From Dehalococcoidia bacterium (GTDB taxonomy: Bacteria > Chloroflexota > Dehalococcoidia > Plut-88900), in NCBI GenBank assembly GCA_965197585.1, contig OZ240215.1:1504001-1568000 (forward strand): a DNA stretch of 64,000 nucleotides, in the 5' to 3' direction. The notes beneath the pieces are model-generated. The model was given only the letters and a program-made list of their open reading frames with translations, was not told the origin of the DNA and did not search any database. The translations under genes were made by a program, and so were the position numbers. Of this stretch, positions 1-64,000 are shown piece by piece (the first letter of the stretch is position 1; each line of letters opens with the position of its first letter).

Positions 1-1
1 C

Positions 2-157
2 GTCTGCGGCGAACATGCCGGCGAGCCCCGTTCCATCCGCTTCTTCCACGATGCCGGCGTCAACTACGTCAGCTGCAGCCCCTATCGCATCCCCATAGCC
101 AAGCTAACCGCCGCCCAGGGCGCCATCCTGAATCCCCGCAACGGCTCCCCAGCTTAG
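2..157 (+). CDS. ppdK: Pyruvate phosphate dikinase, C-terminal end (partial, runs off the window start)
   Basis: Frame 2 reads [39 protein letters not shown], which matches the PPDK C-terminal CGEHGG...YVSCSP.R.P.A.LAAAQ signature; TAG at 155-157. Confidence 0.9.
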
Positions 158-185
158 AACCTTTTGTGGCGGGGGGCGGGGCCGT

Positions 186-211
186 CCGCTCGCCCTGAGC
201 CCGTCGAAGGG
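186..211. repeat. REP-like intergenic repeat, family A (CCGCTCGCCCTGAGC..GTCGAAGGG); related copies at ~5525-5572, 8314-8349, 42394-42449, 59640-59669
   Basis: The motif gctcgccctgagcccgtcgaaggg and variants recur at five intergenic positions. Confidence 0.75.
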
Positions 212-262
212 TCTATAGAGCGGACGGAGGCAGGAGGCCTCGGCGGTCGACCAAAATCCACC

Positions 263-1198
263 ATGACCAAACTCACCTTCGGCATGTCCTTCCATGAGAC
301 CTACCGGTACTCCCGGCAGGCCATCATCGACTACGCCCGAGCCATCGAGTCCCTCTGCTTCGACACCCTCTGGATCACCGAGAACGTCCACTCCGGCGCC
401 GATGCCCTCGAACCCCTCGCCACTCTCTCCTTCATGGCCGCCCACACCGAGCGCATCAACTTCGGCCCCTCCGTCATCCTCCTTCCCTTGCGAAACGCCG
501 TCGGCCTCGCTCACGCCGTCGCCACCTTGGACCGCTTGTCTGGGGGTCGGCTGGTCCTTGGCATCGGGACTGGTGGTAACGTCCCCGGCTCCTTCCAGGC
601 CTACGGCGCGTCCATCCGCCAACGCGGCCGCTACTGCGACGAGGCCCTCGAAGTGATGAAATCCCTCTGGACCGGCGACCCGGTAACCTTCTCCGGCAAG
701 CTCCTTGACCTGGACAGCTACGTCCTTGGCGGACGCCCGACAGTAAATCCCCACCCTCCCATCTGGATAGGGGGCACGGCGGAAGGAGTCCTCAAAAGGG
801 CCGCTCGGTTCGCCGACGGCTTCATCCCACACAGCATCAGCCCCGAGCTATATCAAGACCTATGGAGGAGAATCGAGGAGCATTGCGCGGTCATCGGCCG
901 AGACCCAGCCTCAATAACCAGGGCCATCCAGTTCTACTTCTGCATCGACGACACGCGTGCCGAAGCCCAACACGTCGCCGAAAAAGCCCTTGAGCACAGA
1001 TATCAACGCTCCATGTCCCTCGCCCCGACCGACGACACCCACTTCGCCCTCGGCGCCCCCGACGACATCGCCCGCACCATCCAGACCTTCGCCGACATCG
1101 GCGTCACCCACTTCGCCTTCTCCAACGCCCGCCCCCCACACCAGGTCATGCCCCAAATCCAGACCCTGGCCACGAAAGTCATCCCTCGGTTCCGCTAG
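263..1198 (+). CDS. LLM-class (luciferase-like) flavin/F420-dependent oxidoreductase
   Basis: Motifs FDTLWITENVH, ATLDRLSGGRLVLGIGTG, PPIWIGG and AARFADG; start taken at ATG 263. Confidence 0.9.
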   Translation: MTKLTFGMSFHETYRYSRQAIIDYARAIESLCFDTLWITENVHSGADALEPLATLSFMAAHTERINFGPSVILLPLRNAVGLAHAVATLDRLSGGRLVLGIGTGGNVPGSFQAYGASIRQRGRYCDEALEVMKSLWTGDPVTFSGKLLDLDSYVLGGRPTVNPHPPIWIGGTAEGVLKRAARFADGFIPHSISPELYQDLWRRIEEHCAVIGRDPASITRAIQFYFCIDDTRAEAQHVAEKALEHRYQRSMSLAPTDDTHFALGAPDDIARTIQTFADIGVTHFAFSNARPPHQVMPQIQTLATKVIPRFR

Positions 1199-1273
1199 CC
1201 CCTTACCTCTGATTCCACAAGTGCTGAAGCAAAGGCCTGAAAGTTCCTTGGTCGCCAGGTTGTGAGCCTGAGG

Positions 1274-1483
1274 CTAGACGAACAGCTTTACCAATACCCC
1301 CACCATACCAGCAATGAGCGCCGCACCGAATCCGAACATCCCGAAGATTACCTTGTCCAGTCTTGTTTCCAAGCCGTTAAACCTAGCTTCCAAGCTGTCA
1401 AATCTCGAAACAAGTGTCCGAACCTCACCTTCGAGCCGTCCAAGACTTCTGGATATTTCCTCCGGCCCACCGGTTACTTCCAT
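1274..1483 (-). CDS. Small coiled-coil protein with a C-terminal transmembrane helix (DUF1640-like)
   Basis: 69 aa with heptads (RFDSLEARFNGLETRLD) then a hydrophobic helix; AAGGGAGA RBS upstream. Confidence 0.65.
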   Translation of the reverse strand: MEVTGGPEEISRSLGRLEGEVRTLVSRFDSLEARFNGLETRLDKVIFGMFGFGAALIAGMVGVLVKLFV

Positions 1484-1659
1484 TTCTCTCCCTTAAATCG
1501 CACCCTTCGCTCCCATTAGTCGATGATACCGTTATATCAGTTTCCCTGCAATAATCCGGTTAGACTCAAGAACGGTTGGGGAAGGGAGAGTGGCTCCCAT
1601 CAATTCCTGCACAAATGCTGCATATCCAGTGCTATTCTTACTCTAGCGGGAGTGGCACA

Positions 1660-2100
1660 GTGATCGACAAAGAAGAAACTGAACTACTGGAAACGGCCCG
1701 CGCAGAGGGCGTATCGAGGTTTGTCGTGGGCGCTGTGTTAATGAGACATCAGACCATCCTGCTGTTACGTCGAATACCGAGCGACTTCATGGGAGGCATC
1801 TATGAACTGCCAAGCGGCAAAGTCGAGCACCGTGAGTCCCTTGGCGAGGCTCTGCTCAGGGAATTGAAAGAGGAAACCAGCCTGGAACTCGCTCGAATGG
1901 AACAATATGTGGGTTCGATAGACTATTTCTCCAAAGCGGGGGAGCCGACTCGCCAATTCAACTTCATCGCTAGAGTCTCGGACTACTCCGGAATCAGGCT
2001 AACTGAGCACGACGATTATGTGTGGGCCGGTAAGAGTCAATTGGAGCAGCTTCCAATGTCCGAAGAGACACGAGACACGGTGCAGGCATGTCTCCTCTGA
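1660..2100 (+). CDS. NUDIX hydrolase
   Basis: Nudix box GKVEHRESLGEALLRELKEETSL; probable GTG start at 1660. Confidence 0.9.
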   Translation: MIDKEETELLETARAEGVSRFVVGAVLMRHQTILLLRRIPSDFMGGIYELPSGKVEHRESLGEALLRELKEETSLELARMEQYVGSIDYFSKAGEPTRQFNFIARVSDYSGIRLTEHDDYVWAGKSQLEQLPMSEETRDTVQACLL

Positions 2101-2413
2101 GTTAATGCCGCACCACATCCCCCCAATTGTGACATCGTCCCCTTCCCTAACCCCCTCTTTTTCGCTACTCTCCCCTTGTCAATTTAACACGAGAATAGCA
2201 TTACACACCCCACCACACCCGACACTCCTCAAACCCCGCAAGGATGCAAACAATCAAAATCCGTGCCTAATCCCACCGAACAATCGTACACAAAGCTATT
2301 CTCATTGGATTGTCCGTTCCCACCCTTGATTGTTTTATATGTCAACTAAGTCCCCTCCACCCCCCATACGCTATAATGCCTCCCAACACCCCTCCCCACC
2401 GGAGAACACGCCC

Positions 2414-3445
2414 ATGAAAATGGACTTCAGCGTCGCCTGGGGCCGAGAGCTCGCTACCTACGAAATCGCCGACCATTCCATCGCCGCCGAAGAGGCCGGC
2501 TTTGACATGCTCGGCATCATCGACACCCAGAACCTCGCCCGTGACCCTTATCCCGCCATGACCATTGCTGCGCTGAACACCAACCGCGTCCGCATCGGCC
2601 CCTCCGTCACCAACACCTTCACCCGGCACCCTTCCGTAACCGCCAACGCCATGGCTACCATCGACGAAATATCCGGCGGTCGAGCCTGGGTCGGCCTGGG
2701 CTCGGGTTTCAGCGCCGCCCGCACCATGGACGTCGGCGTCCAGCCAACGACCCTCCTCGAAAACGTCATCAACTTCATCCACACCTACACCTCCGGCCAG
2801 GAGGCCGAGTTCAACGGCGCCAAGATGCACAACGAGTGGATTAGCCGACGCCTCCCCGTCTACGTCCACGCCGCCGGCCCCAGGACCTGCGACATTGGCG
2901 GCAGACTCGGCGATGGTCTCCTTCTTGCCTCCAAGGGCAGCCCAATTGTCGCCCGCTGGTGCCTCGATCTCGTCCGCCGCGCAGCCGAGTCCGCAAACCG
3001 TGACCCCGATGACATCGACATCCGCGTTTGCCTTCCCATATTCGTCGAGGAAGAAGGAGGCAAGGGCTGGGATGAAATGGCAGCCTCCGTCGCCACCATG
3101 TGCACCGGCTTCTACCTCTCCATTTTCCGACACGACCGAAACCCAGCCGTCCGTAGCCTAATCAGTCAACTCGACGCCGACCTCCTCCAGGACCTCAAGC
3201 GTGTCCACGACGCCTATGATTACTACCAGCACGAACGTGTCGACGCCGACCACGCCAAGCTAGTGACCCGCCAGCTCGTCGACTTCATCGGACTCTACGG
3301 CACAGCCGACCAGATCTGCGAACGCATCTATGAGCTTCAGCAGGCCGGGGTCAAAGCCCTGGACTGCCACATGTGGACCTTCATCGACAAGAAGAAGCAG
3401 ATGCGTCTTATCGGCGAAAAGATCATGCCCTATTTCAGGAACTAA
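2414..3445 (+). CDS. LLM-class flavin/F420-dependent oxidoreductase (Mer-like)
   Basis: IGPSVTNTFTRHPSVTANAMATIDEISGGRAWVGLGSG; GGAG RBS before ATG 2414. Confidence 0.9.
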   Translation: MKMDFSVAWGRELATYEIADHSIAAEEAGFDMLGIIDTQNLARDPYPAMTIAALNTNRVRIGPSVTNTFTRHPSVTANAMATIDEISGGRAWVGLGSGFSAARTMDVGVQPTTLLENVINFIHTYTSGQEAEFNGAKMHNEWISRRLPVYVHAAGPRTCDIGGRLGDGLLLASKGSPIVARWCLDLVRRAAESANRDPDDIDIRVCLPIFVEEEGGKGWDEMAASVATMCTGFYLSIFRHDRNPAVRSLISQLDADLLQDLKRVHDAYDYYQHERVDADHAKLVTRQLVDFIGLYGTADQICERIYELQQAGVKALDCHMWTFIDKKKQMRLIGEKIMPYFRN

Positions 3446-3473
3446 CCCCGAGCCCCGATACGGAGGACACAAA

Positions 3474-4334
3474 ATGACTGACAATTCGACCAGAGGCATT
3501 ACCGACTGGCACACCCACTGCTACCTCCCCGAGCACCGCAGCCCCGAGGCCATGGCCGAGCGCATCAAGTACGGCGTCCGCGGCGGCGAGGCCTGGCCCG
3601 AGGAGCACCGTGCCGCCATGGACGAGGGCAACATCACCCAGTTCGTCGTCGTCAACGTCCCCCGGCGCCCGGGCCACGAGGTCCCCAACGAGTTCATCGC
3701 CGAGTACTGTTCCCAGTACCCCGGTCGGGCCATCGGTCTCGCCTCCGTCCACCCCAACGATCCCACCGCCTTTGATGATTTCGAGAACAGCGTCAAGAAC
3801 CTCGGCCTCAAGGGCCTCAAGCTCTCTCCCGTCTACCAGGGCTTTGATCCCTGGTCCCCGGAGGCCTGGCGCCTCTACTACATGGCCCAGGACTTCGGCG
3901 TGCCAGTCATGTTCCACATGGGCGGCATGTACGACCCCAAGGGCACCCTTGAATGGGGCGATGTCCTCACCCTGGACAAAGTTGCCCGAGCCGCCCGCGA
4001 CCTCAAGATAATCGTCGCCCACTTCGGCCAGCCCCAGATGCAGGAGACCGTCATGCTCCTGCGCAAGAACCTCAACGTCTTCGCCGACCTCTCCGCCCGA
4101 TTCCACCGTAAGTGGCAGCTCTACAACGGCCTCCAGGTCGCCATCGAGTACAAAGTCACCGACCGCATCCTGTTCGGCTCCGATTTCCCTGTCATGAAGC
4201 CCGGCCTCGCCGCCGACGCCTTCCGCAACATCAACGACTGGGGTGACGGCATCAAGCTCCCCCCCATCCCCGCCGACTTCATAGACGAGGTCCTCCACAA
4301 CCGCCCCTTCTCCATAATGGGCCTTGAAGCCTAA
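3474..4334 (+). CDS. Amidohydrolase_2 family metal-dependent hydrolase
   Basis: DWHTH, GLKGLKL, PVMFHMG, IIVAHFG and RILFGSDFP motifs; GGAGG RBS. Confidence 0.9.
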   Translation: MTDNSTRGITDWHTHCYLPEHRSPEAMAERIKYGVRGGEAWPEEHRAAMDEGNITQFVVVNVPRRPGHEVPNEFIAEYCSQYPGRAIGLASVHPNDPTAFDDFENSVKNLGLKGLKLSPVYQGFDPWSPEAWRLYYMAQDFGVPVMFHMGGMYDPKGTLEWGDVLTLDKVARAARDLKIIVAHFGQPQMQETVMLLRKNLNVFADLSARFHRKWQLYNGLQVAIEYKVTDRILFGSDFPVMKPGLAADAFRNINDWGDGIKLPPIPADFIDEVLHNRPFSIMGLEA

Positions 4335-4366
4335 ATCTAGGCCGTACCCGCGGCGCGGCAACGTCT

Positions 4367-5467
4367 ATGAATAATGAGCTGCGCTCATTCATCAAGGAGT
4401 CACTGGAGCATGGGCAGTCCAAGGACGCTATTCACGCCGTCCTAACGCAATCGGGGTGGGAGGATGGCGAGGTGCGAAACGGCCTGGCTGCCTTCGCCGA
4501 CGTGGACTTCCCCATCGCAGTTCCCAGGCCGACCCCCTACCTTCATGCCCGTGAGGCGTTCCTCTACCTCGTTTCCTTCATTGCCCTGTACGTCTCGGCC
4601 ATCAGCTTCGGCTTCCTGGTCTTCGGCCTTATCGACCATACCTTCCACGACCCCCTTGCCTACCGCGACCGGTTCCCATCGACCGGCGAAGCAACCTCCA
4701 TAGCCTCGGTCATCGTGGCTTTCCCCCTCTACCTGTTCCTGATGAAACGCCTGGCCTCGGAGATGGCGGCGGAACCGGAAAAGCGGCGGTCGTTGGTGCG
4801 GCGTTGGCTTACCTACCTCACCCTCGTAATAGCTGCGGGATTCATTCTCGGAGACGTGATTGCCCTGCTCGCCAACTTGCTGACAGGCGACCTGGCCTTC
4901 CTATTTTTGCTGAAAGGCTTCGCCATACTGGCAGTCACCGCCTGCATATTCGGGTTTTACCTGTGGGACATGCGCCGGTCGGAGACTCTGGCCGTCAGCG
5001 CCAACGCCACAAATGCCCTGCGAGCGTTCTTGGGCATAGTCGTCCTCTTGGTCGTCGCCTGCCTGGCATATTCGATGTTCCTATTGGGAACTCCCGGGGA
5101 GCAACGGAGCCTGAGGTTCGACGAGCAGCGAATTTCCGACCTGAGAAACATCTCCCGCAACGTCGACCTCTACTGGGAGACCAATCAGCAGCTGCCCGAG
5201 AGCTTCGATGACATGTCGGGCACGAGATATTCCATCTTTTCTATACACGACCCGGAGTCCGAGGAAGAATACGAATATCGGGTGATCGAGGAAGCCGGCT
5301 ATGAGCTATGCGCCGTTTTCTCCGCCGATTCGGCCAGATCCATTGACCCCGACCGCCCATATTCAGCCGGGTCATGGGACCACGGCACAGGACGCACTTG
5401 CTTCCAACTAGAGGCGCAATCGCAGCAACCCCCACCTCCCCCCGCCCCGACTACAGGCGATAGTTAG
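4367..5467 (+). CDS. Multi-pass membrane protein (DUF5671-like)
   Basis: AREAFLYLVSFIALY, RRWLTYLTL, D.QRISDL and YELCAVF pattern; several TM helices. Confidence 0.75.
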   Translation: MNNELRSFIKESLEHGQSKDAIHAVLTQSGWEDGEVRNGLAAFADVDFPIAVPRPTPYLHAREAFLYLVSFIALYVSAISFGFLVFGLIDHTFHDPLAYRDRFPSTGEATSIASVIVAFPLYLFLMKRLASEMAAEPEKRRSLVRRWLTYLTLVIAAGFILGDVIALLANLLTGDLAFLFLLKGFAILAVTACIFGFYLWDMRRSETLAVSANATNALRAFLGIVVLLVVACLAYSMFLLGTPGEQRSLRFDEQRISDLRNISRNVDLYWETNQQLPESFDDMSGTRYSIFSIHDPESEEEYEYRVIEEAGYELCAVFSADSARSIDPDRPYSAGSWDHGTGRTCFQLEAQSQQPPPPPAPTTGDS

Positions 5468-5606
5468 GTCTAAGGTGAATCCTGGTTCCCCCTCCCCACA
5501 GCTTCGGTTGGGTGGGGAAATCCCCCGCTCGCCCTGTCGAAGATGCGCCGTGGCGTGAGCCCGTCGAAGGGTCAACCGAGCGGAAGGTGGGGCGGCAATG
5601 GCCCCC

Positions 5607-6599
5607 TCACACCCCCCACACCACCTCCCCCAACCCCTTCAACGTCGCCATCCGATTCTCGGCAGGGAGCCGGAACGTCACCTCTTCCGACCCCAACGCC
5701 ACAATCTCCCTCACACGCTCCCGACACTCAACCACACTCCCGACAATCGCCGCGTGCCTGACCAGAGCATCCGACGCCAGGCCACCCTCCCCCGCAGACG
5801 GAGACCTTCCAAAGGACTTCGCTCCCCTGATCGCTGCAACCTCGTCCCGGAGCAGTGACGGTGTCTCCTCGCGCCAACTCGCCGGAGCCCGACGAAGCTG
5901 ATAGGTCACTACCGGCCGCACCCGCTCTATCGCCGCAGCCGGATCATCGTCCCAGGAGATTGTTAGCTGGGCGTGTGCCTCAACTTCACCCTCGGCCCGA
6001 CCCGCGGTCTCAACCGCACTGCGCAGCCGACGAATCTTGGTCCCCATAGTATCTGCATCCGAAGGCCCCGCAATAAGCGCTCCCTCGGCTAGCTCCCCCG
6101 CCATCTGGATCATCTTAGGCCCCCACACCGAGAGATATATCGGGATTCGACGTTCCATCGAATGTACCCGGTATCCACCTGACCGTCCTACCCTAACCTC
6201 TTCCCCCGATACCAAATCCCGCAGGCCCTCAAGCCTCTCCCTAAACCGCGCCATCGACTCCGTCCGAAACCCGACTGCGTTAGCGGAACCCGGCGCCCCC
6301 CTCCCCAGCCCCAATAGTGTCCGGCCATCGCTCAGGTCGTCCAGTGTCGCAATGCCGTTGGCTATCACCGAGGCGTGCCGAGTCAGGGGGTTCGACACCC
6401 CCGGCCCGAGCCTGATCTTCTCAGTTGCCTGTGCCGCGACGGTCAGCGCCACGTAGGCGTCTTTCGTATAAATTGGGGTGTCCCAAATCCACAATGTCGA
6501 GAAGCCCATAGCCTCGGCTTCCCGTGCCACGTTGCCTATCTCCCTCACCGGCGTCCGAGGGTCGGCCCACGTTATGATCCCGAATCGCGTATCAGACAA
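5607..6599 (-). CDS. LLM-class flavin/F420-dependent oxidoreductase
   Basis: LWIWDT, LGPGVSNPLTRH, ATLDDLSDGRTLLGLGRG. Confidence 0.9.
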   Translation of the reverse strand: MSDTRFGIITWADPRTPVREIGNVAREAEAMGFSTLWIWDTPIYTKDAYVALTVAAQATEKIRLGPGVSNPLTRHASVIANGIATLDDLSDGRTLLGLGRGAPGSANAVGFRTESMARFRERLEGLRDLVSGEEVRVGRSGGYRVHSMERRIPIYLSVWGPKMIQMAGELAEGALIAGPSDADTMGTKIRRLRSAVETAGRAEGEVEAHAQLTISWDDDPAAAIERVRPVVTYQLRRAPASWREETPSLLRDEVAAIRGAKSFGRSPSAGEGGLASDALVRHAAIVGSVVECRERVREIVALGSEEVTFRLPAENRMATLKGLGEVVWGV

Positions 6600-6706
6600 T
6601 TGCTTATCCTCGTCTACAATGGGTTGTGCGGGTGTCCTTACCCCGCCAGAACAGTATAATCCGTGTCGTACTGGACTTTTCGATACAACCCCGAAGGAAC
6701 AAAGAA

Positions 6707-8281
6707 ATGCTTGACCTGCTGATAACCAACGGCCAGATAATCGACGGCGCAGGAGGCCCCGGCTTCTACGCCAGCGTCGGTGTCCAAGGCGAAGACGTAG
6801 AGATAATCCGCGGCGATGTCTCCCACGTCGAAGCTGCCCGGGTTATCGACGCTACCGGCCACGTCGTCTCCCCCGGATTCATCGACGTCCACTCCCACGG
6901 CGGCTTCACCATCCTGAAAGAGCCGCTGCACGAGCCCAAGGTCCGGCAGGGCGTCACCACCGAGCTTATCGGCATCGACGGCAACTCCGCCGCCCCTTTC
7001 AAGACTCAGGAGGACCTCCACCGCTTTATCGAGATGGATGCCGGCCTCAACGACAGGCCTCCAATGCCCACCGACTGGTCCTCCGTCGCCGACTTCCTCG
7101 CCCTCTATAACAACAACGTTTCCGTCAACATCTGCTACATCCTCGGCAACTCCCCCGTCCGAATTTGGTCCGTCGGCTGGGACGACAGGCCCGCCACCGG
7201 CGCGGAAATCGAGGACATGAAATCGGTCATTAGAGAAGCGATGGAAGACGGCGCATTCGGCCTTTCGACAGGTCTCGACTACCCGCCCGGCGGCTACGCC
7301 GACACGAATGAGCTCATCGAGCTTTCCAAGACCACCTCAGCAATGGGCGGCTTCTACCACACCCACACCCGTGCCTCCCTCAAGTCCCAGGGCCTCCTGG
7401 CTCCCTGGCACGAGGCAATAGAGATCGGGCGCAAGAGCGGCATCCCCGTCCACCTCACCCACTACCGGCAGAGCGCCCAGGGCGTCGGGTCCCATCTCGA
7501 CTACATCGGCCTCGTAGAAGACGCCCGCGACGAGGGCATGGACGTCACCTTCGACTGCTACCCATACGTCTACTCCAGCACCCGGGCCACCATCGAGCTT
7601 CCCCTCTGGACCATGGATGGCGGCCCCGAGCGCATCTTCGAGGTCATCTCAAGCCCCGACGACAGGGCCAGATTGGTGGCGGAGATGAAGTCCGGCGGCC
7701 GGGACGCGACGGCCAACTGGCTGACCAACCTGCAAAAGGAGCACAACAAGCAATACGAGGGCCTATCGGTGAAGGAAATCGGACAGATACGGGGCCAGGA
7801 TCCGGTGGAAGCCTTCCTGGACATACTACTCGACGATGGCCTTGACCTGTGCATCGTGGGGGTGGGCACCAACGCCAATACTCTCCCCGCGTTCGTGTCT
7901 CACCCCTGCGGCATGGTCGGCAGCGACGCAGTGTTGATGGGCGAATTCCCCAGTCCCCGGACCTACGGCTGCTTCCCCGTCATCCTCGCCGAGAACGTAC
8001 GCGCCGAGAAGCAGCTCCGCCTCCCCGAGGCCATCCGCAAGATGACGTCCTTCCCCGCCCAGCGCCTGGGCCTCAAGACCCGGGGCCTCCTCCGAGACGG
8101 TTACAAGGCCGACATCACCATCTTCAACCCCGACACCGTCAAAGCCCCCGCCACCCGAGAAAACCCCAAGCAATTCCCCCTGGGCATCCCCTACGTCATA
8201 GTCAACGGCAAAGTCGTAGTCGACGAAGGCCAACACTCCGGCCAACTCCGCGGCCGAGCCCTCCGCTTCGGCCAAGACTAG
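6707..8281 (+). CDS. N-acyl-D-amino-acid deacylase (D-aminoacylase family)
   Basis: PGFIDVHSH, QGVTTE, GAFGLSTGLDYPPG, PRTYG, GYKADITIF; start ATG 6707. Confidence 0.9.
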   Translation: MLDLLITNGQIIDGAGGPGFYASVGVQGEDVEIIRGDVSHVEAARVIDATGHVVSPGFIDVHSHGGFTILKEPLHEPKVRQGVTTELIGIDGNSAAPFKTQEDLHRFIEMDAGLNDRPPMPTDWSSVADFLALYNNNVSVNICYILGNSPVRIWSVGWDDRPATGAEIEDMKSVIREAMEDGAFGLSTGLDYPPGGYADTNELIELSKTTSAMGGFYHTHTRASLKSQGLLAPWHEAIEIGRKSGIPVHLTHYRQSAQGVGSHLDYIGLVEDARDEGMDVTFDCYPYVYSSTRATIELPLWTMDGGPERIFEVISSPDDRARLVAEMKSGGRDATANWLTNLQKEHNKQYEGLSVKEIGQIRGQDPVEAFLDILLDDGLDLCIVGVGTNANTLPAFVSHPCGMVGSDAVLMGEFPSPRTYGCFPVILAENVRAEKQLRLPEAIRKMTSFPAQRLGLKTRGLLRDGYKADITIFNPDTVKAPATRENPKQFPLGIPYVIVNGKVVVDEGQHSGQLRGRALRFGQD

Positions 8282-8406
8282 CCAACTCCTTCCCAAATCC
8301 TCAGGGGCGATGGGCCGCTCGTGCTGAGCCCCGTCGAAGTATGAGCGGGGTGGGGTGATGGACTTGCCAATTGACCCTTTGGGAATGAGTCAACTAGACT
8401 TCTACC

Positions 8407-8640
8407 ATGAAAAAACGCCTACAACTGCTCCTCGATGAGGCAGAATACCGAGAAATCCAACACCTCGCCCGACTCCAGCGCGTCACCCTCGCCGAATGGG
8501 TCCGCCGAGCCCTCCTCAAGGCCCGGAGTGATCACTTCGATGCGAAGACCGCCAAGCTCCGCGCCATCTCCGACGCCTCCCAACACCACTTCCCCACCAC
8601 CGACATCCAAACCATGCTCCGGGAGAGCGCACCCCGATAA
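8407..8640 (+). CDS. Ribbon-helix-helix (CopG/VapB-like) antitoxin with no adjacent toxin
   Basis: 77 aa, KRLQLLLDEAEY...TLAEWVRRAL...FPTTDI..ML pattern; TTGACC-N17-TAGACT promoter-like sequence upstream. Confidence 0.65.
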   Translation: MKKRLQLLLDEAEYREIQHLARLQRVTLAEWVRRALLKARSDHFDAKTAKLRAISDASQHHFPTTDIQTMLRESAPR

Positions 8641-8653
8641 GAGCTGTCATTCC

Positions 8654-9709
8654 TGTGGATGTCAGGTAATTCGTTGACAGAATTAGATGGATTTAAGGGT
8701 CTCCAAAGGGGTCTTTCCGTCCATTGCCTGGTGGGGTCTCTGAGTATTGTAGTAGATCAGGTATTGCTGAAGCTCGTCCTTCAGTTCCGAGACCGATTCG
8801 AAGGTTGTCCCCTCCAGCAGGTCCTCGTTCAAGGTTCTCCAGAACCGCTCTATCTTCCCGTTGGTCTGGGGCCTATAAGGGCGGGTGTAGCGGTGCTTTA
8901 TGCCCAGCTCATTGAGCATCCGTTCCATGGGGTGGCCCTCGGTGTTCCTTGGGGAGGCCATCTCGGGGCCGTTGTCGGTGAGGATGGCCTCGAATTGGAT
9001 GCCGTACTCCACGTTAAGGAAATTGATGGACTTCAGAGTAGCAAACATAACGGAGAGACTCTTGATGTCTCCGACCACTTCGGCCCAGGCCAGACGGGTG
9101 TAGGCGTCGATGAGGCCCACCAGGTAGTAGCGGTGCTTGGTGCCCACGATGGTATCCCGGCTGAGGTAGTGGCTGTCCAGGTGGCCCAGCTCTCCTGCCC
9201 GGGTCTTGATGATCTTGCGCTTCGACTGCTGCATCGGCTTTGTGAGCCTATTGAAACCGTGGCGTCTGGTGATGGCGTAGATGGTGGAGGGCTTAGGGGT
9301 GTTGTGTTTAAGGATGGGTTTGAGTATGGCATAGATCTCGTAACGGTTGGTACCGTTAAGGCGCTCGTTGATGACCTTCTGCTCAATGTAGGGCAGGGTG
9401 CGGCGGGACTTCCACCCGGGACCCCGCTTACGGGGGAGGAAGGCGTTGTCGGAGGGGGAGAGGAGGAACCGGTTGTAGTACTTGGCAAAGGTCTGACGGC
9501 TAGTGCCGTGGAAGGAGTAGAAGTCCTGGGCGAAGCGGAAACGGGGATGCTTCCCTGCCTTGACCAGTTGATACTCATGGATGAGGAACCGCCACTTCTG
9601 AATGTAGTTACGTTCAAGGGTGAGGTCCTTGCTATTGTCTCGCATTCTCGCCTCCAGATTGGTGTTGGCCTCTTATACCAATCTGTCAACGAATTACCTA
9701 ACACTTACA
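8654..9709 (-). mobile_element. IS481-family insertion sequence (1056 bp)
   Basis: Ends TGT...ACA; imperfect 27-bp IRs (tgtggatgtcaggtaattcgttgacag and revcomp tgtaagtgttaggtaattcgttgacag); 5-bp direct repeat ATTCC at 8649-8653 and 9710-9714. Confidence 0.92.
8683..9645 (-). CDS. IS481-family DDE transposase (rve integrase core)
   Basis: GELGHLD, ILTDNGPE, TRPYRPQTNGKIERFWRTL, YN..RPHQAM. Confidence 0.93.
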   Translation of the reverse strand: MRDNSKDLTLERNYIQKWRFLIHEYQLVKAGKHPRFRFAQDFYSFHGTSRQTFAKYYNRFLLSPSDNAFLPRKRGPGWKSRRTLPYIEQKVINERLNGTNRYEIYAILKPILKHNTPKPSTIYAITRRHGFNRLTKPMQQSKRKIIKTRAGELGHLDSHYLSRDTIVGTKHRYYLVGLIDAYTRLAWAEVVGDIKSLSVMFATLKSINFLNVEYGIQFEAILTDNGPEMASPRNTEGHPMERMLNELGIKHRYTRPYRPQTNGKIERFWRTLNEDLLEGTTFESVSELKDELQQYLIYYNTQRPHQAMDGKTPLETLKSI

Positions 9710-9833
9710 ATTCCGAGGCCCTGTGAGGAATCTAACACTCCAGCCCTAACCCAGCGTCTCTGAATCTCACCCCCCATCTATACTTTACGTTTAACACGGC
9801 GCATCAAGTTACACTGTACGCTGTTCTAACGTT

Positions 9834-11192
9834 ATGGGAATTCGTAGGCTAATACGTAAAATTGTCCGCCGTTGGCTCTGGGTGGCCTTATCTATATTGG
9901 TGCCGGTCATTGGCTCTTGGCTGGCAATGGAGCATTGGGAGTCGCTAAGAACAATTGGGGAGCCGCTAGGAACAAATGGGGAGTCGGCAAGTGCCACAAT
10001 CCGAAACATCGGCTTAGTTATAGCAGGTTTAACTGCTCTATTCTTGGCTCTATGGCGAGGTTTCGTCGCCGAAGACCAAGCGGATGCAGCTCAACAAAGC
10101 CTAAGAAACGAGCGTTACCAAAAGGGCGCCGATATGCTCGGTAACGAACGACTTTCAGTTCGCCTGGGCGGCATATACGCTTTACAAAGCCTGTCTCAAG
10201 AGCATAGTAGGGAATATCACATCAAGATTATGAAGATTCTATCTGCCTTCATCCGTTTTCCAACTGATGATCCCAATCACCTCATGGAATTGGACCGAAA
10301 GATAGGAGAGAACGTAATTAGGGAAGATGTCCAAGCGGTGCTGGATATGATTCGCGAACGGAGCAAATCTCAAATCGCAATAGAGAATACTGCGAAATTT
10401 ATCGTTGATTTGCCGTTTGCCAACCTCAGGTATGCGCGGCTTGCAAATGGCAAGCTTAAAGGTGCAATCCTTTGGAAAGCAGACCTCTCCTACGCAATAC
10501 TATGGGCGACAGATTTTTCTGGTGCAATGTTGTCTCAGGCTAATCTAAACGAAGCTGACCTAAAGCAAGCGATATTGTCAAATGCCGACCTTCGGGAGGC
10601 ACAACTCCGAGATGCTGAACTGTTGGGCACCCGTATGAACGGCGCAAAATTACAAAAAGCAAAACTGTCTAAGGCAAAACTTTGGGGAACAGACTTCTCC
10701 GGCGCTAACTTAAACGACGCAATTTTAGATTCCGCGGAAATCTGGGCAGCTAAGTTTCCAGGCGCCTTTCTTCATGGTACAAACTTGTCAAATGCCGACT
10801 TCAAACGCACGGACCTGTCCTACGGAAAACTTGCCAAGGCAAACTTGTCAAACGCGAAGGCTCAAGGCATGAATCTGTCCGGTGCTAACCTTAACGGTTC
10901 TAACCTATCCGAGGCAGACCTGCGAGAAGCCAATCTCTCGACTACCCAATTTTGGGCAGCCAATTTGAGCAATACACTTCTCGATGACGCGAATTTATCT
11001 GGTGCGGATTTCTCTGGAATCAGAACCCCAACATCCCTCTCATCGGTAATCGGTCTCACGCAGGCGCAACTGAATAGTGCGCGTGCCTACCCCAAAACTC
11101 CTCCGAAACTAAAGGGTGCACTCGACGCAGTTAGTGGTGAGCAGTTGCGCTGGCACGGGGGCCAAGGCGCTCCCCTTAAACAAGAGGACTAG
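9834..11192 (+). CDS. Membrane-anchored pentapeptide repeat protein
   Basis: Two N-terminal TM helices, VRLGGIYAL motif, then many A(D/N)LxX pentapeptide repeats; more AT-rich than its neighbours. Confidence 0.92.
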   Translation: MGIRRLIRKIVRRWLWVALSILVPVIGSWLAMEHWESLRTIGEPLGTNGESASATIRNIGLVIAGLTALFLALWRGFVAEDQADAAQQSLRNERYQKGADMLGNERLSVRLGGIYALQSLSQEHSREYHIKIMKILSAFIRFPTDDPNHLMELDRKIGENVIREDVQAVLDMIRERSKSQIAIENTAKFIVDLPFANLRYARLANGKLKGAILWKADLSYAILWATDFSGAMLSQANLNEADLKQAILSNADLREAQLRDAELLGTRMNGAKLQKAKLSKAKLWGTDFSGANLNDAILDSAEIWAAKFPGAFLHGTNLSNADFKRTDLSYGKLAKANLSNAKAQGMNLSGANLNGSNLSEADLREANLSTTQFWAANLSNTLLDDANLSGADFSGIRTPTSLSSVIGLTQAQLNSARAYPKTPPKLKGALDAVSGEQLRWHGGQGAPLKQED

Positions 11193-11195
11193 CCC

Positions 11196-12044
11196 CTAAA
11201 ACGCATCCCCACCCCGCACATACGCCCCCAGGTCCTGCCCCGTGTTCCGGTTCACCAGGTTCCGACCGTACATCGGGTGCCTCATTCCCCGCACCTCGTG
11301 CTCAATCTCGAACAACGCTTCCCCCGACTCCGGATCGACAATCTTCTGAAACCTGAACTGGTGATTACGTATCTCCTCGGTGATCAGGCCTCGCTCCGAC
11401 AGCGCAGTGAAAGGCCCCGAGAATCCTGCCACGTATATCGCAATGTGATGCCCGTCGTAGTCGGGGACATCGCCGCTTGACTCGCAGAACCGCAGCTCTT
11501 GCCCCGCCCCGATGCTCACCTTCGCCATCCCATCCGACGCTTCCGCAGGAGCGCCCATGATCTGCCGGTAGAACGCCGCTATCCCCTCCACCGTCCCCGA
11601 CGGCACGCCAAACTCCACGTACGGTATCCCCAGCGACATCTCCCCAAACTTATCCGACCTTCCGTCGTAGCACCGGAACGAGTTCCCCCACGGCCCCGTC
11701 ACCTCGACGCAGCAGTGCTTGTCCTCCCATGCAAACTCCGTCCCCGCAAGCCTCTCCTCCGCCTCCGAGAGCCTCTCTCTTAGCTGGTCCAAGCTCGGCG
11801 TCACCAGCCCGACGTGTCCCCGTAGGTGCTGTGCCTGGTTGGTCGGCAAGTGAAACTGCTGGTTACCCAGGTTTACCCACATATTGTCCACCCCGACCAT
11901 CAGGTACGGGTCACGGGTCCCGCCCAGTGCGGTCAGATAAAAAGCCGTCGCCGTCGACTGGTCGGGCACCGTCAAATTCACGTGCTCCATCCCGACTATA
12001 TTCCCAATGTCCTCAGCTTGCAGTGCGATCTCTGGATTGCTCAT
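11196..12044 (-). CDS. Glyoxalase/VOC-fold protein
   Basis: MEHVNLTVPDQ..ATAFY, QQFHLP, GPWGN, DGHHIAIYV, FEIEHEVR. Confidence 0.7.
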   Translation of the reverse strand: MSNPEIALQAEDIGNIVGMEHVNLTVPDQSTATAFYLTALGGTRDPYLMVGVDNMWVNLGNQQFHLPTNQAQHLRGHVGLVTPSLDQLRERLSEAEERLAGTEFAWEDKHCCVEVTGPWGNSFRCYDGRSDKFGEMSLGIPYVEFGVPSGTVEGIAAFYRQIMGAPAEASDGMAKVSIGAGQELRFCESSGDVPDYDGHHIAIYVAGFSGPFTALSERGLITEEIRNHQFRFQKIVDPESGEALFEIEHEVRGMRHPMYGRNLVNRNTGQDLGAYVRGGDAF

Positions 12045-12184
12045 GTTGCCTCCCTACCGGGCATTCTCGAACTTGATCTCAGCATACGCTTCACGCCATC
12101 GTTGAGTTCAAGCCTATTCTATAACATCCCATCTACAGTGCCCCAACCGACCCAAGACATACAATGCCGAGGCCCAGTTTTACT

Positions 12185-12211
12185 GTCATTCCGAGGCCCC
12201 GCGAGGAATCT
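12185..12211. repeat. REP-like palindrome, family B (GTCATTCCGAGGCCCCGCGAGGAATCT); copies at 26262-26286, 28791-28817, 45261-45285 (core inverted), one split by the IS at 8646/9710-9733, relatives at 26340 and 26454
   Basis: Near-identical 27-mer with ATTCC...GGAAT arms at several intergenic sites. Confidence 0.85.
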
Positions 12212-12420
12212 AGGACTTACCGCTTCACCCATCTCCCAGCTTCAACTTTCCACCTTACACCTTACACCACCTCTGAACTATGAGCGCACGACAGAACACA
12301 TCTCTGTCAACTTCCTGTCCCCTCCTCCCGTACCGAATTACACCTACATGCCGACGCAATTCACCAGGCTGTACATGCTGATCCATTCCAATCATCACTG
12401 AGTTAGGCGCCTACCGCAAA

Positions 12421-12545
12421 ACATACCTCAAGCCTATTCTTTCCATCTTCCCCCCCAAGGTACTGAATTAGGAGCCTCCTGCAACACATACCTCAAGTCC
12501 ATTCTTTTCCCCCTCCCCCCAGGTACTGAATTAGGGGCCTGCCTA
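12421..12545. repeat. Imperfect tandem duplication, ~65-bp unit (ACATACCTCAAG...GGTACTGAATTAGG.GCCT)
   Basis: Units start at 12421 and 12486. Confidence 0.75.
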
Positions 12546-12575
12546 TGCGCTATGCGCATAGGCAGGCCCCTATTC
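12523..12575. repeat. 19-bp stem / 3-nt loop hairpin element, family C; copies at 26385-26437 and 26496-26548
   Basis: Shared flanks GTA(C/T)TGAA(T/C)TAG(A/G)GGCC...GGCC(T/C)CT(A/G)TTC with different but complementary inner stems. Confidence 0.85.
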
Positions 12576-12581
12576 ATCTTT

Positions 12582-12638
12582 CCCCCTCTCCCTTGAAGGC
12601 CCTAAGGGAGAGGGGGATCAAGGGGGTAAGGGTTCCCT
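12582..12638. repeat. CCCCTCTCCC...GGGAGAGGG...GGGTGAGGG hairpin repeat, family D; copies at 26555-26610, 28832-28870, 41203-41241
   Basis: Recurrent palindrome followed by a G-rich tail. Confidence 0.8.
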
Positions 12639-12662
12639 TGGGGGGTGGGGGACATCCCCTCC

Positions 12663-13835
12663 CTAAGGCCCTTCCTGTTCAAACGTCCTCAACACCCGAG
12701 CCGGTGGCCGAAAATACTCCTCCGCCCCCAGCTTACCCTCGTCAAGCTCTATCCCCAGCCCCGGGGCCGTCGGCAGTTCGATATACCCGTCCTTCACCTT
12801 TATCGGCTCGACCGTTATGTCATTCGCCTTCTCTGCGAAGTTCACGAAGTACTCCGTGATAAGGAAGTTCGGTATGCACGCCGACACCTGCACCGTCGAC
12901 GCCAAAGCCACCGACGTGCTGTTGTAGTTGTGCGGTGAGACCGCCACGTAGTGGGGCTCGGCCATCGCCGCTATCTCCTTCAGCTCCAGGATTCCGCCGC
13001 AGTTGGCCACGTCCGGGTTGATGATGTCCACGGCTCTGTTCTCGAACACTTCACGGAACGCCGCCTTCCCATACAGGGCCTCGCCCGTCACAACGGGTAT
13101 GTCTATCTGGTCTCGAACCTCGGCCATCGCCCGCAGGTTCTCCGACGGAACCGGCTCCTCATACCAGAACGGGCGGAACCGCTCCACCTGCTTCGCGACC
13201 CTCACCGCGTTCATCGGCGAAAGCCGCCTGTGCACCTCGATGAGTATGTCGACCCTGTCGCCCACCGCCCCCCTCACCGCCGCTATGTTGTCCACTGCCG
13301 CCTCCTCGACCTCCTTGTCCACGTACAGCCGCCACGGCCCGGGGAACGGGTCGAACTTCAACGCCGTAAACCCTTCCTCCACCACCTCTCTAGCCATCGT
13401 TGCGTAGTCCTCCGGGTCCTTCGCCCCGCCGTACCAGCCGTTGGCATAGACCCGGATCTTGTCCCGGCACGCCCCTCCGAGAAGCTGGTAAACAGGCACA
13501 CCAAGTTTCTTCCCCACAATGTCCCACAGCGCCTGCTCGATACCGCTCAGAGCGCAGTAAAACTCCATCGACCCCCGACGCCCTGCATAATCGTCGTAGG
13601 CCATCTGCGTCGTGTGCTTGATGTTGAACGGGTCTCGGCCGACAATGTAGCGCCCCAGCTCCTCAACATGGGCCTGGATCGACCGGTCCCGGTCAAGCTG
13701 GGTGTATGCCTCTCCCCAGCCGTGGATCCCGGCGTCGGTCTCCACCTTCACGAACAACCAGCTCTTCCCACCGATCATCCCCGCCCTGTGCCCCTTGGAG
13801 TAGACCAGGTACGACTTGATGTTCTCAATCTTCAT
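12663..13835 (-). CDS. Mandelate racemase/galactonate dehydratase-like enolase-superfamily enzyme
   Basis: SGIEQALWDI.GK, KFDPF, EVH, YEEP, TGE, PDVANCGGI, PHNY, PGLG; start ATG 13835. Confidence 0.92.
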   Translation of the reverse strand: MKIENIKSYLVYSKGHRAGMIGGKSWLFVKVETDAGIHGWGEAYTQLDRDRSIQAHVEELGRYIVGRDPFNIKHTTQMAYDDYAGRRGSMEFYCALSGIEQALWDIVGKKLGVPVYQLLGGACRDKIRVYANGWYGGAKDPEDYATMAREVVEEGFTALKFDPFPGPWRLYVDKEVEEAAVDNIAAVRGAVGDRVDILIEVHRRLSPMNAVRVAKQVERFRPFWYEEPVPSENLRAMAEVRDQIDIPVVTGEALYGKAAFREVFENRAVDIINPDVANCGGILELKEIAAMAEPHYVAVSPHNYNSTSVALASTVQVSACIPNFLITEYFVNFAEKANDITVEPIKVKDGYIELPTAPGLGIELDEGKLGAEEYFRPPARVLRTFEQEGP

Positions 13836-13846
13836 GCCGCTCCCCT

Positions 13847-15106
13847 TCACCCGATGACCGCTATCGCCTCGACCTCTATCAGGGCCTGGGGATCGAGCAG
13901 CCGATTGCATACCGTCGTGGAGGCCGCCGGAAGCTCCGACCCGAAGAACTCCCGTCGCACGTCTATCGCTTTGTGGTAGTTGGGGAGCGCCGCCTCGTCT
14001 ATGTAGTCGGTGACCTTCAACACATCCTTGAAGCTCGCTCCTCCTGCCTCCAACACCTCGGCTATGTTCAGGTACGTCTGTCGGGTCTGCGCTTCCAAAT
14101 CGCCGATGGCCAGGGCACCCGTCTCCGGGTCATGCCCCGTAGTCCCCGATACGAAGAACAAATTGCCCTTCTTTACGCCCGGCAGGAAGGTTATCCCCTG
14201 TGCGTGGGCCCGTTCTGTTAACACCGTCTCCTTCTTTCCTCCCTTTACCGCCACCATGTTGATCTCAATCATCCACTCGGGGGCGTTCAAGGCGAGGCAC
14301 ACGACCCCCGTGGACGCCGGAAAGTCCTCTCCGAAGAACTCCCTTCTCAAGTCCGCCGTCAGCCTGTAGAAAGGCCGCGCCGCCGGGATGATGTAGTCCC
14401 GGGTCATTATCACGTCCTCCTGAGTCACTCCGCCCTCTGCCAGTATCATCTCGAACTTCTCGAAAAGGTAGCGCGTCTGCTCGACCAGCGTCCACGGACA
14501 AGCCCGCTCGTCGTTTTCATCAATGTACCAGGGCGCCTGCCCGGCCGACCAGAGGATGTCGTTCTTGAGAACGCCTGGCCGATTCGTCCCACTCTCGTAA
14601 GATGCAATGGTCTTTTCCGGGAACGGCGGGTAGCCGGGGTTGATGTACCGTCTCTCTCCGGGGCTGATGTCCAGGACGAGGTCAACGCTCCATATCGCAT
14701 TCAGATTCAGATTTCCCTGCATGTAAAGCCCGGTGCCCGGTGCATAGTTCGGCCCGAAATTGCTTCGCCACGTGTCGGGGCTGACCGTGGGAGATGAACG
14801 GAACGCTCGATTGTAGTGCGACAAGGGAGGACCCCCCGCCGCGGACGTGAAGACCGTCCGATTAGTCATGTCCTCCGGCTTCCCCCCCGATGCCTCGATC
14901 AGAAGCTTGTGTTTCTCCATGATCACGTCCATCTGCTCAACTGCATCGCCAGTGCACTCGATCTTCCCCGTCTCCGGGTTCTCACGCTCCGCCGTCTGCC
15001 CCGAGAGATAGAGAATCCCATTCTTCTCCGCACCCAGCGAGTAGGGCACCTTTGAGTGGTCGAAATAGGGCCAGTTAGCCGGGTTTATGAGTCGTCGTTC
15101 CGCCAT
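13847..15106 (-). CDS. Triple-domain Rid (YjgF/YER057c/UK114) protein
   Basis: Three ~135-aa repeats, each with LYLSGQ/LWSAGQ/FFVSGT near the start and SVDLV/IEINMVA/IEVEAIA at the end. Confidence 0.85.
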   Translation of the reverse strand: MAERRLINPANWPYFDHSKVPYSLGAEKNGILYLSGQTAERENPETGKIECTGDAVEQMDVIMEKHKLLIEASGGKPEDMTNRTVFTSAAGGPPLSHYNRAFRSSPTVSPDTWRSNFGPNYAPGTGLYMQGNLNLNAIWSVDLVLDISPGERRYINPGYPPFPEKTIASYESGTNRPGVLKNDILWSAGQAPWYIDENDERACPWTLVEQTRYLFEKFEMILAEGGVTQEDVIMTRDYIIPAARPFYRLTADLRREFFGEDFPASTGVVCLALNAPEWMIEINMVAVKGGKKETVLTERAHAQGITFLPGVKKGNLFFVSGTTGHDPETGALAIGDLEAQTRQTYLNIAEVLEAGGASFKDVLKVTDYIDEAALPNYHKAIDVRREFFGSELPAASTTVCNRLLDPQALIEVEAIAVIG

Positions 15107-15145
15107 TTCGTCTCCTTGATTCTGTCCAAGTTTTGATTTGCGCCC

Positions 15146-16543
15146 TTAACCCTTCGGAAAATCTGGGCCCGGGTAGGCGGGCACGTAAATGTCCTCGTAT
15201 TCTTGCTTGAATCGCGTCCACACCCTTAGCGTTGCCTCCCGAGCCTTCTCCACGACCTCGTCCTCATCCATGGTCAAGACCCTTCGGTCGCACAACACGA
15301 ACTCGCCGCCTACCATCACCGACTCCACGTCCCCAGTCTCTCCGTAGTGCACAAGGTTCGACACCGGGTTTATCGCCGGGACCAGGTGCGCCCGACTCAA
15401 ATCAACAAAAGTCAGATCAGCGAGCTTCCCCGCCTCTATCGACCCCAGTTCGTCCTCCATCCCGACGGACTTCGCCCCATTCAGAGTTGCCCAGTGCAGC
15501 AAGTCCTGGGGCATTGGTTTGGGCGGTGAATCGTCCCGCAAGCTTCGGTTTAGGACAAGCCCGAAGTTCAGGGCATGGAACATGTTCTCAGTCATGTTGT
15601 CCGTGCCGAGGGTGACGTTCACCCCCGAGTCCGTGATCTTCGGCATCCTGGGCATCGGGTACCGGCCCGTTCGGGCGCTGGGCGACGGACAATGGGCCAT
15701 GTGCGTACCCGTCTCGGCGAGAATTTCCACGTCGGCTTCGTCGCAGAAGAACCAGTGTGCCGCAAGCACGTCCCGCCCCAACCACCCGTTTTCCCTCAAG
15801 TACTCCGCCGAGGACTTCCCGCTCACCACCCTCACCTGGTCCAGTTCTTTCTGACTCTGCGCCAAATGCACCGTCCGACGCAGCCCATGCCTCTCCGACA
15901 TATCGAGCAGCTTCCTCAGCATCCAGGGTGAACAGTTGTCTGGGGCGTGGGCCGCCACCTGGCACTGCACACGACCCCCGTCCATCCCGTGAAATTCCTC
16001 GATGAGCCGCTCGGCCCTGTCCAGAAACTCCTGTCCCCACTCCTCGGAATATTCGTATATGCCATAACGGATTTTGAGGTTGAGGGCGTCGGCGCAGCTT
16101 TCGCTCAGGAACAGCCTGAGCCCCGAGTCCGCCATGGTTTGTGCGTATTGATAGACGTGCCGGAACGGGTCAACCATCGTCGTCGTCCCCGACCTGATCG
16201 CCTCCAGGCAGCCCAGCGCGTTCATTGCCCGCCGGTCCTCGTCCGTCATGGCGAATGAGATCGGCGACATGTATCCGTAAATGGCGTCGCCGCCCATGTC
16301 CTCCACCGTGCCCCGAAGCACCGTGAGCACCGAGTGAGTATGTGCGTTGACGAAGCCCGGCATAACTGCCCGCCCCGAGGCGTCGATCCTATCCAGACTC
16401 TCATACTTCCGCCTCATCTCCCCCGACTCTCCTACGTCCAGAATCCTCTTCCCCCGAACTGCAACCGCCCCGTTCTCTATCACCGCACCTTCGGCGTCGC
16501 ACGTAATCACGACAGCATTTTCTATCAGCGCATCCATAGTCAT
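15146..16543 (-). CDS. Amidohydrolase of the MTA/SAH deaminase-Atz/Trz group
   Basis: MPGFVNAHTH, HLAQ, LAAHW, AHCPS, LGTDN, GSIEAGKLADL. Confidence 0.9.
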   Translation of the reverse strand: MTMDALIENAVVITCDAEGAVIENGAVAVRGKRILDVGESGEMRRKYESLDRIDASGRAVMPGFVNAHTHSVLTVLRGTVEDMGGDAIYGYMSPISFAMTDEDRRAMNALGCLEAIRSGTTTMVDPFRHVYQYAQTMADSGLRLFLSESCADALNLKIRYGIYEYSEEWGQEFLDRAERLIEEFHGMDGGRVQCQVAAHAPDNCSPWMLRKLLDMSERHGLRRTVHLAQSQKELDQVRVVSGKSSAEYLRENGWLGRDVLAAHWFFCDEADVEILAETGTHMAHCPSPSARTGRYPMPRMPKITDSGVNVTLGTDNMTENMFHALNFGLVLNRSLRDDSPPKPMPQDLLHWATLNGAKSVGMEDELGSIEAGKLADLTFVDLSRAHLVPAINPVSNLVHYGETGDVESVMVGGEFVLCDRRVLTMDEDEVVEKAREATLRVWTRFKQEYEDIYVPAYPGPDFPKG

Positions 16544-16682
16544 TCGTCCTCCGGCCCTATTCTATCAGCCGAGTGAGGGGGCAGTGCTAGAATAGAATCT
16601 ACTCTCCCGAGCCCGACCGGAGGAGAAGCAGGTTCAAATGGGTTGTATGCGGGCGCACGACAAGTCGTAAAGGGAGAATTGC

Positions 16683-18017
16683 ATGAACCCCAGGATCATA
16701 ATAGTCATAGCGCTGCTGATGACCGTCCTTGCGTTTACATGTTCGAGCTCCGGTCCCACAGCGACGCCTGCGCCTGCACCCACGTCTACTCCAACACTCA
16801 CGCCATCGCCAACCCTCATATCCACATCTACCCCGACACCCGCGTTTGCTACAACACCTACACCCTCGCCTATCCCAGCACCCGCGCCAACACCGACAAT
16901 GGCGCCTATCCCTACACCCACCCTCGCGCCTACCGCAACTCCTACGCCGATACCGATACCCACATCCACATCCACACCCACTCCCACGCCGATCCCCACG
17001 CCGACGGCCACACCAACGCCAGACCCTTATGAGCTAATGCTGGCCCTAATAAATGAGGCCCGGGTAGAAGCGGGCCTGTTAGCGGTTGTGAGGGGCGATA
17101 ACGAGGCGGCGCAAATTCACGCTGACCGCTCGCTGGAAAACTGCATCAGCTCCCACTGGAGCATCGACGGCCTAACCCCGAATATGCGGTACTCCCTGGT
17201 TGGCGGATATCAGTCGGCTAATGAGAATATGTCCGGTTCTGACTATTGCCGGTTGCCGAATCTAGGCTATAGCGCCATTTCGAGTGTCGCCGAGGAAGTG
17301 CGTGAGGCAATGAGAGGGTGGATGGACAGCCCCGGCCACAGGGCCAACATCCTCAAACCTCGCCAGAGGAAAGTCAACATCGGCTTGGCATGGGACAGGT
17401 ACAACTTTGTGGCCGTTCAGCAGTTCGAGGGCGACTACATTGAGTACACGATCTTGCCTGCGATCGAAGGCGGCGTGCTGTCGATGGAAGGCAAGCTGAA
17501 GAACGGCGCGAACCTTGAGCATGGCGACCACTACCGAGTTACGATCTTCCTACACCCGCCGCCGCATCAACTAACGCAGGGGCAGATTGCACGGGTATAC
17601 GGCAGTTGCTTGGGGCGGAAGGTTGCGTTCCTGAGTTACCGTAGCGCAGGAACAGCGGAGAGCACTTGGAACCCATGCCTGAGCCCCTACGACGTGTCGC
17701 CTGACGCCCCTGCTCCCACCTCGGGCAACGCTGCGCACGCTCTGTGGGAGGAGGCCCGTGCGCGGTATGAAGCTCTCGAGGAGTCCGTGCCCATAACCGT
17801 CGCGAAGGTACGGATGTCGAGATGGGAACTGGACGGTGACCGGTTCGCCATCAGCGCCGACTTGGGAGACGTGCTGGAGACTCACGGGCCGGGCGTCTAC
17901 GAGGTGAATGTTTTCGGAGTATTGGATGGGAATGTTGATTTAATTTCCAGATACTCCATCTTCCATGGCATTCCAAGGCCTGCGGGCTACGATGTTCCTG
18001 CCCGTCCCACACGCTAG
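16683..18017 (+). CDS. Lipoprotein with a Pro/Thr-rich linker and a CAP (SCP-like) domain
   Basis: Lipobox-like LAFTC, long PT repeats, [22 protein letters not shown]. Confidence 0.88.
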
Positions 18018-18155
18018 GTGTCGATGGGTTCTTTTCGTATTAGCGTGAGCGCTTTTGCATCAGCAGGGGGTTATTCATCAAAGCACCTCAGCCCCATCCC
18101 CGCCCAGTGTTATAATCTCCTCGGCGCTCCCGTGCGTGTGCGGAGGAAGAACGGC

Positions 18156-19184
18156 TTGGCATCCGACCCCCATCAGACTCTCGACTACTTTGAAGCCGTC
18201 GAGTTTTACTTCAACCAGGGCCTCACAGACGGCCTGCCCGTAGTACCCCCCACCCCCAACCGCCTCGCCGAATTCCTCGACTCCGCAAACCTGAAACCTG
18301 ATGACATCGTTGGCATCGTCCCCATAGGCGCCATCCCCATAACCGCCGAAAAGGTGGCACTCAACGCCGTCATGGCCGGCTGCCTCCCCGACTATATGCC
18401 CGTCATAGTCACCGGCATCCAGGCCATGGTCGACGACGAATTCAGCCTAAACGCCACCGCCGCCAGCACCTCCGGGTCGTCTCACATGCTTGTGGTCGGG
18501 GGCAAGGTGGTAGATGAGCTCGGCATCAACTACGGCGTCAATATGCTCGGCCCCGGCACCCGAGCCAACTCAACAATCGGCAGGGCCATCAGGCTCATAC
18601 TCATGAACGTCTGCGGCGCATTGCCCGGCGTGTTGGACAAGTCGACCCTCGGCAACCCGGGCAAGTACACAGCCTGCATCGCCGAGGACGAGTCCCTCAC
18701 CCCCTGGCCTCCCCTCCGCTCCGACTACGGCATCCCCGAGTCCCAGGATGCCGTAACCGCATTCGCCTGCTACGCCCCCGTCCAGGTCTCCGACCACCGC
18801 AGCAGTAGCGCCGAAGAGGTCTTGACCCGCATCGCCGACGCCATTGTCGCCTACCCTTACTACGCGCGTGGATGCGAGATCATGGTCATCCTCGTCCCCG
18901 AGCACTTGACCCATATCCTGCACGCCGGTTGGACCAAGGACGAAGTCCGGCAGTTCCTGCACGAGGCTACCCAAAGACCCATGGACTTCTGGAAAGCCCG
19001 CCCCGACAGCGGAAAGAACGAATTCCGGGAGGGCATCGGACTCTCAGGCGTCACGGCCTCCCCCGATGACTTTCTGATAGTGCCCGCAGGCGGCAGCGCG
19101 GGCGGATTCTCGGCATTCCTCGTATCATGGGGCAGCGAGGTCGACTATAGCCGCAGCGTCACCCGGCCTATAAGACAGCCCTGA
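18156..19184 (+). CDS. Conserved protein that typically partners UGSC-family selenoproteins (TDGLPVVPPT family)
   Basis: GLTDGLPVVPPT, EKVALNAVMAGC.P, GPG.RANSTIGRA, LGNPGKY; TTG start after GGAGGA. Confidence 0.8.
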   Translation: MASDPHQTLDYFEAVEFYFNQGLTDGLPVVPPTPNRLAEFLDSANLKPDDIVGIVPIGAIPITAEKVALNAVMAGCLPDYMPVIVTGIQAMVDDEFSLNATAASTSGSSHMLVVGGKVVDELGINYGVNMLGPGTRANSTIGRAIRLILMNVCGALPGVLDKSTLGNPGKYTACIAEDESLTPWPPLRSDYGIPESQDAVTAFACYAPVQVSDHRSSSAEEVLTRIADAIVAYPYYARGCEIMVILVPEHLTHILHAGWTKDEVRQFLHEATQRPMDFWKARPDSGKNEFREGIGLSGVTASPDDFLIVPAGGSAGGFSAFLVSWGSEVDYSRSVTRPIRQP

Positions 19185-19210
19185 CTCCGACCACTAATAA
19201 TGAGGTGAAT

Positions 19211-19783
19211 ATGTCAAATCAAAGCGCCACAGGCATTCCCGTAATGGACCCCAGAGGCGAGACTCCAGCCGCGAGTGTGTCAATGGCCCTCCGTCTCCCG
19301 AGCCTCGACGGCGTGACCCTCGGCCTGGTCGATAACACCAAGATCAATGCCGGCAAACTACTGGATCGGCTTTCTTCCCTCCTCGAAGAGGAAGCCCCGA
19401 ATGCCCGCATAGTCCGGTTCTCCAAGCCCGATGCCACCCGCCCCGCTCCCCCCAACCTGGTCAAGCAGATCACCGAGGAGTGCGACGCAGCAGTCCTCGC
19501 CATCGGGGACTGAGGCTCCTGCAGCCAGTGCAGTTTGCACGACGGTATAGAATTGGAGATGAACGGCATCCCGACTGCCGTAATAATCACCGAGGAGTTC
19601 GAGGTTCCCGCCAGGACCATCGCCCGCATGAGAGGAATACCGGACTACCTCTACGCCAAGGTGGGCCACCCCATCGGGAGCCTGAATGAGCATGCCCTTC
19701 TGGAAAGAGCCAGGTCGGCGTTGCCCCAGGTGCTTAGCATCCTCACCCGAGACCCAAGTCAAAGAAATGGACGGAAGCAATAG
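19211..19783 (+). CDS. UGSC-family selenoprotein (Sec at TGA 19511-19513, codon 101)
   Basis: AIGD-TGA-GSCSQCSLHDGIELE..GIPTA is one continuous frame joining ORFs 19205..19513 and 19535..19783; hairpin gtgca-gtt-tgcac at +15..+27. Confidence 0.88.
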
Positions 19784-20847
19784 TGGACAATTCTTCTCTC
19801 TCTCCCTCGAATGAAAGCAGGCGCGGATCGGGCCTGAGGCGCCTGGGCCGCATTCTGGCCTCTCCATTTTCCAGGTCCCACCGCGAAGGTCAGATCCGAG
19901 TGATCCAGACGTCTCCCGAAACTGCCAATCAAAGCACCCCCGGAGGTAGAAAACTGAACATCAAAAGGAACAAGGCTTCAACAGGGTCCGGCGTGTACAT
20001 TGACGTCGAGAACCTTCAGGGCGAGGCCCAGGACCTCATCTCTTCCCTCATGTTTAACTGGCCCCACCCCGCTCCTCCCCCTTCTCGTCTGACCCTCTAC
20101 GTCCGTGCAGACCAGGTCGAGCTTTGGCGTCTATGGGCCGTCGACCAATTTAATACCGTACAGGTCATCGTCAAAGGCATCCAGCACTTCAGCCGGGACT
20201 CCTCCAAGAACTCCGCCGACATCGCCATCGCCACCAACGCCATCGCCGATTTCGTGCGCGGCAGGATTGCTCATGTTGTCGTCTTGAGTGACGACAGCGA
20301 TTTCATATCCCTCTATGCCTCCATCCACGACGAGGTAGACCAGAACGAAGGCGCCACTCCGTTCCTATGGGTGGTCACGGACCGCCACAAGTCACTCTCC
20401 GCCAACGTCAAGCAGTTCGTCCCTCGGAATATCCTTCACGTGATATCCGCGGATGTCCGCTCCCCCAAATCCCCCCCACCGCCCCCACCCCGCCGGGCCA
20501 GAGCCCCCATCTCAAGACGTCCCGTATCCCCAACTCCCCCACCCCCATCCGCACCTCCGACTCCGCCACCCCTTACACCCGTCCCTTTGGGTAGTCCCTG
20601 GGCCGACATGGCCCGAATTATTGTTCGGGAGCGTCCTGTCGGCGCCTTCAAGAGCACCGACTGCCAGGACATCATCCGACGCCACTGGTCCGGCCACCGG
20701 ATGGCCAGGGCAGGAGGCGGCACTTTCGGCACCGAGTTCAAAAAGAGCGTCTGGCCGGAGCTTGAAAAACTTGGTGTCAAAATCCCTAACCTAAACCGGA
20801 AACCCGTCACCTACGAGATGACCAAAGAGGCCAAAGCAGCGGTCTAG
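19783..20847 (+). CDS. NYN-domain (PIN-fold) protein with a Pro-rich linker
   Basis: YIDVEN, KNSADIAI, LSDDSDF acidic motifs; the start overlaps the upstream stop (TAGTG). Confidence 0.82.
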   Translation: MDNSSLSPSNESRRGSGLRRLGRILASPFSRSHREGQIRVIQTSPETANQSTPGGRKLNIKRNKASTGSGVYIDVENLQGEAQDLISSLMFNWPHPAPPPSRLTLYVRADQVELWRLWAVDQFNTVQVIVKGIQHFSRDSSKNSADIAIATNAIADFVRGRIAHVVVLSDDSDFISLYASIHDEVDQNEGATPFLWVVTDRHKSLSANVKQFVPRNILHVISADVRSPKSPPPPPPRRARAPISRRPVSPTPPPPSAPPTPPPLTPVPLGSPWADMARIIVRERPVGAFKSTDCQDIIRRHWSGHRMARAGGGTFGTEFKKSVWPELEKLGVKIPNLNRKPVTYEMTKEAKAAV

Positions 20848-20864
20848 TAAGGGAAATCAGGCCA

Positions 20865-22835
20865 TTGGCTACCCCATTTCCCCACCTGTTCCAACCGATA
20901 AGGGTCGGCAAGTACACCCTTAAGAACCGGATAGTGAACGCTGGCCACGCCGCCCACTTCCAGGGCGAGGGCGGCCTCCCCGACGATAGGTACGTCCACT
21001 ACGTCCGGGAGCGCGCCAAGGGCGGTGCGGCGATGGTCGTACTAGGCAACACCGTCGTCTACAACGACGGCGAAGTCCCCCTCTCCATGGCCAACTACGA
21101 CGACCGGGTCATCCCCATCTACAGGCGCATGTCCACCGCCACCCATGAGTTCGATACGCCTCTCCTCACCCAACTCGGCCACCGAGGCAAAATGGTCGTC
21201 GACGCATCGGGCGTCCTCGGCAGACCCCTCATGGCCCCCTCCGCCGTCCCCCCACCCCACTTCGCCAGCCCCCAGTACATGCCCCACGAGATGGACTTTG
21301 ATGAGGTGAAGGAGGCCGTCCAGCAATTCTCCGACGCCGCCGCCCGGGTCCGCGAGGGTGGCCTCGATGGCGCCGAAATCCTCGTAGGTCTTGGCTATCT
21401 CATCTCCGAGTTCCTCTTCCCCGACTCCAACCGCCGCACCGACAAATACGGTGGCAGCACTATCGAGGAGCGCATGACCTTCCTCTACGAGGTCATCGAC
21501 GGCTGCCGCAAGGCCCTTGGCCCCGACCTCCTCCTCGGCGTCCGCCTGTATGACGACATGGTCGACTACAGTATCGGCATGAGCGAGCTCAAGGCTATCG
21601 CTCCCCTCCTCGAACGCACCGGCGCCATCGACTATCTCAACGTCTGGCAGGGCGCGATCCCCGACCCCAAGTCCTTCGCCGACCACTGGCCCAGCTACTA
21701 CCGGGAGCCCGGCCAGTTCGTGTACAAAGCCAACGAGATCAAGCAGTTGGTCAGCCTCCCCGTCCTGGGCGCAGGCCGCATCGACTCCCCCGCTCTCGCC
21801 GAGCAACTCTTAGCTGACGGTGTCGTCGACTTGGTCGGCATGGTCCGTGCCCTTATCGCCGACCCCCACCTCCCCAACAAGGCCCGTGAAGGCCGCGCCG
21901 GGGAGATTCGCTACTGCATAGGCACCAACCAGAGCTGTGCCGGACACATCCTCATCGGCCTGGGCGTCGGCTGCATCTACAACCCGGTGACCGGTCGAGA
22001 GAAAGAATGGAGCATCCTGCCCCCCGCCCCTCAGAAGAAAAAGGTGGTCATCGCCGGCGGAGGCCCGGCCGGTATGGAAGCAGCTCGCACAGCCGCCATA
22101 AGAGGCCACGAGGTCATCCTCTTCGAAAAGGGCCCCCGGCTCGGCGGCCAATTGAACCTGATTCTGAAAACCCCCAGGCGGGACCACTTCGAAGAGGTCA
22201 TTCTCTTCTTCGAACGCCAACTTGACAGGCTGGGTGTCGACGTCCGGCTCAACACCGAGGCCACCACCGACCTCATCCTCGCCGAATCCCCCGACTCAGT
22301 CATAGTCGCAACCGGGTCCACTCCCTACACCCCAGAAATCCCGGGCGCCGAGGGCCGGAATGTCGTCAACAGCTGGGATGTCCTGGAAGGATCGACTGAG
22401 TTGGGTGATCGGGTCGTCGTCATCGACACCCAGGGCCGCCCCGAGGCCTCCACCATCGCCGACTACCTCGTCTCCGGCGGCAAGTCCGTCGAAGTCGTCA
22501 CAGGCCTTCAGTACGTGGGCCGGGAGATAACCCCGCCCCTTTGGCAGCACATCTACGAAAGCCTGCTCCGCAAGGGCGTCAAGATGACACCCTTCACCGG
22601 AGTCTTCGAAATCCTCGAAGACTCCCTCTACGTCTACGACACAATCACCTGGGCGCCCCGCTACATCACCGGCGTCGACACCGTAGTCGTAGCCGCCGGC
22701 GGCCAGGCTGTGGACACCCTCTACCGAGACCTCAAGGGCCGCGCCCCTAACCTCCAGGCCATCGGAGACGCCCTCCAACCGAGAGACATAGAAGTCGCCG
22801 TAGTAGACGGCCACCGCGCCGCCCGCGCCGTCTGA
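20865..22835 (+). CDS. NADH:flavin oxidoreductase (OYE barrel plus FAD/NAD domain, FadH-like)
   Basis: ERAKGG, QLGH.G, SNRRTDKYGG, RALIADP, CIGTNQSC...CIYNP, IAGGGPAGMEAA. Confidence 0.92.
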   Translation: MATPFPHLFQPIRVGKYTLKNRIVNAGHAAHFQGEGGLPDDRYVHYVRERAKGGAAMVVLGNTVVYNDGEVPLSMANYDDRVIPIYRRMSTATHEFDTPLLTQLGHRGKMVVDASGVLGRPLMAPSAVPPPHFASPQYMPHEMDFDEVKEAVQQFSDAAARVREGGLDGAEILVGLGYLISEFLFPDSNRRTDKYGGSTIEERMTFLYEVIDGCRKALGPDLLLGVRLYDDMVDYSIGMSELKAIAPLLERTGAIDYLNVWQGAIPDPKSFADHWPSYYREPGQFVYKANEIKQLVSLPVLGAGRIDSPALAEQLLADGVVDLVGMVRALIADPHLPNKAREGRAGEIRYCIGTNQSCAGHILIGLGVGCIYNPVTGREKEWSILPPAPQKKKVVIAGGGPAGMEAARTAAIRGHEVILFEKGPRLGGQLNLILKTPRRDHFEEVILFFERQLDRLGVDVRLNTEATTDLILAESPDSVIVATGSTPYTPEIPGAEGRNVVNSWDVLEGSTELGDRVVVIDTQGRPEASTIADYLVSGGKSVEVVTGLQYVGREITPPLWQHIYESLLRKGVKMTPFTGVFEILEDSLYVYDTITWAPRYITGVDTVVVAAGGQAVDTLYRDLKGRAPNLQAIGDALQPRDIEVAVVDGHRAARAV

Positions 22836-22907
22836 CCCTTCTCGACCGCCCATCGTTCACATCCTGCCGAGTGATAGAATAGCCCTCCCAGGCGATTCGA
22901 TGCCGGC

Positions 22908-25900
22908 ATGAACACAAAGAAGCTAACCACAGCGGTCGAGGATTATTTTGCAGACCTGCGCCGGATTCGCGCCTCCGGCGGCGCAACGGATGAACTCTCT
23001 TACTATCCCCCTCTAACCAATCTTCTGAACGCTGTCGGCGGCACGCTCAAGCCCAAGGTGTTCTGCATCAGTCAGCTTGCGCAGCAAGGTGCTGGTCATC
23101 CCGACTTCGGACTCTACGCTGCACGACAGATCCAGAAAGGCAAACACAACCAGGGGCAAATCCCGGAATGCGGAGTGTTGGAAGTTAAGCCCGTTGGTGA
23201 CGACGCCTGGCTGACAGCCGAAGGCGATCAGGTAAGCAAGTACTGGAACAAGTACCGGCTCGTCCTGGTCACCAACACCCGAGACTTCGTCCTGCTCGGT
23301 GAGGATGAAGCGGGCAGGCCCGCAAAGCTGGAGACCTTCCGGCTGGCCCAGTCCGCGGAAGAGTTCGAGTCCTCGCTAGAGAAACCCCGAGCCTTCGCAG
23401 GTAAGACCAGTGCAGGTCTGGGAGAGTACCTCTCCCGTTCCCTCTCCCACCGAGCAACACTTGTCGAACCCAAAGATTTGGCATGGCTGCTCGCCTCCTA
23501 CGCCCGAGACGGCTTGGCGCGGGTAGAAGCGGCGGGCGACGCACCATCCCTCGCTGCGGTGCGCTCAGCGTTGGAAGAGGCTTTGGGCGTACGATTCGAG
23601 GGAGATAAGGGAGTTGCATTCTTCCGCTCAACCCTCGTCCAGACCCTCTTCTACGGCGTCTTCTCTGCCTGGGTACTCTGGGCAAAGCAGACGCCACCTC
23701 CAAACGGCCCCTTTAATTGGCATGATTCCGTCTGGCACCTGCGTGCTCCTGTACTGAGGGCACTCTTCCAGCAGTTGTCGGACCCCGGTCGCCTGCAACC
23801 CTTGGGGCTTGTCGAAGTCTTGGACTGGACCGCCACTGCTCTTGACCGCGTTGACCGCTCCGCCTTCTTCGACCGATTCAACGAGGGTGAGGCCGTCCCC
23901 TACTTCTACGAGCCGTTTCTGCAGGCGTTCGACCCTGCCCTCCGCAAACAGCTTGGAGTTTGGTACACGCCTATAGAAGTCGTGCGCTACATGGTGGCCC
24001 GGGTGGACCGCGCGCTCAAAGATGATTTGGGCATTGCGGATGGCCTGGCCGCCGAGAACGTCTATGTGCTGGACCCCTGTTGCGGCACAGGTGCATATCT
24101 TGCGGAGGTTCTCCGGCGCATTGCCGACAATCTCAAGGAACGTGGTTTCGGTGCCCTCACCGGCGCACGAGTCAAACAAGCCGCAACTCAGAGAGTATTC
24201 GGCTTCGAAATAATGCCCGCTCCCTTCGTCGTCTCCCACCTGCAAGTCGGCTTGACCATGCAGGCATTGGACGCGCCGCTGTCAGAGGACGGGACAGAGC
24301 GAGCCGGAGTCTTCCTGACCAACGCCCTTACCGGCTGGGAGCCGCGAGTGCAGAAGCCGCTGCCCTTCCCGGAGTTGGAGGAGGAGCGAGAACGCGCCGA
24401 GAAAGTGAAGCAAGACACGCCGGTTCTCGTAATCTTGGGCAATCCGCCCTACAACGGCTTCGCCGGCATGGCGGTGGACGAGGAGCACGAGCTTTCGGCG
24501 GCCTACCGGACGACCAAGCATGTGCAGCCGCCAGAAGGGCAGGGATTGAATGACTTGTATGTGCGGTTCTTCCGCATGGCAGAGCGGCGTATCACCGAGA
24601 AGACAGGCCAGGGTGTGGTCTGTTTCATCTCCAACTACTCATGGCTGGACGGGCTCTCCTTCACTGGAATGAGGGAGCGCTATCTTAAAGCCTTCGACGC
24701 TATTCGTATCGATAATCTCAACGGCGACAAATATAAGACCGGCAAAACTACGCCCGAAGGCGCACCTGATCCAAGTGTCTTTTCAACCCCGGAGAACCCG
24801 GTAGGCATTCAGGTCGGGACCGCAATAACCACCCTTGTGCGTAGGGCCGACCACTCCCCTTCCGGGACCATCGGCTTCCGCCACCTCTGGGGCCAAACCA
24901 AGCGAGAAGAACTTACGGTGACGGCAGAGACTGATACGAATGCCATCTACGACAGTATTGAGCCGAGTCTAACACTCGGGCTGCCTTTCGCACGGATGGC
25001 GGTCAGTAAGGACTGGCACAGTTGGCCATCGCTGCCTGATCTATTTCCAGCCTCGTTTCCCGGCGTAAAGACTAGTCGGGATTCGTTCCTAGTGGACGTT
25101 GACATTGATCGGCTAAAGGCGAGAGTTCAAGATTATTTCAACGCCGAGTTGAGCCACGAAGTAATCGCTCAACATCACCCGGCAGTTATGAATGCCATCA
25201 GCAACTTCAAACCGCGCGCGGTGCGCGACACCCTAATCAAACGTGGAGGCCCTAACGAGGAAGGCTTTCTCCAATACGCCTACCGCCCCTTCGATGAACG
25301 GCGGCTTTACTGGGAAACAGGTGCAAAACTACTTGATCGTCCGCGCCCTGAATACAAACCGCATGTATTCAAGGGCAACCGTTGGCTAGTCACTCAGCAG
25401 AAACCTCGTAGAGAGTGGTCGCCTCCACAGGTCATTGCGCACATAGGATGCCTAGACCTCATGGATCGGGGCGCAACTTGCCTTCCCTTTTATCTACGTG
25501 ATGACGGACTGGGGACCAAAAAAGTTGACGAAACCTTGTGCAGTCCTAACCTATCGCCAGCCGCTGAATACTACCTTGAACGCATGGGGGCAAACGCAGA
25601 AGACTTGTTCCATCACGTCCTCGCCGTTCTCCACAACCCGGCCTATCAAGAGACCAATGCCGGAGCGTTACGGATGCAGTGGCCCCGCATACCCCTTCCC
25701 GGCTGGCCTGACGGCAAAGAGAACGGAGCGGCAAACAAGCTTGCAGCATCCGCGATGCGAGGCAAGGAATTGGCTGCACTGCTGGATTCGGACACACCCG
25801 TGCCTGGTGTGACCGAAGGTGCATTGCGCACGGATATTTCATCTATTACCGTCCCATCGACCGACGACGGCGGTAACATGGCCGGAGACGACTTCGCACT

Positions 25901-26252
25901 GACTGTCGGCTGGGGCCATTTCGGGCAGGGTGAGGCAGTCATGCCAGGCCAGGGCCAGGTTATCGAGCGCCCATACACATCTGATGAGCGCACCACACTA
26001 GGCAATGCTGCGCGGACCCTCGGTGACACTACGTTCGACATTTGCTTAAACGACCGCGCTTACTGGCGCAACGTCCCGGAAGCCGTTTGGAACTACAAGC
26101 TCGGTGGCTACCAGGTCCTCAAAAAGTGGCTGTCGTATCGGGAGCGCAGAGTTTTGGGTCGGAATCTGAAGCCGGACGAGGTCCAGCACTTCACCGACAC
26201 TGCGCGGCGGATAGCGGCCATCTTGACGCTCGTGGCCCAACCCCTCCCCTGA
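22908..26252 (+). CDS. Single-chain type IIG/ISP-like restriction-modification enzyme (PD-ExK nuclease, N6-adenine MTase, specificity domain)
   Basis: PDFGLY...LEVK, GVWYTP, LDPCCGTG, GNPPY, YRPFD, GGYQVLKKWLSYR. Confidence 0.88.
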   Translation: MNTKKLTTAVEDYFADLRRIRASGGATDELSYYPPLTNLLNAVGGTLKPKVFCISQLAQQGAGHPDFGLYAARQIQKGKHNQGQIPECGVLEVKPVGDDAWLTAEGDQVSKYWNKYRLVLVTNTRDFVLLGEDEAGRPAKLETFRLAQSAEEFESSLEKPRAFAGKTSAGLGEYLSRSLSHRATLVEPKDLAWLLASYARDGLARVEAAGDAPSLAAVRSALEEALGVRFEGDKGVAFFRSTLVQTLFYGVFSAWVLWAKQTPPPNGPFNWHDSVWHLRAPVLRALFQQLSDPGRLQPLGLVEVLDWTATALDRVDRSAFFDRFNEGEAVPYFYEPFLQAFDPALRKQLGVWYTPIEVVRYMVARVDRALKDDLGIADGLAAENVYVLDPCCGTGAYLAEVLRRIADNLKERGFGALTGARVKQAATQRVFGFEIMPAPFVVSHLQVGLTMQALDAPLSEDGTERAGVFLTNALTGWEPRVQKPLPFPELEEERERAEKVKQDTPVLVILGNPPYNGFAGMAVDEEHELSAAYRTTKHVQPPEGQGLNDLYVRFFRMAERRITEKTGQGVVCFISNYSWLDGLSFTGMRERYLKAFDAIRIDNLNGDKYKTGKTTPEGAPDPSVFSTPENPVGIQVGTAITTLVRRADHSPSGTIGFRHLWGQTKREELTVTAETDTNAIYDSIEPSLTLGLPFARMAVSKDWHSWPSLPDLFPASFPGVKTSRDSFLVDVDIDRLKARVQDYFNAELSHEVIAQHHPAVMNAISNFKPRAVRDTLIKRGGPNEEGFLQYAYRPFDERRLYWETGAKLLDRPRPEYKPHVFKGNRWLVTQQKPRREWSPPQVIAHIGCLDLMDRGATCLPFYLRDDGLGTKKVDETLCSPNLSPAAEYYLERMGANAEDLFHHVLAVLHNPAYQETNAGALRMQWPRIPLPGWPDGKENGAANKLAASAMRGKELAALLDSDTPVPGVTEGALRTDISSITVPSTDDGGNMAGDDFALTVGWGHFGQGEAVMPGQGQVIERPYTSDERTTLGNAARTLGDTTFDICLNDRAYWRNVPEAVWNYKLGGYQVLKKWLSYRERRVLGRNLKPDEVQHFTDTARRIAAILTLVAQPLP

Positions 26253-26654
26253 CCCCACCCCCATTCCGAGGCCCCGCGAGGAATCTACAGCGCCCCTCCC
26301 TAATTCCACCTTGTCCGCTGAAACCCACCCACTCCATCCGTCATTCCGGCCCCCGAGCCGGAATCCAGCCCTTCCTTCTACCCAGTATTGAACTAGAGGC
26401 CCGCACGGGTGCTGTGCACCCGTGCGGGCCTCTGTTCTTATCTCCCCCCTAACGTCAATCCCGACTCCGATCGGGAATCCATCCCCCTCCCCCCAGTACT
26501 GAATTAGAGGCCCACGTGCGTGCAGAGCACGCACGTGGGCCTCTATTCTTATCTCCCCCTCTCCCTTGAAGGCCCTAAGGGAGAGGGGGACAAAGGGGGT
26601 GAGGGTTCCCCGGTGAGGCTGGGGAGGTGTCTCCCCAAGTGTGACATGAACCCC

Positions 26655-26684
26655 TTGACCCTACTTGAACACCCGTGCTATTAT
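26655..26684 (+). promoter_or_regulatory. Sigma-70-type promoter upstream of the candidate ncRNA
   Basis: TTGACC (26655-26660), 18 bp, extended -10 TGcTATTAT. Confidence 0.55.
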
Positions 26685-26873
26685 CCTCACCGTTCGAACA
26701 CCAGCCTAACTATCTCAAGGAGGAACCAAAAACCCAGGGAAGCCCACCCGGCCCCATCCGAGGACTCAACGCCTAAGCCCATCCCAACGGCCCATACACG
26801 GGGCCCGCGGCACAAGCGACCGGCGCCATCTCCTCATCCCCACCGGGTCCCGTGCACCCTTCCCTATCCCCCA

Positions 26874-27303
26874 GGCGATGGAAAGACGCCCTGGTTCGCT
26901 ATCGTTCCATGTGAGGCTCCTAACGGAGATGCCGCTCCTTCAAGCGGAATAGTGGTCGGATAGGCCCGGCGCCGAGGTCCTCTCGGTACCCCGACCGCTC
27001 AATCAAGCCGGGAGCCGGTGGTCCCTGCACTCCGGGTCGCACCGGCAAACTTGGACATATTACGCCTGCAAGAGGCTCCACCCGGACGCTGGACGAGCCT
27101 CCTAGCCGCCCTATAGCGGTGCAGCCAACCCCTCGGAGTCAGGCTCGGACTTGGTGGCCCTGACGGTCCCTGCCCATGTCCAGCGTATACAGGGCCAAAG
27201 GCCGCAGCAGCGGCAAAAGCGGGCCGGACGCCCTTGCCCCGGGGTGTCGGAGCACCCGAAGCACAGGAACGGGGGCAGCGTCCAGCAAGCGTCTTTCATC
27301 GCC
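26874..27303 (+). ncRNA. Candidate large structured non-coding RNA (family not recognised; strand inferred from the promoter)
   Basis: Closing helix 26874-26889/27289-27303, about nine internal hairpins and two long-range loop pairings; no credible ORF. Confidence 0.6.
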
Positions 27304-27390
27304 AACCACCCAGACAGAACAACCAAAACCCCACCCTCCCACAACTGAATAAACCGGCGTGTCACTATCCCACCCAACGAGTGCACTCCC

Positions 27391-27419
27391 TTGACCCCAC
27401 CCCCCAACCCCTCTAATAT
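27391..27419 (+). promoter_or_regulatory. tRNA promoter
   Basis: TTGACC-N17-TAATAT, 11 nt before the tRNA. Confidence 0.7.
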
Positions 27420-27430
27420 CTCCCCGCGAT

Positions 27431-27505
27431 GCGGGAGTAGCTCAGCGGTAGAGCCCCTGCCTTCCAAGCAGGCTGTCGCCGGTTCGAATCCGGTCTCCCG
27501 CTCCA
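27431..27505 (+). tRNA. tRNA-Gly (anticodon TCC)
   Basis: Acceptor GCGGGAG/CTCCCGC, D-arm AGCTCAGCGGTAGAGC, anticodon loop CTTCCAA, GGTTCGAATCC T-arm, U73 plus encoded CCA. Confidence 0.97.
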
Positions 27506-27506
27506 C

Positions 27507-28691
27507 TCACAGGCTCGCCAACGCCTGTCCCAGGTCCGACTCGATGTCCTCCGCCGACTCTATCCCGCAGGACATCCGGATCAGCCCGCCGTAGATTCCA
27601 ACCTCCTCCCGCTCCCCCTCCGTCAAAGACCTGTGCGACGTCTTCGCCGGGTGCGAAACCGTCGTGCACGTCTCCCCCAGGCTCGCCGCGAACCTGATCA
27701 TCTTCAAAGACCGTATGAACTTCGACGCCGCCTCCACCCCTCCCCTCAGCTCGAACGACACCATGCTCCCGAAACCACCCTCCAACGTCGACTTCGCCAA
27801 CTCATGCTGCGGGTGACTGTCCAGACCCGGATAGTGAACGGCCGCCACCGCCGCGTGCCCCGACAGATATTCCGCCGCCCTCGTGGCATTTTCGCAAGTG
27901 CGAGCCACCCTCAATGGCAGCGTCCGAATCCCCCGTACGATTAACCACGCTGCAAACGGGTCCAACGTACTTCCCCACACCCTGTTCGACTGCCGTATCG
28001 ACGCCATCGCCTCGAACCTCCCCGCCGCCACCCCTCCCATCACGTCCGAGTGTCCGCCTAACAGCTTCGTTGCACTGTGGATTGTCACGTCCGCGCCCAA
28101 TTCCAGGGGCCGCATCAGCAGTGGCGTCGCCAGCGTGTTGTCCACTACCACCTGCACGCCCCTCTCACCCGCCAACCGGGCAATCCCCTCCACGTCCGTC
28201 AGCCGGAGCAGAGGGTTCGTTAACGACTCGACGAGAATGACCTTAGGCAACCGCTCTAAAGCCCGCTCAACCAGCCCCAGGTCCGTCACATCCACGAGCT
28301 CCACCCGAACCCCGAGCCTCGGCAGATGTTGCCTCAGCAGCAGGTTCGTACCTCCGTACAACACGTCCCCCGCCAAAACCGTGTCCCCAGCCTCTGCCAT
28401 CGAAAGCAGCGTGTTACCGATCGCCCCCATCCCCGAGGCAAACGCCACCGCATCGTCGGCATTCTCCAGCTCCGCCACGACCCTTTCCAGGTTCTCCACG
28501 TTGGGGTTTCCATCTCGGGAGTAGATAAAGCCGTCTTTGTTTCCCGCATAGATGTCGTCCAGCAATTCCAGGCTTTCGACCTCGAAGACGGATCCCTGGT
28601 AAATGGGCGCCATCAAGGGCCTCGTCGCCGACTCCACGTCCCTCCCCGCCGACGCGCATATACTCTCCACCGACCGCCTCTTGCCGTTCAC
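27507..28691 (-). CDS. PLP-dependent trans-sulfuration enzyme (cystathionine gamma-synthase/methionine gamma-lyase family)
   Basis: YSRDGNP, FASGMGA, LYGGT, VDNT, HSATKLLGGHSD, SLG, SH, R.SCGIE; GTG start approximate. Confidence 0.92.
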   Translation of the reverse strand: MNGKRRSVESICASAGRDVESATRPLMAPIYQGSVFEVESLELLDDIYAGNKDGFIYSRDGNPNVENLERVVAELENADDAVAFASGMGAIGNTLLSMAEAGDTVLAGDVLYGGTNLLLRQHLPRLGVRVELVDVTDLGLVERALERLPKVILVESLTNPLLRLTDVEGIARLAGERGVQVVVDNTLATPLLMRPLELGADVTIHSATKLLGGHSDVMGGVAAGRFEAMASIRQSNRVWGSTLDPFAAWLIVRGIRTLPLRVARTCENATRAAEYLSGHAAVAAVHYPGLDSHPQHELAKSTLEGGFGSMVSFELRGGVEAASKFIRSLKMIRFAASLGETCTTVSHPAKTSHRSLTEGEREEVGIYGGLIRMSCGIESAEDIESDLGQALASL

Positions 28692-28916
28692 TGCATTTGC
28701 CCTTTCTACCTTGAGTCCTCCCTGAACCCTAGTGCCCAGCCTAGGCAAGATGCCCAGGCTCCGCTCCCTTGAGGATACTATTTCGTAATCGTCATTCCGA
28801 GGCTCCGCGAGGAATCTGGGGAGAGGTCTTATCCCCTCTCCCTCGATGGGAGAGGGCTAGGGTGAGGGTGTTCCGATGCTTACAATCAACATGACGCAAA
28901 CCTAAGCCCCCCTACC

Positions 28917-30191
28917 CTACCCCACCCCCAACACCCGCCGATACAGCAGCAGATTGTCCCTCAACACCCGAGTAATCAGAAAATTCTCCCTCACATGCTC
29001 CCGAGCCTGTCGCCCCATTTCCTCCGCCATTGCCGAGTCCTGCAAAACACGCAACGCCCTATCCGCACACTCCTCCGTCGACTCAATAAGAAATCCGGTC
29101 TTGCCATCCAGTACCTGAAGCGTCAGCCCACCCGCCCGACCCGCGATCACCGGCTTCCCGTGCCACAGCGACCCCGTCGCGCTCAGCCCGAACCCCTCCC
29201 TCGTCGACTTCTGTACCATCACCCGCGCCAGGGTCTGCACAGCGTTCACCTCCCTGTCCGTCATCCCCTTGAAGTTCGTGATCAGGTGGACGTCCGGGTC
29301 CTCCCCTGCGCGCCGGGCCGTCTTCTCGAAGAACCCGAGACCCTCAGGATCATCCGCTGCCGTCGGCCCTATCATTATCAGCTGGATCCCGGGTACCTGC
29401 TCCTTCACCAGCCGATAAGCATCCACGACACCCAACGGGTCCTTCCAAGGGTCGAACCTCGACACCTGCGCCATAATCGGCCTCTCCGGGTCGACCCCGA
29501 AGGGTTCCAACACCCGCGCTGCCTCAATCCATGTCAAAGGCACATTCTTCTCGTCCAGTGGATCGATCCCCGGCGCCGAGACCACCGCAGTCGGCCCTCC
29601 ATACCCCCCGATGATGAACTCCTCCATGCTGAACTCCGCGGCATCATACAGCCGGATGTAGTCCTGGATGTTGGCCCACACGTCGGGTTGAGCGTCCGTA
29701 AGGTCGATATGGCACCGCCATATCCACTTCGTTTCGCTGCCGCGACAGTCTCCCAGGAAGTGCAGAATGGGCGCAGGTTGAGGATCGTGGACGAAGACGA
29801 TGTCGTATTCCGCGTACAGGTCTCGGGCGTTCCTCCGGTTGTATTCCAGCCACGTTTCCCACATATCCGCCGTCCACTCAACCCGCTTCCCCTGCAGGCT
29901 GTTGTGCATGCTCTTGGTCACGTCGAAGAACGGCGCCTCACCCCTGATCGTCCGCCACTCCGCCTCGACACCCACGTCGTTCAAAAGTGGAATCAGCGCC
30001 TCGAAGATATCTGCGACACCCCCGCCGCTCGGCGAGGAGTTGAGGTGCAGGACCGTCTTGCCCTTTAGCCCGGCAGCCAGCTCCCGAATCTCCTCCACAG
30101 GCCCCGGCCCCGTGACCGCCGCGTAATCTTTCAGCCGCCTGTGGCCCACCTCCCTCACCGGCAGGCTCGTCTTCCTGGTCTTCTCTGTCAC
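28917..30191 (-). CDS. treT: GT4 glycosyltransferase, trehalose synthase TreT-like
   Basis: GGGVA, FFDVTKSMHNSLQG, HDPQP, WRCHID, QVSRFDPWKDP, QKSTREGFGL; GTG start after GAGGAG. Confidence 0.85.
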   Translation of the reverse strand: MTEKTRKTSLPVREVGHRRLKDYAAVTGPGPVEEIRELAAGLKGKTVLHLNSSPSGGGVADIFEALIPLLNDVGVEAEWRTIRGEAPFFDVTKSMHNSLQGKRVEWTADMWETWLEYNRRNARDLYAEYDIVFVHDPQPAPILHFLGDCRGSETKWIWRCHIDLTDAQPDVWANIQDYIRLYDAAEFSMEEFIIGGYGGPTAVVSAPGIDPLDEKNVPLTWIEAARVLEPFGVDPERPIMAQVSRFDPWKDPLGVVDAYRLVKEQVPGIQLIMIGPTAADDPEGLGFFEKTARRAGEDPDVHLITNFKGMTDREVNAVQTLARVMVQKSTREGFGLSATGSLWHGKPVIAGRAGGLTLQVLDGKTGFLIESTEECADRALRVLQDSAMAEEMGRQAREHVRENFLITRVLRDNLLLYRRVLGVG

Positions 30192-30221
30192 CTGGATCTC
30201 CTCGTGGGCTTCGCACAAGAC

Positions 30222-30250
30222 GAGGCGCTCGCCTTTGCCGCGAGCGCCTC
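30222..30250. terminator. 11-bp GC hairpin between the DUF35 gene and treT (possible terminator)
   Basis: gaggcgctcgc-ctttgcc-gcgagcgcctc; only a weak U tract. Confidence 0.4.
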
Positions 30251-30301
30251 CCCTGCAGTCCCGTCTTCTTTTATTTTGCTTATGTCGACTCGTTTGCTAT
30301 G

Positions 30302-30721
30302 TCAGGCTGGATGGAATACCAGGCTCTTCTTTGCCCCTTCTCCCTCACCCTCCTCTTTGAACCCAGCCATAACCTGCATCCCAATCGACACCGCACCCGG
30401 GTCCGCCGCATCGAACCCATCAAGCATAGCTGTGATGCCGGGTCCTTCTTCGGTCTGGACTACCGCACTCAAATACGGCTTGTCCCGACCGTAACCCTTG
30501 GCCGCCATGCCCGTCGGCACGATGGTAATGGCAGTGAACCCGATAATCTTGCCCTTGCCGCTCAGCTCTTTCCAACCCATGTCCGTGCCGTGGCACTCGG
30601 GGCAAACGGGCCGGGGAGGCAGGTACAGGATGTCGCACTTCTCACAGCGGGAAGCCATCAGCTTCCCTTCGGAGACGTGCTGGTTGTAGCTGGAAATCGT
30701 AAAGTCGCTTTGCTCCATCAT
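30302..30721 (-). CDS. DUF35 zinc-ribbon/OB-fold protein (thiolase partner)
   Basis: CEKC...PPRPVCPEC, SGKGKI, PY..AVV..EEG; overlaps the thiolase stop. Confidence 0.9.
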   Translation of the reverse strand: MMEQSDFTISSYNQHVSEGKLMASRCEKCDILYLPPRPVCPECHGTDMGWKELSGKGKIIGFTAITIVPTGMAAKGYGRDKPYLSAVVQTEEGPGITAMLDGFDAADPGAVSIGMQVMAGFKEEGEGEGAKKSLVFHPA

Positions 30722-31998
30722 GATTTTCGCTCCATGATGTGCACCGCACAGGTCCCGCCCGTGCCCCCGACATTATGCGTGAGCCCCAACCTTAGGTCCT
30801 TGTCCTTCAATTGCCTGTCACCGGCTCGTTCGGTAAGCTGCATCCACATCTCAAGCACTTGCCCTGCGCCCGTGGCCCCTACCGGATGGCCCTTCGACTT
30901 CAGTCCGCCCGACACGTTCACCGTGCAGGGCGCTTCACGAGAAGTCTGCCCTTCGGCTGCGGCGAATGCGCCCTTGCCCGGCTCGAACAGCCCAATGTCC
31001 TCGATCCCGATGATCTCGGCGATGGTGAAGCAATCGTGCACTTCCGCCATGTCTAGGTCGCTTGGCGAGATGCCGGCCATTTCAAAGGCTTGGCGCGCGG
31101 CAATCCGCGCCGATGGTATCGAAGTGATGTCTCCGGCCCATGTCGCCAGGGGGCCGGCGCTGGCCTGCGCGGTCGCAACTACGCTTACAACTTCATCGGT
31201 GTACTCCCGAGCCACGTCCTCCGCAGCCAGGATTATGCAGGCCGCGCCGTCGGTAACGGGCGAGCAGTCGAATAGGTGAAGCGGAGATGCCACCTGTGGG
31301 TTGGCCCGGGGGTCGTTCAGGAATTCGAACTCATCTGTCCATGTGGGCACCGGCCTGCCTCGCTTTGCCGCACTTGCCTTCCGCCTCTCCATGAAGTCGG
31401 CAATCGACACGTTGAACTGTGCCTTCGGGTTAAGCGCCCCGTTTCGATGGTTCTTGATCGCCACGTGCATCAGGTGTTCGCGCGTCGCCCCATACCTGTC
31501 CAGATACGCCGACCCCATCGCCGCGTATAGGCCCGGGAACGTGAACTGCGCCTGGTCCAACTCCATCGGCACATCACTGGCCGCTGCCAGGGCGTCCTGG
31601 ACCTCTTCGGTGGCAAGAGAAGTCATCTTCTCCGTCCCTCCCACCAGCACAACGTCATACATCCCTGAGGCTATAGCCATGATGCCTTCACGGAATGCCA
31701 ACCCACTGCTCGCACAGGCTCCTTCCACCCTTGTAGCGGGTCTTGGCGCGAGTCCTACCCAGTCCGCCATCAGGTGGCCAAGGTGTCCCTGCCCTTCGAA
31801 CAGGTCCGCAGAGAAGTTGCCGACGTAGAGGGCCTCAATGGCCTCCGGGTCAATCCCCTTGCTCACGGAGCCGATGGCCTCGGAGTAAGCCTCTCCGAAA
31901 AGGTCTCGGGTGGTCTTCTCGGCAAAGGCCCCGAACTTCGACATGCCTCCACCTATTATGCTGACACCCCGCCCCAGCTTTCGTTTCTTGGCCGCCAT
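30718..31998 (-). CDS. SCP2-type/archaeal-type thiolase
   Basis: VEGACASSG, KNH.NG..NP.A, DCSPVTDGAA, EVHDCF, GGLKSKGHPVGATG, HNVGG. Confidence 0.93.
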   Translation of the reverse strand: MAAKKRKLGRGVSIIGGGMSKFGAFAEKTTRDLFGEAYSEAIGSVSKGIDPEAIEALYVGNFSADLFEGQGHLGHLMADWVGLAPRPATRVEGACASSGLAFREGIMAIASGMYDVVLVGGTEKMTSLATEEVQDALAAASDVPMELDQAQFTFPGLYAAMGSAYLDRYGATREHLMHVAIKNHRNGALNPKAQFNVSIADFMERRKASAAKRGRPVPTWTDEFEFLNDPRANPQVASPLHLFDCSPVTDGAACIILAAEDVAREYTDEVVSVVATAQASAGPLATWAGDITSIPSARIAARQAFEMAGISPSDLDMAEVHDCFTIAEIIGIEDIGLFEPGKGAFAAAEGQTSREAPCTVNVSGGLKSKGHPVGATGAGQVLEMWMQLTERAGDRQLKDKDLRLGLTHNVGGTGGTCAVHIMERKS

Positions 31999-32059
31999 TG
32001 GCTCCTCCTTAGGCAGGTCTATTCCCCTGCGTTGCCTTGTTCGTTCTTGGTAGTCGAGG

Positions 32060-33541
32060 CTAGTCTTTGAGTTCTAGGGTCGTGACACTGCCCGTCGAAA
32101 GGGTAGCAACCCTGATTGCGTGATTGTTCGTGTCGGCAATGTACATCTTGCCGTTCGCAATGGCCAAACCTTCCGGCTCATAGAAGAGGGCCGCTCTGGC
32201 GGGTCCGTCCTCGAACCCCGTGTCCCCCAGCCCCGTGAAGCTCACGACAGCCTGGGTTAGAGGCTCGATCCGCTTGATCTTGTTGTTGTAGGTGTCCGTC
32301 ACGTACAGCATCCCCTCGTGCCAGCACACACCCTGCACGTGCTGAAGAAGTGCCCTGTCCCCGACTCCATCCTTGTCCCCGAAGTCGAACAGGCCCGTTC
32401 CCACAACCGTGCTCACCTTCCCCGATTCTCCTCGAGTTGCCGTGCGCACTGCGCTAGTCTCACTGTCCGCGAAGTAGATCGTATCGCCGTCAGTGTCTAT
32501 TCCCGTCGGCTGGGCCAGCATAGCGTTGCGGAGAGACCCATCCTTGATGCCCTCCCTGCCGCTTCCGGCAAATGGTCCCACGTACCCGGACTCCAGGTGC
32601 ATCACCCAAAGCTGGTGGAACCCCGCCATAGCGATGTAGAGCATCCCGTCCAGGCAGGTCAGGTCCCACGGCGAGTTCAAGGCTACCGACCCCACACCCC
32701 CATCGTGGAACATCCGCGCCTGCTCACCCGTCCCGGCTATCGTCTCCACCCGACGCTCCCGCAGGTCTATGCGACGGATGGCGTGGTTCTCCGTATCAGC
32801 CACGTACAAACTGTCGCCCGACAGGGTCAGACCATGAGGATGGTGGAATTTCGCATCGGCGTATTCACCATCCTCCAGCCCCACGTCCCCACCCCCGATC
32901 ACGTCCAAGATCTTCCCATCCAGGGAAATCGAGAGCACTCGGTTGTGGTTGGAGTCAGACACGAAAAGCCGAGACCCCTTCTCATCGGCGATGATCTTGC
33001 TCGGGAACGAGAGCGTTCCGCCCTCCTCCTTGTGCGCCGAAAGCCCTGGTATCGGGGTTCGGTCCAGCGTACCCCTCGCCTCAAACTCGGTAATCATGTC
33101 CCGGATCACCCTGTCGAAAGCATCGAAGGTAATCTCCCCCTCGTGCCTTCCCAAAATGTTCCCCTCAGGGTCGACCACGTAAAGCGTCGGCCAAGCCCTC
33201 GCTGAGTACTGGCTCCACACCCGGAAGTCCTTGTCGTTCACCACCGGGTGCTCCAGCTCGAATCGCCGGATCGCCTTCTCGATGTTGGCTGTGTCCTTCT
33301 CTGAGGTGAATTTGGCAGAGTGGACGCCCACCACCACCAGCTCCTCCTGGTATTTCTCTTCAAGTTTCCGCAACTGCGGAAATATGTGCATGCAGTTAAC
33401 TCAGCAGTATGTCCAGAAGTCCAGGATGACTATCTTGCCCTTCAGGTCCTCCATGCTCAAAGGGCGCTCGACGTTCAGCCAGTCGATGTCCCTCGGAAAA
33501 TCCGGGGCCTTTACGCTGCCTACCATAGTCTGTTGTGCCAT
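32060..33541 (-). CDS. Thioredoxin-like plus NHL-repeat protein (NHLRC2-like), probable selenoprotein (Sec at codon 47, TGA 33403-33401)
   Basis: [16 protein letters not shown]...[27 protein letters not shown] is in frame with ORF 32060..33391; the family motif is DFWTYCCINC; GAGGAG RBS before ATG 33541. Confidence 0.88.
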
Positions 33542-33591
33542 TACGGATTACTCCTCAGTTTTCCAAAGCGTCCCGATATCCGTTCGACTCA

Positions 33592-34572
33592 CTACCCGGT
33601 TACCCTGATCACCCACACGGCGGGAAGGCCGCTAGCAATTTGTTCCCAGCTGTCTCCCTCGTCCTCGCTCGCGAACAATTCCCCGTCAGTTGTGCCGGCG
33701 TAGACAGCGCCCGGTGTAACAGGGTCTGCAACCAGTCCCCTCACCATTGCATGGAGCCTGTCCGGCAACCCGTTCCCGAGCCTCTCCCAATTTGAGCCCG
33801 CATCTCGGCTCCTGTAGATCCGCGCCAGCGCTCCACCCGGCCCTCCGAAGGTTGTCGGGTTGTCCGCCGCTGCTCCTATGTACAGCAGATTGGGGTCGCG
33901 GCTGTCCAAGACGATGGGGTGAGTATATGGGTTGTCCATTCCACCCTGCAGGTGTTCCCAGTTCCGTGCCCCGTCCGTCGAGCGATAGAAACCGTCGCCC
34001 GTCGTGGAGTACATCACTTTCGAGTCCCGCGGATGGGAAAGGATATAGTGAATGTCTTCGTAGATGCCTTCGCCGTAGCTCTCCCACGTATCGCCGCCGT
34101 CCCGGCTCCGAATGAGTCCCCCCACCTCCACACCAGCGAACACCGTGTCCGGCTCATCCGCCACAAAGTCGAAGGTGCGAACATGGGAGATGAAGGGAGG
34201 TGCGGGGAACGACCACGTCGGGTAGGAAGGCAGATCTTTCACCGCCTTCAGCTCGACCCAGTTTTCACCCCCGTCCCGGCTCCTGAACACCGCCGCGGGC
34301 TCTGTGCCAGCAAACACGGTTCTTGTTTGATGAGGCGAGACGCCCAAACCTCTGATATCTCCCTCCAAACCCTGGGACCAAGGCCCGGATGGCGAGTCGG
34401 CCCAATAAACCCCGTCTCCCGTCACCCCCGCATATAGCCGCCCCGAGGCATCTATCTCCAGCTTCTGCACCCATTTCCCGTCCAACGACTCAGCGGACTT
34501 GGCCCACGCCCCGTTCTCTTTCTCCAACACAAGGAGTCCCGCATCCGTGCCCACCAACAACTTCTTACTCAT
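33592..34572 (-). CDS. BNR/Asp-box repeat beta-propeller protein
   Basis: Repeated SRDGGENW/SRDGGDTW/STDGARNW/SEDEGDSW; AGTEPA, GVEVGG. Confidence 0.85.
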   Translation of the reverse strand: MSKKLLVGTDAGLLVLEKENGAWAKSAESLDGKWVQKLEIDASGRLYAGVTGDGVYWADSPSGPWSQGLEGDIRGLGVSPHQTRTVFAGTEPAAVFRSRDGGENWVELKAVKDLPSYPTWSFPAPPFISHVRTFDFVADEPDTVFAGVEVGGLIRSRDGGDTWESYGEGIYEDIHYILSHPRDSKVMYSTTGDGFYRSTDGARNWEHLQGGMDNPYTHPIVLDSRDPNLLYIGAAADNPTTFGGPGGALARIYRSRDAGSNWERLGNGLPDRLHAMVRGLVADPVTPGAVYAGTTDGELFASEDEGDSWEQIASGLPAVWVIRVTG

Positions 34573-34660
34573 GCCTCACCTCCTGTTAGCTAGGTTCCTC
34601 CGTCGACCCGTTCACCCCAGTGCAACTACATTATCCCCTTTACGTGATGTACACAGCAAA

Positions 34661-34966
34661 TCACACTCTTTCCCTAGTCGCGACCCGCGACCTCGCTCTC
34701 TCAATCAGCCGACCACTCAAATACTTGTGAATCACGCTGGAAAGCAGTGTCTGATACGGGATACCTTCCTCCCTCGCCCGAGCATGGGCCAGATTGAAGT
34801 CGCGCTCCGTCACCCGAAGATTCACCCTTTTGGTCTTGTTGAACGTATTTCGTGCGGCCTCTCGGGCCCATTGTATTTCCTTCTCCTCATTGGCAACGGG
34901 CCGCAACTCTCCCCGCTCAAATCGCTCTAGTATGTCAAGCTCTTCTTCAGTCATTCTGTCCTTCAT
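34661..34966 (-). CDS. Antitoxin (BrnA/CopG-like)
   Basis: K.RVNLR, A..EGIPYQTL.SSV.HKY; overlaps the toxin gene. Confidence 0.85.
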   Translation of the reverse strand: MKDRMTEEELDILERFERGELRPVANEEKEIQWAREAARNTFNKTKRVNLRVTERDFNLAHARAREEGIPYQTLLSSVIHKYLSGRLIERARSRVATRERV

Positions 34967-35247
34967 TTTGTCCTCCTCCTTCGCCTTCTCGTCTCCCTGC
35001 TACTAGGGATTATCGTTTTAAGGAACGCACTCCCATCTTCTTGTCTCACAAATGGCACTAGATAAACATGCGCGTTCATTTCAACAACGTAGATTTGTTG
35101 CCCAGGATATCGAGCCTGGTTCGGGTGGTCCCGCACTGCCAATTGACCACCCAGTTCTAATGATGACACGATATGCTCGAATGATACTCCCCTCTGCTCG
35201 ATTAGTTGTTGATTCTTTTCTTCGTTCCATTCAAACCCTGAGTGCAT
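34963..35247 (-). CDS. BrnT-like type II toxin
   Basis: FEWNEEKNQQL..QRGVSFE, HPNQ.RYP.Q, LVPFV, FLKTIIPS. Confidence 0.85.
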   Translation of the reverse strand: MHSGFEWNEEKNQQLIEQRGVSFEHIVSSLELGGQLAVRDHPNQARYPGQQIYVVEMNAHVYLVPFVRQEDGSAFLKTIIPSSRETRRRRRRTK

Positions 35248-35385
35248 AGTGCAATAATCGCACTATGTGTGCATTTTGGCAACACCACATCAGACATTCA
35301 AGAACAAGTCATTGGGAGAACTGGCCCGATGTTTTTCCCTTGCCGTAAGGCTATTTTTGAAGTGGAGTGCCCCCACCCCTACCCC

Positions 35386-36558
35386 CTACCCCAGATACTC
35401 CAGCGCCGCCTCCGTCATCACTTTCAACCCGACCTCCAGCGCCCGCTCATCGAAACCAAACGTCCCGCTGTGATGGGGCCCGTATCCCCCCTCCTCATCC
35501 CCACCCCCGACAATGAAGTAGCACCCAGGCACTTCCTTCTGGAAGTAGGCCATGTCATCGCCGCCCATTGATGGTTCGCAGTCGATTACGTTTTCAGCTC
35601 CAATGGCCCGAGTCGCGGCACTGCGGACCAGGGCCGTCATTGCGGGTTCGTTCATGACCACCGGGCTCTGATAAATGTCCTCGAACGTGTACGACGCTCC
35701 CGCCGCGGCCGTAATACCGCTCAGCACTTCTTCAATACGACCCATAACCCTGTCCCGCGTCCCGTCATCAAAGGCCCGCACCGTGCCCTTTAGCTCGACC
35801 TCCTCAGGGATTATGTTGAACGCCGTCCCGCCCCTAATCATCCCGATGCTCAGCACCGCCGCTTCCAGGGCCCCTACGTTCCGACCCACTATCTGATGTA
35901 GCGCACTCACTGTCTGCCCCGCGACCAATATCGGGTCGATCAACGACTCCGGGTGGGCCGCGTGACCGCCGGTCCCCTGGATTCTGATTGTGAACTCGTC
36001 CACGCTGGCAAACATGCCCCCCACCCTAACCCCCACCCTGCCGGCTTCAAGCCCATTGATGATGTGAAGGGCCAGGGCCGCATCGACTTTCGGGTCCTCC
36101 AGCGCGCCCGACTCTATCATCCCCAGGGCCCCGCCCGCGGTCTCCTCCGCCGGCTGGAAAGCGAACTTAACGTTCCTCTTAAGCTTTCCCCTCATCCCCG
36201 CCAACACCGACGCCACTGACATAGCCACGGCTACGTGTCCGTCGTGGCCTCAGGCATGCATCTTCCCCGGCTCACGAGAGCAATAGTCCGCATCGTTGTC
36301 CTCCTCGACAGGCAAAGCGTCCATGTCCGCCCTAATGAGCAACGTCTTCCCACCCGACCCCCCTCTCAGCAGTCCTGTAACCCCCGTACCCCCCACCCCA
36401 GTCTTCACCTCCAGCCCCAGTTCCCTTAACCCATCTGCCACCATCCCCGCCGTCCTCTCCTCCTCGAAAGACAACTCCGGGTGGCTGTGAATGTCCCTCC
36501 GAAGTGCCACCATTGAGGGTATAACTTTCTCGTATGCGTGGCTCAGGTCTAGCGTCAT
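35386..36558 (-). CDS. M20D (Acy1/HipO/IAA-amino-acid hydrolase-like) amidohydrolase, probable selenoprotein (Sec at codon 103, TGA 36252-36250)
   Basis: RRDIHSHPELSFEE, RADMDALP, GKMHA-TGA-GHDGH, FQPAEE, GGHAA.P, PHH in one frame joining ORFs 36250..36594 and 35386..36228; AGGAG RBS before ATG 36558. Confidence 0.82.
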
Positions 36559-37058
36559 GGAAATTCTCCTTGAATATGGACTGGTGCAGCCCAAGGCTAA
36601 GCGGATTCTATATCACGCCCCGAGCCCCATCCAATACCCCCACCCCACCCCTCTATGGAGGCAACCCTTGTGGTTATCCTGCCTGTTCCCTCCGCAATTC
36701 CCGCGCACCGACACGGGAATCCAGAAATGGCCTACTCGCGTTGGCTTTGCTTTGTGACATCAGCCCCTTGCCCCACCCCACACCTCATCCTCCATAATGC
36801 TCCCATGCCCACGCACATTTCCTTCCCCTCCCATCGGTATCCTTTCCCTCGGGAAAACGCGTGTAGAAACGTTTTCTTTCCGCAGATCAATCAAAGCAGG
36901 CACGAGTTTTGATTGTAACAATCAAAACTTCCCATTTTGACCAGATGCGAGTCCCGTCCATAGCCCTCTCCACCTGCGCCCCCCGCCCCTTGACCCCCGA
37001 CCATGTGCGCGGTAATCTATTTCTAGGTATTCGCTAGACAGCAAGTCAGGAGAACCAA

Positions 37059-37400
37059 ATGGTAAGCCTAACCCCTCTGGCCCTTGAAAAAGTCAAGGAG
37101 TTCATCGCCGAGCAGAGCGAAGAAGAAATCTCGCTTCGCGTCATGATCGCCGGCATGGGCTGCGGCGGACCCCAGTACATGATGTCCCTGGACAACGAAA
37201 TCTCCGCCGAGGACCTCACCGTTGAGCAAGACGGCTTGACCGTTGTCTACGACCCCGAGAGCGCTCCCATGCTTGACGGCTCACAGATCGACTACATCGA
37301 GACTCTGGAGCGCTCCGGCTTCACCGTCAACAACCCCAACTTCCAGAGCGGTGGCGGAGGCGGCTGCGGTGGCAACTGCGCCTGCGGCCGAGGCGGCTAA
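37059..37400 (+). CDS. IscA/HesB-family A-type Fe-S carrier
   Basis: LT..A, LRV...GCGG..Y, IDY, GF.VNNPN, C-terminal CGGNCACG. Confidence 0.92.
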   Translation: MVSLTPLALEKVKEFIAEQSEEEISLRVMIAGMGCGGPQYMMSLDNEISAEDLTVEQDGLTVVYDPESAPMLDGSQIDYIETLERSGFTVNNPNFQSGGGGGCGGNCACGRGG

Positions 37401-37434
37401 TCCCCGACCTCACATAATCGGCCTTGACGAAAAC

Positions 37435-37464
37435 GGGCCCGCCGAATGGCGGGCCCTTTCTTTT
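37435..37464 (+). terminator. Rho-independent terminator
   Basis: gggcccgcc-gaat-ggcgggccc followed by tttctttt. Confidence 0.88.
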
Positions 37465-37517
37465 GATTGTGCATTAGTGTTATATTGGCATCATACCGCA
37501 GTCAAAAAGGAGTTACA

Positions 37518-37760
37518 ATGGCTGTAAATCTCTCCATTAGAGAAGTTCCCGACGATTGGGCTGAAAAGCTGAAAGAAAGGGCAAGGCGCAACCACCGCTC
37601 GCAGCAGGGAGAACTGCTTGCAATACTTGAAGAAGCCCTCAGACCCGGACGCCTATCTATAGAAGAGGTTCACCAAAAGATTCAAAGTATGCATTTACGC
37701 ACACCCGATGAATCTACCCAATGGATAAGGGAAGATCGAGATGCCGGGTATAGTAGCTGA
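37518..37760 (+). CDS. FitA/Arc-like RHH antitoxin
   Basis: NLSIREVPD...LKERARRNHRS.QGEL..ILEEA; AAGGAG RBS. Confidence 0.88.
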   Translation: MAVNLSIREVPDDWAEKLKERARRNHRSQQGELLAILEEALRPGRLSIEEVHQKIQSMHLRTPDESTQWIREDRDAGYSS

Positions 37761-38124
37761 TGCATCCGTCCTAGCCGCAATTGCCTTCGGAGAACCCAAT
37801 AGGTTGCAAGCACTTGCCCTCGTATCGGGCCATGAGATTCATGCTCCGTCCCTCATGGCATTTGAGATGGCCAACATTGCTTGGAAGAAGATTCTTAGAA
37901 ACCCTTCTCAACATCTGACTACATCAAAAGGGCTAGATGCGATGCTCAGCGGAGCTATCTATTGGACTAAAGTGGACTTCAATAAGACCCTCGAATTAGC
38001 CCTCGAGACTGGACTGACCGCCTACGACGCCAGTTGCCTCTACCTGGCTCAGACCCTCGGCATGCCGATAGCCACCTTCGACAGGAAATTGAGCTCCACA
38101 GCCCAGGCCCGAGGCATCTTCTAG
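37741..38124 (+). CDS. vapC: VapC PIN-domain toxin
   Basis: VADAS, E.AN, LTAYDA.., ATFDRKL; overlaps the antitoxin gene. Confidence 0.88.
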   Translation: MPGIVADASVLAAIAFGEPNRLQALALVSGHEIHAPSLMAFEMANIAWKKILRNPSQHLTTSKGLDAMLSGAIYWTKVDFNKTLELALETGLTAYDASCLYLAQTLGMPIATFDRKLSSTAQARGIF

Positions 38125-38139
38125 CCCCCCACCCGACCC

Positions 38140-40152
38140 CTATGGCCGGATCCGCGTCCTCTTATGGTTTATGTAGTCCACCAGGATGTACTCGCCTAGC
38201 CGGTCCGCAGTCGTGAAGAACGCCCGACCCTTGTTTATCTTCGTCACCTGTTCCATGAAGTCGATCAGGTAGTAGCTCGTGTCCAGCATGAAGATGTTGA
38301 GGGTTATCCTCTCCTTGGTGCAGCGCCTCACCTCCTGCAGGGTGGCCTGCACCGTAGCGAGACTCGGCGGCCAGGCAAAGTAGGGGTACCCTTGCTCCAT
38401 GTGGGCCGTCGGCTCTCCGTCGGTGACCATGATGATCTGCTTGTTTTCACATTTGCGCTTTGCCAGGTACTCGCGCGCTAGCTGTAAACCGTGTTGCATG
38501 TTGGTGCCGGGCGCACTATCGCTCGCTCCCGCCTCCGGCAGGTCCCGAGCCAATATCTCCTTCGCCATCAACGAAAACCCGATTATGTGAAAATCGTCCT
38601 TCGGGTACTGCCCCGATATCAGGCTGTGCATCGCCAAAGCCACCTTCTTAGCCCCGAAGAAGTCCCCGCTCATATCCATGGACCGGCTCTGGTCCAGCAG
38701 CAAGACCGTCGCACTCCGAGTTTGGTGCTCGGGCTTGTAAATCTCCAGGTCTTCTGGGGACATGTTCACCGGGATCCCCGGCCCCGACCTCTCCACCGCA
38801 TTCAGTATCGTCCGCGGGATATTAAGCCGGAACGGGTCCCCAAACTCGTAGGTTTTCGTTTCCTGCACGTCTTCCAACCCGATCCCACTCCGCTGGGTCT
38901 CGTGGGCCGCGCGCCGGTCCTTTTTCATGTGTCCGAATATATCCCTCAAAGCCTTCTGCCCGATCCTACGCAACCCCTTCGGCGAAAGCTCCATCCGGCC
39001 GTCCTTGAACCGCAGATAGCCCGCCTCTTCCAGTTCCCGGGCCAGTTCCCTCAGCGCTTCAATGTCATCCTCCGCCTCCTGTCCCAACACCTCATTCAGC
39101 TTCTTCGTATCGATCCCCTCCAGCCCCCGGCTAGCCTGCGCCTTACGCAGCTGCGCCTCCAGCTCTTCCATCTTCTGGAGCTTGGACATCACCTCCATCG
39201 CCTGGTCCCAGCTGAGTTCCTCTTCACCCTCAAATGGGAAGCCGCTCCTGCGTCTCCGCGTGGGGTGCAGGGCCTCCAGGTTCTCTGCGAGGCTCGCCAT
39301 CAGGTCCGCCAAGTCGGGGTCCGTGAGTTGAGACTGCATCATCTGCTCCAACGACTCCCGCGCCTCGTCCGACAAGCTGTTCATCAACGACTGCATCTGC
39401 GAAATCCGTCTCTGCAGCTCTTCTATGAACTCTTCCAGGGTGTCGGGCATATCGGGGAAAGCCCCGCCGTAGCGCTGCTTGAACTCGTCATATCCCGAGT
39501 CGAGCCCCATGCGTTGTCTTTCGAGCATTTCATTCAAGTCGGAGAGCATCTGCTTGATCGCATCCATCTCCCCCTGGCCCATATTGCTCATCCGCTCCGC
39601 CATGTCCCGAGCGTAAGGATCTAGCATCTTCTGGCGCAGCATATCCAGCAGTTTCTGGAACTCTTCCCGCGCCTCTTCGTCGAAGAACTCGTAGTCCATC
39701 AGCTCCTTGAACATGCCGCCGGGGCTTTCAGGAAGGCCGTCAAGCGTGTCCTTCTTGCGCTGCACCATCCGCTCCAGCATTTCCTGCATCCCCTCCCCGG
39801 GCCCCTCCTCGGTCCCGGCGCGTGCATCCTCCAGCCGCTTCTCCAGCCCTCGCCTCTCCATGCTGACAATCTGGTCGAGCTTCTCTTTCAGATCGTCCAT
39901 CATCGAATCGAGATCGTACTGCTTAAGCTGCTTTTCCTTCTCCCGACGAAGCTGGTTTATCAGGTCTCGCAGTCCCTGCAGCCGCATCCCTTGCCGGGTC
40001 TGCATCCCCCTTTCCATCAGCCGTTGCATCGCCGACTCCAGGTTGCCATAGGCTAGAACGTCCTTCGTCAGCTCATCCAGCAGCTCTTCGGCAGACGCCT
40101 TGAACGGCTCCTGTGTCCCGTCCCACTTCGAATACCTGTATCGAATGCTCAA
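38140..40152 (-). CDS. VWA-domain protein with a long coiled-coil N-terminus (Rv0959-like)
   Basis: YRYSKWDGTQ, YEFGD, MIDAS DQSRS, TN, TDGEPTAH. Confidence 0.9.
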   Translation of the reverse strand: MSIRYRYSKWDGTQEPFKASAEELLDELTKDVLAYGNLESAMQRLMERGMQTRQGMRLQGLRDLINQLRREKEKQLKQYDLDSMMDDLKEKLDQIVSMERRGLEKRLEDARAGTEEGPGEGMQEMLERMVQRKKDTLDGLPESPGGMFKELMDYEFFDEEAREEFQKLLDMLRQKMLDPYARDMAERMSNMGQGEMDAIKQMLSDLNEMLERQRMGLDSGYDEFKQRYGGAFPDMPDTLEEFIEELQRRISQMQSLMNSLSDEARESLEQMMQSQLTDPDLADLMASLAENLEALHPTRRRRSGFPFEGEEELSWDQAMEVMSKLQKMEELEAQLRKAQASRGLEGIDTKKLNEVLGQEAEDDIEALRELARELEEAGYLRFKDGRMELSPKGLRRIGQKALRDIFGHMKKDRRAAHETQRSGIGLEDVQETKTYEFGDPFRLNIPRTILNAVERSGPGIPVNMSPEDLEIYKPEHQTRSATVLLLDQSRSMDMSGDFFGAKKVALAMHSLISGQYPKDDFHIIGFSLMAKEILARDLPEAGASDSAPGTNMQHGLQLAREYLAKRKCENKQIIMVTDGEPTAHMEQGYPYFAWPPSLATVQATLQEVRRCTKERITLNIFMLDTSYYLIDFMEQVTKINKGRAFFTTADRLGEYILVDYINHKRTRIRP

Positions 40153-40198
40153 ACCATCACCTGTTAGCTACCATGCTTTACTGTGGCCCTCTCAGCGG

Positions 40199-41119
40199 TC
40201 AAGACCGGAAGGAATCGACCGTTCGACTCAATCCCTCTTCCAGCGACACCGTAGGCTCCCACCCCAACACCCGACGCGCTTTTTCGGTGTTTAGGACTAT
40301 CTTGAACACCTCGCCCTCGCTCAATGTCCTGTACTGGGGACTGAGCGAGTTGCCCGTCAGTCTGTCCAAATGACTGAATATCTCTTTCACTGAAGTCCCA
40401 ACCCCGGACCCGAGGTTGAACGCTTCGTCCTCCCCGGCGCTCAGGGAGATGACGTTGGCCCGAGCCACGTCCTGAACGTACAGGAAGTCCCGTTCCTGTT
40501 CGCCTGTGCCGTTGATCGTGACCCGTTCATTCTTCAACATCTTGCCCGCGAATATTGCAACTACTCCGGCCTCACCGCCGGGGTTCTGCCGTGGCCCGTA
40601 TACGTTGGCGTAGCGCAATGCCGTATACCTCAGGCCGTACAAACTCCGGTAAATGGGCAGGTACAGTTCAACCGCTGCCTTTGCTGCCCCATAGGGGGCC
40701 AAAGGCTGGATTGGGTGGCTTTCGTCGCATGGCAGGGATATTGGCTCTCCGTAGATAGCCCCTCCGCTCGAGGAGAAGACTATCTTTTCAACGTCGTTAT
40801 TGCGGCATTCCTCAAGGACGTTCAGAGAACCCATTATGTTCTCGTCGGCGTCCACCAGGGGCCCGCGTATCGACTTAGTTATGCTAGCCTGCGCCGCCAG
40901 ATGACAGACGAACCTCGGCTTATGCTCCTGAAATATACGTGCCAGGCCCGGGTCCCGAAGGTCTGCTTCCAGGACCAGGACGTCGGGGTTGACGTTCCCC
41001 CTGTTGCCCGTGACGAGGCTGTCTATGACCACAACCTCGTAGCCCTCTCCAAGCATCGCATCAGCAACGTGGGAGCCGATGAATCCCGCTCCCCCTGTCA
41101 CCAGAACCTTGTCAGCCAT
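40199..41119 (-). CDS. NAD-dependent epimerase/dehydratase (UDP-glucose 4-epimerase-like)
   Basis: TGGAGFIG, HLAAQ, SSGGAIYG, YGAAK, RYANVYGPRQ. Confidence 0.92.
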   Translation of the reverse strand: MADKVLVTGGAGFIGSHVADAMLGEGYEVVVIDSLVTGNRGNVNPDVLVLEADLRDPGLARIFQEHKPRFVCHLAAQASITKSIRGPLVDADENIMGSLNVLEECRNNDVEKIVFSSSGGAIYGEPISLPCDESHPIQPLAPYGAAKAAVELYLPIYRSLYGLRYTALRYANVYGPRQNPGGEAGVVAIFAGKMLKNERVTINGTGEQERDFLYVQDVARANVISLSAGEDEAFNLGSGVGTSVKEIFSHLDRLTGNSLSPQYRTLSEGEVFKIVLNTEKARRVLGWEPTVSLEEGLSRTVDSFRS

Positions 41120-41275
41120 GCCCCTTTTCCCAGCTACTACTCACTTCCCGATGTAAAGACCCTTGCACCACAATGCCGAACATCTACTGGGGTGGTGTCT
41201 CGTCCCCTCTCCCTCGATGGGAGAGGGCTAGGGTGAGGGTGATTCGATTCTTACGAAAGCTGTTAAGCACAATTC

Positions 41276-42289
41276 TCAAAAGTGCGCGATCACCCCGTCC
41301 GCAAACAGCTTCAGCGACTCTTCAAGACCAGTGAACCTGCCATTGGATGCCTGCGTGTTGAGCACTACCGTATCGAACCCCGACACAGTCGCCATCCTTT
41401 CCACCTGTGCTCTAACCTCATCGGGATTTCCCGCCAAGGCCAGCTGATCGATGAATTTATCTGGCACGCCGCCCGCGTTCTTGGGTGCGTTCGGGTCATG
41501 TGGATAAGGCGAAAATCCCTTTTTGATTCGCTCGATGGCTTCCCTGTCTTCCTCGTCGAACAGGTCCGGGTTGACCCTCGACAGGAGACTTGCCACGTGT
41601 TTGGAGACGTGCTCCCGAGCCACTCCACCCTCCTTCGCAATGGCGAATGGCGCCCACATTATCACTTCCGCCTCCGAAATATCCTTCCCCGCATCCCCCA
41701 TTCCCGCGTAGGTCTTGTCCAGTCCCTCCTGCACAAAAGCCGGCCCCGACCCAGCCATCAGTATGATATTCGACGTCAGCCTCGTCGCCGCCTGCAGCAT
41801 CTTTGGCCCCGTCGCCGCGACGTATATCGGGATTTGGGTAGGACTGTTCAGCCAGGAGATGCCACCCCTCACCCCACTATCGAAATCCGTGTCCCGGTTG
41901 TCCAGCAGGTCCGTCAGCTTCCCGACATACTCCTCCATCTCCGCGATACGGGCTGGCCTTCGCCCTATGGTCCTTACCAGGCTGTTGCCTGTGCTCACAC
42001 CCAGGATCACCCTGCCCGGAGCCAGTTCGTTTAACGATGCAAATGCGCCCGCAGTCACGCTCACGTGCCGGGTATACGGCGCCGTCACCCCCGCCCCCAG
42101 CTTTATCCGGCTCGTGCCCAGGGCGCAGGCCGTCAGCGTCACGTACAGTTCCCGGCATAGCACCTGGGAATCGGCGATCCACAGGCTGTCGTAGCCAAGC
42201 TCCTCCGCCAACTGCGCTATACGCACGACCTCCGGCAGAGGTTGCTGCGCAAACATGCACGCCCCGAATTTCAACTTTCTCGTCAACAT
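41276..42289 (-). CDS. LLM-class flavin/F420-dependent oxidoreductase
   Basis: LWIADSQ, GVTAPYTRH, LNELAPGR, YVAATGPK. Confidence 0.9.
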   Translation of the reverse strand: MLTRKLKFGACMFAQQPLPEVVRIAQLAEELGYDSLWIADSQVLCRELYVTLTACALGTSRIKLGAGVTAPYTRHVSVTAGAFASLNELAPGRVILGVSTGNSLVRTIGRRPARIAEMEEYVGKLTDLLDNRDTDFDSGVRGGISWLNSPTQIPIYVAATGPKMLQAATRLTSNIILMAGSGPAFVQEGLDKTYAGMGDAGKDISEAEVIMWAPFAIAKEGGVAREHVSKHVASLLSRVNPDLFDEEDREAIERIKKGFSPYPHDPNAPKNAGGVPDKFIDQLALAGNPDEVRAQVERMATVSGFDTVVLNTQASNGRFTGLEESLKLFADGVIAHF

Positions 42290-42636
42290 ATGTCCTCTTT
42301 ATCAGCCATTGTATCACCAGCCCTGTCCTTTCCCTGCTCTTCCTCCCCCCCCCCAAAGAAACATCCCTTGATCGTCCCGTCCCCGAGGTGGGGCCGCTCA
42401 CCCTGTCAGAGATCCGCCGAGGCGGAAGCTACGTCGAAGGGTCGAGCGGGGGGGGCCACGTACAGCCAATCCGTCACACCGCCCTCCCCCCGCCCTGCAC
42501 CAAAATCCCCTTGACTGCATGAAACGAACGTGCTAACTTATCCCTCGACCCCGTCCCCCTTCAACCCAAATGCAAAAGCCTCATCACACCTTCTCCATTG
42601 ACTCCATGACTCCCGCAATTCGCTGCAGGCGTCATT

Positions 42637-42756
42637 CAATCAAAACAGCTACGAATTCAATCAAGTCCAATCAACGTTCAATCGACTATCAATCAAGATC
42701 AATCATTTGTTAATCAAGCTCAATCACCCGTCAATCAAGTTCCGTCAAACTCAATC
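42637..42756. repeat. Helically phased CAATC array
   Basis: CAATC starts at 42637, 42658, 42668, 42679, 42690, 42700, 42711 (TAATC), 42721, 42732 and 42752. Confidence 0.85.
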
Positions 42757-42825
42757 GTCGCTCATCCTTCCTCTCCCCGGCTCCCCTTGCGCCCCCACCC
42801 CCACCCCCTTATCATCCCTCCCGCT

Positions 42826-43821
42826 ATGGCCCCACCTCCAAACCCCAACTTTGCAAGAATAGTCGTCATCGGCGGCGGCACCGGCAACTACGTCGTCCTC
42901 AACGGACTCAAGCACCACACCCCCAACCTCACCGCCATCGTAGCCATGACTGACAGCGGAGGCTCCTCCGGCAGACTTCGAGACCAACTCGGTCAGCTGC
43001 CCCCCGGTGATGTCCGCCAGTGTCTCCTCGGCCTGAGCCCCGACAACCCCAACGACTCAATCCTCCGCCGCCTCCTCGACTACCGCTTCGACCGCGGCCA
43101 AGACCTCCAGGGCCACAGCTTCGGGAACCTGATGCTCGCTGCCCTCACCGAGTTAACCGGCAGCATGGCCCTCGCCATCATCGAGGCTGGACGCATGCTG
43201 CAGATCACCGGCCGCGTCCTCCCCGTAACCCTCACCAAGACCAACCTGAAGGCCCGCCTGGTCGACGGCACCGTCGTCGCCGGAGAGGCCAGCATCGACG
43301 TCCGCAGCATCAAGCCCGGCGTCCTTATCGATTATGTCTACCTCGATCCCCCTGCCCAAGTTTATCCACCCGTGGTCGAGGCAATCCTTGAAGCCGACCT
43401 GGTAGTCATGGGCCCCGGCGACCTTTACACCAGCATCATCCCCAATCTCATGGTCGACGGAGTGGGTGACGCCATAGCCCGCACCCGGGCCAGGGTTGTC
43501 TACACTTCCAATCTCATGACCAAGCCCGGAGAGTCGGACTCGTTCAAGGTCTCCGACTTCGTAAAGGAGGTGAAGGGTTACATGGGCCCGCGTGGGCGCA
43601 TCGACTATCTGCTGGTAAATAACGGCCCCATGCCAGACGACGTCGTGAACCGTTACCGTTCAAGCAATGCCCACCCCGTCGTGTTGGACACTGCGGAATG
43701 CACAGGGCTGGTTGGGCGGATAGTCCGTAGCCCGATTGTCGGATATGGAACGCAGATCAGGCACGACTCGGACGCCTTGGCCAGGATGATCATGAGCGTA
43801 GCTAGGGATCAGGCTTCGTAG
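42826..43821 (+). CDS. yvcK: YvcK/GlmR (CofD-related, UPF0052) protein
   Basis: IGGGTG, DSGGSSG.LR, PPGD.R, GHSFGNL, GPG.LYTSIIPN, RHD. Confidence 0.9.
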   Translation: MAPPPNPNFARIVVIGGGTGNYVVLNGLKHHTPNLTAIVAMTDSGGSSGRLRDQLGQLPPGDVRQCLLGLSPDNPNDSILRRLLDYRFDRGQDLQGHSFGNLMLAALTELTGSMALAIIEAGRMLQITGRVLPVTLTKTNLKARLVDGTVVAGEASIDVRSIKPGVLIDYVYLDPPAQVYPPVVEAILEADLVVMGPGDLYTSIIPNLMVDGVGDAIARTRARVVYTSNLMTKPGESDSFKVSDFVKEVKGYMGPRGRIDYLLVNNGPMPDDVVNRYRSSNAHPVVLDTAECTGLVGRIVRSPIVGYGTQIRHDSDALARMIMSVARDQAS

Positions 43822-45203
43822 CTGATGTCCCCCGACTGAGCCGTCACCTTGTTCAGCTTCCGGTTCAGGTGCAGCCCCTCGAGGATGAACTCCACGCCCG
43901 ACGCCACCATCGCCGGCTTCTTGTCGCACTCCAGCTTCTGCAACCCCTTGTCAAAGCCGCCGAGCTTCTTGACGAGACGCGTGTGCGTCCGGGAGTGGGC
44001 CATGTCCGAAATGCCCACGCTTGCCCCTTCCTGAAACTGCGTAAGTAATGCTGCGAAGTCGGTAACGTTGAAATAGCGTGCAAATACGTTGGACACGGCC
44101 CGGTCCACGAGTCCGTCCAACACCTGCTCGCTCCGCTCGTCCTCCACGGTTTCCAGCTCCAGCTTCCCCAGCGTCGACGCCTTTAGGTAAGTCAGGTCGG
44201 ATATCCTTGGCGCAGCCGCCTTCTCACCCGTGTGGAGCGCCCTCCGCATGGCGTTCCCCATAATGCTTTCGTAGTTTGCCGTGGATATCCTGACGCTGAC
44301 CCCCGACCTCTGATTCACGTCCGGGCTCTTCCTTGCCAGCGCCGACACCTGCGCCACGATCTCTTTCATAAAGTGAGGCACCAGTGTCGTACGCCCATCC
44401 TCGAATCGCCGCGCTTCACCTTCCATTATTGCAATCTCGACTTCAGGCGTCTGGGGATAGTGAGTGCGTATCTGGGCCCCATACCGGTCCTTGAGCGGCG
44501 TGATAATCCGCCCTCGGTTTGTGTAGTCCTCCGGGTTGGCGCTCGCTACGACCAGGATGTCCAAAGGCAGCCGGATCTGGTATCCCTTCACCTGGATGTC
44601 ACGTTCCTGCATCAGGTTGAACAGCCCGACTTGCAGCCTTTCCGCCAGGTCGGGAAGCTCGTTGATGCAGAAGATGCCTCGGTTGGTCCTCGGGACCAGC
44701 CCGTAGTGCACGGTCAACTCGTCGGATAGATACCGGCCCTCGGTGACCTTGATCGGATCGATGTCCCCGATTAGGTCGGCCATGGTCACGTCGGGCGTGG
44801 CGAGCTTCTCCGCGTAGCGATCGTCCCGGTGGAGCCAAGTCACCGGGGTCCCATCCCCGAGGTCTCGCGCCTTGTCCCTGCAGGTACGGCATACCGGAGC
44901 GTATGGGTTGTCATTGATCTCGCACCCCTCCACCACGGGAACTTCCTCGTCTAAAAGACTCACCAGTCCGCGGATCATCCGGCTCTTAGCCTGCCCTCGC
45001 TCCCCGAGCACGATGATGTCCTGACCCGCCAGCAGAGCGTTTTCCAGCTGAGGCATAACCGTGTCCTCGTACCCGAGGATCCCTTCAAACAGCGGCTCAC
45101 GCCCCTCCAGCTTGCGGACCAGATTCCGCCTCAATTCTGCCTTTATCGGCAGCACCTCATACCCCGACTCCCTAAGCTCTCCAACCGTACTGGCCTTTAC
45201 CAT
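43809..45203 (-). CDS. Mg-chelatase-like AAA+ ATPase (Rv0958-like)
   Basis: GERGQAKSR, EKLATPD, DLIGDIDPIK, NELPDL, ANPEDYTNRGRII. Confidence 0.9.
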   Translation of the reverse strand: MVKASTVGELRESGYEVLPIKAELRRNLVRKLEGREPLFEGILGYEDTVMPQLENALLAGQDIIVLGERGQAKSRMIRGLVSLLDEEVPVVEGCEINDNPYAPVCRTCRDKARDLGDGTPVTWLHRDDRYAEKLATPDVTMADLIGDIDPIKVTEGRYLSDELTVHYGLVPRTNRGIFCINELPDLAERLQVGLFNLMQERDIQVKGYQIRLPLDILVVASANPEDYTNRGRIITPLKDRYGAQIRTHYPQTPEVEIAIMEGEARRFEDGRTTLVPHFMKEIVAQVSALARKSPDVNQRSGVSVRISTANYESIMGNAMRRALHTGEKAAAPRISDLTYLKASTLGKLELETVEDERSEQVLDGLVDRAVSNVFARYFNVTDFAALLTQFQEGASVGISDMAHSRTHTRLVKKLGGFDKGLQKLECDKKPAMVASGVEFILEGLHLNRKLNKVTAQSGDISYEA

Positions 45204-45429
45204 TTTTTCACCTTCAAATGAGTTGTTTCCACTCCTAATCCCCTCTACCTCCACCTCTATCATTCCTCGCGTGGCCTCGGAATCTAGGACTTACCCCTAC
45301 TCCTTCTGCCATGCCCTACCCCTCCCACGACCCCTCAAACCTAACGTTGCCCATGTTCCCAAACCCCCCTCCCCAATGTCAAATAACCCTCACCTTGCGA
45401 TACGCACGCCGCGACTGTACGCTTTCATC

Positions 45430-46596
45430 ATGCCGACCCACACCTTGACTCTAGGCTCCCTCTCACTGGACGGCGATGTTGTTGCATCGCTCAACGGCGA
45501 ATCAATACCCGTCCCCCTCGGCATCCGCGGCGAGACCGTAGAGGTCGAGGTCCATGAAAATCGGCGAGGCACAAAAACTGGCGTTGTCACCTGGGTAATT
45601 GATCCCTCCTCCCACCGCGTTGAGCCTCCGTGCCCCTACTTCGGAGAGTGTGGCGGCTGCCAATGGCAACACGTCGCCTATTCTCATCAGCTTGAGATGA
45701 AGCGCGACGTTCTCAAAAGACACCTTGAAGAGGTGGCCGGCTTGAAGTCTCCCAACGTATCCCCGACTATCGCCTCCCCTTCGCAGTCCGGATACCGGAA
45801 TCACGCACGGTTCTCCGTGGACCGGAAAGGGAGCCTCGGATTCACCAAGGCCGGGACCCACCGTCCCCTCGAGATCGCCCGCTGCCTTATCATGCACGAA
45901 GATATAAATGCCGTCTTGTCCGAACTCCAGGGCAAGGGCAAAGGCCTTCGTCAGGTCGCGGTCAGGTGTGGTGTCAACACCGGTACCCTTCTCATCCAAC
46001 CTTCCCTCACTGTCCCCGACGTAAACGTCAAGTCAGGCCAGCCCGACTTCACCGAGTCCCTCTTCGGCTACACTTTCAAAGTCTCCAGCCCGTCCTTCTT
46101 TCAGGTCAACACGCCCCAGGCCGAACGAATGACCGCCGAGCTTAGAGACCGCCTCTATCCCACCGGAGATGAACTGCTTTTCGACGCCTACGGCGGCGTG
46201 GGGACCTTCGCGGTCCTCCTGGCCCCCTACTACCGGGAGATTGTCACCCTGGAAGAATCTCCCTCGGCAATTGAGGACGCCTTGGTAAACTGCCGTCCTT
46301 TCTCCAACGTAACCGTTCTGAAGGGAAAGGCAGAGGAGGTGCTTTCGGAGATTGAGGCCCTACCCGACACCGTAATTCTCGACCCTCCCCGCGTCGGCTG
46401 CCACCCGAAGATTCTGGAGGTGCTCGCCTCCCTGCGGCCGCGGAAGATAGCCTACGTATCCTGTTCCCCTAGCACTCTGGCCCGGGATTTGGCATTCCTT
46501 ACCGGCAACGGCTATTCTCTAAGGGAAGCCGTGCCCATCGATATGTTTCCCCAGACCCACCACGTCGAGTCCATATCCATCCTCGAAAGGACCTGA
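45430..46596 (+). CDS. rlmD: 23S rRNA (uracil-C5)-methyltransferase, RlmD/TrmA family
   Basis: CPYFGECGGC, YRN, SFFQVN, DAYGGVG, LDPPR.G, YVSC, DMFPQT.HVE. Confidence 0.9.
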   Translation: MPTHTLTLGSLSLDGDVVASLNGESIPVPLGIRGETVEVEVHENRRGTKTGVVTWVIDPSSHRVEPPCPYFGECGGCQWQHVAYSHQLEMKRDVLKRHLEEVAGLKSPNVSPTIASPSQSGYRNHARFSVDRKGSLGFTKAGTHRPLEIARCLIMHEDINAVLSELQGKGKGLRQVAVRCGVNTGTLLIQPSLTVPDVNVKSGQPDFTESLFGYTFKVSSPSFFQVNTPQAERMTAELRDRLYPTGDELLFDAYGGVGTFAVLLAPYYREIVTLEESPSAIEDALVNCRPFSNVTVLKGKAEEVLSEIEALPDTVILDPPRVGCHPKILEVLASLRPRKIAYVSCSPSTLARDLAFLTGNGYSLREAVPIDMFPQTHHVESISILERT

Positions 46597-46599
46597 CCA

Positions 46600-47259
46600 A
46601 TGGCTGTTAATAACGGCCCGACCCTGGTCCTCGCCTCCCGCTCCCCGAGACGCCGGGAGATCATGGACGCCCTCGGGGTAAGCTACGAAATCGTCCCCGC
46701 AGACATAGACGAGGCCTCACTCCTGGACCAAGCCGCTGGCCCGGAGGACGCAGCCCGTAGGCTAGCCCTGAGCAAAGCCGAAACCGTAGCAAAGCTCCGC
46801 CCCGAGGCACACGTCCTTGCCGCCGATACCGTAGTCTGCCTAAGCAGCCGCATCTTCGGTAAACCCGCTGATGAGCAGGAAGCCACCGACATGCTGAAAG
46901 CCCTGCGGGGAAAACCCCATCGGGTGGTCACGGGCCTCGCTCTTCTGCCACCTGGCCCCTCCGACCCCATCGTCGCCCACACCAACACCTCAGTCCTCAT
47001 GCGTCCCTACACCGACGAGGAAATCGACGCCTACGTCGCCACCGGCTCTCCCATGGACAAGGCGGGCGCATACGGCGTCCAGGACACTGAATTTCATCCC
47101 GCCGCCCCCGTCAATGGCTGCTACTTCAACGTAGTCGGACTTCCCCTCTGCACCGCCTCGGAGATGCTAAGGCAGGCGGGTTTCCCGCCCGTGGTGGACT
47201 TGCGTGTCGCCGCGGCCTGCGTCAGCCACCGCTGCCCCTTCGCCGGGTTCGGTCACTAG
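46600..47259 (+). CDS. maf: Maf nucleoside triphosphate pyrophosphatase
   Basis: LASRSPRR, ADTVV, GKP, DKAGAYG.Q, NVVGLP. Confidence 0.95.
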   Translation: MAVNNGPTLVLASRSPRRREIMDALGVSYEIVPADIDEASLLDQAAGPEDAARRLALSKAETVAKLRPEAHVLAADTVVCLSSRIFGKPADEQEATDMLKALRGKPHRVVTGLALLPPGPSDPIVAHTNTSVLMRPYTDEEIDAYVATGSPMDKAGAYGVQDTEFHPAAPVNGCYFNVVGLPLCTASEMLRQAGFPPVVDLRVAAACVSHRCPFAGFGH

Positions 47260-47281
47260 CGGGCAATACCTGGAGAGCCTA

Positions 47282-48529
47282 CTACTTCCCCCGGTTACCG
47301 CCCGACAGACCACCCCCCGCGCGGGGCGAAATCATCAGCCCCGCTAAAGAAACCGCTATTGGACATAGCGCTGAGATTATCATGGCCAGATGCAGGCTTC
47401 CCGTTGCTGTCTGCACCGCCCCCACCATCACCGGCCCGATGAAGCTCCCGACCCACAACATCGTGAACATCACGCCTTGGATTACCGCTGCCTCCCGGGG
47501 CGTGATACCCGGAAGCTCGAACGGAAGCGACGTAAACGGTATCCAGAACGCCCCTCTAGCCAAGCCGTTGATTATGAAGGTCACAACCAGGATGGGCAGA
47601 GACCCGGTGAACAGTACGGCCAGCGATGTGACGGTTACCAAGACTCCTATCCCGATAAGCGGGATCCGGTAACCCCCGAATCGGCTGATCACCGGCAACA
47701 TCACGAATCCCCCCACTGCCACCACCACCCCTACCACTCCAATTATTAGCCCGGCCTGTACAAGAGACATGTCATATGTCTCTTGCATGAACTTAGGCCA
47801 GAAGGTGAATTGGGACATCTGGGCTATCGCATATCCCAGTATTCCAACACCTAGCAGCCAGGGCTCTTTGTACTTGAACAGACTCCTAATCGGCGAGCCT
47901 TCTTGCGACTGTTCTACCTCTCGGTAATCCGCGGTGCGGTTTTCACGGCCGAGTAGCAACCATGCTACCGCCATACCAATGCTGAAGAAGCCCCAGGCAT
48001 ACAGGGTCTTTCGCCAATCGTTGTCAAACGCCTCCAGCAGCATTGGCGCTACTACGAAACTCACCGTAAGGCTCACCCCGAACACGGCGTTCAGTATTCC
48101 GCTCGAAAGCTGGATCTCTTTCCGTGGCAGCCATTGCCGCACCAGAAGCACCCGAGACGCCTCCCGGGCCACCGGAGTAATCCCGAACAGTACACGCCCG
48201 AGCAGCAGGACCACAAAGTTTGCGGCCTCTGCTTGCATGAACACGAACCCAGCACCGAGAAACAGCGTGATAGCCGTCAACAGCATCGGCCTGAATCGAG
48301 ACATCCACAGCCCAAAGGGTATCGAGAAGATAAGGCTGCCAATAATTGCCGAGGATCCGAGCCACCCCTGCTCCAGGGGCGATAGCCCCAGGTCCTCCGC
48401 CATTGCGGGAAGGAGCACGCCCAGCACCAGCGCCCCAACCATCGCCGAGGCGTGCGCGATGTTAAACGTCATCATCACCACCCAGCGGTAGGATGATGGC
48501 TTGTTTGATTCTACGGCGGCACTAGTCAA
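47282..48529 (-). CDS. MFS transporter
   Basis: About 12 hydrophobic segments; YRW near the N-terminus, LP.MAEDLGLS. Confidence 0.88.
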   Translation of the reverse strand: MTSAAVESNKPSSYRWVVMMTFNIAHASAMVGALVLGVLLPAMAEDLGLSPLEQGWLGSSAIIGSLIFSIPFGLWMSRFRPMLLTAITLFLGAGFVFMQAEAANFVVLLLGRVLFGITPVAREASRVLLVRQWLPRKEIQLSSGILNAVFGVSLTVSFVVAPMLLEAFDNDWRKTLYAWGFFSIGMAVAWLLLGRENRTADYREVEQSQEGSPIRSLFKYKEPWLLGVGILGYAIAQMSQFTFWPKFMQETYDMSLVQAGLIIGVVGVVVAVGGFVMLPVISRFGGYRIPLIGIGVLVTVTSLAVLFTGSLPILVVTFIINGLARGAFWIPFTSLPFELPGITPREAAVIQGVMFTMLWVGSFIGPVMVGAVQTATGSLHLAMIISALCPIAVSLAGLMISPRAGGGLSGGNRGK

Positions 48530-48573
48530 GCAGTTTGTGGCCCGCCAACTTAGGCATTGTCCGGCTCATTCGT

Positions 48574-49893
48574 TTATGCAAGGCCTTTCAAATTTTGTTT
48601 CTTGTCCGGCGGGACCCTGTCTCGGAACAGCATGAGCCCCGCGGCGGCCATTGTAAGCCCAAAGAAAGAGCTTATCACCATCGGCCACACCCGGTCTCCC
48701 GTCGCGTCCCACGCTATCCCGACAAACGCTGGGCCCATTACGCCCCCCAGCCGCCCCACTCCTTCGATAAACCCGGATGCCACCGCTATCTGCCTGTGCG
48801 TAACCCCAGGTATCTCAAACGGCACTGTCCAAATCAGCGACACGAAGGAAAACCCAACTCCGTGAAGCGCCGCAAACGTCCACAGGAGCGGCACGGTTGT
48901 ACTTGCATTCATCCCTATCGCTGTGCCGACGAGCAGCAATGCCAGTATCGTCACTATTGGACGCCGCATCCCCCTAGATATCCGTCCCATCAACATCGCC
49001 GACAAAGCCACGCTGCCTATACCCTCACAAATCGCCCCCGTCAACAGCATCGCACCTGATATGGTCTCCTCTATGCCTCGCTCTCGCAGCATCAACGTCG
49101 GCCAGAGGGTAAGTATGGAGAATTCCATTACCAGCATCCCTGCCATTCCTACCCCCACCACCCAAATGTCCTTCTCTTTGAGCACCGACCAGAGGGATGT
49201 GTCACCCGAGCTCCCGCGCTCCTGCAGAGCGGGTACGGCTATCGGTTCCTCCGTTCTGCGTTCCTTGCCGATGACGGCCCAAATAAGCGTGACTACTACG
49301 AATATTGCCCCGTATATAGTGAGTGTCCACCGCCAGCTTTCGTCCAGCCATATTTGCAAGTATGGCGTCAGTAGAAGGGCAATCACCGCCGAGGCGCCAT
49401 AGGTGGTGTTGACCAGACCGTTCACTAGCACAATCTCCCGTCTCGGGAACCACTGTGCGGTCAGCATCGCGCGCGCCGGCTGCCGAGCCACGATTGCAAT
49501 GCCGAATGCCAGGCGCGCCAGAAGCAGCACCGTATAGGTCGGGGCCCAGGCCTGGACTATCACGAACGTCGTCCCGAAGGCCAGGGACCCTAATAAGACT
49601 TTGCTCGCATCCGGCCGGGACAGCCACAGTCCTGCTGGCAGGGACATAATCATTGTCCCTATGAACATGGATGAACCCAGGAACCCCTGTTGTGCAGAGG
49701 AAAGCTCCAGGTCCTCGGATATGTTGGGCAGCAGGATGCCCAGTGAGAGCATGATGAGGGAGTTGAGAATGTTGGACAGGCCCAGGAACGCCAACACCAC
49801 AAACCTGAACCTTGATGGCGGCCTGTTACCGGGGTCTATGACGAACCCCTCCCCCGAGCATGCGATGCGGACAACATTCTCACGTCGCCGCAC
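48574..49893 (-). CDS. MFS transporter, paralog of the adjacent gene (start uncertain)
   Basis: About 12 TM segments; LLPNISEDLELS, QWFPRRE, PFEIPG shared with the neighbour. Confidence 0.85.
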   Translation of the reverse strand: MRRRENVVRIACSGEGFVIDPGNRPPSRFRFVVLAFLGLSNILNSLIMLSLGILLPNISEDLELSSAQQGFLGSSMFIGTMIMSLPAGLWLSRPDASKVLLGSLAFGTTFVIVQAWAPTYTVLLLARLAFGIAIVARQPARAMLTAQWFPRREIVLVNGLVNTTYGASAVIALLLTPYLQIWLDESWRWTLTIYGAIFVVVTLIWAVIGKERRTEEPIAVPALQERGSSGDTSLWSVLKEKDIWVVGVGMAGMLVMEFSILTLWPTLMLRERGIEETISGAMLLTGAICEGIGSVALSAMLMGRISRGMRRPIVTILALLLVGTAIGMNASTTVPLLWTFAALHGVGFSFVSLIWTVPFEIPGVTHRQIAVASGFIEGVGRLGGVMGPAFVGIAWDATGDRVWPMVISSFFGLTMAAAGLMLFRDRVPPDKKQNLKGLA

Positions 49894-50031
49894 ATTCTAA
49901 AGTATTCTTTGACTACGGCGGGGGTCTTCTGCCGCTCTATTGTTGGCCGCAAGCCCTTTTCGTATACTTTCGACGTATCCCCTCTTCTCACTCATCTTCC
50001 ACGGCCTGGATTCAGAAATCCCAACTCTCAC

Positions 50032-50700
50032 GTGAACGACCTTACTGAGCCACAGGGCCTAGAGGCCCAAGAATCCCCTGCGCCTCCACAGCGTCACAAC
50101 ATGTTCTCGGGGGTTCAGCTCCTCCTGGAAAAGGCCGGCATCAAACGCCAACACCTGATTGCTGGTGCAGCCGTCGCCGCCGCGGCCGCCAGTGTCGGGG
50201 CCTTCTTCCTCCACGATTTCCTCTTCGACCAGCAAAACCTGATCTCCTTGGGCTACGCCGGCGTATTCATCTTCACGTTTCTGGGTGCGGCTACCATTTT
50301 TCTGCCCAGCGCCAGCAGTCTGGTGGTCATTGGGGCCGGGGCATGGCTCAATCCCTTCCTTGTGGGACTCGTAGCTGGCACCGCCGCAAGCCTGGGAGAG
50401 TTTACCGGATATGCCATTGGATACGAGGGCGGTGAGCTTCTCGAAAGGCGCAGCAGGGTTTTCCAACGGGCCAAAGGCTGGATGGAGAAACGCGGCAGCA
50501 TCACCCTATTTCTCCTATCGATCATACCCAATCCTTTCTTTGACGCCGCGGGTTTGGCCGCGGGCGCCAGCAAGTTCCCCATCAAGAGATTCTTCGCCAT
50601 CGTATGGGTTGGCAAGACCATCCAGGCAATCGTCGGTGCATATCTGGGGGAACGTACGTGGGACTGGCTTTCCGAGATAATCGACCGGGTACTCTCCTGA
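50032..50700 (+). CDS. DedA/VTT (SNARE-associated) membrane protein
   Basis: LGE.TGY.IG, PNPFFDAAG.AAG, GK; start uncertain. Confidence 0.85.
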   Translation: MNDLTEPQGLEAQESPAPPQRHNMFSGVQLLLEKAGIKRQHLIAGAAVAAAAASVGAFFLHDFLFDQQNLISLGYAGVFIFTFLGAATIFLPSASSLVVIGAGAWLNPFLVGLVAGTAASLGEFTGYAIGYEGGELLERRSRVFQRAKGWMEKRGSITLFLLSIIPNPFFDAAGLAAGASKFPIKRFFAIVWVGKTIQAIVGAYLGERTWDWLSEIIDRVLS

Positions 50701-50811
50701 CCCGTGCCGACTCCCTCAGTTACCCAGATACAATCTCCCCGGCATTCAGTGTAAAATTAACGCTTGGGTGCTCCCTTTTAGTCAATAGAAACAGGTCTTT
50801 TAGATAGCCTT

Positions 50812-51456
50812 ATGCCAGTTTACTATCCCGCATTTCTCAGTATTGAGGGCCGACCCTGCCTCGTCGTCGGCGGTGGCCAGATCGCCGAGCGAAAGGTCAA
50901 GGGCCTCTTGGAGGCTGGGGGCAAGGTTACCCTGGTAAGCCCCACCGTCACCCCGAGACTCCTCCGCCGCATAGACAAGGGCCAGGTCGAGTATTTCAAC
51001 CGTGAGTTCCAGTCCTCGGACATGGACGGCATATACCTCCTAATCACCGCCACCGACGACATGCCCCTCAATCGAGAGATCGGCATCGAAGGCCGCAACC
51101 TCGGCCTCGTCGTCAACGTCGTCGACGATCCCGACTATTGCGACTTCATCGCCCCCTCAATCGTCCGCCGCGGCGAGATCACCTTCGCTATCTCTACAGC
51201 CGGGGCCAGTCCCGCATTGGCCCGTTGGCTCCGACGCCAAATCGAGCAACAGTTCCCACCCTCATACGCCGGTCTTGCCAAGGTCATGGCCAAGGTCCGT
51301 CTCCAGGTTAGAGGCGGAGGCCACGTCGTCAGTGCAACTAAGTGGCAAAAGTCTATAGATGAGAGCTTCTTGACCCTGGTCAAGCAACGCAGGCTCGCCG
51401 AAGCCAGGCGTCACCTTTTCGCTGCTCTGACCAGCAGCCGGTCCACGGCCAGATGA
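50812..51456 (+). CDS. Precorrin-2 dehydrogenase/sirohydrochlorin ferrochelatase (CysG N-terminal/SirC-Met8-like)
   Basis: YYP.FL, VGGG.IA.RK, ATDD, VNVVDDP..CDF..P, AISTAGASP. Confidence 0.92.
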   Translation: MPVYYPAFLSIEGRPCLVVGGGQIAERKVKGLLEAGGKVTLVSPTVTPRLLRRIDKGQVEYFNREFQSSDMDGIYLLITATDDMPLNREIGIEGRNLGLVVNVVDDPDYCDFIAPSIVRRGEITFAISTAGASPALARWLRRQIEQQFPPSYAGLAKVMAKVRLQVRGGGHVVSATKWQKSIDESFLTLVKQRRLAEARRHLFAALTSSRSTAR

Positions 51457-51472
51457 ACGAGCCGCGACGGTG

Positions 51473-52393
51473 ATGAACACCATAAAACTGGGTACGCGGG
51501 CCAGTGATCTCGCTATGGAGCAAACCCGAGAAGCGTCCCGGGCCCTCACCCGAGCCTACCCGGACCTTAACGTCGAAATCGTACCCGTACATGCCCTCGG
51601 AGACCACGATAAGGTGTCCCCCATCGCCAAGCTGGGCGCTCGGGGCGTCTTCGTATCTACATTGGAAGACCGGCTCCGCTCCTGCGAGATCGACGCCGCA
51701 GTCCACAGCCTTAAGGACATGCCCACTGATACCGCCGAGGGATTCGTACTCGCCGCAGTACTGGAACGCCTCGATCCCCGGGACGTCCTGCTCACCTCCA
51801 ACGGCTGCGGACTGAAAGACCTGGCCCCAAATGCCCGCGTCGGCACCGGAAGCCCCCGACGCGCAGTTCAGATCAAGTCTGCTCGCCCAGATATTGAAAT
51901 CACCGGCATACGCGGCAACATCGACACACGTATCCGCAAGCTCAACAACGGTGACTACGATGCCATTGTCCTCGCCGCCGCGGGTCTCATCCGCATGGGT
52001 TGGCAGGACCGCATAGCAGAGTACCTCCCTGTTGAGACCTGCCTTCCTTCCATGGGCCAGGGCGCACTCGCCATCGAGACCCTCGCCACCAACACGGAGG
52101 TCACCCAACTCTTCGCCGAAATCGAGCACACCCCGACCCGCCGGGCGGTCGACGCCGAGCGGTCCTTCCTAAGGCAACTTGGCAGCGGTTGTCTCGCTCC
52201 GGTCACCGCTCACGCAACATTGAACGGCGATACCTTGGCCTTGACCGGTCTAGTCGGCCACCCCGAAACTTATCAAATTATGACTGATTCCATAGAAGGA
52301 AGCCCTGAAGACCCCGAAGGTCTGGGAATACGCCTCGCTGAAAGGTTCATGGCCCAGGGCGCAGAATCCTTGCTCGCAGGAGTTGTATCGTGA
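51473..52393 (+). CDS. hemC: Hydroxymethylbilane synthase
   Basis: GTR.S.LA..Q, AVHSLKDMP, GT.S.RR, RGNIDTR, GQGALA, AER. Confidence 0.96.
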   Translation: MNTIKLGTRASDLAMEQTREASRALTRAYPDLNVEIVPVHALGDHDKVSPIAKLGARGVFVSTLEDRLRSCEIDAAVHSLKDMPTDTAEGFVLAAVLERLDPRDVLLTSNGCGLKDLAPNARVGTGSPRRAVQIKSARPDIEITGIRGNIDTRIRKLNNGDYDAIVLAAAGLIRMGWQDRIAEYLPVETCLPSMGQGALAIETLATNTEVTQLFAEIEHTPTRRAVDAERSFLRQLGSGCLAPVTAHATLNGDTLALTGLVGHPETYQIMTDSIEGSPEDPEGLGIRLAERFMAQGAESLLAGVVS

Positions 52394-53916
52394 GCCGAGT
52401 CGGCTTGGTAGCCCTTGTCGGCGCGGGTCCCGGAGACCCGGGCCTCATCACCGTCAAGGCCTTGGAATACATCAAACACGCCGACGTTATCGTATACGAC
52501 AGGCTGGTAAACCCTGTCCTCCTGGACCATGCCCTCGAGACCTGTGAACTGGTCTACGTGGGCAAAACTCCAAAACATCACACCAAGACGCAGGACGAGA
52601 TCAACAACATCCTGGTCGCCCAGGCCAAACAGGGCAAGCTCGTCGTCAGGCTCAAGGGCGGCGACCCCTTCCTATTCGGCAGGGGAGGGGAGGAAGCCGA
52701 GGTCCTTGCCGCCGAAGACCTGCCTTTTGAGGTCATACCCGGCGTCTCCTCCGCAATCGCTGCTCCCGCTTACGCCGGCATCCCGGTCACCCACCGCGAC
52801 CTATCCTCCTCGGTTGCCGTGGTCACCGGCCACGAGGACCCTGAAAAGTCCCGGGTCTCCGTTGACTGGGCCGCCCTCGCCCACGGCCCCGATACCCTTG
52901 TCATCCTTATGGGCCTCGGCAATCTTCAGTCGATTACTGACCGGCTTATTGAGGCCGGTAAGTCCCCCGATACTCCCGTCGCGCTCATACAGGACGCCAC
53001 CACCCCCGACCAGAAAACTGTCATCGGCACACTTGCCGATATCGCCCAGAAAGCCAGTGAAGCAGGCCTAAAGCCCCCTGCCGTCGCCGTAATAGGAGAC
53101 GTGGTGCGCCTCCGAGAACAGATCTCGTGGCACGAGACCCGGCCCCTTTCCAACCGCCGCATCCTCGTAACCCGTGCCCGTAAGCAGGCCAGCGCCCTAT
53201 CTTTCAGGCTCGCCGCTCTGGGTGCGGAAGTAATCGAGCTTCCCGCTATTGAAATTACCCAGTCGCCCGATCACCGGAAAGCCCTTGGAGAGGCGGTCGG
53301 CAGTGTGCACGAATACGACTGGGCTATCTTCACCAGCGTGAACGGTGTCTCCCTATTTTTTGACCGATGGCGCACCCTTGGGGCCCTACCCGACTCCCTG
53401 AACGGCTTGAAACTTGCCGCCATCGGCCCCGAGACCGCCAAGGCCATCGGGAGCTACGGTTTCCCCGTATCCGTCACCGCCTCTACCTATACCGCTGAAG
53501 GACTCCTGGATTCCCTAGCCACCCTGGACATGCAAGGGACCAGAGTCATGCTCCCAAGAGCCGAGGGTTCCAGGCCCGTGCTTCCCGCAGGGCTGACAAA
53601 AATGGGCGCAACTGTGGACGAGTTCCTTACCTACGGCGCCTCGGGCCCACAAAGAAAGCCCGAGCAGGCTATTAAACGGCTCCGGGCCGGAGAGGTGGAT
53701 ATCGCCACCTTCGCCAGCTCGTCCACGGTTAAGAACCTTGTTCGCATGCTGGAAGGCGACGTCTCCCCCCTGAAAGACACTTGCGTGGCCTGCATAGGCC
53801 CCGTGACGGCTGCAACTGCCGAGGAACTTGGCCTGGATGTCACCATTGTGGCCCGTGAACACACCATACCCGGGCTCGTAGACGCTATACTTGAAGGCAA
53901 AGGAGGTCTGACATGA
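52390..53916 (+). CDS. cobA: Fused uroporphyrinogen-III C-methyltransferase/uroporphyrinogen-III synthase (CobA-HemD)
   Basis: GAGPGDPGLIT, RLKGGDP..FGRGGEE, then ILVTRA, FTSVNGV, FASSSTV, CIGPVTA. Confidence 0.95.
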   Translation: MSRVGLVALVGAGPGDPGLITVKALEYIKHADVIVYDRLVNPVLLDHALETCELVYVGKTPKHHTKTQDEINNILVAQAKQGKLVVRLKGGDPFLFGRGGEEAEVLAAEDLPFEVIPGVSSAIAAPAYAGIPVTHRDLSSSVAVVTGHEDPEKSRVSVDWAALAHGPDTLVILMGLGNLQSITDRLIEAGKSPDTPVALIQDATTPDQKTVIGTLADIAQKASEAGLKPPAVAVIGDVVRLREQISWHETRPLSNRRILVTRARKQASALSFRLAALGAEVIELPAIEITQSPDHRKALGEAVGSVHEYDWAIFTSVNGVSLFFDRWRTLGALPDSLNGLKLAAIGPETAKAIGSYGFPVSVTASTYTAEGLLDSLATLDMQGTRVMLPRAEGSRPVLPAGLTKMGATVDEFLTYGASGPQRKPEQAIKRLRAGEVDIATFASSSTVKNLVRMLEGDVSPLKDTCVACIGPVTAATAEELGLDVTIVAREHTIPGLVDAILEGKGGLT

Positions 53917-54932
53917 CCAGTTTGCTTGAGCAGATGGTACCAACTCAGGGTTCTGGATTCCCCATTCAGAGGCTCCGACGTTTACGCCGAACCCAGGCTA
54001 TGCGGGACCTGACCAAGGAAACTACCTTGAGCCCCAGCGACTTCATTTACCCGATGTTCGTCACGCAGGACTCGGGCCAAAAGCGTGAAGTCTCTTCTAT
54101 GCCGGGGGTCTACCAGATGTCCCCGGACATCGCCGCCAAGGAAACGGAGGAAGTCGCTGCGCTCGGTATTAAGGCGGTGCTTCTCTTCGGCCTGCCCAAA
54201 GAAAAAGACTCCGTCGGCACAGGGGCCTACGACCCCAACGGAGTTATTCAAGAAGCGGTCGCCAGCATAAAAAACGCCTCCCCCGACACCCTCGTCATCA
54301 CTGACGTCTGCCTCTGCGAATACACCGACCACGGCCACTGCGGCGTCATCGTCGACGAATATGTCGACAATGACCAGACCCTGGAACTCCTGAGCAGGAC
54401 AGCCCTCTCCCACGCCGAGGCTGGCGCCGACATCGTTGCTCCTTCCAACATGATGGACGGCGCCGTCGCCTCCATCCGGGATATCCTCAACCGAAACGAC
54501 CTCGACCTCACTCCCATCATGGCCTACTCGGCCAAGTACGCCTCCTCCTTCTACGGGCCCTTCAGGGACGCCGCGAACTCCACTCCCTCCTTCGGAGACC
54601 GTAAGTCCTACCAAATGGACCCCCGAAACTCTCGAGAGGCCCTTCTGGAGATAGATTTGGACATCCAGGAAGGCGCCGATATAATCATGGTCAAGCCCGC
54701 GCTGGCGTTTCTGGACGTAATATCCAAGGCCCGAGAAGCCTTCCGCCAACCCCTCGGGGCCTACAACGTCAGCGGCGAATACGCTATGGTCAAGGCCGCG
54801 GGCCGTAACGGCTGGCTCGACGAAAAGAAAGTCACCATGGAAATCCTGACCGGCATCAAACGTGCGGGCGCCGACCTCATCCTTAGCTACCACGCCAAAG
54901 AGGTCTCTCGCTGGCTAAGGGAACAGGAGTAG
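53913..54932 (+). CDS. hemB: Porphobilinogen synthase
   Basis: DVCLCEYTDHGHCG, YSAKYASSFYGPFRDAA, MVKPA, YNVSGEY. Confidence 0.97.
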   Translation: MTSLLEQMVPTQGSGFPIQRLRRLRRTQAMRDLTKETTLSPSDFIYPMFVTQDSGQKREVSSMPGVYQMSPDIAAKETEEVAALGIKAVLLFGLPKEKDSVGTGAYDPNGVIQEAVASIKNASPDTLVITDVCLCEYTDHGHCGVIVDEYVDNDQTLELLSRTALSHAEAGADIVAPSNMMDGAVASIRDILNRNDLDLTPIMAYSAKYASSFYGPFRDAANSTPSFGDRKSYQMDPRNSREALLEIDLDIQEGADIIMVKPALAFLDVISKAREAFRQPLGAYNVSGEYAMVKAAGRNGWLDEKKVTMEILTGIKRAGADLILSYHAKEVSRWLREQE

Positions 54933-54941
54933 TTACACCCA

Positions 54942-55523
54942 ATGAGTTTCGTATCCCTGGCCCTGAAGGAATGGGCAGTAATCACCCGGGCACTGGCCCG
55001 CGGCGAACAATTCCTCGTCCTCCGCAAGGGCGGCATCCGTGAACAGCAAAAGCGCTTCGTCCTGGAGGGCAACCGATTCCTCCTATATCCCACCTACGAG
55101 CACCAGAGTGTAGATCTCCTCAAGCCCCAGTGGCACGACTCCCTCGCCCAGACTCTGACCCAAGCCCCGTCACCCGACACCGTTATCATCGATACCCTCG
55201 CCGAGGTCGTTGAAATCCTCGAAATCACCGAGCCTGAACGCGTAACCGCACTCACCGACTTCTACATCTGCACTGACGACTACGCCCAGTATCGGCTCAA
55301 GTGGCGGCCCAAGCACGCCCTGTCGATCATCCTTCTCCGGGCAATGAAGCTGAAGCGCCCTCAAGCCATCCCGGTCCTGCCTCGATATGGCGGTTGCATC
55401 TCCTGGGTGGAGCTTGAAGAGCCCATCAACGTTACCGGAGCCACCGCCGTAGTGCCCGACGAAACCCTCCGCTCCGAAATCATCCGCATTAAGGAGGCCG
55501 TGGGCACGGTAGTCCCAGTATGA
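54942..55523 (+). CDS. DUF1802-family protein
   Basis: ALKEWA....L..GEQ...LRKGGI.E, FLLYPTYEHQ, YGGC.SW. Confidence 0.88.
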   Translation: MSFVSLALKEWAVITRALARGEQFLVLRKGGIREQQKRFVLEGNRFLLYPTYEHQSVDLLKPQWHDSLAQTLTQAPSPDTVIIDTLAEVVEILEITEPERVTALTDFYICTDDYAQYRLKWRPKHALSIILLRAMKLKRPQAIPVLPRYGGCISWVELEEPINVTGATAVVPDETLRSEIIRIKEAVGTVVPV

Positions 55524-56515
55524 AATACCGTACGATACCCAACACCGACCTATCTGTATCCGAGACCGGTTTCGGCACCTGGACACTGGTCAGTAACTGG
55601 TGGGGTAATGTCAGCGAAGAGGATTCCGTCAAGCTCATCCACAAAGCCCTCGATCTTGGCATAAACCTCTTCGATACCGCCGACCAGTACAGCTCCGGCG
55701 CCAACGAGGAAGTCGTCGCCAAGGCTCTCAAGGGTCAGCGCAACGACGTCGTTCTCTGCACCAAGGTCGGCTACGACTTCTATACCTTCACCGCCCGCAT
55801 CCGGCACAAGGAAAAACCACAGAACTTCGAACCCCATTTCATCAGAGAGGCCTGCGAAAAGAGCCTTCAACGCCTCCAGACCGACTGGATAGACGTCTAC
55901 CAGCTCCACAACCCCCGTATAAATGTCATTGAGCGGGACGACGTTTTCGAAACCCTGGAAGACTTGAAGAAAGAAGGCAAGATTCGCCACTATGGCGTGG
56001 GCCTCGGCCCCGACATAGGCTGGTTCGAAGAGGGCCAGGCCTCCATGCAGGAGCGATCGGTCTCCACCCTCCAAATCATCTACAGCATCCTGGAGCAGGA
56101 CCCGGCCCAGGACTTCTTCCCTATCGCCAAGGATTGCGGCACGGGCCTTTTCGTGCGCGTGCCCCACGCCAGCGGTTTGCTCGATGGTACCGTCAACCGG
56201 GACACCGTATTCCCGGAGACCGACCACCGCAGTTACCGCAAGCAGGAGTGGCTCGACGAAAGCATGATCAAGGTCGATCAGATCGGCTTCCTCACCGAGG
56301 ACACTGGCCTGACCATAGGCCAGGCCGCCATAAAATTCTCTCTCGGTCAAGATACCGTCTCTTCCGTCCTGATCACTGTAACCGACCCCGTACAGCTCGA
56401 AGAGTTCGCCAAAGCCCCGGACCTTCCCGACCTTCCCCAGGAATACCTTGACCGAGTGTACGAGCTTTATCGAAATAACTTTGGCATAACCCCGGCGCCC
56501 ACCGCCGCAAGTTAA
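55520..56515 (+). CDS. Aldo/keto reductase
   Basis: GFGTW, FDTAD.Y, TK, SL.RLQTD.ID.YQLH, GKIR..GV. Confidence 0.93.
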   Translation: MKYRTIPNTDLSVSETGFGTWTLVSNWWGNVSEEDSVKLIHKALDLGINLFDTADQYSSGANEEVVAKALKGQRNDVVLCTKVGYDFYTFTARIRHKEKPQNFEPHFIREACEKSLQRLQTDWIDVYQLHNPRINVIERDDVFETLEDLKKEGKIRHYGVGLGPDIGWFEEGQASMQERSVSTLQIIYSILEQDPAQDFFPIAKDCGTGLFVRVPHASGLLDGTVNRDTVFPETDHRSYRKQEWLDESMIKVDQIGFLTEDTGLTIGQAAIKFSLGQDTVSSVLITVTDPVQLEEFAKAPDLPDLPQEYLDRVYELYRNNFGITPAPTAAS

Positions 56516-56552
56516 ACCAGACCCGACCCAAATCGACTTACCAGGAGCAAGA

Positions 56553-57554
56553 ATGGTCGCCAAGACTGCCACGGAACTCACCACAACCCAGAAGGAGCTT
56601 CTAAACACACTGCAGTGGGACTTTCCTTTGGTAGAAGAGCCCTTCTCCGAGATTGGCGCAAGGCTTGGCTTGACTGAGGGAGAGGTAATCGGTCAAATAG
56701 CCACGCTCAAGGACGAGGCCATAATCAGGGAGCTAAACGCCATATTCGACACCCGGAGGCTCGGTTACAAGAGCTCCCTTGTAGCCGTCCGTGCCCCCGA
56801 GGACCGCGTCGACGACGTAGCGGCCGTAATCAGCGAACACCCCGGAGTCAGCCACAACTACAAGCGCGACCACTATTTCAACATCTGGTTCACCCTCGCC
56901 GTACCGCCGGAAAGCGACCTGGAATCGGAGCTCGACTCCCTTGCCGCACGCGCCGGTGCCGAGAAGTACCGCCTGCTGCCCACCAAGCACCTGTTCAAGA
57001 TCGGCGTGAAACTGGACATGACCAAGGATGAGGTAAAGCTGGAACCCGAGAAGCGCGTAGCCAAAAAGTCCAGGCCGACCGCTGGGCCCTTAACCGACGA
57101 AGACCGGGCCTTCGTTCGGGAACTTCAGGAAGACGTCCCCTTGGTCCCGCGCCCCTTTGACGGCATGGCCAAAAGGCTGGGTATGACGGTTCCCGGGCTG
57201 TTGGAGAAAATCCAGTGGTTTCAGGATGTGGGGTTTATGCGCCGGTTCGCCGCAGTGCTTAGGCACCAGAACGCGGGCTTCACTTCCAACGGTATGGTCT
57301 GCTGGAAAGTGCCGGAGGAGCAGATCAGGAGCGTGGGAGAGATTGCAGCTTCATTCCCTCAAGTGAGCCACTGCTACCAGAGGCCCACTTACCCCGACTG
57401 GCCCTACAGCCTCTTCAGCATGGTTCACTCGCGGTCCGATGATAAATGCCGCAAGATTGCTGAGCAGATCTCTGAAAAGACCGGAATCACCGAGTACGAG
57501 ATCCTTTTCAGCACGAAGGAATACAAGAAGGAGCGGGTCAGGTATTTCGTTTAA
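56553..57554 (+). CDS. Fused siroheme decarboxylase AhbA-AhbB (NirDL/NirGH-like)
   Basis: Two Lrp/AsnC-like halves: FPL..EPF...VSHNYKR...NIWFTL and PLVPRPF...VSHCYQRPTYPDWPY. Confidence 0.9.
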   Translation: MVAKTATELTTTQKELLNTLQWDFPLVEEPFSEIGARLGLTEGEVIGQIATLKDEAIIRELNAIFDTRRLGYKSSLVAVRAPEDRVDDVAAVISEHPGVSHNYKRDHYFNIWFTLAVPPESDLESELDSLAARAGAEKYRLLPTKHLFKIGVKLDMTKDEVKLEPEKRVAKKSRPTAGPLTDEDRAFVRELQEDVPLVPRPFDGMAKRLGMTVPGLLEKIQWFQDVGFMRRFAAVLRHQNAGFTSNGMVCWKVPEEQIRSVGEIAASFPQVSHCYQRPTYPDWPYSLFSMVHSRSDDKCRKIAEQISEKTGITEYEILFSTKEYKKERVRYFV

Positions 57555-57586
57555 CCCGTACCCACGCCTGACTGAATCAAAGGGTC

Positions 57587-57614
57587 GTCCCAAGGCGGCT
57601 AGCCGCCTTGGGAC
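57587..57614. terminator. Perfect 28-bp palindrome between convergent genes (possible bidirectional terminator)
   Basis: gtcccaaggcggctagccgccttgggac. Confidence 0.55.
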
Positions 57615-57636
57615 CGTGCTTAAAGGGACGGTGCCG

Positions 57637-57741
57637 CTACTCTGCCTCCGCGTCCTTGTTGCCCATCCGGCCCTTTAGTAACTTGGCTGCAGCGCCTATC
57701 ACTGCGGCAACCAGTGCAACCAATATAAACTTTTTCTTCAT
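57637..57741 (-). CDS. 34-aa small membrane peptide (below the ORF-track cutoff)
   Basis: MKKKFILVALVAAVIGAAAKLLKGRMGNKDAEAE*; GAGGTG RBS upstream, palindrome downstream. Confidence 0.6.
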   Translation of the reverse strand: MKKKFILVALVAAVIGAAAKLLKGRMGNKDAEAE

Positions 57742-58023
57742 CTTGTACACCTCTTACCCGGGAGTCGAGGATCGGAGAAATTCACGACCCTCTCCATAAA
57801 TTATATTGATTTGCCCTTCCCTTTAGCAAGTAGTGACATAGGAGCGTCTGCCAACCCTATCCCCGAGGCCGTTAACTAATGCACAGAAACCTTCCGAACG
57901 CCTCGCTTTAATCGGATATTCGTATAAACGGTTGCCCAAGGAGGTTGGGCGAGGCTACCATATGCCCTGAATGATCTCCCTCTTAGACCTCGCATAATTC
58001 CCAAGCCACGATACGGAGAAAAC

Positions 58024-58722
58024 ATGTCCGCCCAATTGACGCTAACCCAACTCGAGACCCTCCGAAACATCACCGCCCCCACAATTGCCAACGCCATTGA
58101 GACTTTCGATATCCAATCCAGAAGCGTCGGCTTCATGGGCCCCGAGATCAAGTGCATCCTCCCGAGCCTCGGGAACATGGCTGCCTACGCGTGTACGGCA
58201 GTCATCAGCGCCCGTTCCCCTGCCTTCAAAGGACAGGGGCCAACAGCCCGAGACCTCTGGGAGCACGCACTGAGCATCCCCGAGCCCCGCGTCGTTGTCA
58301 TCAAGGACCTGGACTACCCCAACACTATTGGCTCCTTCTGGGGTGAGGTCAACGGCAACGTCCACAAGGCTCTTGGGTGCGTTGGCACGGTTACCGATGG
58401 TGGAGTGCGTGACCTGGACGAGGTCGAGGAGCTAGGCTTCCATTTCTTCGCTACTGAAGTATTGGTCTCCCACGCCTACGTCCACTTGGAAGCCGTGGGC
58501 TGTCCCGTCACCGTCGGAGGTGTGGAGGTCCGGCCCGGTGACTTGATTCACGGCGACAAGCACGGAGTCATCAGCATTCCCTCTGAGATCGCCGCCCGAG
58601 TCGCCGACGCCTCTCAGCAAATGGAAGACTGGGAGCGGCCTGTCATCGAGTTTTGCAAGTCCCTCGACTTTAACGTGGACAAACTGCAGGAACTTATGTC
58701 GAGGCCCCGCCCCTCCAACTAG
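58024..58722 (+). CDS. RraA-like / HMG aldolase family protein
   Basis: TIANAIE, WGEVN, G.VTDGGVRD, V.PGDLIHGD.HGV. Confidence 0.9.
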   Translation: MSAQLTLTQLETLRNITAPTIANAIETFDIQSRSVGFMGPEIKCILPSLGNMAAYACTAVISARSPAFKGQGPTARDLWEHALSIPEPRVVVIKDLDYPNTIGSFWGEVNGNVHKALGCVGTVTDGGVRDLDEVEELGFHFFATEVLVSHAYVHLEAVGCPVTVGGVEVRPGDLIHGDKHGVISIPSEIAARVADASQQMEDWERPVIEFCKSLDFNVDKLQELMSRPRPSN

Positions 58723-59556
58723 CTATAACCCCGACCTGTTGGCCTCCGACTGCCGCTGCGCCGCGATCAGGCATTCCCTGTACGCCGTCTCCACTCCTCG
58801 TCTTTCGAGCGCCTTTATGCCTGCAAAAGTCATGTTGTTCGGCACCCGGGCGTAGTCCAACAGCTTCTCCATTCCTTCGGGTGTACAGTCCTCGCCGTCT
58901 AACACCCTGGACGTGCATCTGAGCGTAGCGAGCGACACCGCCTGGGCGTCCGCCACCGACAACCCCGCCTCCCGACCATAGGCCACCATCGCCTTGATCA
59001 CCGGAAACAGAAAGAACTGGCTGCACGCCTGCAGCACAGTAAATGCGTCCTGCCTTCCGTCCTCGACTACCATGATCTCGTTGCCGAACCTGCCCCAATA
59101 CTCCTTCAGTGCCTCAACGTGTTTCACCGAAGTCCCAGGTTCGAATGTCATAGCAATATAGCCTTCTCCACTCCCCATGAAGACCGGCGTAAATACCCAG
59201 GCCAGGGTGCAGGGGGACTTGAGAAATTGCCGGTACCACGACAGGGGAATCGACGCTGCACCAGTCGCCACGATTTGCTCCTCACCAATAACCGGCCCGA
59301 CCTCCTCCATCAGTGCGGCCATCTGTTCCGGCCTTACCAGGGGAATGATCATGTCCGCACCCTCGCAAGCCTCCCCGTTGGAAGCCAGCACCCGGATCCC
59401 GAATCGCTCTGATACTTCCACTCGACGCTCCGCCCGCCTGTGCGTCGCGACTACCTCCACTCCTCGCGCCTTCTCCTCCTCCGAGGCCATGACCTTCAAA
59501 AGCAATTCTGAGTATCGACCCGCGCCCAGTATCGCAATTCTCTTTATTCTTCCCAT
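58723..59556 (-). CDS. Pyrroline-5-carboxylate reductase-like oxidoreductase (divergent)
   Basis: IAILGAG, VRPEQ, T..GI.ALE..G C-terminal pattern. Confidence 0.75.
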   Translation of the reverse strand: MGRIKRIAILGAGRYSELLLKVMASEEEKARGVEVVATHRRAERRVEVSERFGIRVLASNGEACEGADMIIPLVRPEQMAALMEEVGPVIGEEQIVATGAASIPLSWYRQFLKSPCTLAWVFTPVFMGSGEGYIAMTFEPGTSVKHVEALKEYWGRFGNEIMVVEDGRQDAFTVLQACSQFFLFPVIKAMVAYGREAGLSVADAQAVSLATLRCTSRVLDGEDCTPEGMEKLLDYARVPNNMTFAGIKALERRGVETAYRECLIAAQRQSEANRSGL

Positions 59557-59725
59557 CGCTCTCCTAAAGCCCTATCGAGGGATTTGTATAACAGTTGCTC
59601 CCGCTCCCGAGTCGGATCCATCCTCACGGGCGGGGCATTCCGCTCGCCCTGAGCCGAGTCGAAGGGTCTCAAGAGTGGAATGGGCGGGGTGGCTCAGACC
59701 TGATCTGGAGTTATACAAAGGCTCC

Positions 59726-60817
59726 TTATCCGGTATCAGCCGCAGCCAACTTAGGAGCTGGAAAATCTATGCCGAACTCCTCGGAATAGGTCCGTAGCGC
59801 CTCCACAACTTCCGTATGGAGAGGCACCCCGTCCCTGAGGCGCTTCAACCGAACCTCGTGCTCCTTCTGTCCTGGAATCAACACCGGCTGGTCAGCCTGG
59901 ACCCGTGGTGTCGACCTCATGTCCCGTATCATCTCATCCATCATGGACTTGAACTCCGCCACGGGCCGGAAACCGTCCACCCGAAACGCCCCTAAGAAGT
60001 GCCCGACCACCCGTTTCTCCCGAGACATCGTCGCCCCGAACCCCACTCCCGTCAGCACCCCGGAAAGAATGTCCACCAGCATCCCCAGCCCGAATCCCTT
60101 GTAGCTGCTCAGCTCCGCCATCGACCCCAGGGGCACCAGAGCGCCCCCATTCCAGTAGTCGTTGGGGTCCGTCGTGTCCCGTCCTTCCGAGTCCACCGCC
60201 CACCCCACTGGTATCGGTTCTGACTTTCTCCTCGCGAGCTCCAGCTTCCCGACCGCCACCGCACTGGTAGCCATGTCCAGCACGTACGGGGGTTCCTCTC
60301 CCGCGGGAATCGCATAGCTCATCGCATTCGTCCCGATTTTCCGTTTCGCCCCGAAAGTCGGCAGTACCGCCGGCGACGCCTGCGTCATTGAGATTCCGAT
60401 CATGTCGTGAGGCAGCGCCATCTCCGCATAGTATCCCGCCGACCCGTAATGTCGGCTGTTCGACACCCCCACCAGCCCCACCCCCGTGGCCCGCGCCTTC
60501 TCAATCGCCATCTCCATCGCACGGTGACCTACCACCGACCCTAGCCCACCGTCCCCGTCGACCATCGCTATCGTAGGACCGTCAGTGATAGTCTTCAGCT
60601 TAGGACGTGGATTGACGTTTCCGTTTTTGAGCCCTTTCACGTAGGACTGGTGCGCCGAGAGATGAGCGATACCGTGGGAGTCGATCCCTCGCAGGTCGGC
60701 ATATAACAGGACGTCTGTGCCGATGTCGGCCTCTTCCCCACTCATCCCACACCCCTCCAATATCGAGCTGGCCAGCCGATGCAGTTCATCGGCGTCAAAA
60801 TAGGTGTATTCGTTCAT
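59726..60817 (-). CDS. Ldh_2 (malate/L-lactate/L-sulfolactate dehydrogenase type 2) family oxidoreductase
   Basis: ADLRGIDSHG, NSRHYG, GTN, LDMATS, KGFGL, IPG. Confidence 0.93.
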   Translation of the reverse strand: MNEYTYFDADELHRLASSILEGCGMSGEEADIGTDVLLYADLRGIDSHGIAHLSAHQSYVKGLKNGNVNPRPKLKTITDGPTIAMVDGDGGLGSVVGHRAMEMAIEKARATGVGLVGVSNSRHYGSAGYYAEMALPHDMIGISMTQASPAVLPTFGAKRKIGTNAMSYAIPAGEEPPYVLDMATSAVAVGKLELARRKSEPIPVGWAVDSEGRDTTDPNDYWNGGALVPLGSMAELSSYKGFGLGMLVDILSGVLTGVGFGATMSREKRVVGHFLGAFRVDGFRPVAEFKSMMDEMIRDMRSTPRVQADQPVLIPGQKEHEVRLKRLRDGVPLHTEVVEALRTYSEEFGIDFPAPKLAAADTG

Positions 60818-61061
60818 CTTTTCCCTCGAGGTCAGGGCCGCCGAATTCTACCCTTTTAGCTGAACCCTTGTGTAGAAGGGCCTGATACCTGGAATGGAGA
60901 CTGTCTTGCTGACCCTTTCCCTCACCCCTTGTGTATCAGAGCCTTGCACCTTCAATAGCCCCCGACAGCCGGGGGCTGGTATACTGAGATACGTGACCCA
61001 CCCGAGCCCCTGCCCGGCATTCCTTGGATCCTCCCCTCTTCAACACTGTTAGGAAACCTCA

Positions 61062-61934
61062 ATGAGCAACCTCATCTTCTCGGAATCCCCCGAGCTTAGG
61101 AAACCCAAGGTTGTTGCTGGATTCTCCGGCTGGGCCAATGCAGGCGAGGTGTCCTCCGGCGCTGTCGCATATCTGAAAAGCAAGCTGAACCCCACCAAAT
61201 ACGCAGAGTTTGACCCCGAACCCTTTTATGATTTCACCAATGCCCGGCCTCATGGCGTCATCACCGACGGCGTAGTAAAAAGCCTGCAATTCGTCTCCAA
61301 CGAGTTCTTCTACTGGGAAAACGTCAAGGGAGAGCACGACCTCATCCTATTTCTCGGCACCGAGCCCCACCTCATGTGGCGCCAGTTCTCCGAGGACTTC
61401 TTCTCCGCCTTCCAGGACAGCGACCCCGACGAGCTGATCCTCCTCGGCAGCTTCTACGACTCAACACCCCACACCCGGGACCCCATCGTCTCCGCCGCCG
61501 TCAACGACAGTGGCATGCGCGACACCCTGGCGGAATTCGATCTGCAGTTTACAGACTACGAAGGACCCACCTCCATCCATTCCGTCCTGGAGCATGCCTG
61601 TGTGGAGTTGGGCATACCCAGCATCAGCCTTTGGACCGGCACCCCCCACTACCTCCCCACCGCCAACCCCAAGGCCTGGCGCGCAGTCCTGGACCGACTC
61701 CTGCCCATCCTCGGTATAGACCTCGACCTCCGAGACCTCAACCGCCGCGAGGACCGTCTCATCAAGCAGGTCGAGCAGGCTTTATCCCAGAATCCAAAGC
61801 TGCAACGCTACGTCCGCCAGCTTGAGAACGCCCTCGAGGTCAAAGAGGAAGACGATTCCTTCCAGTCTGAGGAGATCATCAAGAGTTTGGAGGACTTCCT
61901 TAGGCAGCGCCAGCATGACGGGCCGGAGGACTAG
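61062..61934 (+). CDS. PAC2 (proteasome assembly chaperone-like) family protein
   Basis: GFSGWANAG, FYDFT..RP, G.EP, PHTR, YEGPT, PHY, PKA. Confidence 0.9.
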   Translation: MSNLIFSESPELRKPKVVAGFSGWANAGEVSSGAVAYLKSKLNPTKYAEFDPEPFYDFTNARPHGVITDGVVKSLQFVSNEFFYWENVKGEHDLILFLGTEPHLMWRQFSEDFFSAFQDSDPDELILLGSFYDSTPHTRDPIVSAAVNDSGMRDTLAEFDLQFTDYEGPTSIHSVLEHACVELGIPSISLWTGTPHYLPTANPKAWRAVLDRLLPILGIDLDLRDLNRREDRLIKQVEQALSQNPKLQRYVRQLENALEVKEEDDSFQSEEIIKSLEDFLRQRQHDGPED

Positions 61935-61949
61935 ACACCGCCACCTGTC

Positions 61950-62273
61950 TTAAACGTACGGCCCCAGGAACCTGCCCCCTATCACGTGCAGATGCCCGTG
62001 CTCCTGGCTCTGCATGGCATCATCCCCAAAATTCGATACCAGCCGAAACCCGTCCGGACAGTACCTCTTCCCCATCTCTACCGCAATCCTCCCTGCCTCC
62101 GACATGTCCTGCCAATACTCCTCCTGGCCCATGTGCTGTTTCCGCACCACCAGCATCATCACCGGCGCCCAGGTAAGCTTGTTGTCGAAGACCATAAAAT
62201 TCTCATCCTCGTACCGCACGTTGGACGGCGCCACCCCGGAGATGATGTCACAGAAAACGCAGGAAGATGCCAT
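61950..62273 (-). CDS. HIT-family protein
   Basis: CVFC, QSQEHGHLHVIGG. Confidence 0.9.
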   Translation of the reverse strand: MASSCVFCDIISGVAPSNVRYEDENFMVFDNKLTWAPVMMLVVRKQHMGQEEYWQDMSEAGRIAVEMGKRYCPDGFRLVSNFGDDAMQSQEHGHLHVIGGRFLGPYV

Positions 62274-62319
62274 GTTAGTGATTGAGTGAAACTGGTGGTC
62301 GGGGGGAGCCTGAAGCCTG

Positions 62320-63729
62320 TTAACGGCGCTCCCTCATGGACTGCCCTCTGCGGGGACGCGAAACCCTGGTCTCCCCGCTCCGGTAGTCCGGGGCTTCGTC
62401 GATTCCGTAGAACATTGTTAGGCTCGGGTCAGCCAGCCGGGAGCTTATTCTCTCGTCCATCTCGTCCAGCGGGAGCGCCGTGGTTATTACCGTCGGCAGC
62501 CTGCCGTTATAACGATAGTTTATGATCTGGTACAACTTCTCCTTGGCCCAAGGCGTGGCTGCCTGCTCCCCGTAGTCGTCCAAAACCAGCAAAGCAACGG
62601 TCCGCACTTTGTTGAACAGCTCGTCATATGTGATTTTCGCGTCCAGGGAATATGTGGAACGCAGGTAGTCCAGCAAGTCCGGCACAAGGATGAATAGGCC
62701 CTCTTTGCCCCGACTCCGATGGTAGTGAGCGATGGACGCAGCGAGGTGTGTCTTCCCTCGGCCCGGCGGCCCCATCAACACCATCCACCCGTCCAGCGAC
62801 TCTGCGAAGTTGATCGCCGCCCTGTACGCCCCTTCCAGGTTCTGCTTGGCGTCCCCGCGCAAGCCCCTCCCTCCGGGCTTAAACGACTCGAACGTCATGC
62901 CCGATGGCAGGGCCAGACTCAGACTGTCCATGGAACTGAGCACCGATGACCGCCGCTCCACCTCAACGACCGTAGACAGGGCAGGGTCCGTCAGTCGGCT
63001 TTGCAGACTTTCGTCCAACCGGTCCAGCGGAACGTTCGTGGTCACCACCGTGGGAAGCTGGGCGTTGAACCGATGGTTCAGTACCTGGAACAGCTTTTCT
63101 GCTGCCCACGGGCTGCTCGTCTGCGCCCCAAGGTCATCAAGTATCAGCAGCGGCACGTTCCTCACCTGCTCGAACAATTCATCGTAGGTGACCTCGCTGT
63201 TCGGGCCGAAAGTAGCCCTCAGATGATCGAGGAGGTCGGGGACGACCATAAAGAACGTTCTGACCCGGAGGCCGATACAATAGTTGGCTACCGCCGCCGC
63301 AATATGCGTCTTTCCGCCGCCGCTGTTTCCCGTGAGTACCAGCCAGCCCCGAGGCTCCATCGCGTACCGTTTCGCCGCCTCGTAGGCCGCATGAAACAGC
63401 CGCCGATTGTCCTCATCCGGACTCCGGCCTTGTGGAATCAGGTTGTCGAAGGTCAGCCTTGCCAGCGGCCCGAGGTTGCTGTAGCGCTCCAGGCGCTGAG
63501 GGATTCCGGCATCCCATTCCAACTGCATGCACCTGCAGGGCAGTGCCTTGCCAAAGTCGGCGTGGCCAAAGGGAACATCAGATGTCACCCACCCGACGCC
63601 CCCACAGATCTCGCATTCCGGGTCACCGCTGTCTTTAGTCGAATCTGCGGCGGACGAGATGCCCGTATCTCCCCTGGAAATACCTGTCCGTATCTTCTCT
63701 TGATTTAGTATGTCCCCGATCCGTTCCAC
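62320..63729 (-). CDS. DnaC/IstB-like ATPase with two tandem AAA+ domains (helicase-loader-like)
   Basis: CEIC...CRC zinc motif; two Walker A motifs (GNSGGGKTH, GPPGRGKTH) and two L.LDD.G...EKL.Q..N.R.N motifs. Confidence 0.9.
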   Translation of the reverse strand: MERIGDILNQEKIRTGISRGDTGISSAADSTKDSGDPECEICGGVGWVTSDVPFGHADFGKALPCRCMQLEWDAGIPQRLERYSNLGPLARLTFDNLIPQGRSPDEDNRRLFHAAYEAAKRYAMEPRGWLVLTGNSGGGKTHIAAAVANYCIGLRVRTFFMVVPDLLDHLRATFGPNSEVTYDELFEQVRNVPLLILDDLGAQTSSPWAAEKLFQVLNHRFNAQLPTVVTTNVPLDRLDESLQSRLTDPALSTVVEVERRSSVLSSMDSLSLALPSGMTFESFKPGGRGLRGDAKQNLEGAYRAAINFAESLDGWMVLMGPPGRGKTHLAASIAHYHRSRGKEGLFILVPDLLDYLRSTYSLDAKITYDELFNKVRTVALLVLDDYGEQAATPWAKEKLYQIINYRYNGRLPTVITTALPLDEMDERISSRLADPSLTMFYGIDEAPDYRSGETRVSRPRRGQSMRERR

Positions 63730-64000
63730 CGCTCCTGCCTTCCGTCTTCCATTTCTTCAGAATGGCCTCGATGTATCTCCAGCTCCGAGCCTCGTACTTG
63801 ACTGCTTCCTGGATCGCCTCGGCAATCCATTCTTCGGGATAATTATCCAGGGCATCGTTGAGTTCGTCGGACACCAGAGGCGTAAGAGGCCCGATATTGT
63901 CCTCGTATAGCGAGAAGATATTGGGCCGAGATTCACCGGCCGTAACGTCGACGGGCACCCTTCCGAAATCAATGTCTCTGCTCTGGATGCGTGTGAGGTC
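63635..64000 (-). CDS. DnaD-domain replication protein (partial, 5' end outside the window)
   Basis: NIFSLYEDNIG.LTP, WI.EAI.EAV, RSWRYIEAILKKW; overlaps the DnaC-like gene. Confidence 0.88.
   Translation of the reverse strand, partial: DLTRIQSRDIDFGRVPVDVTAGESRPNIFSLYEDNIGPLTPLVSDELNDALDNYPEEWIAEAIQEAVKYEARSWRYIEAILKKWKTEGRSGGTDRGHTKSREDTDRYFQGRYGHLVRRRFD

Follow-up and report, generated by a model that had tools for sequence, protein, structure and literature searches.

A promoter-bearing repeat family with a covarying RNA-like fold, probably a MITE-like transposon, at host promoters in a genus of Dehalococcoidia

The unit upstream of tRNA-Gly

The window, by which we mean the whole 64-kb stretch of DNA analysed here, carries a tRNA-Gly(TCC) gene with a promoter of its own, and directly 5' of that promoter lies the composite unit set out in Table 1. 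An earlier note had proposed a highly structured non-coding RNA at 26874-27303, an unclassified large RNA that it set beside GOLLD and ROOL; some large ornate RNAs (GOLLD, ROOL, OLE) do adjoin tRNAs or sit in mobile DNA. The feature exists, but its limits were drawn too narrowly, homology to other copies spanning at least 26630-27385. It is also no lone dedicated gene in the manner of GOLLD or ROOL: a promoter-bearing repeat occurs here in at least 57 copies, this one among them, and its complete copies have inverted-repeat ends and 6-bp duplications, with empty sites in related species. The tRNA-Gly neighbour is where it was said to be, but the association does not extend to the family: only 2 of 57 units precede a tRNA.

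Table 1. Parts of the unit and of its surroundings in the window
Feature	Position	Strand	Remarks
Small hairpin-repeat modules, 5' of the unit	26339-26630	+	two tandem 111-nt composites; hairpin 26554-26590; hairpin GGGGAGGTGTCTCCCC
Inner inverted-repeat motif GTGACAT	26641-26647	+	partner GTGTCAC at 27359-27365
Sigma-70-type promoter of the unit	26655-26684	+	TTGACC, 18 nt, TATTAT, TG upstream; conserved in 57/57 units
C/A-rich leader, conserved	26691-26873	+	little predicted structure; putative start near 26691
Leader motifs, in order	26717-26835	+	AAGGAGG 26717-26723, then GAGGACTCAACG..AGCCCATCCCAA, then GCCATCTCCTC 26825-26835
Closing helix P1, 5' strand	26874-26889	+	covaries between clusters
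Structured body, cluster-5 type	26890-27288	+	hairpins H2-H12, pseudoknot, loop-loop pairing
Body pseudoknot	26965-26970 with 27007-27012	+	
Body loop-loop pairing	27086-27094 with 27178-27186	+	
Closing helix P1, 3' strand	27289-27303	+	
A/C-rich tail and right end	27304-27385	+	GTGTCAC 27359-27365 ... CAACGAGTGCA ending at 27385
CTCCCT, position of right-hand target-site duplication (NNNNNT)	27386-27391	+	abuts the -35 box; rule from 35 complete elements
Host promoter of tRNA-Gly	27391-27419	+	TTGACC, 17 nt, TAATAT; kept in relatives without the unit
tRNA-Gly(TCC)	27431-27505	+	neighbour outside the element

Two promoter-like sites were found, against an average of 0.3 in shuffled sequences. 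The transcript of the window unit likely starts about 180 nt 5' of the start given in the earlier note, from the promoter at 26655-26684, and transcription probably enters the neighbouring gene, here tRNA-Gly, because no terminator-like site follows on the + strand between the unit promoter and that gene. The AAGGAGG of the leader is complementary to the 16S 3' end (CCTCCTT). RNAalifold, run on 57 leaders, returned only 12 pairs, none of them with a double change, and we therefore take the leader to be conserved in sequence and largely unstructured. A link to the rRNA operon was considered and rejected, the promoter of that operon being unrelated to the promoter of the unit.

The 5' side of the window copy is a mosaic of other small repeats in which we could not identify a recognisable left end, and this copy may therefore be immobile. 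Other “B1-type” units have these hairpin modules on their 5' side as well, and unit u937065 carries them after a canonical left end and before its promoter; they are probably nested into the left part of the element. No left-hand duplication copy could be identified with confidence for the window unit. The 9-nt direct repeat CTCCCTTGA (at 26561 and 27386) was considered as its target duplication and rejected, because the left copy lies within a hairpin module common to all B1-type units and the right-hand 6-mer of another B1 unit differs.

Short contigs from RNA libraries (two metatranscriptome runs of one study) fall on parts of 26802-27270, which, at low depth and with libraries that can contain DNA, does not show transcription; two of these contigs differ by 1 letter over 89-99 nt. 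The intervals 26394-26770, 27334-27427 and 27522-27700 are without such cover, and since the contigs are those of a multicopy family this has no bearing on transcript ends or on silence.

Copy number, ends and empty sites

Searching this genome (3.43 Mb, 92% complete; G000 among the genomes compared) with nhmmer identified 57 full 5' blocks, 45 of them with a 3' block no more than 1.2 kb away; the count of units is a lower bound. Together the units sum to about 42 kb, which is 1.23% of the genome. They measure about 0.66-0.9 kb by block homology and 698-1102 bp in complete copies, left end to right end, and their bodies fall into eight sequence clusters (14, 12, 10, 7, 6, 6, 1 and 1 members). 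The family is confined to the genus in our searches of relatives: leader DNA was found in 8/8 other species of the genus, in 0/3 other genera of the family and in 0/29 other families, while a covariance model of the body matched the genus alone (this genome and 4/5 species) and none of 135 other genomes of the class. Every sampled species of the genus holds dozens of copies. There were no matches to the leader pattern among the viral contigs searched; among metagenome contigs, 5 short ones match, all from one data set.

The termini of complete copies are imperfect inverted repeats, about 28 bp long, GATCCCGTTCACATAGAGGGGTGACA ... TGTCACTAATCTACCGAACGAGTACA; when the first is aligned by eye with the reverse complement of the second, about 18 of 27 positions are common. 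The cores of these repeats are CGTTC/GAACG and GTGACA/TGTCAC, and the window copy has the right end only. In 16 of 35 left-end/right-end pairs the 6 bp on the two sides are the same, and in a further 9 they match at five of six positions, compared with 1.1% and 3.4%, respectively, in mismatched-pair controls; the 35 distinct pairs, 15 of which come from this genome, are not all independent events, because some are orthologues in different species. Inverted repeats with a 6-bp duplication are typical of DDE transposition. The duplicated 6-mer (NNNNNT) is almost always T-final and followed by TGAC-like sequence, and the right end of complete copies abuts the -35 hexamer (T/TGAC) of a host promoter, mostly with copy and downstream gene pointing the same way.

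Comparison with related genomes revealed sites without the unit. The flanks of 33 units from relatives map collinearly to this genome; of the corresponding sites, 19 are occupied, 9 short or empty and 5 longer. At the window locus the unit is present in this genome and in G002 and missing upstream of tRNA-Gly in G003, G004 and G005; in the unit-free sites of G005 and G004 homology begins at 27386/27387, exactly past the right end, and the empty site of G005 reads ..CTCCCT/TGACCCC. A clean empty-site junction was obtained at L021 only; the candidates at L034, L015, L041, L022, L103, L030 and L086 were set aside as too diverged or as keeping remnants of the tail.

Units are modular and mosaic, and small hairpin repeats, abundant in the genome, are nested into them. 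Body types are unrelated between species at five orthologous loci, and where orthologous loci carry the same body type the bodies are 92-100% identical, similar to or above their flanks. Because bodies are unrelated at orthologous loci, interchangeable RNA “cassettes” behind one conserved leader, swapped between copies, are suggested.

We found no transposase ORF inside the units and no end pair longer than 1102 bp except in one copy holding an inserted IS. Nor did this genome yield an autonomous element with these ends, and mobilisation in trans is therefore assumed. IS110 was rejected as the partner: only 2 of 9 IS110-type genes adjoin units (directly upstream), there is no systematic link, and IS110 has the wrong hallmarks for an element of this kind, with its inverted repeats and duplication. 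TnpB, Y1 transposase and reverse transcriptase (RVT_1) gave no matches in this genome. Structured RNAs are known inside mobile elements with an element-borne promoter, namely the IS110 bridge RNA, the IS1111 seekRNA and the IS605 omega RNA, and the units resemble them in holding an RNA-like structure behind a promoter of their own (predicted here). Unlike these guide-RNA systems, however, the units have no recombinase gene inside or adjoining, they have inverted repeats and a 6-bp duplication, and they show no unit-specific complementarity to their own flanks. RNA-guided targeting was rejected accordingly: across 13 units tested downstream and 6 upstream, the longest match to a unit's own 22-nt flank averaged 7.15 nt, compared with 7.22 nt to the flanks of others.

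The predicted fold and its covariation

Rfam gives the body no name. At the gathering threshold of Rfam 15, whose families include RNase P, tmRNA, SRP, 6S, GOLLD, ROOL, OLE and HEARO, scans of the 64-kb window, as the earlier note had proposed, and of 18 units covering all eight clusters matched only the tRNA; and when 26500-27450 was scanned by E-value, no credible match fell within 26874-27303. The description of the region as structured, RNA-like and unclassified is borne out by this and by covariation that is real also across divergent subfamilies. We likewise found no conserved ORF that would explain the region, reading frames being broken by indels.

Much of the structure drawn in the earlier note withstands comparison. 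The pairing of the ends is exact for 26881-26889 with 27289-27297 and extends to 26874/27303, and the 9-nt complementarity of two hairpin loops (27086-27094 with 27178-27186) is present in the sequence. Across 30 homologous bodies from seven genomes (29 distinct), the helices form standard pairs in 92.9% of cells, against 35-42% with the partners slid; two stems are weaker, gtcagg/cctgac being paired in 76% of cells and the inner part of gggtgt/gcaccc in 66%. The proposed pseudoknot of cccggc with gccggg holds in the homologues, where pair 138/177 reads GC in 20, GU in 5 and AU in 4, and the loop-loop pair 265/386 reads UA in 20, UG in 4 and CG in 3. The claim that G-U pairs favour the + strand was correct, with 168 G-U-type cells to 82 of A-C type.

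Within the subfamily, double changes mark 11 pairs, compared with 4-8 once the partners are slid, and 43 of 500 shuffles attain the number of such pairs; many double changes in cluster 5 are inherited among related copies. Folding energy does not stand out and does not distinguish the strands (z = -2.05 on + and -3.08 on -). Between clusters the covariation of the helices is strong. P1 covaries between them (AGACGC/GCGTCT versus AGGTCC/GGACCT). When H5-H7 were modelled from cluster 5 only, 25 of 57 units gave a full-length match, distributed over cluster 5 (6/6), cluster 7 (1/1), cluster 1 (8/12) and cluster 2 (10/10), while clusters 0, 3, 4 and 6 (28 of 57 units) have no match to the body model, so that “one fold” is valid for only about half of the family. 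The cross-cluster alignment of H5-H7 (A6) was fitted to the model, which inflates pairing. In it, 13 of 19 pairs have changed on both sides; 93.1% of cells pair, compared with 40-52% for slid partners, and the covariation score of 0.485 compares with 0.055-0.109. The pattern indicates that the + strand RNA fold is under selection, and that it is the RNA itself which is selected, since the fold is kept by compensatory changes between clusters that BLAST cannot link.

In cluster 5 two loops are complementary over 9-10 nt at a fixed offset, a length reached in 0-4 of 200 shuffles and including a U-A to C-G change. A loop-loop pairing considered for cluster 2 was rejected, as it comprises 6 nt only and is equalled by 38-49 of 200 shuffles. 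Clusters 1 and 7 carry palindromic loops, CAGCTG and GGATCC, in the same hairpin.

Interpretation and comparison with known systems

The explanation that we consider probable is that the 430 nt make up the internal body of a MITE-like DNA transposon, non-autonomous and promoter-targeting, which is transcribed into an ornate non-coding RNA. The element (about 0.7-1.1 kb) would insert with its right end against a host -35 box, mostly co-oriented with the downstream gene, and its promoter would drive a non-coding transcript at least about 0.65 kb long. As predicted, this RNA would have an unstructured leader beginning with a perfect Shine-Dalgarno-like AAGGAGG, a closing helix of 15-16 bp, a many-helix body and an A/C-rich tail; the closing helix would surround a variable body of 300-500 nt, with a conserved leader of about 180 nt before it and a conserved tail after it. 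Our leading guess is that the RNA may serve the element, by stabilising or processing its transcript or together with a transposase supplied in trans, and that as a side effect the adjacent gene would get additional upstream transcription. A stronger form of the proposal, which we regard as distinctly unlikely, makes the RNA a working part of the transposition machinery, either marking the element for or delivering it to the upstream edge of the -35 box, perhaps with RNA polymerase/sigma or a trans transposase, or self-assembling via kissing or palindromic loops; this would constitute a new class of RNA-dependent promoter-targeting element.

It is possible, though unlikely, that the family is a host-domesticated cassette of mobile promoter plus 5' leader, in which a strong promoter, AAGGAGG as a ribosome-binding stabiliser and a folded leader act in cis. 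The longest downstream ORF has the same orientation as the unit in 42 of 57 cases, Pfam identifies 27 of 30 sampled downstream ORFs as real genes, and both the complementarity of AAGGAGG to the 16S 3' end and the missing + strand terminator before tRNA-Gly are consistent with such a role. There is precedent also: one study reports putative mobile promoters, with highly similar promoter regions before unrelated genes within a prokaryotic genome (PMC3575422), and a review describes promoters in MITEs (PMC10969869). However, the genes downstream have unrelated functions (MFS, SdhA, Lgt, Def, RibF, arginase, five Amidohydro_2 and others), and a test for a cis-regulatory leader or riboswitch linked no single gene class or pathway to the units. 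These genes retain their own promoter directly 3' of the unit, 15 of 57 units have their longest downstream ORF on the opposite strand, and a covarying body of 300-500 nt is unnecessary for a simple promoter cassette. The cassette reading overlaps that of a MITE-like transposon, and the sole difference is who benefits.

We think it distinctly unlikely that the units are genes of a trans-acting ornate RNA, a scaffold or a multimer self-assembling through its loops, for which transposon-like spread is only the route of multiplication. The strong cross-cluster covariation, the fixed-offset loop complement of cluster 5 with its U-A to C-G change, the palindromic loops of clusters 1 and 7 and the 92-100% identity of same-type bodies at orthologous loci all fit such a gene, and ROOL, GOLLD and OLE form homo-oligomers (PMC12286853). 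Yet among 57 divergent copies with at least three unrelated body types any one copy is dispensable, the five orthologous loci differ in body type between species, Rfam offers no match and we found no protein gene associated with the units.

A purely DNA-level selfish repeat, whose helices are nested palindromic DNA modules without RNA function, is in our view very unlikely. It would suit the small hairpin repeats that fill the genome and nest into units, the modular, mosaic construction of the units and a folding z-score no better on + than on -, but not the compensatory changes that maintain 13 of 19 pairs across clusters, the excess of G-U-type over A-C-type cells on the + strand, the covarying loop-loop pairing or the consensus promoter kept in all 57 units. 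A small protein-coding gene or leader-peptide family is extremely improbable and was rejected: the Shine-Dalgarno-like AAGGAGG is strong and close to the 5' end, a second leader type carries AAGGAG-N4-ATG, and several clusters contain recurrent ORFs (60-160 aa) owing to their C-rich sequence, but the main leader has no start codon after AAGGAGG, no ORF spans the body of the window copy, no frame is conserved among copies, indels of 1, 2 and 4 nt (in the leader not multiples of 3) and variable hairpin insertions interrupt leader and body, and substitutions in stems are compensatory.

Promoter-bearing MITEs and MITE-derived small RNAs are already known. Those with internal sigma-70 promoters named in one review comprise Correia elements (Neisseria), MITEAba12, BrickBuilt, QMITE1 and SonMITE_1 (PMC10969869); as described there they are, like the units here, non-autonomous and multicopy, with terminal inverted repeats and target-site duplications, and mostly intergenic, immediately 5' of genes, with promoters able to transcribe neighbours. 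The examples sized in that review span 39-400 bp and 178-235 bp (PMC10969869), and because our spans (698-1102 bp) exceed them, being 2-10 times longer, we use the name “MITE-like.” The units differ further in their fixed register to the -35 hexamer, in a 300-500-nt body with helices covarying between subfamilies, and in several apparently swappable body types behind one conserved leader. In Coxiella burnetii, the same review derives Cbsr3 and Cbsr13 from QMITE1 and Cbsr16 from QMITE2 (PMC10969869), so that there too RNAs are transcribed from inside a MITE family; those RNAs are small and come from elements of about 400 bp, whereas the RNA predicted here measures at least 0.65 kb, and covariation supports its ornate fold.

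The likeness to GOLLD, ROOL and OLE (PMC12286853) lies in a length of several hundred nucleotides, many helices, loop-loop contacts and no known protein partner; the present family, in contrast, is multicopy per genome, transposon-borne and genus-restricted, has several unrelated body architectures and matches nothing in Rfam. Compared with putative mobile promoters (PMC3575422), the vehicle here is defined (inverted repeats and a 6-bp duplication), the promoter is predicted to drive the element's own long RNA, and the host promoter stays intact downstream. In the open-access literature we found no element uniting a length of 0.7-1.1 kb, a fixed -35 register with the host promoter intact, co-orientation in about three quarters of copies and a covarying 300-500-nt fold.

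A practical warning follows, in that a well-folded “novel ncRNA” beside a tRNA may turn out to be a member of a repeat family. Should the RNA be made, dozens of promoters per genome would yield related structured RNAs and read into housekeeping genes, and the family would offer a natural system for the rewiring of transcription by mobile DNA, for the choice of promoter targets by transposons and for the role of large bacterial RNAs.

A multicopy unit with a common plan

The earlier note described a candidate novel structured RNA of ~430 nt at 26874-27303, and searching the organism's own genome (3.43 Mb) at the DNA level returned five further near-full copies (79-94% identity) plus fragments. 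The features reported within that extent are present, but the homology between copies is wider, reaching from ~240 nt upstream, in a promoter-like region, to ~80 nt downstream. Profile searches with the 5' part found 57 full 5' blocks in the genome, and in 45 of these a 3' block, located with the 3' part, lies 294-485 nt beyond. Every unit follows the plan set out in the table, and the 57 together amount to ~42 kb, or 1.23% of the genome. Their interiors form eight BLAST clusters (14, 12, 10, 7, 6, 6, 1, and 1 members); the cluster of the window copy, cluster 5, has six. The position upstream of a tRNA gene noted earlier does not extend to the family, a tRNA following just 2 of the 57 units.

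Positions of features in the window, the plan common to all units, and related loci (G000, the window organism's own genome; C1, its contig; L numbers, unit loci in related species)
Feature	Location or sequence	Strand	Remark
Unit promoter	26655-26684	+	promoter scan
tRNA promoter	27391-27419	+	promoter scan
tRNA-Gly(TCC)	27431-27505		3' of element
Unit plan: promoter module	GTGACAC-N3-CCCCTTGAC, 17-18 nt, TAYTATAWT		every unit
Unit plan: 3' of promoter	short variable hairpin, then AAGGAGG		every unit
Unit plan: leader	C/A-rich, ~150 nt, sequence-conserved		every unit
Unit plan: closing helix	GGCGATGGAAG... / ...CTTCCATCGCC		every unit
Unit plan: interior, then tail	interior 300-500 nt; tail A/C-rich		every unit
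Second unit family	G000:C1 62860, 505610, 684518, 1590859, 2280200, 3022084, 3035253, 3386770		same promoter module, different leader (AAGGAGTCCCATGAGTCGCACC...)
Loci with unrelated bodies	L046 vs G000:C1:1917694; also L014, L081, L012, L100

In the window copy the right end is present but a left end could not be recognised; the 5' side is made up of small hairpin-repeat modules, which also occur in other units of this type ("B1-type"), in one of which the modules lie between the canonical left end and the promoter. At 26339-26559 a 111-nt composite repeat occurs twice in tandem, each copy being made of a 33-nt hairpin (CGTCATTCC...GGAATCC) and a perfect 19-bp hairpin with TTCTTATCTC after it, the latter two together being terminator-like. 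Summed contig depth at 26300-26393 was very high in all four sequencing runs compared, which indicates that this small hairpin repeat occurs widely or in abundance.

A second leader type stands behind the same promoter at ~8 further loci. This leader contains a covarying hairpin (CCGAGCGG/CCGCTCGG vs CCGGGCGG/CCGCCCGG) and AAGGAG followed by ATG at the correct spacing, and two units of this second family end in the closing helix of the main one. Within the main family, cluster-4 interiors (e.g., G000:C1:851976 and L030) carry two or three tandem copies of an ~85-nt module, GCCGAGA..TCTCGG..GCGAGCTTACGC..TATCAAGC.AGGGG, and in a relative's locus (L086, unit at ~2823-2935) the leader is duplicated in tandem, with the motif GAGGACTCAACG...CCCATCCCAA occurring twice, 85 nt apart.

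Ends, target duplications and site occupancy

The units are a genus-specific, multicopy, non-autonomous transposable element with inverted-repeat ends and 6-bp duplications. Approximately one-third of them start with GATCCCGTTCACATAGAGGGGTGACA and finish with TGTCACTAATCTACCGAACGAGTACA, which are imperfect inverted repeats, and the spans between left and right ends measure 698-1102 bp. Flanking 6-mers were compared for 35 distinct end pairs, 15 from the organism's own genome and 20 from relatives' loci: they were identical in 16 and matched at five of six positions in 9, while flanks of different elements paired as a control gave 1.1% and 3.4%, respectively. The number of independent events is smaller than 35, since some of the relatives' pairs are orthologous to own-genome pairs; the 15 own-genome pairs comprise seven perfect matches, four at 5/6, two at 4/6, and one each at 3/6 and 2/6. 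T is almost invariably the last base of the duplicated 6-mer, and a TGAC-like sequence comes next; the right end is therefore set against the -35 hexamer in a fixed register.

Except for one copy with an inserted IS, no longer end pair with room for a transposase was found. The genome has nine IS110-type genes, two of which adjoin units, and gave zero matches to TnpB, Y1 transposase or RVT_1. These two (G000:C1 1396256 and 3413422, elements of ~1.16 kb) sit immediately 5' of units, co-oriented, next to a shared module, ATCAATAAAACAGGGCGGGTGGGCGGG, which also occurs 5' of six IS-free units and may be an IS target or an IS end. At G000:C1:659340-660640, a 1.3-kb insertion with inverted-repeat ends of its own splits a unit between left end and promoter. 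A lone left-end module (GATCCCGTTCACATAGAGGGGTGACATCACCCCC) at G000:C1:3404962 abuts the -35 hexamer of a promoter that has a CIRCE-like inverted repeat and then groES downstream; the module may be the deletion remnant of a unit.

Occupancy was counted for 33 relatives' units with both flanks collinear in the organism's own genome, where 19 of the sites are occupied, 9 short or empty, and 5 longer. The cleanest empty site reads GTGCTTTCGT|TGACAGC, and in its occupied version the element is flanked by TTTCGT at either end. At the window locus, the unit is present in the window organism and in one related species, G002 (bodies 98.6% identical), and there is none upstream of tRNA-Gly in three other relatives, G003, G004 and G005; in G005 and G004 similarity to the window starts exactly past the right end, at 27386/27387, and in both the unit-free tRNA promoter is intact.

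Where orthologous loci hold the same body type, bodies are 92-100% identical, about equal to or above the mostly coding flanks; leaders at orthologous loci are often less similar than bodies. At five of the loci that hold a unit in both species compared, the bodies are unrelated (50-56% identity) and the flanks 85-97% identical, which suggests that bodies are exchanged like cassettes by recombination, or that units inserted more than once at hot spots.

Conservation of the RNA fold

In the window copy, 26881-26889 and 27289-27297 are exactly complementary, the helix continuing to 26874/27303, and 27086-27094 is the exact 9-nt complement of 27178-27186, so that both the end pairing and the loop-loop match described previously are borne out. 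Only tRNA reached the gathering score in the 64-kb window (Rfam 15), in line with the novelty claimed, and a permissive scan of 26500-27450 gave no credible match inside the element. Thermodynamics alone would not single out 26874-27303: against shuffles, the + strand folds mildly better only (z = -2.05), and no better than the - strand (z = -3.08).

Within the subfamily (30 bodies from seven genomes, 29 distinct), the helices first proposed were 92.9% paired against 35-42% in controls with shifted partners, although two stems were weak (76% and 66%). Eleven pairs changed on both sides (4-8 in controls), giving 36 double-change cells (4-13 in controls). The loop-loop pairing varies as U-A, U-G and C-G (20, 4 and 3 sequences), and the suggested pseudoknot likewise as G-C, G-U and A-U (20, 5 and 4).

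A model of helices H5-H7, built on cluster 5 alone, matched 25 of the 57 units at full length. Among these are every unit of clusters 2 and 7 and, from cluster 1, 8 of its 12 units; BLAST had been unable to link any of them to cluster 5. In this alignment, 93.1% of cells pair (40-52% in shifted controls), a figure favoured by the model-fitted alignment; compensatory changes are still numerous, with both sides changed in 13 of 19 pairs and a covariation score of 0.485 vs 0.055-0.109. G-U-type cells outnumber A-C-type cells (168 vs 82), in agreement with the + strand preference noted earlier. The closing helix covaries between clusters (AGACGC/GCGTCT vs AGGTCC/GGACCT). Clusters 0, 3, 4 and 6 were unmatched by the model and appear to have other interiors. 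Pairing in the leader is almost nil, with 12 conserved pairs and a double change in none.

In clusters 1 and 7 (e.g., the relatives' loci L116, L122 and L166), the H6 loop carries CAGCTGGATCCC in place of the cluster-5 kissing sequence ACGCTGGAC. The replacing sequence contains two 6-nt palindromes, CAGCTG and GGATCC, with no downstream partner in these clusters; such self-complementary loops could pair between molecules, and ornate RNAs forming oligomers have been reported (PMC12286853).

Distribution, genomic neighbours and possible transcription

The leader is present in all eight other species of the genus (38-78 first-look candidates each); searches of three further genera of the same family, and of 29 families elsewhere in the class, found it in none. 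A pattern scan of species-representative genomes gave at least 92 stretches, all 80 matches listed being titled "MAG: Dehalococcoidia bacterium"; among metagenome contigs, five short ones, all of a single data set, matched, and no viral contig did. The body covariance model matched the organism's own genome and four of five species of the genus, and none of 135 other genomes.

With the longest ORF taken as the neighbouring gene, 42 of the 57 units share their strand with the gene downstream, which lies on the other strand in the remaining 15; on the upstream side, the neighbour is divergent in 35 cases, runs in the same direction in 17 and is lacking in 5. Pfam matches were obtained for 27 of 30 sampled co-oriented downstream ORFs, with unrelated functions: MFS transporters, succinate dehydrogenase flavoprotein, Lgt, peptide deformylase, FAD synthetase, arginase, five Amidohydro_2 proteins, and others. 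On the + strand of the window, the promoter scan found exactly two sites, those of the unit and the tRNA, and no terminator-like site between them. Short contigs on parts of 26802-27310 came from four runs, two of them metatranscriptomes of a single study with the label sponge metagenome and two of uncertain type; two of the contigs have a one-letter difference over 89-99 nt. Such contigs do not in themselves establish transcription and give neither ends, strand nor level; they are only a weak hint.

A review (PMC10969869) covers MITEs that carry promoters, Correia elements among them, as well as small RNAs derived from MITEs in Coxiella, and promoter reuse has been reported (PMC3575422); we found no published description of this element in open-access text. 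The insertion point lies at the upstream border of -35 boxes, and the element holds a conserved consensus promoter and an internal sequence with covarying RNA helices. We infer that this promoter would yield a long non-coding RNA. The AAGGAGG ahead of the leader is complementary to the 16S 3' end and is followed by no start codon; Shine-Dalgarno-like 5' stabilisers offer a comparison, and the motif may bind ribosomes and so stabilise the RNA. Transcription might also run on into the neighbouring gene.

Follow-up and report, generated by a model that had tools for sequence, protein, structure and literature searches.

A probable selenoprotein form of M20D amidohydrolase in Dehalococcoidia, with TGA at the codon of the metal-binding cysteine

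A TGA codon in the metal-binding motif of an M20D gene

When TGA stands where an enzyme family has a metal-binding Cys, is the gene broken, or is the codon read as selenocysteine (Sec)? This question is raised by an M20D amidohydrolase gene in a 64,000-nt stretch of a Dehalococcoidia genome (GCA_965197585.1, contig OZ240215.1, positions 1,504,001 to 1,568,000; hereafter the window), for which the initial annotation, made from the letters of the DNA, had proposed a possible selenium-ligated hydrolase. The coding features that bear on the question are the following.

35386..36558, minus strand: M20D amidohydrolase coding sequence, 390 codons plus stop, with a single in-frame TGA
36250..36252, minus strand: proposed Sec codon, TGA, codon 103, aligned to the Cys of MHACGHD
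36244..36246, minus strand: His105 codon, the H of the metal-binding pair U-x-H, invariant in 46/46 rows; a putative ligand, from a passage of PMC8149794 (His139 in plant numbering)
36142..36147, minus strand: Glu138-Glu139 codons, invariant in 46/46 rows
36064..36066, minus strand: His165 codon, putative metal ligand by homology, invariant in 46/46 rows
35470..35472, minus strand: His363 codon, putative metal ligand, invariant in 46/46 rows

The codons around the TGA read ATG CAT GCC TGA GGC CAC GAC (MHA-TGA-GHD), and translation of the minus strand reproduced exactly the motif and codons that had been given for it. The two halves of the gene, described as otherwise intact and in frame, proved to be so: in the 390-codon frame from 36558 to 35386, translation met no stop or frameshift besides TGA 103. 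ORF calling with translation table 11 breaks the gene into products of 114 aa and 280 aa, the latter encoded by 36228..35386 with a GTG start at 36228. In the host genome, a single contig of 3.43 Mb, the gene is the sole match at E ≤ 1e-10, without a second, Cys-type paralogue. As to the read mapping that the annotation had suggested, contigs assembled from runs of three studies (X1, X3 and X5, one of which may be the window's own sample) span TGA 103 and retain it, all their differences lying elsewhere. None of the runs that carry the stretch is registered as RNA, an outcome that weighs neither for nor against read-through. In a fourth run, X9 (depth 2), two differences from the window were recorded, their positions not shown.

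Profile searches, for which the protein was written with C in place of the TGA, matched PF01546 (Peptidase_M20; 1.5e-43, 149.5 bits against a cut-off of 24.6) and PF07687 (the inserted dimerisation domain; 2.4e-13, 50.4 bits against a cut-off of 21), and the NCBIfam model of the M20D amidohydrolase subfamily, TIGR01891, was passed with 350.9 bits (cut-off 153.75). The CpsA equivalog NF040868 was not reached, at 364.1 bits against a cut-off of 500, and a substrate can therefore not be assigned. The YgeY model NF009555 gave no match (21.8 bits against a cut-off of 321), and none of the 25 NCBIfam matches of the protein was to a selenoprotein model. The nearest solved structure was YxeP (1YSJ; E 1.4e-76, residues 15-386), and further solved relatives were 4EWT (2.1e-70), ILL2 (1XMB; 3.3e-68), CsAga (6SLF; 2.2e-46) and 3IO1; position 103 aligned to the MHACGHD Cys in all five. 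The sequence similarity to these structures is enough to fix the fold of the protein.

The expected active-site residues His101, His105, Asp106, Glu138, Glu139, His165 and His363 did not vary in any of the 46 aligned rows, of which 18 are Sec and 28 Cys forms. Glu138 and Glu139 are presumably general base and metal ligand, and we take His363 to be a ligand, as in M20D enzymes generally. At the Cys of the MHACGHD motif the gene carries TGA in place of a TGY codon; with Sec as its reading, the gene would fit M20D as a Sec variant, in which the ligand is still a chalcogen, namely selenium. Passages on M20 enzymes assign the roles of general base and metal ligand to the Glu-Glu pair (PMC10699109, PMC8149794). 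The M20D Cys is described as ligating or bridging the two catalytic metals (PMC11511702, PMC8149794), the bridging role in review passages that give no residue number, and the bridging Cys of 6SLF is probably the Cys of MHACGHD. For PpILR1, a section of one study reports that Cys137Ser in MHACGHD abolishes hydrolysis, the mutagenic primer reading H-A-S-G-H-D, and says that in this plant ILR1 homologue the Cys coordinates metal together with His139, Glu172/173 and His197 (PMC8149794). On grounds of homology, the selenolate of Sec103 would be among the ligands of the dimetal centre. Staphylococcus aureus Sapep was considered as a comparator, as an M20D protein that ligates metal through Cys, and was dropped: a passage on it describes a PepV-like dipeptidase of 55 kDa in which no cysteine belongs to the active site (PMC2937973).

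The gene seems solitary. Downstream on the same strand lie two small ORFs without a Pfam match at 1e-5 and then a BNR/Sortilin-repeat protein; the divergent upstream neighbour is a Cys-form gene of the IscA/HesB type (PF01521), with a PIN-domain gene beyond it. These neighbours give no hint of the M20D substrate. The only match to Rfam at gathering thresholds in the window was one tRNA.

Conservation of the TGA and its exchange with Cys codons

Independent genomes with TGA at this codon had been named as support for recoding, and they were found: codon 103 is TGA in 19 Dehalococcoidia species genomes of three families, ten in the window's own family and nine in two others, with 45-96% amino acid identity. 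Among the 40 nearest genomes, an orthologue with exactly one internal TGA was present in all eight genus-mates and in one sister genus (68% identity), and no orthologue was matched in two further genomes of the window's family. In the codon alignment the TGA occupied one column in 9/9 full-length sequences of this family; in the tenth genome, the genus-mate G002, the same TGA is present in a gene that is split by a frameshift in the assembly. Of the 19 TGA-bearing genes, 18 contain no additional stops or frameshifts.

Wider sampling placed these genes among many Cys forms. A GTDB scan with one genome per species returned 69 loci, nine with TGA (the same Dehalococcoidia), 58 with Cys and two partial. 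In a class-wide sample of 401 Dehalococcoidia genomes, 86 had a match at E ≤ 1e-60, and TGA was also found in seven genomes of genus g77 (family f34) and two of genus g118 (family f64), whose Sec proteins are 45-52% identical to the query; six further f34 genomes, spread over five other genera, carry TGC at the equivalent of codon 103. A phylum-wide sample of 401 genomes contained 201 with a match, and among the 150 matches listed TGA occurred in the window's gene only. These class- and phylum-wide tallies include unpublished genomes (G243; G706, G435, G556, G643, G604), which contribute just to the tallies and to the lists of matches free of internal stops; no Sec claim depends on them. A metagenome scan, with peptide patterns that reach close relatives only and may miss records near the window, gave 80 loci and no additional Sec form: 76 had Cys, three were partial without the motif, and locus L170 combined Cys with a spurious off-frame match.

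Selection was estimated by the Nei-Gojobori method, with the codons preceding the TGA and those following it treated separately. In the window's family (f1; 36 pairs), dN/dS was 0.045-0.121 downstream and 0.071-0.470 upstream, with dS reaching above 2. The corresponding values were 0.04-0.16 and 0.04-0.22 in g77 (21 pairs; dS again up to above 2), and 0.085 and 0.152 in the single pair of g118 (dS 1.15 downstream). Purifying selection on both sides of the TGA, which had been set as a check on recoding, is thus evident, and it is at least as strong downstream as upstream. Since the TGA is kept at the same codon in 19 genomes while synonymous sites elsewhere are saturated, its conservation goes beyond chance.

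In a quick IQ-TREE analysis of 46 homologues, the Sec sequences formed three clades, each fully supported, and the Sec clade of g77 sat inside the Cys-type sequences of its own family (support 99, a starred branch). Three state changes are needed on this tree, and the starred branches alone force at least two. Because the AU test rejects a single Sec clade (delta lnL 46.3, p 0.005), Cys and Sec have, on this phylogeny, been exchanged at codon 103 at least twice; being unrooted and built by a quick search, the tree does not separate gains from losses.

The RNA signal after the TGA and the Sec machinery

A GU-loop hairpin had been reported to follow the TGA, and it is present, with its stem at 36244..36208 and the loop CGUG. 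Criteria of the bSECISearch kind for a bacterial SECIS element ask for a stem-loop close behind the UGA, whose apical loop contains G or GU at a distance of some 16-37 nt. The elements in the RNA are as follows.

36208..36244, minus strand: candidate bacterial SECIS hairpin, with a 5-bp lower, a short middle and a 7-bp upper stem; RNAalifold consensus
36236..36219, minus strand: upper stem of the hairpin, 7 bp, closing the loop CGUG at 36229..36226
36222..36237, minus strand: longest invariant nucleotide run of the whole gene in nine orthologues, 16 nt

With ten orthologues, RNAalifold returned a consensus hairpin whose CGUG loop lies about 20 nt after the UGA. The 16-nt invariant run corresponds to +13..+28 after the TGA, within the hairpin, and includes four-fold degenerate sites; the second-longest invariant run, of 8 nt, lies across the TGA. 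Among degenerate codons that are invariant in amino acid, codon-invariant columns made up 6/9 in codons 104-113 against 16/202 elsewhere (Fisher p 4.5e-5). The single-sequence folding energy of the hairpin was ordinary (z -0.52 and -0.48). The hairpins of accepted selenoprotein genes in the window, with loops AGUU and GUU, scored +0.60 and -1.01; since they are equally ordinary, the folding z-score does not discriminate, and the unremarkable value of the M20D hairpin is not counted against a SECIS element. The sequences of the window's clade are too conserved for covariation to be telling: 92.7% of cells were paired with one compensatory pair, broken in 2/10, values that shuffles reach, and a second possible hairpin, placed immediately behind the UGA, was 100% compatible with the same sequences.

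Comparison between clades carries more weight. The other two Sec clades have different sequences after the TGA, and in each of them a stable hairpin stands at a similar distance, with the loops GGUCCUG (or variants) in g77 and GGUC in g118; the geometry of the hairpin in the window's gene matches theirs. A simple detector looked, 16-37 nt downstream of the codon, for hairpins of at least 6 contiguous pairs and a loop of 3-10 nt that shows G within its first two positions. At dG ≤ -6.5 kcal/mol, a threshold picked after the value of the window's hairpin (-6.7) had been seen, it found 18/18 Sec segments against 17/113 Cys segments, the 18 distinct Sec segments representing only three independent clades. 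With GU in the loop as an additional demand at the same threshold, the counts were 16/18 against 3/113, and at the pre-set dG ≤ -7.5 they were 9/18 against 12/113.

The machinery for Sec insertion, on which the proposed recoding depended, is complete in the host genome. SelA (542.7 bits), SelB (369.6 bits), SelD (385.4 bits) and tRNA-Sec (65.8 bits) all scored above their curated cut-offs, and SelD is itself of the Sec type, with one in-frame TGA. SelB was above its cut-off in 5/5 tested genomes of other Sec lineages. Two further Sec-type TGAs nearby, which had been cited in favour of recoding, could be assigned to genes in the window.

19205..19783, plus strand: UGSC-family selenoprotein gene with TGA at 19511; NF041046 148.1 bits against 125, PF24696 4e-54
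33541..32060, minus strand: thioredoxin-like/NHL-repeat gene with C-TGA-V-N-C (C-TGA-x-x-C) at 33403

According to a passage of the BSepDB paper, two Dehalococcoidia MAGs are among the ten most selenoprotein-rich bacteria (PMC13326102).

The reading of UGA 103 and selenium as a ligand in a hydrolytic centre

We infer Sec insertion at codon 103, and consider it very probable that the gene encodes a full-length M20D hydrolase in which UGA 103 is decoded as Sec via the hairpin and Sec lies in the dimetal centre. The gene would then stand for a genuine selenoprotein family, apparently one not described before, which relies on the standard route of recoding. Translation would yield a full-length amidohydrolase or carboxypeptidase resembling ILR1, YxeP or CpsA, with UGA 103 decoded as Sec by the host's SelA, SelB, SelD and tRNA-Sec, and decoding would be directed by the stem-loop, which begins within a few nucleotides of the UGA and has its GU-containing apical loop about 20 nt downstream of it. 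Sec would take the place of the MHACGHD Cys as a ligand (described as bridging) of two catalytic divalent metals, and amide bonds would be hydrolysed with a selenolate instead of a thiolate in the dimetal centre. A selenolate is fully deprotonated and a softer donor than a thiolate. The benefit of Sec might, speculatively, be a changed metal affinity or preference, or reversible oxidation of the ligand; consequences for metal preference, Lewis acidity and oxidation tolerance are likewise a matter of speculation.

The rival that survives best, which we nevertheless consider improbable, accepts that UGA 103 is recoded and supposes that mostly Cys or another residue is inserted, through Cys-tRNA(Sec) delivered by SelB under selenium scarcity or through near-cognate read-through, the UGA acting mainly as a selenium- or SelB-dependent throttle on expression and not as a means of bringing selenium to the metal site. 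Such insertion would explain the conservation of the TGA, the hairpin and the purifying selection no less well, and Cys works at position 103 in 113 distinct homologous segments. Against it, the genomes retain a complete Sec pathway including a Sec-type SelD, and the exchanges between Cys and Sec, at least two, fall exactly at the ligand codon, as is usual for functional Sec/Cys pairs; for a simple throttle any codon would do.

Less probable still, and in our view quite unlikely, is a split gene, in which UGA 103 ends one product and the GTG at 36228 begins another, of 280 residues, the two pieces cooperating or only one being used. The table 11 ORF for such a product, 36228..35386, does exist, and purifying selection on both parts does not alone exclude two polypeptides. 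The split, however, would cut the motif as MHA/C/GHD, and the Cys equivalent, His105 and Asp106 would be lost from both products, though invariant in 46/46 rows. Furthermore, codons 104-109, which separate the TGA from the GTG, show conservation in both protein and nucleotides, and the break would have to lie exactly at the Cys codon in three clades.

That the TGA marks a pseudogene or is a sequencing artefact, through nonsense mutation of TGC or misassembly of a dead gene, has a negligible probability: one transition is enough to turn TGC or TGT into TGA and the genus-mate assembly G002 does have a frameshift in the gene, but the TGA is kept in 19 species genomes despite saturated synonymous divergence (dS above 1), dN/dS downstream is 0.04-0.16 with 18/19 genes free of further stops or frameshifts, contigs of three studies retain the TGA, and mis-assembled copies of one sequence are excluded by the 45-96% identity among orthologues. 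On these alignments a pseudogene is excluded, because dN/dS is low, the active-site residues are invariant and the TGA is conserved. Recoding, which the initial annotation had preferred to a nonsense mutation, is accordingly favoured by the TGA in 19 genomes, the downstream dN/dS and the presence of the Sec machinery.

The preferred reading, Sec at codon 103, was compared with known systems. The initial annotation had suggested that M20D is not one of the described selenoprotein families, and the literature covered here agrees. Table 1 of a prokaryotic selenoproteome review of May 2026, by its own description the most comprehensive inventory, with 119 families or subfamilies (PMC13188914), contains no M20, PF01546 or TIGR01891 entry, and the text of the review makes no mention of M20, peptidase, amidohydrolase or hydrolase. 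No such terms occur in the main text of the BSepDB paper (111 families; PMC13326102), whose family list is in its supplement, and full-text literature searches, Dehalococcoidia included, returned no paper describing an M20-type selenoprotein.

The closest comparison is with the Cys-type M20D enzymes themselves (YxeP 1YSJ, ILL2 1XMB, S. aureus 4EWT, CsAga 6SLF, CpsA NF040868). The protein shares with them PF01546 plus PF07687, TIGR01891, the M-H-A-x-G-H-D motif, the Glu-Glu pair and the His residues, and would be expected to carry out the same dimetal hydrolysis; unlike in those enzymes, the metal-ligating Cys is here encoded by UGA, followed by a SECIS-like hairpin. Sec in place of a Cys that coordinates a catalytic metal is found in the formate dehydrogenase FdhA (Mo/W-Se) and the [NiFeSe] hydrogenases (Ni-Se), according to passages of the review (PMC13188914), and the M20D protein resembles them in this respect by homology. 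These are redox enzymes with a redox-active metal, whereas M20D is a non-redox hydrolase in which the ligand is described as bridging two ions. Other bacterial selenoproteins predicted by computation outside the thioredoxin-fold oxidoreductases, in hydrolase or other non-redox families, include the UshA-like (NF041198, NF049981) and CTP-synthase C-terminal-related proteins (PMC13188914, Table 1), for which the evidence is of the same kind: pairing of Sec with Cys, a SECIS element and the machinery for Sec; unlike the protein studied here, they belong to other folds and families, none of them PF01546 or TIGR01891. YgeY (NF009555), which has a row in a table of PMC2276186, is also an M20-family hydrolase tied to selenium biology. 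Its only link to selenium is a gene neighbourhood with selenium-dependent molybdenum hydroxylases, and it is not listed as containing Sec.

What makes the M20D case notable is the combination of Sec in a non-redox dimetal hydrolase with a recurrent switch between Cys and Sec. In nearly all known selenoproteins Sec serves redox chemistry, and why Sec is used rather than Cys is still debated. We lean, by a modest margin of confidence, towards regarding this protein as the first natural metallohydrolase with a Sec selenolate ligand, probably bridging, in a dinuclear hydrolytic centre, acquired or exchanged at least twice and with its own SECIS element each time. If this is true, selenium would be selectively favoured over sulfur in a non-redox active site, and the possible gains would include an altered metal preference or affinity, or a ligand guarded from irreversible oxidation or sulfide chemistry. 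The family would offer natural Sec and Cys counterparts of a non-redox dimetal hydrolase that is well understood and has crystal structures. With close Cys and Sec forms in one bacterial class, switched at least twice, it would be a clean system for selenium as a metal ligand, opening questions of metal selectivity, Lewis acidity and oxidation tolerance. Selenoprotein search sets would gain a family whose gene is otherwise truncated by gene callers (114 aa plus 280 aa), and the three distinct candidate SECIS elements of Dehalococcoidia would serve as examples for better SECIS models.

TGA-containing genes in the window

Coordinates in the window, strand and identity of the genes are as follows.
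19205–19783, +, UGSC-family selenoprotein gene (NF041046 match; PF24696)
32060–33541, −, gene for a thioredoxin-like (PF13905/AhpC-TSA) and NHL-repeat protein

The UGSC-family gene scored 148.1 bits against NF041046, compared with a cut-off of 125, and its TGA (19511–19513) encodes the U of the motif D-U-G-S-C, with a small hairpin carrying a GUU/AGUUU loop located approximately 19 nt 3' of this codon. In the thioredoxin-like/NHL-repeat gene, the TGA at 33401–33403 (− strand) corresponds to the U of C-U-V-N-C, and 25 nt past the UGA lies a clean hairpin of 7 bp whose loop is AGUU. Under table 11, only the 443-aa portion 3' of the TGA of this gene was called.

The M20D gene, its flanks and its orthologue

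The M20D amidohydrolase gene is flanked by the following features of the window.
34640–35247, −, downstream small gene pair consisting of two overlapping ORFs
37059–37400, +, IscA/HesB-type Fe-S biogenesis gene (PF01521), divergent and upstream
37446–38124, +, upstream small gene pair consisting of a short ORF followed by a PIN-domain gene (PF01850)

The two overlapping ORFs had no Pfam match at 1e-5, and both small gene pairs look like putative toxin-antitoxin-type modules. Elsewhere, HesB-like proteins form one of the known selenoprotein families (PMC13188914, Table 1); the IscA/HesB-type gene of the window is the Cys form.

In the genus-mate genome G002, the M20D orthologue (L051 / L034 + L041) was split into two overlapping frames covering query residues 1–181 and 176–390, and the locus has 1 base fewer than its relatives. 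The split orthologue retains the TGA, and the split reflects either an assembly frameshift error or a genuine pseudogene.

Sec machinery genes

The selenophosphate synthetase gene of the window's own genome was identified as follows.
G000:C1:3357253–3358176, −, SelD (L013)

Since one in-frame TGA lies within the gene, this SelD is of the Sec type. In both genomes of the Dehalococcoidia genus g118, the Sec-type M20D gene and selB share a contig, only about 5–7 kb apart.
G221 contig C37: selB, 510–1610; Sec-type M20D gene, 8518–9639
G163 contig C19: selB, 32321–33484; Sec-type M20D gene, 38690–39844
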